NCBI RefSeq assembly: GCF_009834535.1
Contig: NC_045705.1
Coordinates: forward strand, 32,178,001 to 32,242,000
Direction of reading: 5' to 3'
DNA length: 64,000 bases
Source: Camelus ferus
Lineage: Eukaryota
The position numbers and the translations under genes are program-made. Below are positions 1 to 64,000 of the stretch, piece by piece. The notes below the pieces were generated by a model. It did not search any database. It saw only the letters and a list, made by a program, of their open reading frames with translations, and was not told where the DNA came from. How positions within the stretch are numbered: the stretch's first letter is position 1; the number at the start of each line of letters is the position of its first letter.

Positions 1-180
1 GTGAGCTACCACAAGATCTTGTATATATTTCCCTGTACTATACAGTATAATATTGTTTCTCTATTTTGCATTTTGAAATCTCAGTCTGTCGCTACCCACC
101 TCCCGCCCCCTTGGCAACCACAAGTTTGTATTCTATGTCTATGAGTCTGTTCCTGTTTTGTATTTCTGTTTTTTTTTTTC
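1..180 (-). mobile_element. L1 3' UTR fragment (young, lineage-specific)
   Basis: Same text as the other young L1 ends here (gagctaccacaagatcttgtatatatttccctgt...cccttggcaaccacaagtttg). Confidence 0.8.
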
Positions 181-597
181 TTATTAGGAATTATTTGTCT
201 GCCTAATCAATGTTTGTTTATTCCTCTAGGCTTTAGGATTCACTAGTGCACAAACTACTGGATTCTTCATGAAATGCAAAGCACTTAAATGCAAAAAAAA
301 AAGTGAACACTCACAAACCTTAATATATGTGAAATGATAATGTTTGAATGAACACATTAACAAATAAAATATGACAAAATTAGAAGAGTCAGGAAGTTGT
401 ACAGGAAGAGGGAGTTTCATAGATAAGTTCAAGGCACATAATGAAGCATAAGTTTGAGAAACTGAAACATTTTCTTATGACGGAGCTTTAGTATTGCTAC
501 TGAGAAAATCATGTTTCTCATGTATTATATAATTTTATAAAAATTGTTATATATGTGTATATGTATAACATAAATATTAAAAACCATCGTTCATTTT

Positions 598-1530
598 TCA
601 ATTTCTCAATTTAATTTTCAATTTTTCAAGGGCCTTTTTCACATCCTTGTTCCGTAGGCTGTAAATCAGAGGGTTTAACATGGGAATCACAAGGGTGTAA
701 AAGAGTGAGGTCATTTTGTCTTGATCCAGAGAGTAGGAAGAGCTCGGCCGGAAATACGTGAAGAGCAGAGTCCCCTGGAAAATGGCCACAGCAGTTAGGT
801 GGGAGGTGCAGGTGCAGAAAGCTTTGCGCCTCCCCTCAGCAGAGTGGATCTTCAACACTGATAGGATAATATAACAGTAAGAGGCAAGGACTCCTGAAAT
901 GGTGCTCAGTTCAATGAAGCCAAAAATGGTGAATATCACTAACTCATTGACGTGTGTATCTGAGCAAGATAGCAATAGGAGAGGAGGAACATCACAGAAG
1001 AAATGGTTAATCTCATTTGAGCCACAGAAACATAAGCGGAAGGCTAATGTCGTGTGTATCAAAGCATCCGCCATCCCCACCAGGTACACCCCCGCCACGA
1101 GCAGGGAGCACACTCTGCTGGACATGCTGACTGTGTAGAGCAGGGGGTTGCTGATGGCCTTGTACCGGTCATAGGCCATCACTGCCAGCAGGAGACACTC
1201 AGAATCTGCAAAGGTACAGGAGACCAAGAACTGCAGAGCACAGCCAAGGAAGGGGATGGATTTGTTCTTGGCTAAAAGATCTACCAGCATCTTGGGGCCA
1301 ATTGCTGTGGAATAGCCGAGGTCACAGAAAGAGAGGTGGCTGAGGAAAAAGTACATGGGTGTGTGCAGCTGGGAATCCAGTCTAATTAGGGTGATCATTC
1401 CAAGATTGGCCAGGAGACTAATGAGATACACAGCAAAGAACGTGACACAAAGGGTCATTTTAATCCCAGGGTTGTCAGTAATTCCCAAAAATATGAATTC
1501 AGTGAAGGAGGAGCAGTTTCCTCTTTCCAT
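598..1530 (-). CDS. OR5W2: Olfactory receptor, OR5W2-like, copy 1 (310 aa, intact)
   Basis: Single-exon 7TM ORF with OR motifs [25 protein letters not shown], KAFxTCTSHL and [15 protein letters not shown]; closely resembles human OR5W2 as I recall it. True ATG is at 1530 (MERGNCSS); the track start at 1554 is a TTG. Confidence 0.93.
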
Positions 1531-2849
1531 TCTTCTAAAGTGTTCCTGTCTCAACTTTTGAGGAAATGATCAAGACAATGGCACACACACGTATAACATG
1601 TCTGTACATCCATGCAGCACCTGTAAGGAAGAACACGGTTCACTTCTGCCATTTTCTTTTTAAACTCAGAAAAGTACTTGGTCAATAATCACTTCTGCAA
1701 GAAGCATTGCTATCTACACAAAGGTAATAAAAACTATTTGGGATGGATCGTGCGAGACTTTAGACTTCCGTCTAAATCCAGATGCTCTTCATGAGCTGTG
1801 TTACTTTCTACAAGCTCTTTGACTTACCTGAGCTTTACCTTTCTTGTGTCAAGAAAGACACGTGGGTAAATTGACATCTCATTACATCTTCAGAACAGTG
1901 TGCAAGAAACATCAGTGTTAGAGACACCAGGCTACGTAAGATATAGGACCAAATATTTTCTACGCTTGAAAAAATTCCATGGGTACAGAAAAAAATGATG
2001 CCAATTATTGTGTTCCTCAAAAAAACATGATTTGAAATATTTGTGTATTAGTCTTAGAATCTATTGGCATATCACACACTAATAACAATGAAAACAATTA
2101 TGTTATCGATCCTGCTGTTTAGGATTTAGTGAGACATGGAATAAGTAACATCGACCTTTCTCTAGAAATTTATTATGGCTTTGCCACACTATTCATTACC
2201 TGTTTGTAGAGTATCTGGTGCCAAAGGAGGGGTCTCGAACAGCCAGAGCAAAATACTAAAAGGAAGTGAAAACAACAGGATTTAATACATGTGTCTGCAT
2301 CTCTTTGGATTTTAAATGGAGTTTTATATTAAAAAACTGGAGCAGGATGAAGAGGAACGAATGCTTCTGACATACGTGGTCTCTCTCCCTTGTGCATGTG
2401 TGTGTCGTGTGTGTGTCATGTGTCTGCATATTTACAATATGTTTCAGGTGTACATGAGAATAGAATGTGGTTAAGAAACTTTTTCTTTGCAAGTAAACGT
2501 GACCATGAAGATGAATTTGCACATTTTAATTTTTAATGTGGTACCTACATTATCTTTTAAATAAAACCAAACAAGGAAACCCCTTAAATTTGCATGTCTA
2601 CTTCTCTAATGATCAAAGGAGTGAAGTCTTTCCTGTGAACCAACATCAAAATAAATGAACGTAAAAGTTGTGTCATGGATACCACCAAGGGCAGACAGGT
2701 TCTTCCAGTTCTGAGAAGAAAATATTATTTCTGGGCATGAAATTACAGAGCTTATTTAACTAAATAAACAGACATAAAATATTTTATTTACAAATTTCTT
2801 TTTTCCCCAAAAAGGTAAGTTTTTTTGACTTATAATTTTTGTGTGTGTG

Positions 2850-3189
2850 TGATATTTTAAAATAAACTTTATTTATTAGAACAGTTTTAGATTTGCAAAA
2901 AATATAGAAGAATATTACAGAGGTTGACATATACCCCATACCCAGTGTCTCCTATTATTAACCTCTTACATTAGTATGACATATTATTGCAATTAATGAA
3001 CTAATATTAACTCATTATCATTAACTAAAGCCCATACTTAATTTAGATTTCGTTAGTTTTTACCTTTTCTCTTTTTTAGTCCAAGATCTCATCCAGGACA
3101 CCACATTACACTTAGGAATCATGCCTCCTTAGGCTCCTGTTCACTGTGACAGTTTCTCAAACTTTCCTTGTTTTTAGTGACTTTGACAG
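2850..3189 (-). mobile_element. Old L1 3' end (L1MC-like)
   Basis: aaactttatttattagaacagttttagatttg...ggacaccacattacac...ctgtgacagtttctc resembles the L1MC 3' consensus as I recall it. Confidence 0.7.
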
Positions 3190-3465
3190 TTTTTTTTTTA
3201 ATTGAGTTATAGTCAGTTTACAATGTTGTGCCAATTTCCAGTGTAGAGCACAATTTTTCGGTTTTACTTGAATATACATATATATTCATTGTCACATTCT
3301 TTTTCACTGTAAGCTACCACAAGATCTTGTATATATTTCCCTGTGCTCTACAGTATAATCTTGTTTATCTACTCTACATATGCCTGTCAGTATCTACAAA
3401 TTTTGAACTCCCAGTCTGTCCCTTCCCACCCCCCTCCCCCTTGGCAACCACAGGTTAGTATTCTA
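3190..3465 (-). mobile_element. Young L1 3' end with poly(A), 5'-truncated
   Basis: T10 tract followed by attgagttatagtcagtttacaatgttgtg...; matches the L1 3' UTR at 14000-14309. Confidence 0.85.
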
Positions 3466-3839
3466 TTTGACTTATATCCTTTAAATTAGGACCTTGAAGC
3501 CTACCTGAGATGAGAAAGTCTTGGGTAGCTGAGCAATAGCGGATGGTCTTTTATTTTACCAGGTACATTGGGGTTTAAATCTCTGCTACTGCTCATAGGC
3601 ATTCATGTTATGCAAAACATCATTAATTATGTTTCTGCTTTTCTATCTTCCCCTGTGAATTGAGAAGCAACTTTAGGAAGGGGTGAGCTTACATGGCTTC
3701 ATTATTATCACCAAATTGATCTCCAGTGGGAAGAAAACTGCAGATTATTTTAATGGTATGTTTCACAGTGACCTTGAAACTCTCTGCCCAAGTCAGAGGA
3801 AATCTAATGAAACTCAAATAGATCCCTCTTTAATCATTT

Positions 3840-4398
3840 TTTTAGGTAGTTAGATAAGTGGGGGCACTGGGTGTACAAGTGGAGGAGAGGGAAGAGGGTC
3901 CAGAAGATGACATTATGCCCATCTCCAGCATAAATGGACTTTACTTCTTCTAAATGAGTGCCAGCAAGGAATTGGTTAGAATCTGACAGCCATGACTGTG
4001 CAGTAGCAGAAAGGACTTAACTAGACTTGACCCAATGCTCAGTGTATTTCAATTAACACTGCAGTTTAGCATCCCCCCCACCATGGGGTCTTCTGTGTGC
4101 ACCATGAGTAAGGACGTGTGCAAAGGGGGCCAAACATGACTAAGCACTCCAGGGACAAGAGCCATCAACCAATCAAAAGACCACCTCTAACCGAGGGTAT
4201 AAGAGGAAGGGGAGACAAAACCCTCCGCTCTTCCTCCCTTGAGACAGCCCGCCTCCCATTCTTGGAGGTGCACTTTTTTCTTTCCTAAATAAATCTTTTA
4301 AAATCTTCTGCTACACAACACATTGTCACCCGATTGTAATTTTATCTTTCAGGTATGACAAGAATTGGAGTCTTTGCTCTTTACCTGTTGGGGGAACA
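3840..4398 (+). mobile_element. Solo LTR (ERV1-like)
   Basis: CCAAT at 4169, TATAA at 4198, AATAAA at 4288, ends ...gggaaca. Flanked by attt/attt; the flanks are contiguous in the paralogous unit near 20660. Confidence 0.7.
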
Positions 4399-4489
4399 AT
4401 TTCCCACTCCTACCCCTTGTTCATTGTGTCTTTGAAACATTCTCCTTCACTCCCTTATTTAGGAACATTAGTATCCTTTTGATCATATT

Positions 4490-4985
4490 TTCTTTTTTAT
4501 TGAAATACAATACATATACCATAAAACTCACCCTTTTAATGTATACATTACTTTGGATTTTAATGTATTTTCAAGGTTGTTCAGCCATTACCACTGTCTA
4601 ATTCCAGAACATTTTTATCACTCCAGTAAGAAACCCATACTTACTGCCTGTCAGCTCTCCCTCCAACGCCCAACCTCCTCCCCCCCATCCAGCCCTGGCA
4701 ACCACTAATTTGCTTCTGGATTCTGTGTGATTTCCTCTTCTGGACATCTCATATAAACAGAACCATGCAATATGAGTTTTTCCTGCCAGGCTTTTTTTCT
4801 TCAGTAAAATGTGTTAAAGGTTCATCCATGTTGTTGCATGTGTTAGAATTCTGTTTCATTATATGGCTGAATAATATTTTATTTTGTGGATATAGCACAT
4901 TTTGTGGATCCACTCTTCATTTGGATGAACACTGGGTTGTTTCTACTTTCTAGCTGTTGTGAATAATGATGCTGTAACATTCCCG
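4490..4985 (-). mobile_element. L1MB-like 3' end (also present in the copy 3 unit)
   Basis: attgaaatacaatacatataccataaaactcaccctttt...aattccagaacattttcatcactcc; orthologous copy at 20765-21230. Confidence 0.75.
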
Positions 4986-5480
4986 TTAATGCTACCTTCC
5001 AGGGCAGCCTTCATCACCAAGCATTGTCTTGTTCTCGTTCCCCGTCCATGTATCAGCCAGAGACATTTCACTGAAATTGTGACTTCACCACATTCTTTAC
5101 ACAGTGCACTGTTTCTCCATTATGTTTATTTTATTTCTCTAAGAATGTGTCTACTACATTTAAGACTTTAGGAAAAAGTTCTGTACCTTTTTTTGTATTT
5201 CCTAAAATTGCTAATAGAAGAATTTGCAAAGATAATCACTTTCTAGATAGTTACTAAGTATTTCTGTCTATTAAAGTGGGGAATGATGTACAAAGAATAG
5301 AAATGCACTGGGTTTGGGAATTTTCCTAATGCTATTGTTCATATGTGCAAGGATGCTTCATTTAAAATTTTTTGTATTTTTGATGATTTTTCTAAATAAG
5401 CAGAGTTTGATTTTTATTTTCTTAAAATAATGTGTTTGCTATTATCAGCACAAAATTTGTACATTGAGAAATACCAGAAG

Positions 5481-6160
5481 CTTCTTTTTTCATTGAAGTA
5501 TAATTGAATTACAGTATTATACTAGTTACAGGTGTACAGATTAATGATTCTATATTTTTAGAGATTATACTCAGTATAAACTTACTATAAAATATTGGCT
5601 ATAACCCTGTGTCATGTATTACATCCTTGCATCTTACTTAGTTTATACTTATTATTTTGTACCCCTTAGTCCCCTTTAGTCTTGCCTCTCCCCCACCATC
5701 CCCATCACTGGCAACCACTAGTTTGTTCTATCTGTGAGGCTATTTTTGTTCCTTTATATTTATTCATTTGTGTTATTTCTTAGATTCCACATATAGGTGA
5801 AAGTATAAAGTATTTGTCTTTCTCAGTGTAACTTATTTCACTAAGCATAATACTCTCCAGGGCCATTCATGTCATTGTAAATGGCAAACTTCAATCTTTT
5901 GTAGGGCTGAGTAACATTCCATTGCATACATATACCACCTCTTCTTTATCTATTCATCTGTTATGAACACATAGGTTGATTCCATATTTCAGCTATTGCA
6001 AATAATGCTCTATGAGCATTGGAGTGCGTATATCTTTTGGAATTATTGTTTTCATATGCTTCAGGTATATATCAAGGAGTAGAATTGCTGGACCATATAG
6101 TAGTTGTATTTTTAATTTTTTGAGGAAACTCCATACTGTTTTCCTTGGTGGCTGTACCAT
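5481..6160 (-). mobile_element. L1 3' end/ORF2 tail, specific to copy 1
   Basis: ttcattgaagtataattg...tttttgaggaaactccatactgtt; the flanks join without it at about 21740. Confidence 0.8.
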
Positions 6161-6799
6161 TAGATTTCATGTCCTCCCTAAATCCTCCCCAACAGATAGC
6201 AATGGAATTCTCCACACTCTTTGAACTTTGGTCTACCATCTTAGCATCTGATGTGATTGGCCCATTTCCCAAGGTCCCAGAACAAACTCTACTTTCACAA
6301 TAACCTGAAGGATTAAAATGTCTGTTACTCTCCGTTCCCATGTGTGTTGCTTAAGTCCTGCTTAATTTGATTGCTTTGGTAGGTATAACTACACCAAAAA
6401 TAAAACGAGATTACAACACAACTCATATATTTAGTTAAAATATTTTAAAATTACTAATAAAATAATCTGGAATTAGAAATTACAGAGTTTTCTAATGGAC
6501 TGATGATAGTTTGGGCAGATTAAAGATGGCTATACAGGTTTTTACATATTTTCCTTAGAAATAAAGTACCTATACATCTTCCCTTTGAATTTTTGTAGTA
6601 CTTAAATTGCTTGATCAAATGAAATTGGCAAAATATCACTTCTGAGTCTTTTCTTTAAGAAGAGAGTCTCTGAAAGCCATGAGCTACCATGTAAATATAT
6701 CAGGAGAGAAATATTTACACATATATTTGTGTTTATAAATAGAAACACAAATATATATATGTGAAGAAACTATTTGAAATCTTAAATCCATATACACGA

Positions 6800-8600
6800 C
6801 AGGTTCAAACTTTTGGGTGGAGGTAGATTGAAGGGATGTTAGTCTATGTGGCCTTGGGGAGCAGCCTGTCTTCTGGGATGCAGACATCCTCTGGGCTTGG
6901 GTTACATTTTGTTTAGTCAGAACCCAGCTCTAGCCAGAATGGTATTTTGGGATCAAAGGGCATTTATATGTCCAGCTATAGTAGACTGAGCCATGGAGTT
7001 TCACCAATTTTCATTCTACTGTCAATGTAAAAGCCACAATTGTTCCACATCTTCACCATTAGTTGATATTTAAATTGTTTATATTTCACCATTCTGTAGA
7101 TGAGTCATAATCCTGTCCAACACTAGGGATGGATTTACATGCCAGCTGTCATATTTTATAGGGAGAGAGTGTATCAGCTAGAAGGAACTAGATTAGAGTT
7201 ATCTAATTGGAGTCCTGTTCACATAGTGGGGTCTGAGGGATAGAAAGGAAGAGTGCTGAGTTAAATTTAGAGTGGCCGTGCTACCTGGTTCACAGCATGG
7301 TTCTAAAGAGACAGATGTCCAGGGAGATGAAAAAACGCTGCTGCTGGCTTTAACACAGAACTTCCTATTTACTGGGTTATTGAATACCATTACTGTTCTA
7401 TCTATAACGAATGCACTTACACAGCCTATGACCAGTATATATCTGTCTGTCCTCTGTGTTGGACATGTACCCAAATCTAACATTGTTTTGCCATATTTAT
7501 GCTTAAGTATCTCAGTGGCAGGGATGAAGGAGGAGGTCAAGATATAGGAATTTGACTATAGTGTTAACTCACTACACACTGTCATTGATAAATCTGTATT
7601 TGGACAAGGAAGTTTTCCATCCATTACTGGTGGATATGTGAGAGGGATGTGATATGAAGAGACTAAAAGGGAAAAGAATGAAGAAGATTGAAGTAGACAG
7701 GCTAAAATACACTGAAGTCCTTTGATGTAGTGTTCCCCTTTTCTGTAGAATGTCAAGAAAGAATAGTCATTATGCAACATTGCAACATTGCCCAAACTTC
7801 TAAGTTATGAATTCCATAAAAAATTCCATAATTTCTCATTCAACCTCTCCCATTCTATGAGAGGAAGCCTACAATTAACTAAATCAGTCAGTTTGATTTT
7901 TGGTCTTCAATTTAATGAGATTAAATTTCCTTTTGTTATAGCACATCCACCAGATCCAATAAAATGAGCCAATATTTTTATCAACTCAGTCTTTAGATGT
8001 TGAAATAAGTATCTATCATACACACATCAATGGATTAATTAGACAATGTGCTTATTAATCTCTTAATTCATGGCAATCCACTGACACCCTCTCTTGCCTA
8101 ACTTTAATATATTTTAGCCACTGTTTTCTGCTGATCATATGCAACAATACAAAGTCTGGGTGAATTGATAAAAAATTCTAGGAATAGAATAGGAGTAGAA
8201 ATCTTTAAACCTGTTATCTAAAACAAGAATTCTCTGCAAGTTTTTTTTTTTCTCTACTGTGAGAACTTTTCCTAACATGCTACAATGCTTCACAAGTACC
8301 ATCTTGAATAACAGAGGAAGTTTGTAGGTTTACTTCCATTCTGAAATATTTTCACATAAGGGCATCTTATAATGGTAGCTAGAACACTTAAGACCATCAG
8401 TGGCTCTTAATTTTTAATTAAGAGTATCCTTCAATCCTTAATGGTATTTCAAATATATGGCCATACCACACTTTCTCAGCAAACTGATTCAATGCTTTAG
8501 CCTTCAGGGAACAAGATCAAAGGCAGATGAAATAGATATCAAGAATTTATAGCTTTTACTTTTAGAGTAATTAATATGCATGTCTTTATAGATCCACTAT
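6800..8600 (-). mobile_element. Degraded ERV internal (pol/integrase-like) remnant
   Basis: Minus strand near 8230-8300 reads EA..RK..LTV.KK-LAEN across frameshifts, like the integrase motif EAFPCRKA.ALTVAKKLLEN; the rest is not alignable by eye. Confidence 0.4.
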
Positions 8601-8669
8601 CTTAGTGTCCATAACAATTTTATGTGCCTTCCAAGAAACTGTTGTGTAAGTGAATGCAATATGTATTGT

Positions 8670-8699
8670 GGTATATATATATGTGTATATATATATGTA

Positions 8700-8751
<52 letters not shown>

Positions 8752-8758
8752 TATATAT
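8670..8758. repeat. Compound (TA)n/(TG)n microsatellite
   Basis: Directly visible. Confidence 0.95.
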
Positions 8759-9184
8759 CTTAAGGTACTTACCAAATGCTCAGTTAATTTTAAGTTACTA
8801 AGATTAACACTCAAAAAAATTAACACTCAAAAATATTATCTGGTATTTTTAGTTTATTATGCATTTGTTTATCTTCCCATTGTATCCCAGACAACATGCA
8901 ATGCTTTGGATAAAAGGATGGAAAGCTCAACCCTTTAGCAAAGAATTCTCACAAACAGGGTGATATAAAATAGTGCTTTATGTAGATGAGTATTTGTGAG
9001 CCACAAAGAGACAAAGAGGAGGATTTTACCAGGGCTGAGGATGAGGAAGAAGGGAAGAAAATTATCTTGAAGAAAATGACAGAAGAACTGATAGTTGATG
9101 ATGACAGCACAATGCTGTAATTTACCAAGGCTCGTTTCATTGTTCTGTATAATCTAACCTTTAGACTTCTTTTCTTCTTCTTTT

Positions 9185-9655
9185 TTGTCTAGCTTTATTC
9201 AAATATAATTGGCAAGTAGCATGTAAAATTATAAAGTATACAATGCGATGATGTTATATATGTTTATATAGTGAAATGATTACCCCAATAAGGTTAGTTA
9301 ATACATTCATCACCTCACAGAGGTAGCACTTTTAATGTGTGCATGGTGTGGACAGTTGAGATCTACTCTCTCAGCAAATTTCAAGTGTAGAATACAGCAT
9401 TGTTAACTAGAGGCACGGATGTATATTAGGTCCTCATAACTTACTCATAAAATGAGAGAAAGCTTGTACACTTTGATCAAAATCACCCATTTCCCCCATA
9501 GTTAAGCCCCTAGCAACCACCAATCTACTCTTTGTTTCTGTGAGTTTGACCTTTTTGGATTCTACAAATATGTGAGAATACAGCACTTGTCTTTCTCTGT
9601 ATGAATTAGTTCACTTAACATATTGCCCTCACAGTTCTTCCTTGTCATGGCAAAC
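9185..9655 (-). mobile_element. L1MA-like 3' end
   Basis: agctttattcaaatataattgg...agcaaatttcaagtgtagaatacag...ctctttgtttctgtgagtttgac. Confidence 0.75.
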
Positions 9656-10301
9656 AGGACATCTTTACCTTTAAGACATGGTCTTGTCCAACTCAAGTCT
9701 TGTCTAGTTGTCAGACCTTCTGCCTGGTATCCTTTCTTCTCTCTACTTGAATCTCTTTTAGATTTGAGATTGAAATTCTCTATCCAAATATGCCTTCCTT
9801 TTACACTAGTTTTGGGTATTTTGTTTTGGATGTATAGCCCTCAATTGTTTATTACACGATGAATTTGAGGCTTGTTATGAATTACTTGAATGTCTGGTTA
9901 ATACATTACTAATACTAGCTTTTATTCATTAGTATAGAAACTACAAGATGCATTGTGGTACATAAAGGACCTAAATGCTCAAAGGTCACTCAAAAATACA
10001 CAATAAATCTTAGTGTAATTGAAAAAACATTTGAGTAAAAACTGAAAAAAATGAGCATAATAAAAAACTTAGAAATGTTTTCACTTAGAAGTGCCATCTG
10101 TAAATTCTGGACACATAATGAAGTAGGACATTTGTGGGGAACAGCAGTATACTTAAGATGGGAATTTAATGCAAATACTACTATATTTAAGAATTTGAGA
10201 AAAGTATATTTCTCATTAGCATATTGTATAATTTTAATGAAACAGAAACCACTATGTGTGTGTGCGTGTACGTGTGTAAAAAAAATGCCTAATATGAATA
10301 T

Positions 10302-11231
10302 TTAAAGCCATATTTTATTTTTCAATTTTTCTAAGGCCTCTCTTACATCCTTGTTCCGTAGGCTGTAAATCAGAGGGTTTAACATGGGAATCACAAGGGT
10401 GTAAAACAATGAGATAATTTTGTCTTGATCTAAAGAGTAGGAAGAGCTCGGCCGGAAATACGTGAAGAGCAGAGTCCCCTGGAAAATGGCCACAGCAGTT
10501 AGGTGGGAGGTGCAGGTGGAGAAAGCTTTGCGCCTCCCCTCAGCTGAGTGGATCTTCACCACTGATAGGATAATATGACAGTAAGAGGCAAGGACTCCTG
10601 AAATGGTGCTCAGTTCAATGAAGCCAAAAATGGTGAATAATACCAATTCATTAACCTGTATATCAGAGCAGGAAAGGAGGAAGAGAGGAGGTAAATCACA
10701 GAAGAAATGGTTAATCTCATTTGAGCCACAGAAACATAAGCGGAAGGCTAACGTCGTGTGTATCAAAGCATCCGCCATCCCCACCAGGTACACCCCCGCC
10801 ACGAGCAGGGAGCACACTCTGCTGGACATGCTGACTGTGTAGAGCAGGGGGTTGCTGATGGCCTTGTACCGGTCATAGGCCATCACTGCCAGCAGGAGAC
10901 ACTCAGAATCTGCAAAGGTACAGGAGACCAAGAACTGCAGAGCACAGCCAAGGAAGGGGATTGATTTGTTCTTGGCAAATAGGTCCGCCAGCATCTTGGG
11001 GCCAATTGCTGTGGAATAGCCGAGGTCACAGAAAGAGAGGTGGCTGAGGAAAAAGTACATGGGTGTGTGCAGCTGGGAATCCAGTCTAATTAGGACAATC
11101 ATTCCAAGATTGGCCCCAAGATTAATGAGATAAACAAGTAGAAGCAAGGAGAATAGGGTCACTTTGTTCTCAGTGTTATGAGTGATTCCCAAGAAGATGA
11201 ATTCAGTCACGGAGCAATTTTCTTTTCTCAT
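10302..11231 (-). CDS. OR5W2: Olfactory receptor, OR5W2-like, copy 2 (309 aa, intact)
   Basis: Intact ORF with all canonical OR motifs; its central part is nearly identical to copies 1 and 3. Confidence 0.93.
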
Positions 11232-12133
11232 TCTTCCTTTTTTCTTGTCTGAGTTTTTGACAAAATAATCAGGAAAAGGATAGAGGAGTATCTGGACATC
11301 TGCAAAATATCTGTAAAGTAGAACACAATTTCTTTCTGTAACTATCTTTTTATACTCAGAAAATTACCCAGCCAAGTGCTCACTCTTTGAAGGAGCATTG
11401 CTGTCTGCTTGACAATTAAAACGAGCAAAAATTGTGATTGACATTAAAAAAAAACTTTTAATCTAAATCTGCATGCCATCATGATGTATATAATTTTCTA
11501 TCAGTTTTTTTTTTCTGGGTTTTAGCTTTTTTATCTCTGTAAGTATAATTCAATAAATTAATGTCTTTTTCTGTATTCAAAAATACCATGGTAAAAACAC
11601 CAATGTTAGAGAGACCAGGCTGTAAGGTACAGGACTAAACATTTTCTATGTTTGAAAATATTCACATGGACACAAAAAAAATGTTTTGCTTTGTTATGTT
11701 TCTCAAAAGACACAGCTCACATAAACAATGGTTTAAAATGCTTTTCTCTTGGTTCTAGAAACCGTGAGCATATCACTGACTAATAGTAATACTGAATAAA
11801 TAAATAATAATAATAATAACAATAAAGGATAATGTATTACTGGTCCTGGTCTAAGTTATCTTCATTATTTGGTGAAAGATGAAACAGATTTATTGGCCTT
11901 TACTCTAGAAACATTCTTGCTTTGACACAATTCTCATTACCTATTTGGGGAGTAAAATCTAGGGCCAGAGAATGAATCTCTTGAGTAGTCAAAGAAAAGT
12001 GATAAAAAGAAGTGAGAACAACAGAATTTAATGCACACAGCCGCATCTCTTTGATTTTAAGTGGACTGTTATGTTAAAAATACGAAAACGGGATGAGGGA
12101 CAGTAAATGCTTCTGATGTATATAGTCTCCTCC

Positions 12134-12167
<34 letters not shown>

Positions 12168-13407
12168 TTGCGTAAGTCATGTTTGTGTGAATGTGTGTCT
12201 CTGTTGATATGTAAGAATAAGAATGGAGGTGATGATCTTTTTTTCATTTAAGTATATCTGGCGTGTAGTTTAGAGACAGTTAAGTTTGCACATATGGTTA
12301 TTTATAAAGTGGTACCTAAATTATATTTGAAAAAAAAATTTGTATAAACTCATATAAATACTTCCCCAATGAGAAAAGAGTACAGACTCTCCTGTGAATC
12401 TACATCAAAAGAAAATAATTAAAACAATATTTCATGGCTATAAATAAGTTGGGATAGATTCTTCGAGTTCTGAGAAGAAAATATTATTTTTTGACCATTA
12501 AATTGATGAGTTTATTAAACTGAATAAGCAGACATCATATGATTAATTTACAAGTCTCTCATTTTTTTTAATGTAAAATATTTCTCCTATATTCTTAAAT
12601 TTGGATTATCAGGGACGTACCTGAGATGAGCAGTTCTTTCTATCCTTGCTACTGGTGGCTAAACAATAAGCAGATGGCATTTTATTTCACCAGGTAGCAT
12701 TTGGGATTTAAATCTCTGAGGCTTCTGCCCTCTGGCTCAATGGATGCTAACATATGATTAATTATATTTTCTGTTCTGTATTTTCCCCAATGAATATAGC
12801 GACAACTTTAGCAAAAACTGAGCTATATTTTTTCACTATGGTTAACACATGGATTTAACAGGAAGAAGATCACAAATTATTTTTTATTTTAAGTGCAGTT
12901 ACACTGAATCTACACCTTTGGTATCTAGTCAAAGCAGAAGCCCAGTGAAATACAAAAAGACCCCTCCTGCCACTGCACTAAGTAATTTACGTCTTTTTCT
13001 TACTCTTCGTTTTGTTTATTTTTGCAACTTTCATTTTCACCACGTCATTTAGTAATATTCCCTGAACTAAAAGGCTGTGAAGGAACATCAAAAGTAATGC
13101 ATGAAAGGCCAACAGATTCAAAAATCAGTATCTAAAATCAATTCTTAAACTGCATTAATAGTGAACACAGATGTAGTTTGCGAGAGTATCGCAATTCCAT
13201 TAACAATCTTTAGAGAGAAAAATGTGCTGATTTTATACCTGCACTGTATCTTCACTTTTAGAACAATTTTTGATTCACGTGTATTGAAACTGATGCTGAT
13301 TCGTCTTATAGTTTTCTCTCTGTTTAGCAAAGCAAAAAGAAGATATTTTTATAAATAAGAATTGATGATGCTTATAAGTTTCCTAGACCTAAACAAGCAA
13401 GTCTCCA

Positions 13408-13542
13408 NNNNNNNNNNNNNNNNNNNNNNNNNNNNNNNNNNNNNNNNNNNNNNNNNNNNNNNNNNNNNNNNNNNNNNNNNNNNNNNNNNNNNNNNNNNNN
13501 NNNNNNNNNNNNNNNNNNNNNNNNNNNNNNNNNNNNNNNNNN
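13408..13542. other. Assembly gap (135 N)
   Basis: N run. Confidence 1.
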
Positions 13543-14309
13543 ATGACAAATGCGGGAGAGGCTGTGGGGAAAAGGGAACCATCCTGCACTGCTGGTGGGA
13601 ATGCAGTTTGGTGCAGCCACTGCGGAAAACAGTATGGAGAGTCCTCAAAAAGACTAGGAATAGACTTACCATATGACCCAGTCATCCCGCTCCTGGGCAT
13701 ATATCCAGAAGGAACCCTACTTCAAAATGACACATGTGCCCCAATGTTCATAGCAGCACTATTTACGATGCCAAGACATGGAAACAGCCTAAATGTCCAT
13801 CGACAGATGACTGGATAAAGAACAAGTGGTATATTTATACAATGGAATACTATTCAGCCATAAAAACCGACTACGTAATGCCATTTGCAGCACCATGGAT
13901 GTTCCTGGAGAATGTCATTCTAAGTGAAGTAAGCCAGAAAGAGAAAGAAAATGCCATATGACATCACTCATATGTGGAATCTAAAAAAAAGAACATAAAT
14001 ACAAAACAGAAACATACTCATCGACATAGAATACAAACTTGTGGTTGCCAAGGGGGAGGGGTTTGGAAGGGACAGATTGGGAGTTCAAAATTTGTAGATA
14101 CTGACAAGCATATGTAGAATAGATAAATAAGATTATACTGTATAGCACAGGGAAATATACACAATATTTTGTGGTAGCTCACAGAGGAAAAAAATGTGAC
14201 AATGAATATATGTATGTTCATGTATAACTGAAAAATTGTGCTCTACACTGGAATTTGACACAACATTGTAAAATGACTATAACTCAATAAAAAATGTTTA
14301 AAAAAAAAC
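13543..14309 (+). mobile_element. Young L1: ORF2 C-terminus, 3' UTR and poly(A); frameshifted
   Basis: Translates to [14 protein letters not shown]...PMFIAALFT / KTWKQPKCPSTDDWIK...MEYYSAIK; ends aataaaaaatgtttaaaaaaaaaa. Confidence 0.92.
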
Positions 14310-14704
14310 AATTACTTTATGAACTCTCTATAGCTAATGGTGATACCACAAGAGCTGCTCAGATACCTTATATTCAAGTAGTAAACTAACAGCTTGAGGA
14401 AAGGCTGAAGAGAAAATTACTTCTGCTACAAGGATGTGTATACAGCTTGGCAATTTTATCATTTGGTATTGGGAGATAAATAATGTCAGTAAGCCTTGTC
14501 CTTTGCTTGCCAGGAACAATATGAATGCAAGTGCATATATTCATTTATCTTATGTACATTCGTTGGAATGTGTGTTCCAACATGCATGGACACATATGTT
14601 GGATTGAGGTGGAGAAACTGAGTTGAATGCATGTATTCATTGGTATGTGACTTGTGTACATAACTATTGCAGTATTATTTTAATTCTGCTTAATAATTGG
14701 CAGG

Positions 14705-14764
14705 TTTGATACAACATTGTAAAATGACTGTAATTCAATAAAAAAAGTTAAAAAAATTTTTTCT
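14705..14764 (+). mobile_element. 60-bp extreme 3' tip of L1 with 11-bp TSD
   Basis: tttgatacaacattgtaaaatgactgtaattcaataaaaaaag flanked by taattggcagg at 14694-14704 and 14765-14775. Confidence 0.8.
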
Positions 14765-16099
14765 TAATTGGCAGGGGGAATTTTTATAGCTATTCCTATA
14801 TTGTCCATACCACAAGGACACTCTTCAGGAAATAGACAAACAAATAAATAAATTCTGAATTAAAATCAAATGTCATTTATAATTATAATTTAACCTATGG
14901 TGATTGCTTTTAAACTTTGTAAAAATGCATTAAGTATAGTAACACTGTGAAACCCTTATTTTGACTTTATGCCTTTATTATAAAAAAATAATACATATCC
15001 ATTTTTAACTGGATAAAATGTATTTGCATAGAAAATAACCAAGACAGTGTTCTTTCTTTTTGATTCTAAATCAGAAGAGGATGTATCATTTTGGCTCAGT
15101 GGCACTTAGCGCTTACATCTCTAAAGTCTACCCAGATACACTCTGTGCTAAAAATGTGTAATTATTTAAGATTTTCTCCACAACACATGATACAATTTTG
15201 TTTACTAAAGGTGAAATTTATTATGCTCATGAAAAGAAGAAAATAACTAAGGAAAAATAAAATAAAAAATGAGAAAATCACACCCAAAATTACTAGTACC
15301 TGTGACTAAACTTGTGATGTTTTTCCTGGATGTGGTTCTATCTACCCAGGCAATGTTGTCTCCAGAATTACTTAGAATTTATATTGATGTCTGTGTCTGG
15401 TCCCTGGGTTTTTCAACATTTGGTACTCAGAAATAAGTGACAAGTTTAATCATATGGTTTATGATCAGATATTTCAAATAAGTAGGGTTATTGAGATAGA
15501 AATATAGATTTTTCCCCATTATTCTTTTGTTCCTGTCTTCCTCAATGCCCAGTCTTACACCTGGTTAAAAATAGTCTATGATTACCACCCAACCAACATT
15601 TATTATTTATGCTTTACTAATCCCAGTGTAGGTACACTGTTTTAATTCCATAACAGACAGTACATACACACATTTTCACAACACACATACACCCACTAAA
15701 CTTCTCATGACAATTAAAGATTCTACATAAAGATAGGGATATCCAACTCAAATCACACTGCCTATATATAGCAATATAGAAATGACAACATTTTCTTGGA
15801 TATACTATCAGATTTTTAAATAAAACGATACCGCAATAAACACATTTACATATAAAAATGTTCTTAACAGAGGCATTGCATTTCTTTCCATTGATGTGTA
15901 TTCATTTATTTTATTAATCTTCTAGTTTATATACAACTATTCATACCTCCTTTGCTTTTTTAAACATTACTTTAGTGGAAAGATGGTAAATTTATATACA
16001 AAAACTTATATACCTTTTAGAGAAGTTGATTGCTGATTATTAAAGCACAATGATATGTTTTTCCAAGGCACTTTCCATTGTTCTTTATAACCTAACCAA

Positions 16100-16456
16100 C
16101 TGGACACTTTTTCGTCTTTTTTTCCCCCATCTTTATTGAGATATAATTGGCAACACTGGGTTTCTTTAAGGTGCACAATGCATACTTTGGTATACGTATA
16201 ATTTATCAAAGATTACCACTATAAGGTTAATAAATAGATCTGTTATCTTACATAGTTACCATTTTTCTGTTGTGTTGAAAAGACTCAGATCTACTTCCTT
16301 AGCAAATTTCAAGTATACAGTATGGTGTTGTCAACTAGATTCACCGTGTTGTACATTAGATCCCCAGAAACTATTTATGTTACAACAGAAAGTTTGTATC
16401 ATTTGATCAACATCACCATCCACTTCTTCCCACTCCTCCATCACCTGGTAGCTACT
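16100..16456 (-). mobile_element. L1MA-like 3' end running into the gap
   Basis: ctttattgagatataattgg...cttagcaaatttcaagtatacagtatgg. Confidence 0.75.
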
Positions 16457-16598
16457 NNNNNNNNNNNNNNNNNNNNNNNNNNNNNNNNNNNNNNNNNNNN
16501 NNNNNNNNNNNNNNNNNNNNNNNNNNNNNNNNNNNNNNNNNNNNNNNNNNNNNNNNNNNNNNNNNNNNNNNNNNNNNNNNNNNNNNNNNNNNNNNNNN
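16457..16598. other. Assembly gap (142 N)
   Basis: N run. Confidence 1.
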
Positions 16599-17268
16599 GA
16601 GGATCAAAATGTGCCACCCCAAAATGTCTCTTTGACATGAGGATTATTTTAGGCTGAATATTTTTAAGAAACAGAAGACTCAAGTACGTATCTGTAAACT
16701 AAAAAAATGTGCAGTGTACTGTATATATGTTTTTACATGCAATATAATGTGTATGTGCAGTCGAACTGTAAAAAAAAAAAAGAATAAAAGAAGAAACAGA
16801 AGACCCAGAAAGTTCTTAGTTTTTACCCCCACCTTAACTGCCTAAAAAAATTTAGAGAAAGGACCTGTTTCAGGAAGCGGACTATTACCACAGATAACGA
16901 CAGTGTAATGTGAACTATGTGTTGTAGACAGGGAGGAACCTAAAAACAGCCCGTTACAATGTCTGTGTCTCATTGATTCGGTACAGCCAAGGACACGTTT
17001 GTTCACCAAACATTTGTTCTTTTTATCTTTTTGTGAACTGCTTTCCTTCCCTTTTAATTCCAGACCCACAGCCCTTTCTCTTTTGTTTACAATAACATAT
17101 ATACACCATTTTACCTGTCTTTGGAATCTCTCATGTTATGTGGATTCTCCTTATGGATATAATTAAATTTGGATTTCTTCCTCTGGTTAATCTGTTTAAT
17201 ATCAATTTAATTTTTAGACCAACCAGAAGAAACCTGAAGGGCAGAAGTAAAAGTTTTTCTTCCCCAAA
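16599..17268 (+). mobile_element. MER34-like ERV1 LTR containing a nested short L1 tail
   Basis: Starts ...aaaatgtgccaccccaaaatgtctctttgacatgaggattattttag and ends aagtttttcttcccc, as in the MER34 family as I recall it; the nested insert at 16680-16790 has a 14-bp TSD. Confidence 0.65.
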
Positions 17269-17914
17269 GCTTCTTTACTTCTATAGTTATGGGCTTCATC
17301 ACCTCAATACGTCTTTAATTGTCAGCTCTTCTCCCTTGTTTCCTCTCCAAATATGCATCTTTTTTTTATATTTGAAACTCAAAATCCCCACCCAATAAAG
17401 CCTTTCTTTCACACTAGGTTTGGACGTTGTCTTTGGATTCAATGCCCCTCGTTTTTACTTCATGATGATGTTGGGATTAGTATGAATTATTTGGTGCCTG
17501 TTTAATTAACATCAGTTCCTTCAAAAAGGTAGTAAGATTCATTAGTAAGGAAACTACTTGATGTACCAGGGAATAAAATGCACTTAAATGCTCAAATTTC
17601 ACTTAGTAAATACACAGTCAATTTAAGTATAACAAATTAATGTTTGAATGGAAAAAATGAACAAAACATTGGACAAAATTATAAAAGTCAAAAAAGTTTT
17701 CTACAAAGAGGGAGTGCCATTTATAAATTCTAGACACATAATAAAGTATGACATATTTGGGGAACTGCAACATTTCTTAAGATCAGGCTTTAGAATAAAT
17801 ATTCACTTTATCAGTTAGAATATTTTAGACAAGATCGTTTCTCTTGTATTATACAAAGCAATTTTACAAATACAAAAACTACATTGTGTGTGTGTATTTG
17901 TGAGTGTAATATAT

Positions 17915-18847
17915 TCAAAACCATCTTTTAAGTTTCAGTTTTTTCAGGGCCTCTATCACATCTTTGTTCCGTAGGCTGTAAATCAGAGGGTTTAACATGG
18001 GAATCACAAGGGTGTAAAACAGTGAGATAATTTTGTCTTGATCCAGAGAGTAGGAAGAGCTCGGCCGGAAATACGTGAAGAGCAGAGTCCCCTGGAAAAT
18101 GGCCACAGCAGTTAGGTGGGAGGTGCAGGTGGAGAAAGCTTTGCGCCTCCCCTCAGCTGAGTGGATCTTCACCACTGATAGGATAATATGACAGTAAGAG
18201 GCAAGGACTCCTGAAATGGTGCTCAGTTCAATGAAGCCAAAAACGGTGAATATCACTAACTCATTGACCTGTGCATCTGAACAGGAAAGGAGGAAGAGAG
18301 GAGGTAAATCACAGAAGAAATGGTTAATCTCATTTGAGCCACAGAAACATAAGCGGAAGGCTAATGTCGTGTGCATCAAAGCATCCGCCATCCCCACCAG
18401 GTACACCCCCGCCACGAGCAGGGAGCACACTCTGCTGGACATGCTGACTGTGTAGAGCAGGGGGTTGCTGATGGCCTTGTACCGGTCATAGGCCATCACT
18501 GCCAGCAGGAGGCACTCACAATCTGCAAAGATGCAGAAGACCAAGAACTGCAGGGCACAGCCAAGGAAGGGGATTGATCTGTTCTTGGCAAATAGGTCCA
18601 CCAGCATCTTGGGGCCAATTGCTGTGGAATAGCCGAGGTCACAGAAAGAGAGGTGGCTGAGGAAAAAGTACATGGGTGTGTGCAGCTGGGAATCCAGTCT
18701 AATTAGGATGATCATTCCAAGATTGGCCAGGAGACTAATGAGATAAACAAGTAGAAACATGGTGAATAGGGTCACTTTGTTTTTAGTGTTGTCAGTGACT
18801 CCCAAGAAAATGAATTCAGTCAAGGAGGAGCAATTCCCTCTATCCAT
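17915..18847 (-). CDS. OR5W2: Olfactory receptor, OR5W2-like, copy 3 (310 aa, intact)
   Basis: Intact ORF with all canonical OR motifs; LVFCIFAD in TM3 matches human OR5W2 as I recall it. Confidence 0.93.
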
Positions 18848-19686
18848 TCTTCAAGGTTCTTGTCCAAGCATTTGAGAAAATTCTAAGAAAATGATACATG
18901 TATGTGTAACATTTCCAGACATCTGCACAATATCGTGAAGCAGAACATGAGTTCTTTGTGTAATTGTCTTTTCGTACACAGGAAATTACCCAGCCCTGCA
19001 CCCGTGCGTTAAAGAGGCATTGCTGTCTAGTCAATGCTAATTAAAACTGTCCCGGGTAGACAGTAGGGAAACTGAGATCTAAATCTGCATGTCATTCATG
19101 AGGTGTGTTACTTTCTACAAGCCCTTCTCGGAGTCTTAATTTCCTTATTTCATGGAGTAGGTTTGGATAAATTTGTTTCTCTTCTTCTCTTCAAAACAAT
19201 AGGGAAGAGACACCAGCATGAGACCTATCAGGCTGTAAGACGCTGCTCTGAGCATTTTCTGTGCTTGAAAATATTCAGATGCATACAGAAAGTGATCACA
19301 ATAGTCTTGTCTCTCAAAAACGTAATTGGTTTGAGTGCCGGTATTAGATGCAGAGACAATGCGCGTATCATTGACTAATCATAATGAAAGTAATGATCTT
19401 TCCTGGTTTTGGTTTATGTTGTGTTCAGCATTTGGTGAAACATTAAATAAGAATTACCAACCTTTTCTCTAGACATTTATTACTGTTTTGCCACAATACC
19501 CATTATCTATTTGCACGAACTGTCTGATGCCAAAAGATGAATCTCTTGACTTGTTGAAGGAAAACGCTAAATAGAAGAGAAAACAACCTTGTTTAGCACG
19601 TAATTTTACATGTCTTTGGATTTTAAAAGCACTTTTATGCTATTAAATGAAAATGGGATGATGGATAGTAAATGCTTCTGAAATAA

Positions 19687-19815
19687 GGGAAGGGTCTAGC
19701 TCAGTGGTACAGCATGTGTTTAGCGTGCAGGAGATCCTGGGTTCAATCTCTGGTACCTCCATTAAAATAAATAAATAAGCCTAATTACCCCCAATAATAA
19801 AATTTAAAAAACAAA
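19687..19815 (+). mobile_element. tRNA-derived SINE (camelid Vic-type)
   Basis: A box tagctcagtgg, B box ggttcaatc, A-rich tail with cctaattaccc; absent from the paralogous positions in copies 1 and 2. Confidence 0.8.
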
Positions 19816-20764
19816 AGAAGTAGATAGGCTTCTCACGCTTGTGGTTTTGTGTATTTATGTGTGTGCTATATGCTTACACGTGTGTATGTCTCTGCGGATG
19901 TACAAGAATTGGAATATTAGGTGACAGATATATTTTTGTACTTAAACAAACTGGGCCTATGGTTCCCATGATGGTCTGATTTTCACACATTGTTACTTGT
20001 AATGTGGAACCTCAACAACTTTTGAATTAAATCAACAACAGCAAGACCCCTTAAACTTGCACTGATACTTACCCAGGGAGAACAGGAGCAAAGTCTTCAC
20101 AGTAAACTAGATGAGAATAATTATTTCAATGTAATTTTGCAGATACTAATAAATCGAAGTCTTTCAGCTCTGAGTAGACGGTGTCCTTTGTGACTCTCCA
20201 ACTGCAGTGTTTGTTAACTGGAGTAAGCAGGCATCAATGATTCATTTATAAATCTCTCACTTTTTTTTTTTTCTAAAAAGGTAAGCTTTTTTTGCCCCTC
20301 CTATAGTATTTAAATCTGGAGACTCAGGAACCTACCTGAGATGAGGAGGTCTGGGTCGCTGAACAGCGGGCGGGTGGCATTTTATTTTACCGGCTACTTT
20401 TGGGACTTCAGTCCCTGAAGGTACTGCCTTTATGGTTTGTTGTTATACAAACATGTCATTAATTATATTTCGGGTTCTGTATATTCCCCCAGGATTACAG
20501 AGACAACTTTAGGAAAAGCTGTGCTTTTCCTAAATGGTTACTCTGGTAACCATTATGATCACAGGGAAGGGAAACTGCAAATGATTTTTATAATACGCTT
20601 CACAGTTATCTCCTTCTCTGGTCAAAGCAGAAATCGAATGAAATTCCAGTAGAACCTTGCTCCATCATTTCCAGCACTTTAATAGTATTTATTTTGTTCC
20701 TTCTGTTTTTGAAACATTCTCCTTCATCACCATATTTATCAGTATTATTACCCTTCAGTATTAT

Positions 20765-21230
20765 TATTTTTTAATATAATAGATATGCTATAAAATTCAT
20801 CCTTTGAACATGTATACTTTTTTTTTTTTTTAGTATGTTTTCAAGGTTTTACAGCCATCAGGGCTATCCAATTCCAGAACATTTTCATCACTCCAGTTAG
20901 GGACCCATACTGGTTAGCAATCACTCCTGTTTCTCCCCTCTCTCAGCCCCTGATCACCACTAATTTACATTCTTACTTTATGTGTTTCCCTATCCCAGAC
21001 GTCTCATACATGCAAAATCATAAAGCATGTGTGGTTTCGTGTGTGTCATCTTTCTTTGACTCAGCATAATATTTTCAAGTTTCATCCATATTGTTCCATG
21101 TGTCAAAATTTTTTCATTTTAGGGCTGAAAACATATTTTATTTATGAACTTTTTTTGATCTATTCATCAATTGGATGAACATTTGGGTTGTTTCCACTTT
21201 TGGGATGTGACAAATAATGATGCTGTAACT
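20765..21230 (-). mobile_element. L1MB-like 3' end (paralogous to 4490-4985)
   Basis: Collinear with the copy 1 element and its flanks. Confidence 0.75.
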
Positions 21231-22239
21231 ATTCTTTTTTCAATGCCATTTTCACCACCAAACATTGTCTTATTCCCGTCCTCCAGCCACATCCCATCCA
21301 GGGACATGTCACTGACTTTATGATTCTATCACATTCTCTACACTTCATGCGCTTTTTCTTGACTTATGTTTATTTTATTCATAAAAGAATATCTCTACAA
21401 CATTTAAGGCTTTAGGAGTATCAATGTCTATTTTTGGTATTCCCCAAGGTCCCTAGCACAAAAGATTTACAAAGATAATTCTTGCTAAATATTTATTGTT
21501 AAGCATTTAAAGCTACTAGAAATGGAGGGTGATGGGAAAAGGATGGAAATACACTGGAATGAGGGATTTTTTTTTTCCCTAATAGGATAGCTCATATGTG
21601 CAAGGATGATTCATTTATGATTTTTGGCATGGATATTACTTTTTCTAAAAAAATCAGAGTTCTGCTGTTTTTTTTTCCTAAAAATAATTTTAACTTGCTG
21701 TTATCTATATTAGTTCTTTGCAAAACTGAGAAATACTGGAAGTTTTACTTCCATACCCTCTCCAAATCCTTCCCAAGAGGTGGCAATACATTTTCCATAC
21801 TTCTCGAACCTTGGTATTATCTTAGTATCTGGTCTCATTTGCGTACTTCCGAAGGTCCTGGACCTAGTGACCTGGATGCTAAGTGTGTCTTCACTCTCCT
21901 TACTGTATGCACACCGTTCAAATTCTGCTTCCTTCAGTGGGTTTGCTAAGTACGTGCACAGCAAAAAACAACAGATCACACACACACAGTCATTAATTTA
22001 CCTAAACTATTAATTAAGAAGCTATACATTAAAAAACCTGGGATATATAAAATAGAGTTCTGCAACAGGCTGATGATAGTTTGGGCTGATAAAGATGGCA
22101 GTACTTTTTTTTTTTTTTTAACACATTTTCCTTAGATAGTGACTACTTATACCTTCTTTGAACTTTTACTGGCCTTTAGTGGCTATAACCACAGAAGTTT
22201 GTATGAAAATTGTATATTGAGTCTAGCTTTTATGAAGAC

Positions 22240-22530
22240 AGTTTCTGAAAGCCATGAGCTGCCACGTAAGAATTTCAACTAATCTTCTGGGTAGACCATG
22301 TGAACGGCCACGAGACTAAATGGACAGAGAAAGGGGACCAGTTGAACCAACTCTTCTAGTTGTTTTTATGCTTGTGCTATTGTAGAGACTGTCCAGCACA
22401 CCACAGCCTCTCCTGCATACCACATGACCTCCTCAGTCAACGTGAGAAAGGTAGACTATAGCCCAGTGTTTATTATTTTAAACCAAGACATTTTGGGATA
22501 GTGTTTGTATCACAAAAGATAACTGAAGCA
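22240..22530 (+). mobile_element. MLT1 (MaLR) LTR fragment
   Basis: gagctgccacgtaagaa...ttttaaaccaagacattttgggatagtgtttgtatcac...gataactgaagca. Confidence 0.65.
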
Positions 22531-22659
22531 GTATGAATAAAAGATAATCAGAGAGAAATGTTTTCCCTAATCATTTATTACCATTATATGATTTTATAAA
22601 ATCATTATTACTACTATGTACTATTGTGTAGTATAGATAGATGCTAGCTAGCTAGCTAA

Positions 22660-22810
22660 ACTGAAGAAACTATTTGCAAACCATATACCTGACAAAGAAT
22701 TTGCAGCCAGAATATACAAAGCATTCTCATAAATAATAAAAACACAATGGAACTAAAAATGGGGAAATGACTTGAACAGGTACCTCACCATAAAAGATAT
22801 ACAAATGGAA
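22660..22810 (+). mobile_element. Old L1 ORF2 fragment
   Basis: tatttgcaaaccatatacctgacaaag...gacttgaacaggtacctcacc. Confidence 0.7.
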
Positions 22811-23289
22811 ATTAAATAATTTAATACATAATATACAGCAAAAGCATCAGCTATGGAAATATGTTTTGTGATGACATATGTCCTCTAAGTTCAGTCTTCA
22901 AATGCACGTTCTCCGTGTGGTGCCTCCCAGTGTCATGTGAGTTGATTTGTCCCTGAAGACACAGGTTACATATTAGGTAGCTGATCATATTTCTGAGATG
23001 TCAGAGAAGGATGTGCTGCACTTTCAATAATTTTAATATATTAAAAATAAAAGATAGGGAAGAACACAAATATTTTGCCTTGCAATTAACCTATATTTTT
23101 CAAGCTGCTACTTAGGAAATGCTTCCAAATTACTTTGGAGTAGATTGGGTATACGAGATTTCCAATATATTCTCAAACTGCACTTAAGAAAATGTATTTG
23201 ATTTTGTATTATAGCTTTCCTAACGTCCCTGCCTCCCACCATCTTACTGTGCTATATGCACTTTAATATATGCACATATATATTTAACA

Positions 23290-23485
23290 TCTATCAAGTG
23301 CTTGAAATGGTTAAGGTACTATTCTAGCATTTAAACATGCAGAAATCCATGATGAAGACACTATATTCTCCCCATTTTACAGATCAGTTAATTGAGGCAG
23401 AGAAAAATTAAGTAACTTGTTCAAAGTACAACTCACTAGTTAGGTACAAGGCTAGCATATGAACCAAAGGAATCTGGCTTCCTCC
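23290..23485 (-). mobile_element. MIR
   Basis: Core cccattttacagat...gaggcagaga...aagtaacttg. Confidence 0.75.
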
Positions 23486-23857
23486 CTAATCCAGTAATAT
23501 ACCCTTGTAAATGACATAGTTTACACATGAACACACACACACACTCACACGCACACACACACACACATACACACACACACTTCTGAGGTATGTACTATAT
23601 CCCTTAAGACAAAACAATACAACCAATTTTAACATTAACTCCAAGCTCCTAATAGTTGGACCGTGGTCCAACTATTATTTTGAAACAATCTTGAAACTTT
23701 TAAATGTTTTCTTGGGGCTATGGAACACATTCGGCAGTGTGAAAAACAAGTGTTTGATAAAATGCCTTGTGTGAAAAGTTATGTACGTGCTGCCAAGGTT
23801 TTGCAGGTTCCTAGAGTTTGTAATTGGAGATTTGGGTGAATCTTGGAACACTTTCTG

Positions 23858-24800
23858 TCACGAAGAATCTATCTTTGATCTGATGACTTTTTTAGCAGCG
23901 TCTTTTACATCTTTATTTCTCAAACTATAAATCAAGGGATTCAGCACTGGGATGATGATAGTGTAGAACACTGAGATAATTATCAGTGTTGGGGGAATAC
24001 AGGTAGCTGGGTCGTGAGTAAATGAAGAGGAGAGTCCCCTGGTAAATGGTCACTGAAGTCAGGTGAGAGGCACAGGTGGAGAAGGTTTTCTTCCTCCCAC
24101 TGGAAGAACGGATCTTTAAGACGGAGAGAAGAATGAAAAAGTAGGAGATGACAATGATGATGAAACAGATAATTTCCACTGAGCTGCCATATGTGGAGAG
24201 AAGCAACTCATTAACTGATGTGTCTGTGCAGGATAACTTCAGCAGGGGAGGGAGGTCACAGAAAAAATGATTAATGACATTTTTATCACAGTATTTCAGA
24301 ATAAACGCAAAGGATGTGTGAACCAGGGAACTCACGCTGCCTCCGAAGTATGACAAGACAATCAGCCGTATACAGATGCCCCGAGACATCACAACCATGT
24401 ACAGTAAAGGGTTACAGATGGCGACGTAACGATCATACGCCATGGCAGCCAAGATAAAGGATTCTGTATCCGCAAAAGCACAGAAAAAATAAAACTGCAG
24501 TGCGCAGCCATGATAGGAAATTGATTTGTTCTCGGAGAGGAAATTGACCAGCATTTTGGGAACAATGACTGAGGAATAACAAAGGTCTGCAAAGGAGAGG
24601 TTACTAAGGAAAAAATACATGGGGGTTTGAAGGTGCGGATCGATCCTGATTAACGTCATCAATCCAATGTTCCCCATTAAAATCATGCAGTACAAAGTCA
24701 GAAACAGGAGAAACAGCGCGATCTGTAGTTCAGGGAGAGCTGGAAAGCCTAAGAGAATAAACTCAGTCACCAAGGTATAGTTTCCATCTATAAGTTCCAT
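23858..24800 (-). pseudogene. OR5I1: OR5I1 ortholog with a 2-bp frameshift before TM7 (pseudogene or assembly error)
   Basis: ORF matches OR5I1 ([13 protein letters not shown]...[12 protein letters not shown]) and then shifts frame at 23980-23981. The shifted frame reads [40 protein letters not shown] to a TGA ending at 23858. Adding 2 nt restores 314 aa. Confidence 0.9.
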
Positions 24801-26639
24801 ATTCTCTGTTGTTTCCTTTTTATGAGGGGTCTAACATCCTAAAATGTTGTATTGATGGAAAGAAAAAACAATTGTAGTTATAAGGTTGTTTTATTATTTA
24901 AGTAAACAAACAGGCAATCAAATAAAGAATCCCCCAGCCCAGATTTCCTTCCAAATATAGACTTTGGGAACTATATTTCATAATTTAGTAGCTGTATCTC
25001 ATTTTATTTGTTTGTTTAATGACTATATCTTCTATTGGACAGAGATGTAAAGGTCACATCTGATTTTTTTCTTACCTTTTTGTACCCCAAATATGGCACA
25101 ATAGCTGGCCCAAAAGATTAAAGGAAGTAATAAATTAATGAATGAACTGATGGTGTGACGAGTATATATATATATATATAAAAAAATATATGTATATAAT
25201 AAAATAAAAGAGTATATATATTTATAAAATTAAAATAAATTGACTTATACAATACACCTTGGAATGATAACTATAGAACAATTTGCTCCTTTGGTCTAAG
25301 ATTTAATAGATGGTGGTGTGTGTTGTACTCTTGACAGAGTGGTTGGAATGGCATAATGAAATATACTACAGCTCTTTTTTTTTTATAAATGCTGAATAAA
25401 AGGGAAATGAATAAAATAAAAATAAATGTCAGTAGGCATCAGCTGCATATAGAGTTTAGGGTCATTCCATAAATCCTGTCAAGATACTAAGTCAAGGTAA
25501 TTAAAGTCATTAACTGTTTTTCTCCTTGGCAGTTATTATAATTCTTGGCTTCTAGTACACACACAGTGAATATTAGTTGATTGAGTAATGTGGGTAAAAA
25601 ATTAGTTACCAGTTAACTTCTAATTAAAAAAAAAATACTCAACATAGCCTTCTCACTGATTACACGTGTGAGTAAACACAAATATTTAGCCGCCAGTTAT
25701 TTGTACGTTAATATGATTCACGGTGTTGGGTCCAAGAATTCTGTCCATTCCTGCTTCTGGGGTCTCAGAATTTTCCTGAGAGTAGGAGGAATTTGAATCT
25801 GACTTGAAGTACAAGAAATTTTACACTTAACCTGGAAGGATGGGCTTGAAAATAGATAAATCAAACAAGCAAAACATCCAATGAGCCATGCTGGTGTTGC
25901 CCCAGTGGGCCAGAGTAAAATGGTGTGGGGTCCTCCTCTCCTTTATGTAAATATTATTACGACAGTGATAGTGCTGAGAACCCCACGGTTGGCATATTAT
26001 CCAGTCATTAGAACCACCCTCTGACAGAGGCACAGAGAAGCCTAAGAGAATCAGAAGGGCTAGTGTGCCGTCTTACGTTAGTGCCCCAGAGAGCACGAGT
26101 GAGATGCAGCCCTACGCTGGGAGAGTAGTTAATTTATTCCTATTTTATCTGTTTTCAAAGCAATCAGGGTATTTCAAAAAGATAAGATCTGATTTTAGAG
26201 TCAATAAAAATTTGGAGAGAATCTTACATTGGCTACCTGTGGGCTGTGTGACCTTGCACAATTATATATATATATAACATATATATTATGCATATTATAT
26301 GTAACATTATATATATCCTGTACCATACTATATAGTATTATACTATACTGGACCATACATACCATGTCAGTATTATAAGATATATAAAACATATATAATA
26401 TATGTATGTATTATAATCTGTACTATAATAATGGAAATAAATATCTCACATAATTGCTCTATGGGTCAAATTAGAGAAGTTGTCTATCTAGCTGTCTGTC
26501 TGTCTATCTATCTATCCTTCCAAGCTGTCACACTTAAGACAGACTGACACATAATTGACAAACAGCAAAGTTCAGTTTCAATTGCTCCACTCCTCTTTTA
26601 TTCTTAGCTTATGCCTAGCACCACATGGTAAGGATTTAT

Positions 26640-27010
26640 TAATAACAGCTCCTATTTGTATAATAATTATGATGTGGAATGCAATATTCTAAACACTTTA
26701 CATATAATTCATTTAATGGTCACAAACTAACAAAATTATGATTCAGGTAGTGTCACTATCATTTTTTGTTTACTGATGAAGGAACTAAGGCACAGAGAGT
26801 TTGAGAACCAAGATGTGTTGAAAACAGGATTGGACCCAAGCTCCTGACTCCAAAGCTTTCTGATGCATTTGCTCTACCATAAGCTAGATTCCTGTTAATT
26901 CCATATTTTGCATAAGAACATGGAAGCTTAGAGTGACACTCCAAGTCATTCAGCTGGTAGTGGACAGATGTAATTCAAATTCAGGTGTGTCTCAGGTCAA
27001 AGCTCATGAC
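26640..27010 (-). mobile_element. MIR fragments
   Basis: ataacagctcctatt...actgatgaaggaactaaggcacagagag...ctgactccaaagct. Confidence 0.6.
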
Positions 27011-27599
27011 AGTAATAGGAGATTGGTTGGAGCCTTAATAATGTGGCGACTGTGAGACTGTGAGTCGCTGAAGGAAGAAAGGAATGACTCACATATTTAC
27101 TGAAAACATAGAGCATGACTCTCAGGGATGTACACGGAGCATCCACTGAGAGCCTGAGAATTCTATGTAGAGAAATGTGAGTGGGAAGAGAAGCCTGAGG
27201 GTAAAAACAGAAGATAGCAAATCTTGCATTCTTGCTTTAGAAGAGACCGAACAAAAAGATCCCATCAAAATGCTTTGATTCACTAAATTCTTCCCAAATA
27301 TAGACCAAAATAATGTTAAAATAGAAAATAAATTAATTCCAAATATCAGGAAGTCAGCCATGCTTCAGTTTTCTCATCTGTAGCAAAATAGCTTATTTAA
27401 ACAAAAAGTGTTTCTGATCCCTGCATAAGCCATGTAAGAAACAGTGACACGAGATAGATTTCTTTGTGCATATGAAACTGATAAATGTGATTTCTTAATT
27501 ATTTAGACGTAAATCAGTGGTTCTTTCTCCCAGATCCACAAAAGCCTATCTTTGCACCTTAAAGCCAGTCTGGTAACCACAGAAGCTACTTACCAAGGA

Positions 27600-27880
27600 A
27601 GGCGCTGTTTTCCAATTACCCAGATTACCCCGATGAATAATTTCACCAATAGAACCAAGGACTTTTACATACATTCTTATGTCATTAGGGACCTAATAAT
27701 TGAAGGATTCTAAACATACGCTTTTCCAAGGGACTCCTAGGGAACAATTAGCAGGTTATTGCTATTGTAATTTACTTTTTAAAATACTTTGATGATTATA
27801 ATAGCAACTCTGTTAGTACTAGTTTGAATGCGCAATTTTCACGGTCATTAATATTGTGGTTGTTTTTAATGATATGTGGA
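27600..27880. promoter_or_regulatory. Candidate OR enhancer (Lhx2/Ebf 'Greek island'-like)
   Basis: Minus strand 27751-27724 reads CTAATTG-T-TCCCTAGGAG-TCCCTTGGAA; further homeodomain sites at 27613, 27682, 27697, 27845, and TTTTTAATGA at 27863-27872. Confidence 0.55.
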
Positions 27881-28090
27881 ATTCTACAAAAGACCCCCTT
27901 TGTTATGGAGGTTCTTTGTAAATAGTTCAGATATTTAAAAATGTAACTATTATTATTTAAATTATTTTAAAAACCACTTGGAAGCTCAAAGCTGTTACCT
28001 GTTATTAGTAGTACTGAAAGCTGATATTCTTGGTGGTTTTGAGGGGTAAGCCCAGTGGAAGATTCTGCAGAGTTTGGTATCAGCAAGTGC

Positions 28091-28594
28091 TGTCTTAAGA
28101 AAATGGAAGGACTTTAGATAAGCATCTTCTGAAAAGATGGGAGGACTTTAAATATGCCTGAGAGCATCTGGCTCTGCTTGGATTAAATCGCGAGGCCCTG
28201 CAGCCGCTGACCTCCAACACACCCTGAAAGGAGTTCAGGATCCAGGTCAGGAATGAGGTGCTCTGTGCTCTGGGAAGACTGCTGAACAGGCCTTCAGATA
28301 GATATTTTCAGGAGGAGATTTTATCAGCCCAAATTCTTGCCTCATATCTAGAAAAGCACTAAAATCATTAACAGTGACACCTGCTCCCCATAACGAGCAG
28401 CAAGCTTCTGCCTAAGTGTATGTCTGACTGCACGTGCCCCCCTTCACTGAAATCATATGTAGTATTGAGTTCCCTCTGCCTCTTCAGAGCAGTTCCTCAG
28501 AGCTGAGATGCTGTCTCCCAGGCTAGATCCTCATTCTGACCCAAATAAAACTTAACTCACAGTTCGCACGTGTGTGATTTTGTTTTAGTTGACA
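28091..28594 (+). mobile_element. ERV1-type LTR
   Basis: tgtc start, caaataaaacttaactc poly(A) region, ends ttttagttgaca. Confidence 0.65.
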
Positions 28595-29256
28595 GATTGT
28601 TGTGATATTTCACATTAGTTTTTGGCTCCAATTGAGAACTTCTAGGAGACAAAAGATCAATTACAAACATCATATAGAGCAGAAATTGTCAGCCCCCAAA
28701 GTTAACCTGTGTGATACAGAGGGCCATCAGGAAAATATATGCTGCTTTCCCCCAAAAACCTACAACACTCACCGTGAAGCAGCCTTAAGGAAATGCTCTT
28801 TGGCATTGGGATTGCTTGAGAATGAATGAATGCTTTCTGTTTGCCTAGAGTTCTTACATCCTCCAGACACGAGATGGCACCAGAGACAACTGTGTAATCA
28901 TCTAGTTAGTGAGAGCCTCTGTTTCCAGGAGATTCTTTTATGCATCCAGCGATTGTCACCCCAATCATGTGTAGCACGCAGCAGAGGAGGGCAATTTCTT
29001 GCACCAGAAGCCCTGGGGCAACTTACAACCATCATAGGTGATCCAAAGACTCCAGCACACAGGAGGGAAGGTTGCTAAAGCTTCTAGAATAAAGAGGCCT
29101 CCTCTGGGAGGCACTAACAGGAGTGCCAAGTGTATTGTAATTCGGACAGATTTCAGAAGCTGCTTTTAGGAGACCCAATTAAATGAAAGAACATTTGTGA
29201 GAACCAGCATAGATTAGCTTAGGTAAAAGTTGTAAATCAAGAATGCGTTGCTTCTA

Positions 29257-29393
29257 AGGGGGAAGGGTAGAGCTTAGTGGTCGAATGGATGCTTAGCATG
29301 CATGAAGTTGTCCCAGGTTCGGTCCCATACCTCTATTTAAAATAATAAAAATAATAAACAAACAAACAAACAAACCTAATTACCCTTCCCCTC
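29257..29393 (+). mobile_element. tRNA-derived SINE (camelid Vic-type) with TSD
   Basis: Degenerate A and B boxes, (aaac)n tail with cctaattaccc; TSD aatgc(g/a)ttgcttc at 29242-29254 and 29396-29408. Confidence 0.8.
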
Positions 29394-29653
29394 AAAATGC
29401 ATTGCTTCCAGATCTCAGAATATCTGTAAGACGTCATCTTCGTTTTAATATTATGGGTATGAAGAAGATCGATAATTGTTTCCTTGTAGTTGTAAGGATG
29501 GGACAACTTTGAGTTTGCCAAAGAGTCTTCAGGAATGTAACTGAGCCGGTGGAGCCTGACTGTAGTCAGGATCACGGCCCAACCCCTTTCATGATCTTCT
29601 TTGTCCATGTGTGTTCTTGTTCACTGGGCTGCACCCCACAGGCCTGCTAGGCT

Positions 29654-30103
29654 TGTAAATGCCCAGCCTGAAGACCGAAGAAAGAGCCACTGACGCTGAC
29701 AGAGACATCAGTGGTTTATTGGACAGGGGATCTTACACATCCCAGGCAAAGGTGTCCTGGAACGACACCCTCTATGGATGGCAGAAGGCAGGCAGGACAT
29801 GGCAGCACCTTCCCTACCGGGGGAGAGGAGGTCACCAGTTAGAGACGGAACTGAGGTCAGGTTGGCTCCCTGGTTACCAGGGAAACCAGCAAGGGGCACG
29901 CCCCTCACTGCCCTTTGATAAACTAGCTAAAGATTAGAACAATCACTAGTTAGGGCTGGGGCGCTAGTATGTAGGCGTTCACTGATTAGGCTCTAGGATT
30001 AAGAGGGAAGGTCAGCCAGGTGAGTAGGTGTAGGAGAAACAGGGGCTGGTGAGCAGGGCATGTACAGAGAGCGAGACAACAGCCATCTTGGGGGGCCTGA
30101 TCA
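29654..30103 (-). mobile_element. LTR (solo)
   Basis: Minus strand tg...ca termini, AATAAA at 29720-29715. Confidence 0.6.
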
Positions 30104-30164
30104 GACCCAGTTGGCTTGCAAACTTGAGAATTTCCCCAGCAGAATTTAAAAGTGGCCCTCATAC

Positions 30165-30560
30165 ATGGAGGGCAAGGACAGGCTGAAGAAAGAAGCAGAT
30201 CACTCCAGGTTGGGTGGTGACAGGTTTAATAATTTGTAATAACTTACATATGAGGCTTGTCTTGCACGGCCACAAGACAGGTAGATCTCAGTACCCACCC
30301 ACTAGGACCTTTAAAGTGTATATAAAGCCCTTCACTGGCCGGGCTATTGAGATTCCCCATGAGCAGCCAAGTAAAGATGCGTTATAGTCCTTCAGAGGGG
30401 AAGGCAAACTGCCTCTGAGATGCTGCTGGAATAGGCACTGAAGAGAACATATTAGGTTAATCTATAGCTGCAACATATTTAACAGTTGCTCACTGAATGG
30501 TGGGTAATGTCAGTAACACTGCCCATGGAGACCCTGCGGGTGGAACCATGGCCTTAAGAT
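30165..30560 (-). mobile_element. LTR fragment (boundaries approximate)
   Basis: ATTAAA at 30230-30225 in an LTR R/U5-like context, TATATA upstream. Confidence 0.5.
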
Positions 30561-30736
30561 CGTGGCAGTATAGTGTCATTCATTATTTTCAACCTTAAGA
30601 GCTGAACAAATTGGGCTGCAAAATGGAGAAGCAGTGGGGATCATCACACCTTCTCTAAACAGGTATTACATGATGGGTTTAAACCCTTGAAATCTCTGTT
30701 TTATTTTACTTTGGGCCATTTTAACTGTTTTAACCA

Positions 30737-31047
30737 TGTGGGTGAAATGGAATGAATTGTCTTTCCAAAATTCTTATGTTGAAACCCTAATCCACAGTGT
30801 GATGGTGTGTGGAGATGCGACATTTGGGAAGTATATGACAGTTCTCCAGAGAAACAGAATAAACAGATAGATGAATACAAAGATGGATATCTATCTGTCT
30901 GGAGAGAGATTTATTACAGGAATCAGATTGTGAGATTATGGCGGCCAAGCAGATAGTCCAAGGAGCATCAGTCACTGAGGGAAGGAAAGACGAATGTCCC
31001 AGCTCAAGTAAAGGGAGAGAAATCCACCTTTCCTCTGACTTTTTGTT
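30737..31047. mobile_element. MLT1 5' part interrupted by an MLT2 (ERVL) LTR fragment
   Basis: ttcttatgttgaaaccctaatcc (MLT1), then gttctccagagaaacagaa...gagatttattacaggaat...gtcccagctcaag (MLT2, minus strand). Confidence 0.65.
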
Positions 31048-31490
31048 GTGAAATGTCAGAGTTTGGCACAGAGAAAGGTTTATTGCAGAGAGAAGCAAAT
31101 AGGACCCAGTGTCTCATGATCAAAAAAAAAAAACAAAAAATAAAAAGCCAAATACCCAAAGAGTTTCAACAAAGCACATTTAAAGGCCAGATAAGGGAGA
31201 GAGTTTGCAGGGTACAGGATCAGCTTGTGCACAATCCTCTGATGGGTTGATGTAGAGGTAAGAGGGTGGTCCACACTATCGACCCCTGGGTACCAGAATG
31301 TCTGGGGCCACGTGCCCTTGACCATCAAGTAGTTAATTTCTTCCCTTTGGTGGTGGTTTTTAGCATCTGAAAAACTCAGGGAATACACATGAGATACTAT
31401 TACCTGGGTACTTCAGAGATGAGCTACAGCAGAGGATGTGGGGGAGCAGGCTGTCCTGGGAAGGCCCCCACAGGGTCCTGCTCGGTTACA
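31048..31490 (-). mobile_element. ERV1-class LTR
   Basis: Minus strand begins tgtaaccgagcaggaccctgtggggg; AATAAA at 31084-31079. Confidence 0.7.
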
Positions 31491-31780
31491 ATCTACCCCC
31501 CACACACCAAGAAACGGTGAAAATCCGTATTACTCATATAACAAGGTTTTCTGGAGACAGTAGGGCAGCTCCAAAGCGGGTCCACAAATGCTTCCAGAGA
31601 ACAAGGAAAGGAGAGTGGCTCGGTGTTTTTATGGCGGTTAGGGTACCAGGGTGGGTTGAAGGTTCCTGCGTGTGGGTCAGGGATCATGTGGTTTGAACTT
31701 CCCACTGACACTAGAGTAGGAAGCGCCAGGCTTTCTGAGCAGCTTGTTCAGATGTGGGGGGAATGGGAGCAGGGAGGATG

Positions 31781-32620
31781 GACCTTGAGGATGTTATGTT
31801 ACGTGAAATAAGTTGGATAGAGAAAGACAAATACTTATGATTTCACTCATATGTGGAATATTAACTGCAGAGCCAGCTGCCACCCTGTAGAGTCATAAAC
31901 CCCCACCCCTGGGCTCTCTGGGTGCCTGGAGCCTAGGGAAACCTTAGCCCCACTCCCCACTGCAGGGCTTTTTGCATACCTGCATCTCTGCAGGATATAA
32001 AACTTCTTGATGTGTGTTTACTCTAATAAAACCCATCGCGCCAGGAGACAGCCCCTCCCGCGGACAGGTCTCACAACCTCCCCTTATCAAACTGCTAAAA
32101 ACTGTTGTTCAGAGAAGTCCCTGACAGATCTTACAACCAGCTGTGCACGAACTGATCATGCAGCCCCTACTCCTTGTGTGCACAGCGCCCTCCCCCTAGT
32201 AAAAGACCCTGCACGCCCACCCGCGGCACTCACACAGGCACCTCTCCCCTGTGTGGCCCAGTGTCACCCACATCAGTGTAACTATTAAACTTTCCTAAAC
32301 TCCTCTCAGTTTCTGGTAATTCTTTACCAACCCACGTTACCAGCCCGCTGCATTGTGACCCACAACATTAAATCAATCAATCAATCAATCAAAATGAACA
32401 AACCAAAGCAAACACATGGCTGCGAGAACAGAGTAGTCGTTACCAGAGAAGATGAGGTATCAGGAGGGGACGGTGGGTCAAGCGGGTGAACTCTGGTGAC
32501 AGACGCAAGCTTAAGTTTTGTGGTGAGCACACTGCACAGCATTCAGGTGTCAAAATACAATATTGTATACATAAAGCTTATATCCTGTTATAGAGCCAAA
32601 AAAGGCTGTCTGCAGTTGAA
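31781..32620 (+). mobile_element. L1 3' end interrupted by the LTR at 31865-32367
   Basis: gaccttgagg...gagaaagacaaatacttatgatttcactcatatgtggaat, resuming at aatgaacaaaccaaagcaaacac...ttaccagag. Confidence 0.7.
31865..32367 (+). mobile_element. CpG-rich (younger) solo LTR nested in L1, ttaa TSD
   Basis: ttaa on both sides (31861-31864 and 32368-32371), attaaa signal, ends gacccacaaca. Confidence 0.7.
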
Positions 32621-33229
32621 TATCAACATAGAGACAGATTTTATTACACTTTCTTGTACATAAAAGGGAGGACATGTTGGTGGCTGATCAGTCGTACTTC
32701 CTCCCAGGAGAATATTGGGGTGATGGTCTCTTCCGTTTTGTAATCTCCCTGCCCTCTGCAGCCTAAGCTGGCAACGCTTTTGTTGAAAGGACTTTCTCGA
32801 ATACTTTGTGACCGCCCGTGGATGTCACAGTGTTTCACTCCCTTTGACAAAGCTACACTCGCAGGTTTCTTTCAAAGTAAGAACTGCTCTACTGAGGTCC
32901 CTGCTGAGATATGGAAGGGCAGCCCACGGACGTTTCCTAGGGGCTCCGTGGACTGACTCAGATGGTCTGCGAGCCACATCCTTAATGTCCTGAAAGCACT
33001 AATTGTGTGAGAGAGCACGTCTGTGGTCCCTTGAAATGGCTCAGGTTTTAACAACAAATTGTACAAGTCTTTAGTTCCATGCCCTGTGCTCAGAAGCCAT
33101 TTTTAAAATTTAGGATTTTTTGTTTGCTTTTACCTTCTGATGGCTTCAGAAAATTTTCAAATTTTTCAAACACTGGAACCTTGTTTATTGGTTCTTTCCT
33201 TAATTTTTCTCCTGTTACATTTTACCTTA

Positions 33230-33800
33230 AGCAGTAAGAAGATTCTAGGCACCCTTTCAACATTTTGCTGGGAAATCTTATCACTATAATCAACTTTATC
33301 ACAAGTTCTGCTTTCCATAAAACTGCAAGAGAGAATTTTATGAAGCTGCGTCTGTGTAACAAGACTGTCCCTCCCTCCAGTTTCCAGTAACAAATTCCTC
33401 TCATTCTTTCGAGCCCTCACTGTCCATTCCAGGTGATTTAGACTTTCCCTATCCAGCTCCTCAAAATTCTACTTGCCTTCCCCCAAATCCCACTTACAAA
33501 GACACCCCTGCCTTTTTAGGTTTTTATCCCAGCAGTGTTTCCCTAACAAGTAACAGTATTTGTGTTATTGATACATTCCTGCGTAATCACCTGTAGCAAG
33601 CTCGGTGACCTAAGATAACACATCTTTATTTCTTTATATTTTCAGTGGATTAGGATTCTGGCTGCTTTGCAAGACATCAATCAAAGCATCAGAGGGGCTG
33701 TGGTCTCATCTGAATATCTGATGGGGACAAACCTGCTGTCATGTACACTCAAGTTTTTTGGGGATAATTTATTTCTTTGAGTCTGTTGTCTGGGAGTTTC
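33230..33800 (-). mobile_element. MLT-int plus MLT1 LTR fragment
   Basis: ccagtttccagtaacaaattcctctc... and gtctcatctgaa...tggggac. Confidence 0.55.
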
Positions 33801-33849
33801 TCTCCATTCTCTGTTAAAGACATGAAGGTATCAAAAGACAAGGCGTAGC

Positions 33850-34130
33850 CTGGGATAGAATATTTGCACATGTCATATCTAACAGAGCACTGTGTCTTTT
33901 ACACACACACACACACACACATATATATTATACACATATAAACTCAATAATAATGAAACCAACAACCCAAGTAAGAAGTTGACAAGCAATTTGAATACTT
34001 CATCGAAGAAGATATAGAGATGACAAATAAGGCCATGAAGAGATGGTCACGTCACATTTGATTAGGAAAAGGAAAATTGAAAGAAAATGAAAAGTCACTA
34101 GATACTTCAGAATTGGCAAACCACCCCCCC

Positions 34131-34196
<66 letters not shown>

Positions 34197-34830
34197 GCTA
34201 ACAAAAACAGAACAGTGAAGCAACCCCACCCTGATAATGCTTAGTGCTGGGGAGGACTCAGAGCAGGTGGAACACACATGCCTTCCTGGTAAGAATGCAA
34301 ACTGTCTGGGAGGGGCAGCCCCTCTGGAAAATGAGTTGGCAGTTCATTATGAAGTTAATTACACTCTTAACATACACATTTACCCAGAAGTCTACTTTAT
34401 AGAGACAGAAAAACTTGTATTTACACAAAAATTGATTACCAAATATTCAGGGCATCTATGCTCATGACAGTGAAATTCTGGAAACAGCTCAAATGTCCTT
34501 CATCCGAGGAATGGGCAAATGAGCTGGGGTACCTGGTGCAGTGGGATATCACTAAGCAATGTAAACAAACAGACTCTACCGCCATGTGCTGTGCCGAGTG
34601 AACACGGCAAATGCTGAATGCTTTGTGCCCAAGTGAAAATCCAGGCTTAGAAGCCTTTACCAAGTGATTCCATTTATACGACATTCTGGAAAAGGCAAAA
34701 CCACATGGACAGAGGGCAGGCCCTCTGCTGGTAAAGTTGGTGGGACTTGTTAACTACAGAGACAAAAAATGAGAATTTTGATGGCTGATTGAACTGTTCT
34801 GTATCTTGATTGTAGTTTTGATGATACATC
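33850..34830 (+). mobile_element. Old L1M ORF2 end/3' UTR with (CA)30 at 34134-34194
   Basis: gaatatttgcac...aactcaataat...aagaagatatagagatg...ccatttatacgacattctggaaaaggcaaaac. Confidence 0.75.
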
Positions 34831-35262
34831 TTTTTAAATTTTTTCATTGAAGTATAGTCAGTTTACAATATTGTGTCAATTTCTGGCAAACAGCACAATA
34901 CTTCAGTCATATAGGAACATACATATATTCATTTTCATGTTCTTTTTAACCATAAGTTACTACAAGATATTGAACATAGTTCCCTGTGCCATACAGTATA
35001 AACCTGTTGTTTATCTATTTCATATATATTAGTTATAGCTGTAAATTTCAAACTCCCAGTTTATCCCTTCCCATCCCCTTTCCCTCCTGGTAACCATAAG
35101 TTTGTTTTCTATGTCTGTGAGTCTGTTTCTGTTTTGTGAATAAGTTTGTTTGTCTGCTATTTTTTAGATTCCACATATAAGTGATCTCATGGTATTTTTC
35201 TTTCTCTTCCTGGCTTACTTCACTTAGAATGACCGTCTCCAGGTCCATCCATGTTGCTGCAA
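34831..35262 (-). mobile_element. Young L1 3' end
   Basis: ttttcattgaagtatagtcagtttacaat...ggcttacttcacttagaatgac. Confidence 0.85.
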
Positions 35263-35399
35263 AAAAAGTGCATTTTAATTGGTATGTAAAGTTAAAATTT
35301 ACTATATGTAACTTACAAAGAAATTTAAAGTATTGTCAATTAATGGAAGCATCAATGTGATGTTATTCCTGACCCAGTTTAAAGAATACATTTTATCCT

Positions 35400-37130
35400 C
35401 ATTCACCAGCCAAGCTCCCTTGACAACTTTACCTCCAAGGCCAGCCTGGATGTTCGGAAATAATCTCAGTTAAATATTGTCAGGGGGTCTTTGTGGCCCC
35501 ACCAGAGTCACTTGCTGGGTACAGACACTTTCATGTGTGTGGCTAACACAGATCAGAGAGAGGGACACGTGGACGATGATGCTAAATGATGTTAAAACAA
35601 AATAAATGTAGTTTATGTCACCAATGTTATGATGATATTTGCACAATACTGTTAAACTTGGGCTACATTTGAAAAACAGTAAACTGAAACCTGTCAAGAC
35701 GAGGGGCCAGCTCATTCTTCCTGATGAGGCCATTTGTAAATATTTAGCTGACTTTATTTTAACGATAAAATTTTAGTTATAAGAACTGGTTATCACAATT
35801 GCATGAATCTTCAAGGGAAGATGGTTGGGACGTAACCACAGATCAGTGCTCGTAGGGGTATCATTACTCACAAGCTCTTGAAGTCGCTCTCCCCACTTTG
35901 GGATGCTGTTGCAAACAACGCTGCAGGATCACAGGCTTTGTGAGCCAAGTTGTAAAGAAAACCTACGGAGCCTGCAGATGTACCAGTGCGTTATGATGTC
36001 AAAATCACATAGGAGCAGCAAAATGGCTTTTTTAAAAAATATAATAGATTTGTACAAAAACTGCTCTCAAATATCTGACTGCAGGACAAATATCTGAAAG
36101 CCAAAACTTCAGAAATATGCAATTCTTTTTTTTGAAATATCAACAGGTCATCCTAAGACATTGCTTATTACTCTGTCATTGCCACTCAGAGTATATTAAA
36201 TTCCTGCACAATCCTAATGAAAGGTGTCTGTCTTCACAGCTGTTTATACCCACAAGAGTTCATACATCCAATGAAGGTGTGTTGTATACATGCATGGCAA
36301 AGAAAAGCACCCTGGGAACTCCCAAAGTGTTCAGTGATGCCACACTCATAAAAAGTATGAAAACTTGCACGCACCAGGAGCATTTCCTATGACGAAATGA
36401 CACAGCTAACGTCGACATGCATGTGTGTACAATTACAACTAAAACTACCGAGTGGCGTAACTGTCAGAAGAAATGCCGGCAGAAGTTCTCAGGAAAAGAT
36501 GCACCAAATAATCTCTACATGTCAGTTGCTGATTTAAGAATGAAATTGAGAGGACAGGCATTAATGATTATATTGACAGACGTTCACTGTCCTTGATAAC
36601 ATCAGTTAAAAGGTTTAACAGTTTCAAACCCCTTAAAGAGGATTAAAAACACGAGGAATAGATTAGGGAAGGCACACTACTGGAGTGCAATTGTGTGGAC
36701 TTCGGAAAATTCAGAAAATAGCTTTTAACAAGTTTCTATGCTTTACGTTAACATATTTTTTTAAAAATTATAAATTGGCATAACATTAGCTGTTTGGAGT
36801 GCAATGATGAAAGAGGAGAAATAATTCAAAGCAAATTATTCTGGGGCCAAAATTACTAAGTAGAATGTAGAAATGTGTGCAAAGTAGAAATGTGTGCAAA
36901 ACAGGTTGAGAAAAATAAGAAAGCCCCCTACTATCATGCACTTAGGAAGAGAACTAAATGCGTGGACGCTTTCCCTCTGGTGTTACGACTGGAGCAATTC
37001 CACACGAGTGTACAGTGGGTTAAATAAATCTGCTCCCAATGTTTGCAGGTCCTCTGAAGTGTCTGGATTTTTCCAGGAGTCTGATGTAGGGCACAGCAGT
37101 GTTCAGCTGTCCATTCTCTCATTCAATCCC
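35400..37130 (+). other. Candidate endogenous bornavirus-like L element (EBLL), heavily decayed
   Basis: Non-repeat, CpG-containing interval. Hand translation gives collinear motifs LLGTDTFMCV, AFLKNIID, HKSSY, VADLRM, NDYID..VKRFN, ERGEIIQSKLF, D.S.WC and GFF..FNP, resembling my recollection of BoDV L residues ~31-600. No search was run. Confidence 0.4.
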
Positions 37131-37559
37131 TCCTTCAAACATTTATTTTTCAACTTTTATTGGCCAGGTTCTATGCTGTAGAATCAAAGAATGTTGACGA
37201 ATACAAGTGTGAAGATTTAAGCAATTATTTAGATGAATGATGCCACGTATTTACCAGTATCTTTAAGTCCCCAAAATCTCAACAGACTGAATTGTGGTTT
37301 TAGTTTTTATATAAAACAAGTGATGTGCATTGCTCTTTTATTTATAGAGCAAGATTATTCTTTAGAAATGGAGCACTGAAGAGAGATTCATGTACCTAAC
37401 ATGTATCTAAGCACAGTAAATTGTGGGTTAGTATTTTAAAGCGTCTACAAGTCCGTTATAAACTGGAAGAGGCTAACTTACTGGAGGAAGGTAGAGACTG
37501 AAAACATTTCTCTGATAACCTTTTGGCAAGGAGCTAAAACATATACAATTAAACTCATC

Positions 37560-38504
37560 TCAGAATTTTTTAAGGAACAGTTTTCTCAGTGCTGCAATCA
37601 CATCCTTGTTCCTCAGGGTGTAAATCATGGGATTAAACATCGGGGTCACTATGGTGTAGAAGAGAGAGAGCAGTTTGTCAGTTCCTGGAGAATGACTCGA
37701 TTTTGGCCTGAAGTAGGTTATGGTTGCAGATCCAAAAAATAAAAGCACAACCAGCAGGTGGGAAGAACACGTGGAGAAGGCTTTGGCCCGACCTCTGGCT
37801 GTTGGCAACCTCAGAAGGGTGGAAATGATTTTGCCGTAAGAGCCAAGTATCAACACAAACGGGACGGCAGCATCCAACAGAACCACTACACAGAGGAATA
37901 GCTCGTAAGCAGAAGTGTCTCCGCAGGCCAGCTTCAGAACGGGGGGTATGTCACAGAAGAAGTGGTCAATGCGGTTAGAATGACAGAAACGCAGAGAGAA
38001 AATCTGACATGTTTGCCCTATCTGCACCGGGACTCCACTGATCCAGGAGCCAACAGCCAGCTGGATGCACACCTTCTGGTTCATGACCAGGGGATAGTGC
38101 AGAGGGTTACAAACAGCCACGTAGCGGTCATAGGCCATCACGGCCAGCAGGAGACACTCAGTGGTTCCCAGTATAAGGAAGAAGCACATTTGCGTGGCAC
38201 AGTCCAGCACAGAAATGCCTCTATCCTGAGTCCAAAGGTTCACCAGCATCCTAGGGAGAGTGACGGACACGTAACAGATTTCCAAGGAGGAAAAATTTGC
38301 CAGGAAAAAATACATGGGTTTCTGTAGCGCAGTGTCAATCCTAGTTATTACTACGATGAGGCCATTTCCAACTAAGACAATGGTGTAAATGATGGAGAAC
38401 ACCCCAAACAGTAGCCCTTGGAGGTTGGGAAGGTCAGAAAATCCCACGAGTACAAACTGTGTCACTGTGGAAATGTCTTCTGCTTCCATTTCTTCACACC
38501 TCAT
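37560..38504 (-). CDS. Olfactory receptor, family 10 (OR10AG-related), intact, 314 aa
   Basis: Motifs [33 protein letters not shown] and PMFNPMIYTLRNKD. The probable start is the ATG at 38504, directly after a cacag acceptor; the upstream ATG at 38534 would be intronic. Confidence 0.9.
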   Translation of the reverse strand: MRCEEMEAEDISTVTQFVLVGFSDLPNLQGLLFGVFSIIYTIVLVGNGLIVVITRIDTALQKPMYFFLANFSSLEICYVSVTLPRMLVNLWTQDRGISVLDCATQMCFFLILGTTECLLLAVMAYDRYVAVCNPLHYPLVMNQKVCIQLAVGSWISGVPVQIGQTCQIFSLRFCHSNRIDHFFCDIPPVLKLACGDTSAYELFLCVVVLLDAAVPFVLILGSYGKIISTLLRLPTARGRAKAFSTCSSHLLVVLLFFGSATITYFRPKSSHSPGTDKLLSLFYTIVTPMFNPMIYTLRNKDVIAALRKLFLKKF

Positions 38505-41500
38505 CTGTGGGGATGATTTAATCAGAGGCACCATTATTTCACTTTCATTGGCTCTTCTTTTTCTATCTGTAAACAGGATGGGATGCCTTCTGATTTTTCA
38601 ACTCCCTCTAAAAACCAAATCTATACTTCCAGGTCCTCTGAAAGTGTGGTGAAGTGTATTTTTCATTATTATTAAATCTATCTGTAAGAAAAACAATCCC
38701 TTTAATCTTTTACTTCTGCTACAGATTATAGTATTTCTTTGTTTCTGAAGACATGTGGTTGTAATGTGCTATTCATTTGAACGCTCCAACTGCAGTATCT
38801 GAGTCTATGTTAAATTATAACAATCATTTCATTCTTTCAGCTAAGTGTTTCTCCTTACCTCTCAATTCTCTTTTTACAATGATTAATTCAAAACTAATTA
38901 ATTTGACTTCACAAGCAAATATTTTGTAAGCCATCTAAAGTAGTTTTAGGGGAGATAAAGCTAATTTCTAAAAGTTATGGTTTAACTGTGGTATTTCCAA
39001 AGTCCTATTTAGCTTTGACATTCTCCATATAAAATCTGCACTCAGAATTTTTACTCAGATTTTTCTGGGGAGGAAGAAAGAAACTCTAAGGTAGCCTTCC
39101 TGTCCAGAAACACTCAAGAAGTAAGAGGCATGTTCATCAAGCAGTTATGATCAAGAAAGCAATTCTAACTAGCATGTTCACTCCTCACCCACTTATTGTA
39201 TGAAACACATCAATTGCAACTCATCTCTGAGAACTTTCTTAATTACCAATATCCTCAGTAATTGCTATTGTTCTTCTAAACCCATTTAATTCATTCATTC
39301 TTTTTTCTAGCACATGTGTGTTTGAGTTCAGGCATGTGAATGTGTTGGGGTAAGATTGCCCATCTTCACTATATACTTTTTGTTATAAATAAATTATATG
39401 CTTCTTTTGCGACTCTAGCCATCTTTCTACGCACTGTGTAATATATTTGTTTCACAAAATGGGATTTACTAACTTCTTGAATAAATTACAAGTGAATCAA
39501 CTTGATTGCTTCTTTGAAATAGCCCCCAAGGTGTAAAAGAGGGTTCCTACCAAAATTTAAATCTCCTCTCCCGCTTCTTCGTCATATGTATCAAGCATGC
39601 CTTTTGTGTTGTGTGTGTGTGTTTGTGTGTGTAGAATTTATACTCTTTTCACTCATTCTTTTGGAAGTAGCAAACTACTTCATTGTTTGCAGTGTGATGT
39701 ACATAACTTTCAAGTTATGTGTTAACTAATTTGGAAGTCAATAGAGACTAGCCCCTGCAAGGAAGAGACACATCTAGCACCATATTCTAGGGGTGTTAAG
39801 TGAGGACAATGGTCAATGTTTCAGCTACAAAAATGTAGACACATGTGGGGCACAATCAACAGTTCATGCAAAACCTGGACATCCTGAGGATTCTCTGTGA
39901 TTAAGAAAAATAAATTAAATAATAGTTTCCTTTACCATCTACAGCATTCCTGACTGTGTATTAAGGTACTAAAGGCATTTGAACCTTGTCCCTTTTATTA
40001 TATAATTTTTTCAATGAAAATGGGATCGTAAGAAATGTAAAAATGCTATAACTTAGTCTTTAAAATGGTCAGAAACTACTGGCTGATAGGTGACATTACC
40101 AAGACATGATATCATGTGTAGAATACACAATCATGTCTTCTTTTCTTGTTTTTTTAACATCTCATCCTGACACATTAACTATGTTTTGGTCACCTGTTTA
40201 ATTCAATGTAGAGTGTAGTACTTGGGCACTGATTAAAATTGTTTGTTGAGTGAATCTCCAATCTTTTTAGACTGGCATGAGTGATTCACCTACATCTGAT
40301 GATCTATTACCTTCAGAAACTGCCATCTCCTTCATTCTCTTTATTGTGTAGGCTTTTCAGGTAAAGTTTTCTCTCAATCTTTGATTCTTTCTATATATTC
40401 CTTACTATGGGGAAGTACATTTGAAAGTCATACTAAAAGCAAGGTGCCAAAAAACAGCCAGAAAAAGTAAGAAAAGAGAACCTGATATCAAGACTGCAGT
40501 GTTCTACATTTACTAAAATTTGATTTTCCCCCTTTTTGTTTGTCAAATGGAAAAATGTTTTATGAATATTAAATGGAATTATCAGTGTAAAACCATGTGC
40601 AAAGTAATAAATACAGCTTTTCAAATCCTATCCAAATTGTACTTATCTTCCAAACTCAATCTCACCTACAAAAATTTCCTCAAATCTTGCAACATATCCA
40701 TTGCTCTCCCTGACTTCTGGAATCATTCAGAAGCTTCTATGTATACAACTCAGAAAGGAGAACACTAAATAATTTAGCTAAACATAGCCACTTTTGTTTT
40801 TACTCATATAATTTGTGATTATTTTTCTGAATTTTTTGATGAAAATAATGATTTTCTTTGGTGTGGGGATTATGATATGATATCAAGTATAGCATCTACA
40901 TCACAATGTGTTTAATACTCTTTAGAGCAAGTTTATAAAATCAAGTTGAAGATAATAAAGAGGAATCTAAAATTGGTGAATGCAGTCCAGAAGCCATTTT
41001 CCCTTAGGAGAATTCTCTAAAGATGAAAATGAAAATATATCAATATCTCTTTAATATATTCTGATTCATTTACCATAGAACTTTATTTTAAAAAAGGATC
41101 TCTTTGATATTAGGAGAAGGCAAATCCTTTTTAATAAAGTCCATTCACTATCTTACTCCTTAGTTACATGCAATTAATTTTTATGGGATATCCCCAGATT
41201 TAATACACGCAAACTACTCAAATATACGCTTAACACATAGTAATCACCTAAGATGATTACGATGATGATGAAGAGGCTGGTTATCTTTAGTATACTGGTC
41301 CATTATACTACAAAGTATTTTGAAATGTCACATTTGATAATATAATGCTAGTAATCAGAAAAATAAAAAGACTATCTGAACCATGTTTTGAAATTAACCA
41401 ATCATAAAAACAAAGGATTCTTTTAAAAATTTTCTGTAATGAGTGTCCTTTTGCTGGTGCTAAATATATACAGACATATGTGAAACTAAATTTGGTATTG

Positions 41501-41549
41501 GATAAAAAAGTTATGCTTACTTGTTTGGATTGAAATTAAATATAATGCT

Positions 41550-41790
41550 TACCTTTACTGATTGAGTTAAAAGACAGACAGAAAATGAGAAAGTTGTTGT
41601 TGGCTATTTTTTTTTTTGACAGTGAATTCACTTTTATTTGAAACAGAGGGTAACTGCCCTCTAAAATATGTTCTATTGTCATAACAGTTAGTGCTCTTCA
41701 ATAAGGAACAGTCCTTACCCTCGGGATCAGCTCCTTCCCCAGGTCACTAATTGAACTAACATTTCTGACTGCCTCTCTGGGAGTTTGGTA
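41550..41790 (-). promoter_or_regulatory. Putative promoter and non-coding exon 1 of the OR at 37560-38504
   Basis: Ebf-like accctcggga (41717-41726) and ttccccaggt (41735-41744), homeodomain site ctaattg (41747-41753), donor AAG|GTAAGC at 41553/41552. Confidence 0.4.
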
Positions 41791-41899
41791 CAACAACCCA
41801 ATGGACATACCACTCCTTCTCTAAATTCTCTCCATCTCTTTTTGTATTTTGTGATTATTAAGATATATAAGCATGTACAATCCAAAATTTATAATTATA

Positions 41900-43660
41900 T
41901 ATTATTTAAGATATAAAATGAAGATGTTCTGAAAAAGATGCAAATGTTATCAGTGAATTTATTTTTAACAAAGTTACCAAGGCAATTTAACACAGAAAAA
42001 AATTGTCAACAAGCAAGCAGTGCTGGGGTGATAAGTAATATATATGCAAAATGTAATTTTTTAAACCACGTCTCATGAAATACAGAAAATTAATACAATA
42101 CAATTAATACAACATTAATCACAGACCTAAATGTAATAGTTAAAATTATAAAACTTTTAAAAGAAAACATTGAGAGAAACTTTCTGGTCATGGTTTAAAG
42201 CAAAGAATTTCAGATATACACCAAAAGCACAATCCATAAAATAAAATAAACATTAAATTGGACTTCATCAAAACTTAAGACTGTTGCATTCTAAACAAAA
42301 CCATTCAGAAAATGAAATACAAGCCACAGACAGAGAATATATTTGCATATCATTATGTTTGGTAAAGGTCTTGAATGCACATGTAAAGAACCCTTTAAAC
42401 TCTATAGTAAAGGACAAATAACCCCATCAAAATATGCAAACATAGCTATTTGCATTTTGTATAGCTATTACACCAAAATATCATAAGCATATACAAAAAT
42501 AATCAAAATGTTAGCTCATTATGGAAAATCAAATTAAAACCACGATGATCTTCACACCCACTAGCATGGCCATAATAAAAAAGACAGAAAATAGCAAGAG
42601 TTGAGAAGCTGTGGAGAAATAGGAACTCTTATGCATTACTGATGGGAATGAGGACCTACATCCACTAAAAATTTGTAAATGAAAACTCATAAAAACATTG
42701 CTAATAATAGCCCCAAACTGGAAATGATCCAAATGTCCCTCAAGTGACAAATAAATAAATTCATTGCTATATCCTATATCCATACTGTAGAATACCATTC
42801 ACCAGTAAAAACTAATGAACTACAATGGAATACTACTCTGCCATAAAAAAGAATAAAATAATGCCATTTGCAGCAATAGGAATGAATCTGGGGATTGTCA
42901 TTCTAAGTGAAGTAAGCCAGAAAGAGAAAGAAAAATATCATATCATTCACATGTAGAATCAAAAAAAAAAAAAAAAAAAGAACACAGTAATGAACTTATC
43001 TATAAAACAGAAACAGACTCACAGATATAGTAAAAAAAAATGGTTATCGGGAAAGGAGGTGGGAAGGGATAAACTGGGAGTTTGAAAATTGCAAATACTA
43101 AATACTATATATAAAATAGATAAAAAAACAAATTTCCTCTGTATAGCACAGGGAATTATATTTCAATATCTTGTAGTAACCTATAATGAAAAAGAATAGG
43201 AAAACAAATATATGTATGTATATGTATGATTGAAACATCATGCTGTACATCAGAAATTGATACATTGTAACTGACTATACCTCAATTAAAAAACAAACAA
43301 CAACAACAAAAAAACTAATAAACTACAGACACTTAACTGTACATGAAGGAACCTCAGACATGCTATGCAAATGAAAGAAATCAGATGCAAAACAATAAAT
43401 ATGGTATAATTCACTTTACATGAAATGTCCACAAAATGCAAATATGTAGATAGAAAGAGATTAGTGCTTGCCCAGTGCTGGGGACAGAAAAGAGAATCGA
43501 TTTTATGCCAACTCTAGGCTTCCTTCTGGAGTGACGAAAATGTTCTAAATTATATTTTAATGATGGGTGTACAACTTGCTATGTTTACACAACAGTTACT
43601 GAATTTTACAGAAAAAACAAGTAAATTTTATGCTATGTAAATTATACCTTCATAAGTCTA
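41900..43660 (+). mobile_element. Old L1M ORF2/3' end hosting a younger L1
   Basis: gaatttatttttaacaaagttaccaagg...ttggacttcatcaaaacttaag...aattatacct. Confidence 0.75.
42825..43309 (+). mobile_element. Young L1 3' end with 18-bp TSD
   Basis: TSD aaaaactaat(g/a)aactaca at 42807-42824 and 43310-43327; gt|aaaa endonuclease-like site; (aac)n-type tail. Confidence 0.88.
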
Positions 43661-44369
43661 TGAGTGAATTCAATTGATACTCGTGTGGGTCTGTTACTGG
43701 AACTTCCTGTTACATTAATTTATTTGTCAACCTTTACCAAAACCACACTCTCTTTGGTGCTGTAGTTGTGCATGATCTTAAAATTTAATTGTGTGATTCC
43801 TCCAAAATTACAAAACATTATTTGGTTATTTTAGTTACATTGTCATTATATGTACACTTTTGAATCAGACTTTCTGTATCTATAAATAATTTTGCTAAGA
43901 CTTTATTTGAAATTGAATTAAATGTACATACTAATTCCATGAGTATTGACATTTTTACTGTGTTAAGTCTTTTGGTCTATGAACAAAATACTTATGTCCA
44001 TGATTTAGGTCTTGTTTAAATTCTTTTATCATTATAGGTGGTCTTCAGCCTACAAATTAAAATAAAATGTTTTGTTGGATATATTCATAAAATTTTAATT
44101 TTTATTGGAGTTATAAATAATCTTACTTAAAAATTTCCATTTCCATTTCTTCATTTCTAGTTGTGAAAGAAATTATTAAAAGCTCTACAGAATATCTAAC
44201 TAGCTGAAGACGTTTGATTATTTACTGGTGACACCTATAAGGGAAAAGAACAAAGCACATGAAAGACGAAATGCCTGAGTGAGTGGTAGAGTAAGGCATC
44301 CCTGAAAAGGAATGCCATGGCCAGAGACAATTTTGGTCGCTTTCCAAAATATCTGCGTGGCAAGTATAA

Positions 44370-44740
44370 TGACTTGGTCCAATTAAAAAGTGATTAACAG
44401 AGAGAACTAATTCCCACAAGACAGAAAGACATATACTTTTACTTACAGAGCACTATTTGCTTTGAAGGAGAACATTGTTTAGAAAGGTATTTGCAACTCC
44501 TGGTATTCAACTAGTTTAAAACTAAATTTCAACAGAACAGCATTATATGTGTGTGTATATATGTGTGTGTGTGTGCATGCACGTGTGTGTGTGTATGGCT
44601 GAATCGCTTTGCTGTACACATGAAACTGACACTGTAAATCAACCATACTTCAATAACAAATAAGAATAAAAAAAGAACAACATTTAAAAGACTCTGTATC
44701 AAAGAAAGAGATCATTCCATTCCAGTCCATGAAGGTAAGC
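44370..44740 (+). promoter_or_regulatory. Putative promoter and exon 1 of the OR at 47145
   Basis: Extended homeodomain motif ACTTTTTAATTGG on the minus strand (44391-44379), ctaattccc at 44407, donor AAG|GTAAGC at 44734/44735. Confidence 0.4.
44545..44673 (+). mobile_element. Short L1 3' tail with (TG)n and TSD
   Basis: tatggctgaatcgctttgctgtacacatgaaact...cttcaataa; TSD agaaca(g/a)catt at 44534-44544 and 44674-44684. Confidence 0.7.
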
Positions 44741-47144
44741 ATGAACTTTTTAGTCATTATTTACATTTTAGATTAGTTTTCTTAGCTAATTATATTTTAA
44801 ACATCAAAGTTCAAAGAGTCCAAATATTTACAGGCTATTAATGGAATAAATATATTAACCGGGTATGTTAAACTATATTTCAGGCAACATCTACATTTTC
44901 CTGTAGAAAATCCCTGAAATAAATGATTAAAACAATTTTAAGATGTATTGTTAATTATAATGTAGCAAAATTTATTAAAATAATTGAGACAGTTTTGAAA
45001 AATATTTTAATACAAGAAAATTTACTGAAGAAAGCAGTAATTAGCTATTTTAAAAAATGAGTTTGCACACTACCATCTATAAAATCATTATTCCTAAAGA
45101 GACATTATCTTGAAAAGGAATCTAAAAGTTTAGGGCACTGAAAAATCCTTTGACATTATTCTTCTCTGGCTAATGAAATACAACAAAATCAGACTACAAA
45201 TATAACTAACTGTCTTTGTCCTCAGCCAAGGGGGTTTAAAGCCCTGAAGTCATTAGCTAAGTAAGAGAGAAACTGTCCTGTGTCCCTGAGAAAAGCGTCC
45301 AACTGCAGAAAACAAGCCTCCATTAAAAGGACATGGGAATCAAGTCTCTGCTTACTGTTTACACTGAAGGACTTCTGAGAAAGAGGACTGTGAATAATAG
45401 CAAGTTTAGAGTGGGGAAGAATCACTTCTTTGTACAATGAAAAAAACTCCAAATTCCTAGAGAAAATTCTCAGTATTTTTATTTTAAGGAAATATTTCAT
45501 ACAACTATAATATTTAAGGAGGTAAATAGAAACTGGAGAGAGATTACTTAATGATTCTACTTCTTAGATTTCAAAGACTTTACCATGCAATTACTATTTA
45601 TTATTCACAATACATGTGGAAATTAAAAAAAAATCATTACTTCTTATTTGAAACTTGACTTAAATCCTGTTTGAGCGAATTAGTGCCTCAGTCAGTTGTA
45701 GATTATTAATTTCTAATTTATTTTTAAATTACTTTCAAATTTTACTTCGTTCTGTTGTGTTTTTCCAAAATCTTCACCTATTGGAGAAAAATTAAAGCAG
45801 GACTTTAAAGGTGTGAGTGGAGAGACAGAGGCGAACACAAAATACAATAATGAGAATAGCATTTCGCACGCCAGTCATCACTGGGGTAGACAATACATCT
45901 GGTTAATAATGGAAATTGCTCTCCATTCGTAGATCAAATGCTTGTTGAGTGATTTATATAATATATGCAAATGTTACATTCTACAGTCTATTGATATTAC
46001 CCGTTGGAATAAAAGTAACTTGGATTTTGAGCCCGAAACATAATCTGAATCACATTTACATGCTGTGATCTTGGTTGATTTATGTAACATTTTTAAGTTG
46101 AAGTTTATGTCTAAGTAAAAGGGCGACAGAATTGCTTCTGCACCATCTTGAGGATTAAATAAAATAGTGTCTGTGGATTCTCCTAATACAATGAATCACT
46201 GCAGTCACTCATCAGTGTCCCATTTTTACCACGTGCACTGATGGTTTGCAAGCTGATTTCAAATAGTGTCTCCCTGTTTTCCTCCACATAAAGCTGCCTG
46301 CAAGAAGCTGCATGTTTAAATGGAATCCTCAGATCCTGGAATTTGTGTACGTGCTTTATTCAGCACCATACGGATAATCCTATCAAGAGGACTCCAAAAC
46401 TCTTTGCAATTTCTCTTCCTTTGACACTATGTCTTGAATCAAAAACTTGTCTATTTATTACAGGAATTAACACTCAAATGCAAAACCAGTATCTGAGATC
46501 TGATAACTATCCTCATGACTGAGTTACTTTATGACTTCTTTCAACTGAAATAAACTCACTATAACAACTATCAGAACACAAAAAAGTCACAAAGATCACC
46601 CCCTAAAATCACTTTTTCCAGCTTATTTTTATTGTAATTACATGATGCCTCAAAAAATATTTGAGACAGCTTAAATCAAAATGTCAATAAATGCAATGGT
46701 TTTTTAAAATAACATAAAAAGGATAATTGATGGAAAATGTCCTTCCAAACAAAAGTGTCAAACTTATTGCTATAATTAACATTTTCATGATTTTTATTTT
46801 CCCTTTAGTTTCATTAACACCATTCCAGTTAGACTCTGAAATTCCTGTCACAAATCTGAATAACAAAACCTAACATCACTTATTTCATTATCAGTAGCAA
46901 GAAAACATAGCCATCTCTCAGCAGACGTAATTCCTGATAGGAATGCTTTCTGAGGGATAATTTTTAGAGAAAGAATGAACAGTTTTTTAAGACACAGCTT
47001 AACATCAAGTTTAGATGTTTCTATAGGATTCATTCTTAGTGACTTTGCGACTTTCAAAAGCACAGGGTACACTTTTCATCATTTAGCAAACTGCAACTCA
47101 GGCAGATAAAGTGACTTTACATATTAAATTCTTTATTTTCACAG

Positions 47145-48104
47145 ATGCTGCCCAGAGACCAAACAGCAGAAGGCAATTTCTCTTCAGTCATGGTGTTTGT
47201 TTTCTTGGGATTTTCTGACCTTCCAAACCTCCAGGGGCTTCTATTTGGTCTTTTCTTTCTCGTCTACATATTCATCTTAACAGGAAATGGTCTTATCATC
47301 ATAATCACGAGAGTGGACTCTGTTCTCCAGACACCTATGTATTTTTTTCTGGCCAATTTTTCCTCTCTAGAAATCTGCTATGTGTCTGTCACTCTTCCCA
47401 GGATTCTAGTGAACCTTTGGACTCAAGACAGAAGCATTTCTTTGCTGAGCTGTGCCACCCAAATGTGCTTCTTCCTTGTTCTGGGGGCCACAGAGGCATT
47501 TCTTCTGGCTGTGATGGCTTATGACCGCTACATGTCCATTTGCAGCCCTCTGCACTATCCTCTGGTCATGAACCACAAGATGTGCGTCCAGTTGGCTGTG
47601 GGTGTCTGGCTCAGTGGAGTTCCGGTCCAGATAGGGCAGACATGCCAGGTGTTCTCACTGCCTTTCTGTGGTTCAAACCAAATCAACCACTTTTTCTGTG
47701 ACATCCCCCCGCTGATCACGCTGGCCTGTGGGGACACGTCACTCAATGAGATGTGTGTCTATGTAGCTGCTGTATTATTTGCCATGATTCCTTTTCTACT
47801 GATTATTGGGTCTTATGTCAAAATAATTTCTACCATCCTCAAGTTGCCCTCAGCCACGGGTTGGTCCAAAGCCTTCTCCACCTGCTCCTCCCATCTCATA
47901 GTTGTGCTTTTATTCTTTGGCTCTGTGACCATCACCTACTTATGGCCCAAGTCAAATCATTCTGCAGGAAGCAACAAAACGCTGTCTGTTTTCTACACTA
48001 TTGTGACTCCAGTGTTGAACCCCATGATATACAGCCTTAGGAACAAGGATGTGACTGCAGCTTTGAAAAAATTATTACTTAAGAAGCCAGTGTGGGCATC
48101 TTAA
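47145..48104 (+). CDS. Olfactory receptor, family 10 (OR10AG-related), intact ORF, 319 aa
   Basis: OR motifs [28 protein letters not shown] and [15 protein letters not shown]; ATG preceded by ttctttattttcacag. Confidence 0.9.
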   Translation: MLPRDQTAEGNFSSVMVFVFLGFSDLPNLQGLLFGLFFLVYIFILTGNGLIIIITRVDSVLQTPMYFFLANFSSLEICYVSVTLPRILVNLWTQDRSISLLSCATQMCFFLVLGATEAFLLAVMAYDRYMSICSPLHYPLVMNHKMCVQLAVGVWLSGVPVQIGQTCQVFSLPFCGSNQINHFFCDIPPLITLACGDTSLNEMCVYVAAVLFAMIPFLLIIGSYVKIISTILKLPSATGWSKAFSTCSSHLIVVLLFFGSVTITYLWPKSNHSAGSNKTLSVFYTIVTPVLNPMIYSLRNKDVTAALKKLLLKKPVWAS

Positions 48105-49569
48105 ATGTCACTTTTTAATAAATCTGTCTCAAAGCTATCACAAAATATAATTTAATTTCACTCTACCCATATTTACTGAGAGTGTGATTATTCACAATTA
48201 TTATGATTTTAGGTTCCTTGCCTGAAGTCATTTGTGGCTGCATCTTTAATGAAAAAAATTAACTTTGTATTCTTTATGAAAAATCCTCCTTTTCACAGCA
48301 CATTGCAAATTTATCCAGCTTTAAAATTTTTAGACAATTTTAACTGCTAGAATTTTGTTTTAAAATGTATAGAAAATAGTTTGTCTTTACAACTGGTAAA
48401 TTATTTGCAAATATTACACTGGCATTTTCGTTTGTATTTGTGAAATATTCACTTTTAATGGTAGATTTATACTAGATATGTGCTGAGGGAGTGAACCCAA
48501 GACTAACTTATAAATCATGTGTTTAATTGTGAAAATAACTTAAAAAACAGAATGAAAACCTTTGATTGCACCCACTTTCTCAGTATGAATGAAGAAAATG
48601 TTCCCCTGTGTATCCAAGGGAAGCTGAACTTTTGTATCTTTTCTTTCCACTTCTTCCCAGAGTCTAGGAAAATGGAACATCAAACATGTGACATAGCCCT
48701 CTCATCCTGCTTTAAATAAAGTTCATTACTGTGCTTCATACCGATTCCCAAAATGCAAGTCCTACCTAGAGTCTAGTGCTTACCTGAATTAACAAAGTTG
48801 CAGTGAAAAAGACTATGACTTTTTTTTTTACACTTAAAGAAATGCATTGGAAATTTAGAAGGGGAAAGAAGAAAAGCTAAAGCGAAGATTCACACTCAGT
48901 TATTGACATCCCGAATCGTAATACATACACATTGAAAACCTACTACTGCCTGCCTACAAGCTGTAGTCAGATCAGTATAAATGTAACTAATCTTGCAGAT
49001 TTTGTCTTTCTCTTATTTATAAGAAAATTTACCAGATAGTATGGATAAAATCAAGAACTAATTCATCATAAATACCCTAATAGGAAAAATGTCTTGGGGG
49101 ATTTATCAACACTGCACTAAACACTCACTATTCTGTTTTGGTTTGATACTCAGCCTCTATTTCTTAAAATTTTCATTAATACCTGTGGATAATATCATTT
49201 ATCTAACAATTATGTCACTTTATAGGTTTAACTATATTTGTAGGTATTTTTTCCCTTCAGATTAGTGTCTCTTTTTAAGAGGTTACATTTGAATTGTAAC
49301 ATTTTGTTTATGAGTTTGAATTTTTATTTCCAAGGGCTTATATTTTAACATTACACCTGGTTAGCATGATGTCTGTGTCATCTTTGTTTTTATGCATATA
49401 TAGTAAATATCTGAATCTACCCTCTGTATTACTTTGTGTGTATCAAGAGTTAAATACATTCCCCATGGTGACAATGACAGTAGTGTTGAAGATACAATAG
49501 TTGTGGGAGTGCTGTCCTGTCCCTTAACTCTTGGGCAAGCACATGACAGTGTAATGAAACAGAATTAGT

Positions 49570-49700
49570 TGAGGAATTAAGATAACTAGTTTTTGCTTCT
49601 AATTTATTATAATCTGTGCATTCTTGAGTATCTCAGCTGTTCTTTTGTATCAATTTCTCTGTCTATAAAGTAGTAATAATGCCTACCTTCATTAATTATG
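49570..49700 (+). mobile_element. MIR
   Basis: tcaatttctctgtctataaagtagtaataatgcctacc. Confidence 0.55.
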
Positions 49701-50719
49701 TCACAGGAATATAAGAAACATATAATCATGATCTTGGATCCAAGGAGTCTTGTTGAAAAATTTAAGAATGTTGGAGAGGGGGACATTTGGCTAAATCCAG
49801 GTTCTCATAGAATGAAGGCTACTCATTTTAATATTGAAATTATTTTTATTTAAACAATATTAATGCAAAAGTTTCTATAACAACGTTCTTATTTCCCTGC
49901 CTTGGCTTCTCAAGATAAGCGTTCATAAATACCTGCTACTGCCCTGGGCTTCCAGAGCCCGCTGCCACTGCAGACACGGGACGGTTAGCTTTACACCGAA
50001 TCTCCATAGAACGCTTGTTTCCTTCTATCTTTTTTCTCTTTTTGTTTCTCATTAATTGATGTTCTAACCTCTAGAAACAGTTTCTAATTAGTGAGCTGAT
50101 TTTATTTTTTTCCTAAGATTGTTTCCATTGTTATCTATCATTCCTTACCATAATGAAGGGAAGCAGGTAGCTTATTAAGTTAGTCATCTGATTTTACTTA
50201 CAATTGTAAATGTGACCCCGCGTAGAACAGGACAGAGATTTCCCCGAGGCACATTTCTTTTTACTTGATTTGGGATATGAAACAGTTTGCTAGTGTTTAT
50301 GTGCACTTCCAGAATGGAAATGCAACATATGAGGCAGTTAGTAATTAATTGACTCACTGTTTTGTCAAATCTCTTGGCTGTCACAGAATAATGACCCTCA
50401 AAGGCATATCATATATATGTACACACACACATATATAGTGAAATTATATTTATATATATATATACATATATAAAATGACCTTCAAAGGCACATCATAAAC
50501 ATATATGGCAACCATAATCTTCCTAGGTATAACTGTTCAGTGAATAATTATATAATTAATTCAGTGAAACCATCTAGAAATAAAGTTCACGTGTCATCAC
50601 AAGCACACAAACTCTATGTACCTGTTACCGTCTACCTAAACACCTTACACACAAAATGTAGACATACACACAAGTATGTGTACCTTTTGTGTGTAAGATT
50701 TCTTAAGGCAAAATGCAAC

Positions 50720-53520
50720 AATCCTTCTCTTTGAACTTTCTGCATCATCTTTCTAAAAGTTTATTTGTTTCACAATTTATATTTTGCCCAACTCTACTTT
50801 ATCCTTTGACCATGCATTCACCTTCCTTTTATCTTCTAAATCTATTATTCCATTTCCATATGTGTTCTCTGTACTAATTATATAACTTAGTGAAATAAGC
50901 TTAACTTCAGTGTTTTAATGTTACAGCTAAAGAAACATTTTATCAACATAAAAGTTACATAGAGCACAACACTATTCCAAGAAACAATTACACATGTGAT
51001 GCATATACATACATACATAAGTATGAATATATATGTACCTTTAAAAAAAAGAAAAAGGAGAAGGAAGATTGTCTACCATTATACCCTACATACTGCTTTC
51101 CAGCAAAGAACCCATAGCTACAAATTTAAAACATAGCTAAAAAACTTGCTTTAAGGACTGACATGTATTTTAAAGAAATTGAAAGGCGAACATAGTATTT
51201 AATGTTTACGGTACTTTTACCATCATTTCTTTTTATTCTTTGTGGAAAATATGAATTTTCCTCTGATATCATGTTAATTCAAAATGAATTTTTTTTATGT
51301 CTTGTAGTGCAAGTCTGCTAGTAATAGATTCTCTTAGTTTTATTTACTAAAAGATTTTGTATTTCAATTTCAATAATTTGATACAAATTTAAACAACTTC
51401 ATTGATACGTATTGAAACATAATAAAAGTATGTATTTACAGTAAATTTTGCATATTTGCACAGCAGTGAAATCATCACGCTATCAAGATTGAGAACATGT
51501 CCATCACAAGCAGAAATACATTTGTCTTTCCATCCTCATCACATATAACACCAGAAAGTGAAATTGGTATTTAACTCAATTGTAGCCAGAGAACATACCC
51601 TGTATATTATTTCTAAGTACTGAGATCTCTGTGGACCAGCGGTTGGTCTATCTTGGTAAATGTTTCCTTTGAAAGGATGCATATTCTTTTGTTGCTTGGT
51701 ATTGGAGATCAAAAAATGACGATTTTTCACACTGTCAATATCTGTCTTTTTGAATTGAGATATATTTGACATAGAGAATTGTATTACTTTTAGGTGTTTA
51801 GTTAACATCCATCACCATCCAAACTTACATAATTTTTTCTTGTAATGAGAACTTTTAAGATCTCTGTTAGGGGCTTTTAAACATTCAGTACAGTATTATT
51901 AACTATATTATTACCTATAGTCACCGTGCTGTACACTAAGTGGGTTGCTATATATTTCAATAGTGGTATTATAACTATGGCTGGATTTAAATTTAATGCC
52001 TTGCTATTTGTGTTTTTTTCCTCACACATTTTTTGTTCATTGTTTTTCCTTCTTATTATGCCTTTTTTATGATTTGCATGTTTTTAGCATTTTCTGTACC
52101 TCTGCCATTTGTTTTTATCTAATATTCCTTGTTAATTTCTTAGCTGAAGGTATAAAGTTTACAATATAAAGCCCTGCCCACCACAGACTATCATTAAAGA
52201 AATTATACCATATTATGAAAAATGTAACATCCTGAAAAGGAAATACTCCTATATCTACAATCCTATCTTTTGTTTTATATTATTGCCTTACAATTTATTG
52301 TTATTCATTTATAAATACCATGATACACTGCTTTTTGCTTTCGATTGCTATTTATTGTTTAAAGAACATTTAAATATATGAAAAATGGTGTGCATGTCAA
52401 CTCTCTTATTTTCATTTTGAGATTGATTCATTCTTTGTGTTGATTTTCACCTGTGTTTTCTTCCACTTGAAAAACTCCTTTAATATTTCTTGTTTGTAAA
52501 TCTGCTACTGATATATTCTTTCCCTTCAGTTTGTGTGAAAAAGTTTCTAGTTTTTAATTTCACTTTCTGTTTTGCAGAATCATCTCATTAGATAAATCAT
52601 TCTAGACTGATAGTTATTTTGTCCAGCTCTTTGAAGATGTAATCCATTCTCTCTGTCCTAAACAGTTTCTAAATTGAAAGCTGCATTAATCAAATACATT
52701 CCACTGTCATAATATATTTTTCATCTGGCTATTTCTATTTTTTATCACTGTTTTTTAGTACTTGTTTATAATATATTTTATTGACACTATTGCATGGTTA
52801 TGTTTCTTGCAGATTGTTGACTTTATTGAATTTGGGGGTTTATAGTTTCATTAGCTTTTTTTTTCTTTTCCATGTAAGTCACATTTCTTTATTTCTAGCT
52901 GCCCAAATGATTTATTTCATCATTTTTTTTAATGTTTGGTTGTTATGATTCAAATACTTTTCAAGCCTGCCCCATATCCTTTCTTCTGAGATACCAATAA
53001 TGTGTACATCAACTCTTATGATACTGTCCTGAAAGTTTCCAGAGTTCTGTTTATGTTATTAAATGTTTCCCTTTATTTTAAATGGATTCCATTTCTATTT
53101 TCAAGTGTACTAAAACTTTCCCCTGCAGTGTTTACTGTAATATTAATCTCACTGTAAAATGTTGATTTCAGGTATTTTAGATACATTTTAGATATATTAG
53201 ATAAACTTAGAGATTTAGTTTTAGATACATCATCGCCAAAAGATTAAAATTCTTTTTTCTTGTATTTCTTTGTTTATTGAGCTTATGTTTCTCTTTAAGA
53301 AATTGTTCAGAGTTACAAATATTTCATATATGCCCTTGGGTACTAATCCCATTATTCCTTTTTATTGGTGGTTTTGTTTCTATTGACTGAATTCTTTTCT
53401 TGCTGTGGATCATGTTTTCCTGCTTTGTGGCATATCTAGTCATTTTTTAATGGGTATGGATCATTGCAGTTATTATGCTGTTTTGTGTATGGATTTTGTT
53501 TTCTTTGTTTTAAGATTGTT
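50720..53520 (-). mobile_element. Mosaic of old L1M fragments
   Basis: T-rich antisense L1 text (gcaagtctgctagtaatagattctcttag; tttcttctgagataccaata); boundaries approximate. Confidence 0.6.
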
Positions 53521-54019
53521 TTGAAGACACTTGGGGTTTTGAAAAAAACCTCTTCTCGGTTTGAATGGTCTTAGTCTCTTTCAGTTCACGTGGTGGTGCT
53601 TCCATGAATTAAACTTTCTTTGTGGGTTCCTCTGATTCTTATTTGGGTTTAGTACATCTGACAGCCACTTCCATACATCATTTCAACATGTAATTCTCTT
53701 TACTTTGCACATATGAGGCAGCTGTAGGACAATATATTGGAAATTGGTAGACAGCCTTTTTTTTTTTTTTTTTTAAATCTGAGATAGCACTACCTTAAGG
53801 ATTTCAGAGGAGTCAGCACAGAATCACACTTGATTTAATCCTTTTCCTAAAGAGTGGGGATATGCAACATTTTTATTGATAACCCAGCAAGTCTGGGCTT
53901 TTCTATATTTTCTCTAAATTCTGCTGGTCAGTTAAACTGTCCTCTATTTAGTTTATCTATTTTGTTTTCATTCCTGGTCAGAGCCCTCTAAAATAATTAA
54001 ATTAACACTTAAAAATTTC

Positions 54020-54440
54020 TCCTGGAATTTTTCTTAGCCAGATTCACAAATTCATTAGGAACATGTAATCTCTTCCAGGTTCCTGCAGGCATCAATGTGC
54101 ATGTTTTGTTTGTCTGTATGCTTTTGGCTACTATAAAGCAATGCTTAGTCATTTACGCAGCTTCTTTTAGCAGAAAAAGTCTCCACTTTTCCACCATCAC
54201 TTAACAGCTTGTTCGTGATTTATTTAGCCTCCAACAGTTTACCTTCAGCTCTTCTCATCTCTTCCTGCAATCAGGTCACAAGGCCACGAGTTTTAGATTT
54301 TTATTTTGACAGCACCCCACTTCTCAGAGCTAGCCTCTGCATCAGTCATCCAGTGCTGTGCTTAAAAACCATCCTCAAAATTACTGGCTTAAAATATTCA
54401 CAATTTATCTGCTCATGATTCTGTCCCACTGTGATTTCCT
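54020..54440 (-). mobile_element. MLT-int plus MLT1 LTR start
   Basis: gacagcaccccacttctc...aaaaccatcctcaaaattactggcttaaaa. Confidence 0.55.
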
Positions 54441-56116
54441 CTGCATTTCACTCATTGGCTGGTCTGTGTTCAATATTTTCTGCAGAAAATGTTCCTGCAA
54501 TTATTTCTGTTGGTATCTTTCTCCTTCTGCTAGTCTTCCCCTGTATCCAATCATATCCATTAATTTTTTGAAATGTCCAATGGCTTATTACCTAAAAATC
54601 TTGGTGATTAATTTATTCTTTTCTGTACTCTTGACCAGAATAGATTTTTCTACTTAGGTTTGTCATCAGGGTTGTTAATACACATTCTTGCTCTCTTTTC
54701 CAGGTAGACAGTGGCCATGCACTTCCCTACCAGCTTGGAAAAAGGTGTGTCTTTAGGCAGGTGAGCAGAGCTACCTCTGCTTCTGATCTAATGAATTACC
54801 AAAGGTGACTGTTCTGCCGTGTTCTTTTTTAACCATAAGTCCTGGTGACATATGACGGTTCCTAAGAGATGCGTTTCTTGCATATGAGAAGAATTTATTA
54901 GATAAGCATGTGATGCTGAAAATGGAGGAGTTCTTTATTCACTATAAATGGGAGAACCATGGAGAACACAGGTTCATAGTACTGAACAGACAATTTCAGT
55001 TAAACAAAGACAAAAATAACAGAAAAACTTACTCTGGGATATCCATAATAATATCATTGATCAGACTTGTATTTATCATTTTCAATACGTGTGTTCATGT
55101 ATGTGTGCAGGTGTGTGGAGCACAGATGTGTGTGTGTTTGTGTGTAAAATCTCTTACTTTTATACCAGATATCAATTTTTAAAGATACTGTGTTAAAATA
55201 TTTATTATAACTATATTAATAAATAAATATGAATACTAGGAAACTTGGGAAAATAATGCACTGTATATCTTAAGCATTTCTATTTTAATTCAAATTATAT
55301 ACTCCATCAAAAGAATAAAAAATAAATGAAGAAAATTTAGGGAATGGATGAATCTATATGGGGACAAAACAGTTCAATCTCATACACATTATATCTCTGA
55401 AAAGCAAATATACATTCACATTTTTTGCATTAATAAATTTTAAGGTAAAAATTATTGAGATGTAAGGACCATGATTTAGCTCTATCGACAAAGCATATCT
55501 ACAAAGAAGAATTCAGAGAGAAGCACAGGGTAAAAAATTGATTGCTGCATCCAAAACTTTTAATTATCACTATGTGGACTTCCTATTTTTAATCTTTACT
55601 TAGGTGTTCTGTAAATCATAAAGAATTAAATTGAATTTGCTGAAAGCTTAAATGTCTAAAATTATAAGCATATAAATATTTAGCAAATGTTCTTAAAGTT
55701 TTACAATCTCTATTATCTAAAAACATTATAAAAATAAAAAAGAGAAAGACAGTAATATAGAGAGGAATGTATCATAAATATTCATTATTGTGTTGGGGGA
55801 GAAAAGGTTTATGACATCAACTCCTAGGTATGAAATACAACATTTTCCCATAAAAAGTCACAAATCACTAGTAAATTTGTGAACTGAATATGAGATGGGC
55901 TAAATACGTACTTTCTTATCAGCAAAACACCTTGTGGATATAATCCCGATATCAGAAAGTGCAGCATAAAACAATAAGGTCTGAAATGAATAAAAATAAG
56001 AAATCTACAGTAATGTAGAAAAAGCAAACTAGACCTTAATTTCTGATTATACAAATGGCAGAATTAAATAGGAAACCAGAAAATGAGTTCAAGTCAGACA
56101 GCTAATGCATTCAACA

Positions 56117-57055
56117 TTAAGGAAGCAATTTTCTCAAAGCCATCAAGACATCCTTATTTCTCAGAGTGTATATCAGGGGGTTAAACATCGGGGTCACAAT
56201 GGTATAGAAAAGAGAGAGAAACTTGTCTGTATTGGAAGAATTTCTGGATTTGGGTCGTAAATATGCAATGACTGCAGATCCAAAGAATAAAGTCACAACC
56301 GTGACATGAGACGAGCAGGTGGAGAAGGCCTTTGCTCTCCCCATTGCCGATGGCAACCTCAGGATGGTGGAGGTGATTTTACTGTAGGAACCAAGTATCA
56401 ACAGGAAAGGGGTCATAACAAACAGGACCGCGACTATGAAGACCAATATCTCATTCAGAAAAGTGTCCCCACAGGCCAGCCTGAGTATTGGGGGGATGTC
56501 ACAGAAGAAGTGATTGATTTGGTTGGATCCACAAAAGGGCAGAGAGAAAATCTGGCATGTCTGCCCTATCTCAACCGGAACCCCAGTGATCCAGCAGGCC
56601 GCCACCAGCTGGACACAGGCCCTGGGGTTCATGACAAGGGGATAGTGCAGGGGGTTACAAATGGCCACGTAGCGGTCATAGGCCATCACGGTAAGAAGTA
56701 GGCACTCTATGTTTCCAAACATAAGGACAAAACTCATTTGTGTTGCGCAGGCAAACAAAGAAATGTGTCTTCTCTGAGTCCAGAGGTTTAGGAGCATTCT
56801 AGGAAGAGTGACTGATACATAACAGATTTCCAAGAAGGAAAAATTACTGAGGAAAAAATACATGGGAGTCTGGAGAGCCTGGTCAGACTTGGTTATGAGA
56901 ATAATGATGCCATTTCCCAACAGAGTTACCACATAGACAAGCAAAAACATCCCAAAAAGAAATACTTGCAGATTGGGAATATCAGAAAATCCCAAAAGAA
57001 CAAATTCCATCATTGAAGTGAAATTTTCTTCCACTGGGTCTTTTAGGTGTTCCAT
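56117..57055 (-). CDS. OR10AG1: Olfactory receptor, OR10AG1-like, intact, 312 aa
   Basis: MEFVLLGFSDIPNL N-terminus and MALRKLL C-terminus resemble human OR10AG1 as I recall it; all OR motifs present. Confidence 0.85.
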   Translation of the reverse strand: MEHLKDPVEENFTSMMEFVLLGFSDIPNLQVFLFGMFLLVYVVTLLGNGIIILITKSDQALQTPMYFFLSNFSFLEICYVSVTLPRMLLNLWTQRRHISLFACATQMSFVLMFGNIECLLLTVMAYDRYVAICNPLHYPLVMNPRACVQLVAACWITGVPVEIGQTCQIFSLPFCGSNQINHFFCDIPPILRLACGDTFLNEILVFIVAVLFVMTPFLLILGSYSKITSTILRLPSAMGRAKAFSTCSSHVTVVTLFFGSAVIAYLRPKSRNSSNTDKFLSLFYTIVTPMFNPLIYTLRNKDVLMALRKLLP

Positions 57056-58233
57056 CTGTGAAAATAGAAAATTAGTCTTTTATATTTTTAACCTGTTTTA
57101 TAATTCTATAAACTAAAGGGATTTAGGGGAATTAGTACATAAGATTTCTATTTCCCATTCATGTTTAGTATTTTATATTCTGGACGCAAAGTATACAACT
57201 GAAATCTAATAAAGAACTTATGCTAAAATCTAAATATATCCACATAGTTAATATTTACTTCTAGGTTTGATTTTAAATGAAAATGATATGTTTGAGAATT
57301 ATGTATTCTTATGTTTCATGTATTTGTGTGTGGAACAAAATTAGTCCATTTTATTCCTCGTATTAACAAACGGAATCCTGAGACAGAAGGATTTGCATCC
57401 CATTTTTCTCAGGGGTAGGACACCACCAAATTTTGTATTGTATTTTTTAGGGATTTTCCCACTCTTCAACTAGATCCTTTCCAAGGAAAAGGAATAAGAA
57501 TATGGCACGCCCTCCCTTCCCCATGTGCAGCTGCAGCTCTTACTGTTTCTGCATACACTTTATTTGAGACCATTCTGGTTGCATTTACCCATCAAAGTAA
57601 ATATCGTGACCATGAATCATCATAATGCAAGATCTTTATTTGTCTTATCCAAACATGCAGCAGAGATTTGAAAAATGCTTTTGATCTGTTGGCTGTTTAA
57701 TTAACAACGACGCAATTGAACGAATTACATTGATGGTATCATTTCTGAAATACTGCTTGGTAAATCTATTCTCAAATCTCTTGCTATGTGTCATTGATCA
57801 TTTTTATTTCAAAATTATCATTTTAATATTACATCTAAGCTAAAATACATGAAAATCAAAGTTGAAAACTATAACTTATTTAAAAGGTGGGAAATAGACA
57901 ATTGTCAAACATATCAAAAGCAGAGGATATATTATTTTAACTAGAGTGTATGTGAGCAAATATATTTTAGGTGATTAATTACTGAAAACTACAGAGACCC
58001 AACTTTCTCCTATATTGAGATATACTTAGACAATACAGGATTTTTTTTTTAAAAGGTGACTAGCATATTATGGCTTTAAATAGTATCTGGGAAAATGGAA
58101 AAGAAAAATGATTTTAACTGAGCTACCATTTTGTTAGTAAAGTGTTTGCAATAACATATTCTTGAATTCTGTTAATGTCCTTATTTTATGTCACAGATGA
58201 AGACACCATGGCTCAGAGCTTTACATGACTAAA

Positions 58234-58235
<2 letters not shown>

Positions 58236-58267
<32 letters not shown>
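58236..58267 (+). repeat. Pure poly(A)32 tract
   Basis: Directly visible. Confidence 0.95.
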
Positions 58268-58269
<2 letters not shown>

Positions 58270-58554
58270 TCCCTTTGACCCCTAAGATTCACGAGCATTG
58301 TGACAAGTGTAATGGAATCCATAGCCATTTTAAAGAAGGAAAACTGCCAAGGAAAGACTCCATGGGGATCTGGCCATCAGGACCCACTTTGTCATTAGAA
58401 TTATGGTGCTATTGCTTGTTAGGGTAATGATACAGATGACTAAGAACAACCCCAATAGAAAACACTGGAGATGAGGAGCGTCAGCAAAACTCCAAGAAAA
58501 GAAGTTCAGTCCATGTGTTAGATTTTCTGCTGGTGCTTTTCCCTGGTGTTGCAT
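58268..58554 (-). pseudogene. 5' fragment of an OR10AG-like pseudogene (N-terminus to TM2), frameshifted and truncated
   Basis: cacag|ATG MQHQGKAPAENL..FADAPHLQCFLLGLFLVICIITLTSNSTIILMTK, followed in shifted frames by QIPMESFLGSF and TMLVNL; ends at a 32-nt A run. Confidence 0.8.
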
Positions 58555-59370
58555 CTGTGGAAAGATGAAATGCACCATGCGCTTTTCACTGTTCCTTCCC
58601 GACATTGCTCATTCTTCGGATTGTCACAGATGTCCAGACTGGCTTTCATGACCACTGCAATTGTTTCTAGTTTAAGAATGATTCCATTTATGTATTTCTC
58701 ACTTTCCCAGTTTAGACCCTACTGATTATCAGTGTAAAAGCTCCATTTTAGGTTCCTTTAGAGCCATCCCACATACTTTTTGAATAAAGTTCATGATAAA
58801 GTATACTCTACTCAGCACAGCCACTGGAACGTCATCGGCAGCTGTGAAGAAGACCCAGAGCTTTGCCCTATGATCTTGCATTTAGTGAACTTCTTGGCAA
58901 TCCTGTTGTGCTTCTCTGTGCATTTCCCATTCAGCAGCCCTGTATCAGAAAATGTCTTTTCTCACTCATATTCAGCTTCCTTTTTCAATCCTCATTCCTC
59001 TCTCATCAGTTGATCTTAAACACAAATGTATCTATTTTTCAGTTCATACTATTAGATAGTTAAAATATTTTTTAGAAAGGTTATTGTCCATGAGAATTAA
59101 ATATCTTTTGGTAGGACACTAAGTGGAAAGCATAAGAGGGTTTTATTCAGAAAAATAAACTTGAGAACATTAACGAAGATAGAAAAATTAAACTGGGTCA
59201 ACCCTGGGAAAATAGGGACAGACTGGAGGGTGTTCATTTCCTCTGTGTGTATGGGGGGTGGCGGTGCAGAGGGACAAAAGATGCCAGCTTTTAGTTTTAC
59301 CCTTTGTGCTCTGTGCACCACCACTATCTTTGTTGATCCTCAAAAAACAATTCCTTAGTAACATTTTTCT

Positions 59371-59680
59371 TTAATTAAAGTATAGTCAGTTGCAATGTGT
59401 CAATCTCTGGTGCAGAGCATAATGTCCCAGTTTGCATACACTTACATATATTCATTTTGACATTCTTTTTCATTAAAGGTTATTGCAAGATATTGAATAT
59501 AGTTCCCTGTGCTATACAGAAGAAATTTGTTTTTTGTCTATTTTTATATAAAGTGATCAACATCTGTAAATTTCAAACTCCCAAATTTATACCTTCCCAT
59601 CCCTTTTCCCCTGGAAACCATAAGATTGTTTACTATGCCTGTGAGTCTGTTTCTGCTTTGTAGGTGAGTTCATTAGTGTC
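59371..59680 (-). mobile_element. Young L1 3' end with TSD
   Basis: ttaattaaagtatagtcag...gtgagttcattagtgtc; TSD tagtaac(a/c)tttt(t)ct at 59356 and 59681. Confidence 0.85.
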
Positions 59681-60096
59681 TAGTAACCTTTTCTAACCTC
59701 ACTGTTCTTTAAAGATAAGGATACTGAAAATTGCTAAAGTTGGATAATCTGACCAATTGCGCACAGGTTTGTGATGGGAAGTCAGTGCCTTTTCTTGTTT
59801 TAGAAACAACAGGTGCCCGATTTCTTTGATTTATTATACATGTGACATTAAGCAGTTACATAGACTTTCCAAATGTTGCTTCCTCTTTTGTGAGAATTGC
59901 ATGGGGTAATATTGATAAAATCATCACCTATCAAATAAAACTAATTATACATTATTTAGAGTTGTATAGTAAAATTACGGTTATAATATATTCTTTGTAG
60001 TCATCAGTGTTAAAGCACATTAACTAATACAATTGTATTTAAAGGACCATTGAGTCTCCTGTTGGTAATCACTTTTTTCCATTCTTCCCTTTCAAC

Positions 60097-60240
60097 AGGG
60101 CCAGGTCTAGAGTGAGGGGAGTGAGGTTCCTAGAACATCAAAATTTAAGAGGCCCCTAGTCATGCTCAGGGCTGACCCTGCACTTTCAGAGATCTTAGTG
60201 TGAGTGTCCCCTTCCTTATTTCACCAAGGCATCTCTTGGA
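60097..60240. mobile_element. Small palindromic hAT-type MITE (MER96-like)
   Basis: cagggccaggtctagagtgagg...aaaatttaagaggc, with a degenerate mirror arm (gtgtgagtgtcccc...ccaaggcatctc). Confidence 0.5.
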
Positions 60241-63200
60241 TCCCCTACAAATCTTTTGGCTCACGTTTGCCCCAGTCTGTCTTTATCTCTCCATCTTGGT
60301 GGGACTGAACATTGTCCACCAGTTTAGCACAGGTATAATGTCATGGTAAGGGCTGTGACTGCTTTCCACTATGGATCAGTATAGGTCTATTAAAATTACA
60401 GCATAGCTAAACAGTATTCGATCCAGCAATGAACTGAAGAAGTAGGCACTATTTAAATGAAATCACCCCTTTTAAAAAGGAGAAGAGAATACATGAGAAT
60501 TAATCCAGTCATATTTATCACTTTTAAGAACAACAGGATTTAATTTACATAATTTCTCTCTTATTACATGCATATACCGACTTGGAAACATAATTTCTTT
60601 CTGTACAAGTCCGACTTTCTGATAGTTAAATTATTCACATATACTCTGAAACACGTAAGATATGCATATCTTATTCTCAATAGTGAGCAAAGTAGAAAAA
60701 GTAAATATTTATTCTGTGTGCCCTCACAAAATTATCTATATTATACCTCTATCTTGTAAATGTTTCTTAATCCTTATTAATCATGGAAGATAAATCTGAA
60801 TGTTCTAAGACTGCTATTTTTAAACTCCAATCTCTGTTCCCTGGAAAAATCCAAATGATTAAGGGGAGATGTGACAATAAAAAGTTACTTTTATGTTGGT
60901 CATATCAGTATCTCTACTCTACCTACTTCACTTACATTTGTCATTGAATATTAATTAGCAAGTTAAACTCTGAAAATTAATTTAAAAAGCAGTATTGAAC
61001 TGAAAATTCTTTCATTATGCTATACATTTTTCATTTAAAACATTTATTTTTGTTTTCTTTAAACTAAATGTTCCTGGTAGTCCCAAAAGATGTAATTATA
61101 GTAACTGGATTATTTTATATTAAATCACATTAAAACATCATCAAGATTAAAATTAATTAAAAAATGCTTGTTACTGTATCTCAGCTCAAAATCAAGTTTT
61201 TCTCCATTATTTATCATGCTTACAAAAAATATATGTTATTCCAGTTCTTAGTATTTTAAAATAATTTAATATCATTATTTAATATTTTTGTTTTAAATAT
61301 AAATTATACTTAATTGAATCAAAAATATATAGAAGCTCCTCTAATATGACACATTTGCTGTATCCATTAAATAGTAAATGTTTTAAAAAATCATGAACTA
61401 AAACTAGTAAAAGTATAAAGTAGTTCATATTTACCATTCTTATTTGAGATAATGCTGATTTATTTAATCACTGTAGAAGGTTTAAACATTTATATAACTT
61501 TAGGAGAAATTACTTATTTAATCAGACATCCAGCTTACCATTAAAATATTCTGTTCTTTCCAAAAATAAAGGGCTTCTTAATAAATAGTTACATCTACCC
61601 CATGGGATCTCTTTGACCAGACGCATTATGTCTCCAATTAAAATCATCATTTGGCTCTCTGTGATTTGGCTTATTTTATCTCTCCCAGATAGCACTCGCT
61701 CCACCCAGAGTACTTCATCGTCAGCCTCTCCATGGAACAGAGAGCTCAGCACATTTTACTTCTTGGACGTGAGCAGGTTGCTGAGCAGTGTAATGGGAGT
61801 CCATCCAAAACTGACACACGTCCAATTCATACTCTGTTGTGAACACTCCTTATCGATCCTCTGTTCTATTAAACTAAGCCCGTGTCTCACTTTCCTGAAC
61901 TTTTTTTTTAATATTCTCTTCTGTAGTTGATTCCTTAATCAAAATTCAAGACTATGTCTGTGTAATAGCTGTAAATGCCCTGATGACAAATAATATTTTG
62001 GTCTATAAATCTTATATTTTATTGATTTCTACATGTGCACCAGGGAAACCCGAGAGATAGCTGTTGGGTTATTATATCCAGTTTAAAACTTAACTTTGGA
62101 GCCCCTGTTAATGTTAATAGGGGGGAGATTCTTCTTTTTAATGCAGCATTTTGTCATCCTTCCTCAATTTCATTTCCAGTGTGAAAACACTTTGAAGTGG
62201 AAATAACACCAAATTCCATATAGGATGAAATAAAATATTTGAATTTCCCAACTGAGATAGTGGGAAAGATGCTATAAAAATCATCTGTGCCTTCTGTGCT
62301 TCAACTCTGGGGGAAAAACATTATTTCCAATGTTTAGATTATTTAAGCATCTTGGCTTGGTGTCAGTTTCTCATGGCAAAAATAGGATTCGCTTCCTGTT
62401 CTTCAGTAAATAATGATTTCTAAGGTTTTATGATTACAAAGAGAAACTATTTCCAGCCAATGGAACTCCTATAGTATTGTGATAACAGAGAGTGACTGTG
62501 AACGTAATCGCAAAACATCAGGAACCGTGTGGTGGAGATCGTGGGAGGTGCATGAGGAGTGGGTGGTGAGAGAGGCGTCACAGACGTGACAGAGCACAGC
62601 ACGGGAGTGGGAGGCCAGCAGGTGCTTATCCAAGAAGTAGCCACGCTGAGGAGGAGTTCTGCAGCCGTGTAATTAACAGGCGCAGCATCACGCATGAATA
62701 GAGAAATCTGAGAATAGAGAAATGTTGAGAAGAAAACTCTAATAGAATTGAAAATTTAGCATATAATAGAAAGTACATACCAAATTGGCAAAATATGGGC
62801 ATTTTGAAAACGTGTAATTGGGACAGCTGGGAAAACTCTGAGAAAGAAATACAGATTTGTATTCACACCTCATATTACAATAGGAACATCTTCTAATGAT
62901 ACACACATTGACATATTTCAGAAAGTGAAATAACGAAAGAGTTCAGAATACACATTTTTATAACTTTGAAGCAAAGAAAGACGATCTAGCTTTGGATCAA
63001 CATCAGAATGCAGAAGTTTTCAACAAAAGTTGAAAAAATGCACACAAAAATAATTCTACTTAGTAGACTTTTAGATTCTGTGATACACTTTCTCTTTATA
63101 TATAAATACATTGTATCATCTGACAATAATAGGAAGTATAGAAATTTTTACTCTCTCTTAATTCCCCGCTTCTTGATCTGCAATTATTTATTATATAATA

Positions 63201-63569
63201 TATATTTTTAATTTTTTCTTCTGTTCTTTTCTTTTTCTTTATTTTGTTAACTTAATGGTAAATAAAATCTGTTTTCTAGATGAGAGTCATTGGTGGGATA
63301 AATGAGGTGCATTTATTTCCAGTCATGGTGGGAAAATATCCTTTAATCACTGACGGTCCAAACTAATTAATCACCACCCAAATATTGCAAATACAATGTC
63401 ATTCGCATGTTTGGACTTGATTTATTTTATTAGCTTAAATTAAATTACCTAATAATACATTTTTATATTTTTCCCAATAAGATAAAACTTGACACAAAAC
63501 TGAAGTTTTGTCTCTAACACACCACTGTAACCATATCATTTAGAAATGTGAAGTCATTTTATATGTTCC

Positions 63570-63740
63570 AGGTTAGACCAGTCACCATCTGAATACCCTT
63601 GAGTGACCACAGTCAACGCCACATGAAACAAAATAATCCTTCAGCTATGCTGCGCCTAGATTCTTGACCCACACATTTATGAGATAGAGTAAAATGATAT
63701 TATTCCAAGCTAATTTTTTATGCAACAGAAAACTGAAACA
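63570..63740 (+). mobile_element. MLT1 LTR 3' end
   Basis: cagctatgctgcgcctagattcttgacccacac...gcaacagaaaactgaaaca. Confidence 0.65.
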
Positions 63741-64000
63741 GAGACCTTCCATAACTGTTACAATGCCAACTTTCTTTGTAAGTTTTCTTCTGTCATTCCT
63801 CTCCATGGGCACCATGTATAGCCATCTGATCATTAGTCACTCTCATTTAATATTCTTTCCTCAGAAATTATTGCATTAATGTGTTTGTATCTTTGTATTT
63901 TTAGATCACATTGCTGATGCCTTGATATCCGCCTAGACAAAAAAAGAACTAGCTGAATAAACTTAGGTTATGTCAAAAATAAATTCTTTTTGCAAGTATA

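What the first reader, a model, noticed from the sequence alone, without database searches (positions are those of the whole stretch)
27600..27880. Lhx2/Ebf composite-motif cluster resembling a 'Greek island' OR enhancer
Seen: on the minus strand, 27751-27724 reads CTAATTG (Lhx2 homeodomain site), a 1-bp spacer, TCCCTAGGAG (Ebf/O-E site) and directly a second Ebf site, TCCCTTGGAA. Within 280 bp there are also TCCC-TAATGA (27682-27692), TAATTG sites (27613, 27697), TAATGA (27845) and TTTTTAATGA (27863-27872), which resembles the extended homeodomain motif of the H and P elements. The block is non-repetitive, lies ~2.8 kb upstream of the OR5I1 ATG and sits between MIR/L2 debris and an LTR pile-up. 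Established: OR enhancers are enriched for Lhx2 sites placed 1 bp from Ebf sites. Inference: this is a cluster-level enhancer controlling OR choice here, or possibly a distal OR5I1 promoter.
Basis: partly seen in the sequence, partly recalled or inferred. Interest (0 to 1): 0.72.

Follow-up and report, generated by a model that had tools for sequence, protein, structure and literature searches.

The report
Conserved OR5I1 promoter and first exon
The motif cluster is real and conserved across placental mammals, but it looks like the ordinary promoter and short non-coding first exon of the smell-receptor gene OR5I1, not a cluster-wide 'Greek island' enhancer.

Summary
The block is the densest homeodomain-site cluster in the 64 kb window. 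It is single copy and aligns to the OR5I1 loci of nine other placental mammals.

The anatomy fits a promoter, read on the minus strand, which is the strand of OR5I1:
- Lhx2 site, 1 nt, then two Ebf-like sites (27751-27724)
- a conserved O/E-like GGTCCC box (27693)
- a conserved TATA-like box (27671-27662)
- about 45 nt of putative exon
- a consensus splice donor, TTG|GTAAGT (27594/27593)
- a 2,755-nt intron
- a conserved acceptor, TTTTAG|G (24839/24838), 38 nt before the ATG (24800)

Cross-species conservation peaks at 27800-27550, at coding-exon level. The donor and GGTCCC are the most constrained hexamers; the composite motif is less so. I read it as the OR5I1 proximal promoter plus non-coding exon 1 (confidence 0.78).

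Its Lhx2-Ebf spacing matches the Sfaktiria composite, and 10 of the 63 mouse islands lie at OR promoters. A dual 'promoter island' role therefore stays open (about 0.15).

Camel OR5I1 itself carries a 2-nt frameshifting deletion.

The scan noted a separate Greek-island-like candidate elsewhere in this genome (s1-149172).

The parts
27745..27751 (-). Homeodomain (Lhx2-type) site CTAATTG, the first half of the composite arrangement
   Evidence: TAATTR is kept in 7 of 10 species. It is lost in galago, kangaroo rat and pika.
27734..27743 (-). Ebf/O-E-like site 1, TCCCTAGGAG, 1 nt from the homeodomain site. The proximal TCCC half-site is perfect and the distal half is imperfect.
   Evidence: There is no indel between the HD site and TCCC in any of 10 species. 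Spacer T plus TCCC is identical to camel in 6 of 9 other species; raccoon dog and elephant have TCTC and pika has TTCC. The spacing equals that of the Sfaktiria composite probe.
27724..27733 (-). Ebf/O-E-like site 2, TCCCTTGGAA (1 mismatch to TCCCNNGGGA), abutting site 1
   Evidence: It is identical only in horse and degraded in most other species.
27694..27716 (-). Conserved box TGTTTAGAATCCTTCAATTAT, including a homeodomain core (TAATTG on the + strand, 27697-27702). The factor that binds it is unknown.
   Evidence: ATGTTT is among the seven most conserved hexamers of the 600-bp block.
27682..27693 (-). O/E-like site GGTCCCTAATGA, the best conserved motif of the block and probably the main Ebf site of the promoter
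   Evidence: GTCCC is identical in 9 of 9 other species and GGTCCC in 8 of 9. Galago and kangaroo rat read TCCCCAGTGA, 1 mismatch to the Ebf consensus.
27662..27671 (-). TATA-like box TATGTAAAAG (TATATAAAAG in bison)
   Evidence: A TATA-like sequence is present in 9 of 10 species and deleted in pika. It lies 69-78 nt upstream of the donor.
27594..27640 (-). Putative non-coding exon 1, about 45 nt. The start is inferred from the TATA spacing and an Inr-like TTATTCA at 27640-27634. It contains a camel-specific 9-nt tandem duplication (27634-27617) and a TAATTG at 27618-27613. It holds no ATG.
   Evidence: The start site is inferred and not mapped.
27586..27593 (-). Splice donor GTAAGTAG (exon|intron = TTG|GTAAGT)
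   Evidence: GTAAGT is identical in 7 of 9 other species. Pika has GTGAGT and flying fox has GTAAAT. The three hexamer windows over TGGTAAGT are among the seven most conserved of 596.
24839..27593 (-). Inferred intron 1 (2,755 nt)
   Evidence: It aligns at a lower level, with 0.45-0.6 of species identical.
24839..24860 (-). Polypyrimidine tract and splice acceptor, ending in TTTTAG. Exon 2 starts at 24838.
   Evidence: The AG is invariant and the tract is conserved in all 10 species.
23925..24838 (-). Exon 2: a 38-nt 5' UTR with a small uORF (24837-24820), then the OR5I1 coding sequence from ATG 24800. In this assembly a 2-nt deletion near 23981 shifts the frame, giving a 291-aa ORF against 314 aa in orthologs.
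27845..27872 (.). Distal homeodomain cores: TAATGA on the minus strand at 27850-27845 and TTTTTAATGA on the plus strand at 27863-27872. Both are poorly conserved.
   Evidence: identical in 1 of 9 and 3 of 9 other species.

Best explanation
The block is the proximal promoter of the class II odorant receptor gene OR5I1, together with its short non-coding first exon. All coordinates below are on the minus strand.

Proposed mechanism:
1. Ebf (O/E) and Lhx2-type homeodomain factors bind the cluster of sites at 27751-27682.
2. TBP binds the TATA-like box at 27671-27662.
3. Transcription starts about 30 nt further on, near 27640.
4. A roughly 45-nt exon is spliced from the donor at 27594|27593, over a 2,755-nt intron, to the acceptor at 24839|24838, 38 nt before the ATG.

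What is shown: the motifs, their clustering, the donor and acceptor, and their conservation in ten placental mammals.

What is inferred: factor binding, the exact start site, and use of the splice sites.

In camels the promoter now drives a gene with a frameshifted coding region, if the assembly is right.
For: - Same strand as the OR5I1 ORF and 2.8-2.95 kb from it. Mouse OR TSSs lie 4.2 kb from the ATG on average, range 0.2-24 kb (PMC3247239).
- Consensus donor TTG|GTAAGT 130 nt downstream of the composite, and a consensus acceptor 38 nt before the ATG.
- Both splice sites are conserved in all ten species. The only donor variants, GTGAGT and GTAAAT, keep the GT.
- Donor hexamers and GGTCCC are the most constrained of the 596 hexamer windows.
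- The fraction of species identical to camel peaks at 0.72-0.82 in 27800-27550. That equals the coding exon (0.77-0.86) and stands above the intron (0.45-0.6).
- A TATA-like box is kept in 9 of 10 species at a fixed distance from the donor.
- The block is repeat-free and single copy, with GC 0.34-0.36.
- These features match the published description of OR promoters: O/E sites in the last 200 bp, conserved HD sites, a TATA peak at -60 to -10, repeat content falling and conservation rising toward the TSS, and about 36% GC (review PMC12547500).
Against:
- All nine fetched orthologous gene calls are CDS only.
- The curated human OR5I1 model is CDS only, and expression in human olfactory mucosa is very low (PMC7055050 supplement).
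- An exon of 36-45 nt is short.
- The start site rests only on TATA/Inr spacing.
- Composite Lhx2/Ebf motifs are reported as depleted from OR promoters. This promoter would be one of a small minority: about 4 of the first roughly 215 mouse promoters score 10 or more.
Confidence: 0.78

Rival explanations
1. Promoter-type Greek island. The block is the OR5I1 promoter, and it is also bound cooperatively by Lhx2 and Ebf in most mature olfactory neurons. In that role it takes part in the interchromosomal enhancer hub, as the mouse islands Kea, Serifos, Souda, Delos and Agistri do.
For: - The Lhx2 site, 1-nt spacer and Ebf 10-mer have the same order, orientation and spacing as the Sfaktiria composite used in the EMSAs. 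A 2-nt insertion already impairs binding of the fusion protein there.
- The spacing is invariant in 10 of 10 species. HD site and TCCC are both intact in 5 of 10.
- Ten of the 63 islands lie within 500 bp of an OR TSS, and 5 of those score 10 or more for the composite.
- The camel block shows the fewest private changes of the ten species although the gene is frameshifted.
Against: - The composite is less conserved than the donor and the downstream O/E-like site. Exact TAATTG is kept in 2 of 9 other species, and Ebf site 2 in 1 of 9.
- Under a loose definition such a composite is expected 0.42 times per 64 kb.
- The HOMER score could not be computed because the matrix is not held.
- In the homologous mouse cluster (chr2:85.2-90.4 Mb, 269 ORs) only Paros, Meganisi and Samos are listed. 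By my recollection of the mouse map, none lies at the OR5W/OR10AG junction.
- No binding or accessibility data exist for any species that has the block.
Confidence: 0.15
2. Stand-alone intergenic Greek-island enhancer that controls OR choice in the cluster and is not the OR5I1 promoter.
For: - It lies in an OR cluster, is dense in HD and O/E sites, and has a composite-type spacing.
- It is conserved across placentals, as the J, H and P core elements are.
Against: - This reading must treat the conserved TATA-like box, the consensus donor, the matching acceptor and the shared strand with OR5I1 as coincidences.
- The strongest constraint lies on the donor, which an enhancer does not need.
- The H/P-type extended homeodomain match is weak and not conserved.
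- No listed mouse island corresponds to it.
Confidence: 0.05
3. Conserved non-coding sequence with no olfactory role, or a chance motif cluster. Examples would be an exon of an unrelated non-coding RNA or an old repeat fragment.
For: - There is no expression or binding data.
- AT-rich DNA yields many TAAT cores.
- The loose composite is not rare.
Against: - It is the densest HD cluster in the window.
- Conservation is at coding-exon level in nine other species from four placental superorders.
- The motif content and geometry fit an OR promoter.
- The block is single copy.
Confidence: 0.02

Closest known systems
Proximal promoters of class II odorant receptor genes (Young, Luche and Trask 2011, PMC3247239; also Michaloski 2006, Clowney 2011 and Plessy 2012, as cited there and in PMC12547500)
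   Same: - It lies kilobases upstream of a single coding exon, on the same strand.
- O/E and homeodomain sites cluster in the last 100-150 nt before the inferred start.
- It has a TATA-like box.
- It is AT-rich and free of repeats, and it forms a local conservation peak.
- A short non-coding first exon is spliced to an acceptor just before the ATG.
   Different: - The homeodomain site and the Ebf half-site are juxtaposed at 1 nt. That arrangement is reported as depleted in OR promoters.
- The start site is not mapped.
- In this genome the gene it serves is frameshifted.
Greek-island OR enhancers, e.g. Sfaktiria, and the promoter-overlapping islands Kea, Serifos, Souda, Delos and Agistri (Monahan et al. 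2017, PMC5608512)
   Same: - It lies in an OR cluster.
- It is a roughly 300-bp block of Lhx2 and Ebf motifs.
- It shares the order, orientation and 1-nt spacing of the Sfaktiria composite.
   Different: - It sits at an inferred TSS, not in intergenic DNA.
- No ChIP or ATAC data are available for it.
- The composite score was not computed.
- The composite is less constrained than the splice donor.
- No listed mouse counterpart was found.
H and P elements and the core J element, with the extended homeodomain motif AACTTTTTAATGA (PMC7804114)
   Same: It has multiple homeodomain cores next to O/E-like sites in a block conserved across mammals.
   Different: - The best match, TTGTTTTTAATGA at 27860-27872, shares 10 of 13 positions (the run TTTTTAATGA).
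- It lies on the opposite strand.
- It is kept in only about 3 of 9 other species.

Membership tests
OR gene proximal promoter | Upstream of an OR coding exon on the same strand, at 0.2-24 kb (mean 4.2 kb) | tested here: met
   The block is 2.8-2.95 kb upstream of ATG 24800, on the minus strand. The range comes from PMC3247239.
OR gene proximal promoter | O/E (Ebf) site(s) within about 200 bp upstream of the TSS, conserved across species | tested here: met
   Three O/E-like sites lie at 27743-27682. GTCCC of the proximal one is identical in 9 of 9 other species. The TSS position itself is inferred.
OR gene proximal promoter | Enriched and conserved homeodomain sites | tested here: met
   Six TAATKR sites in 281 bp is the window maximum. 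TAATTR of the composite is kept in 7 of 10 species.
OR gene proximal promoter | TATA box at about -60 to -10 (present in a subset of OR promoters) | tested here: inconclusive
   A conserved TATA-like box lies at 27671-27662, 69-78 nt before the donor. Its distance to the true TSS cannot be measured without RNA data.
OR gene proximal promoter | Repeat-poor, AT-rich, no CpG island, and a local peak of cross-species conservation | tested here: met
   The block is single copy. GC is 0.34-0.36, with 7 CpG in 500 bp. The conservation peak is 0.72-0.82, against 0.45-0.6 in the intron.
OR gene proximal promoter | Non-coding first exon with a functional donor, spliced to an acceptor shortly before the ATG | tested here: met
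   Consensus donor and acceptor are conserved in 10 of 10 species. Their use in RNA was not shown.
OR gene proximal promoter | Mapped transcription start in olfactory epithelium RNA | not testable with these tools
No run on record as olfactory RNA was found.
Greek-island OR enhancer (Monahan 2017) | Co-bound by Lhx2 and Ebf, and accessible in bulk mature OSNs inside H3K9me3 heterochromatin | not testable with these tools
   The definition comes from PMC5608512. No ChIP or ATAC data can be reached for a species that carries the block.
Greek-island OR enhancer (Monahan 2017) | Stereotyped Lhx2/Ebf composite motif (HOMER score 10 or more in 35 of 63 islands) | tested here: inconclusive
   Order, orientation and 1-nt spacing are the same as in the Sfaktiria probe. 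The HOMER matrix is not held, so no score was obtained. The loose pattern is expected 0.42 times per 64 kb.
Greek-island OR enhancer (Monahan 2017) | Intergenic, more than 500 bp from an OR TSS (53 of 63 islands) | tested here: not met
   The motifs lie 40-110 nt upstream of the inferred OR5I1 start. Ten of the 63 islands are exceptions to this feature.
Greek-island OR enhancer (Monahan 2017) | Orthology to a listed mouse island | tested here: inconclusive
   The homologous mouse cluster lists only Paros (90.41 Mb), Meganisi (85.73 Mb) and Samos (86.10 Mb). No Mus or Rattus protein appears among the 120 best OR5I1 hits. No mouse DNA was available, and the synteny placement is from memory.
H/P-type extended homeodomain element | AACTTTTTAATGA-type 13-mer, conserved | tested here: not met
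   Ten of 13 positions match at 27860-27872. The core is identical in 3 of 9 other species.

The most novel reading that the evidence does not exclude
The OR5I1 promoter carries a composite Lhx2-Ebf site with Greek-island spacing whose register has not shifted in about 100 million years. The block acts as a promoter-embedded island that serves the OR5W/OR5I/OR10AG neighbourhood. That role would explain why it stays intact in camels even though the OR5I1 coding sequence is frameshifted.
Probability: 0.12. Interest if true: 0.6.

Novelty: new member of a known kind. Interest (0 to 1): 0.3.

Why it matters
- It supplies a testable gene model for OR5I1: promoter, exon 1, a 2.75-kb intron and exon 2. 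OR5I1 is an unusually conserved receptor (85-91% protein identity from camel to marsupials). Its curated human model and all nine fetched gene calls are CDS only.
- It is a concrete case of a composite-type Lhx2/Ebf arrangement inside a promoter. The current model reserves that arrangement for enhancers, so the block is a convenient natural substrate for asking whether spacing alone gives island-like binding.
- Otherwise it is an ordinary OR promoter.

Tried and rejected
- **Read laying.** I submitted window 23700-28100 with two possible RNA runs and two other camel species. So there was no read evidence for the splice junction, for the frameshift, or for variation among camels.
- **Sequencing runs.** The searches found only near-identical (camelid) DNA runs and no run on record as olfactory RNA.
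- **Marsupial orthologs.** Opossum, wombat and sugar glider returned no DNA. Conservation is therefore shown only within placentals.
- **Statistics of the composite.** The tight pattern (0.04 expected) was post hoc. A looser a-priori pattern gives 0.42 expected. I therefore did not use the composite's rarity as an argument.
- **HOMER composite score.** It could not be computed. The matrix is in none of the held supplements that I searched or read (searched all 38 by word; files 11, 31, 32, 33 and 37 were read).
- **H/P extended homeodomain motif.** Rejected as weak and not conserved.
- **TE origin.** Rejected for the block itself.
- **Literature on OR5I1.** The papers I opened give neither a promoter nor a mouse ortholog.
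- **Complex prediction and structure tools.** Not used, because they are not relevant to a DNA element.

Full report
**Observation.** The other listed sites are also there:
- TAATTG at 27618-27613 (-) and 27697-27702 (+)
- TCCCTAATGA at 27691-27682 (-)
- TAATGA at 27850-27845 (-)
- TTTTTAATGA at 27863-27872 (+)

Six TAATKR cores in 281 bp is the maximum for any sliding window in the 64 kb (mean 1.04, 99th percentile 5). The tight composite pattern occurs once against 0.04 expected, but that pattern was written after the fact. An a-priori looser pattern is expected 0.42 times per 64 kb. I therefore give the composite's rarity little weight. The block has no second copy in the window.

**The gene.** The ORF at 23925-24800 (-) is OR5I1. 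It is 85-91% identical to proteins named OR5I1 in ruminants, pigs, primates, rodents, elephants and even marsupials. Three OR5W-like genes lie on one side and three ORs on the other. This fits the human gene order OR5W2, OR5I1, OR10AF1P (PMC7055050 supplement). The ORF is 291 aa instead of 314. Compared with nine orthologs, the camel sequence lacks 2 nt in an A run (GAT--AATTATC against GATAAAATCATC), near 23981. The deletion shifts the frame before TM7. I did not test that.

**Anatomy on the gene's strand.**

| Feature | Coordinates (minus strand) |
|---|---|
| Composite HD/Ebf/Ebf | 27751-27724 |
| Conserved box with a CAATTA core | 27716-27694 |
| O/E-like GGTCCCTAATGA | 27693-27682 |
| TATA-like TATGTAAAAG | 27671-27662 |
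| Inr-like TTATTCA | 27640-27634 |
| Consensus donor TTG\|GTAAGT | 27594/27593 |
| Intron, 2,755 nt | 27593-24839 |
| Pyrimidine tract and acceptor TTTTAG\|G | 24839/24838 |
| ATG (38 nt after the acceptor) | 24800 |

This is the standard OR gene layout of promoter, short non-coding exon, intron and coding exon.

**Comparative test.** I fetched 21-kb OR5I1 loci from bison, horse, hippopotamus, raccoon dog, galago, elephant, kangaroo rat, flying fox and pika. Three marsupial attempts returned no DNA.
- Camel 27900-27300 aligns in all nine, at 62-75% identity and at the collinear position upstream of the gene. The block is therefore old, orthologous and not a lineage-specific repeat.
- The fraction of species identical to camel peaks at 0.72-0.82 in 27800-27550. 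It is 0.77-0.86 in the coding exon and 0.45-0.6 in the intron. Nothing aligns at 28150-28600 or above 28950.
- The donor is GTAAGT in eight of the ten species, GTGAGT in pika and GTAAAT in flying fox.
- The acceptor AG and its pyrimidine tract are kept in all ten species.
- A TATA-like box is kept in nine species.
- GTCCC of the O/E-like site is invariant.
- Of 596 hexamer windows in the 600-bp block, only seven are identical in at least 7 of the 9 other species. Three of those cover TGGTAAGT and one is GGTCCC.

The composite is less constrained:
- TAATTR is kept in 7 of 10 species.
- The proximal TCCC is kept in 7 of 10, and both together in 5 of 10 (camel, bison, horse, hippo, flying fox).
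- Raccoon dog and elephant have TCTC.
- Galago, kangaroo rat and pika have lost the homeodomain core.
- No species has an indel between the two halves.
- The second Ebf-like site and the two distal TAATGA cores are poorly conserved.

**Comparison with the literature.** Young et al. describe 314 mouse OR promoters (PMC3247239):
- TSS on average 4.2 kb from the ATG (range 0.2-24 kb)
- repeat content falling and conservation rising toward the TSS
- about 36% GC and no CpG island
- O/E sites enriched in the last 200 bp
- conserved homeodomain sites
- a TATA peak at -60 to -10

The block matches each of these points.

Monahan et al. define Greek islands by Lhx2/Ebf co-binding and accessibility in bulk mature OSNs. 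A stringent composite motif is found in 35 of the 63 islands and is depleted in promoters. In their source data about 4 of the first roughly 215 promoter rows score 10 or more, and one of those is the island Kea. Ten of the 63 islands lie within 500 bp of an OR TSS, and five of those have a composite score of 10 or more.

The only composite printed as sequence is the Sfaktiria probe. On the Lhx2 strand it reads TAATTG-A-TCTCCAAGGA. That is the same order, orientation and 1-nt spacing as camel TAATTG-T-TCCCTAGGAG. A 2-nt insertion there already impairs recognition. I could not compute a HOMER score because the matrix is not held.

The homologous mouse cluster (chr2:85.2-90.4 Mb, 269 ORs) lists only Paros, plus Meganisi and Samos from Wu et al. 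2024. I followed that second list after a lead in s1-149172. From memory, the mouse OR5W/OR10AG junction is near 87.6 Mb, away from all three, but I could not verify that. No Mus or Rattus protein appears among the 120 best OR5I1 hits.

**Verdict.** The best-supported reading is the OR5I1 proximal promoter with its non-coding first exon (0.78).
- A dual role as a promoter-type island is possible (0.15).
- A stand-alone enhancer is unlikely (0.05), because it leaves the donor, acceptor and TATA conservation unexplained.
- The shown steps are the sequence features and their conservation.
- The inferred steps are factor binding, the start site and splicing.

**Limits.**
- I have no RNA, ChIP or ATAC evidence.
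- The frameshift could therefore not be checked in reads. The camel block shows the fewest private substitutions of the ten species (6) and the ORF is otherwise intact. The deletion is therefore either recent or an assembly error.

Noticed in passing
window 23971-23990 (minus strand), deletion near 23981: Camel OR5I1 lacks 2 nt of an A run that is present in all nine fetched orthologs (GAT--AATTATC against GATAAAATCATC). The frame shifts before TM7 and the ORF ends at 291 aa instead of 314. This is a pseudogene or an assembly error. No camel OR5I1 protein appears among the best database hits.
   Followed up: partly
window 3600-3800: A second cluster holds two Ebf-like sites (TCCCCTGTGA at 3649 and TCCAGTGGGA at 3722), each with 4-5 homeodomain cores within 150 bp. 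It lies about 2.1 kb upstream of the OR5W-like gene whose ATG is at 1554 (minus strand). It is probably that gene's promoter.
   Followed up: no
window 24820-24837 (minus strand): A five-codon upstream ORF (ATG TTA GAC CCC TCA TAA) starts at the second base of exon 2, in the 5' UTR of OR5I1. An ATG at this position is kept in bison, horse, hippo, raccoon dog, flying fox and pika. It is absent in galago, elephant and kangaroo rat.
   Followed up: partly
window 27617-27634 (minus strand): A camel-specific 9-nt tandem duplication (ATCGGGGTA ATCTGGGTA) lies inside the putative exon 1. All nine other species have one copy.
   Followed up: partly
window 27550-27593 (minus strand): The first 40 nt or so of the inferred intron (GTAAGTAGCTTCTGTGGTTACCAGACTGGCTTT) are as conserved as the promoter (0.82 of species identical). 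That is more than a splice donor needs, so a downstream regulatory element may lie here.
   Followed up: no
window 28150-28600 and 28950-30200: No sequence here aligns to any of the nine orthologous loci. GC rises to 0.45-0.53 from about 28000 to 33000. This fits lineage-specific insertions upstream of the promoter. The repeat class was not determined.
   Followed up: no
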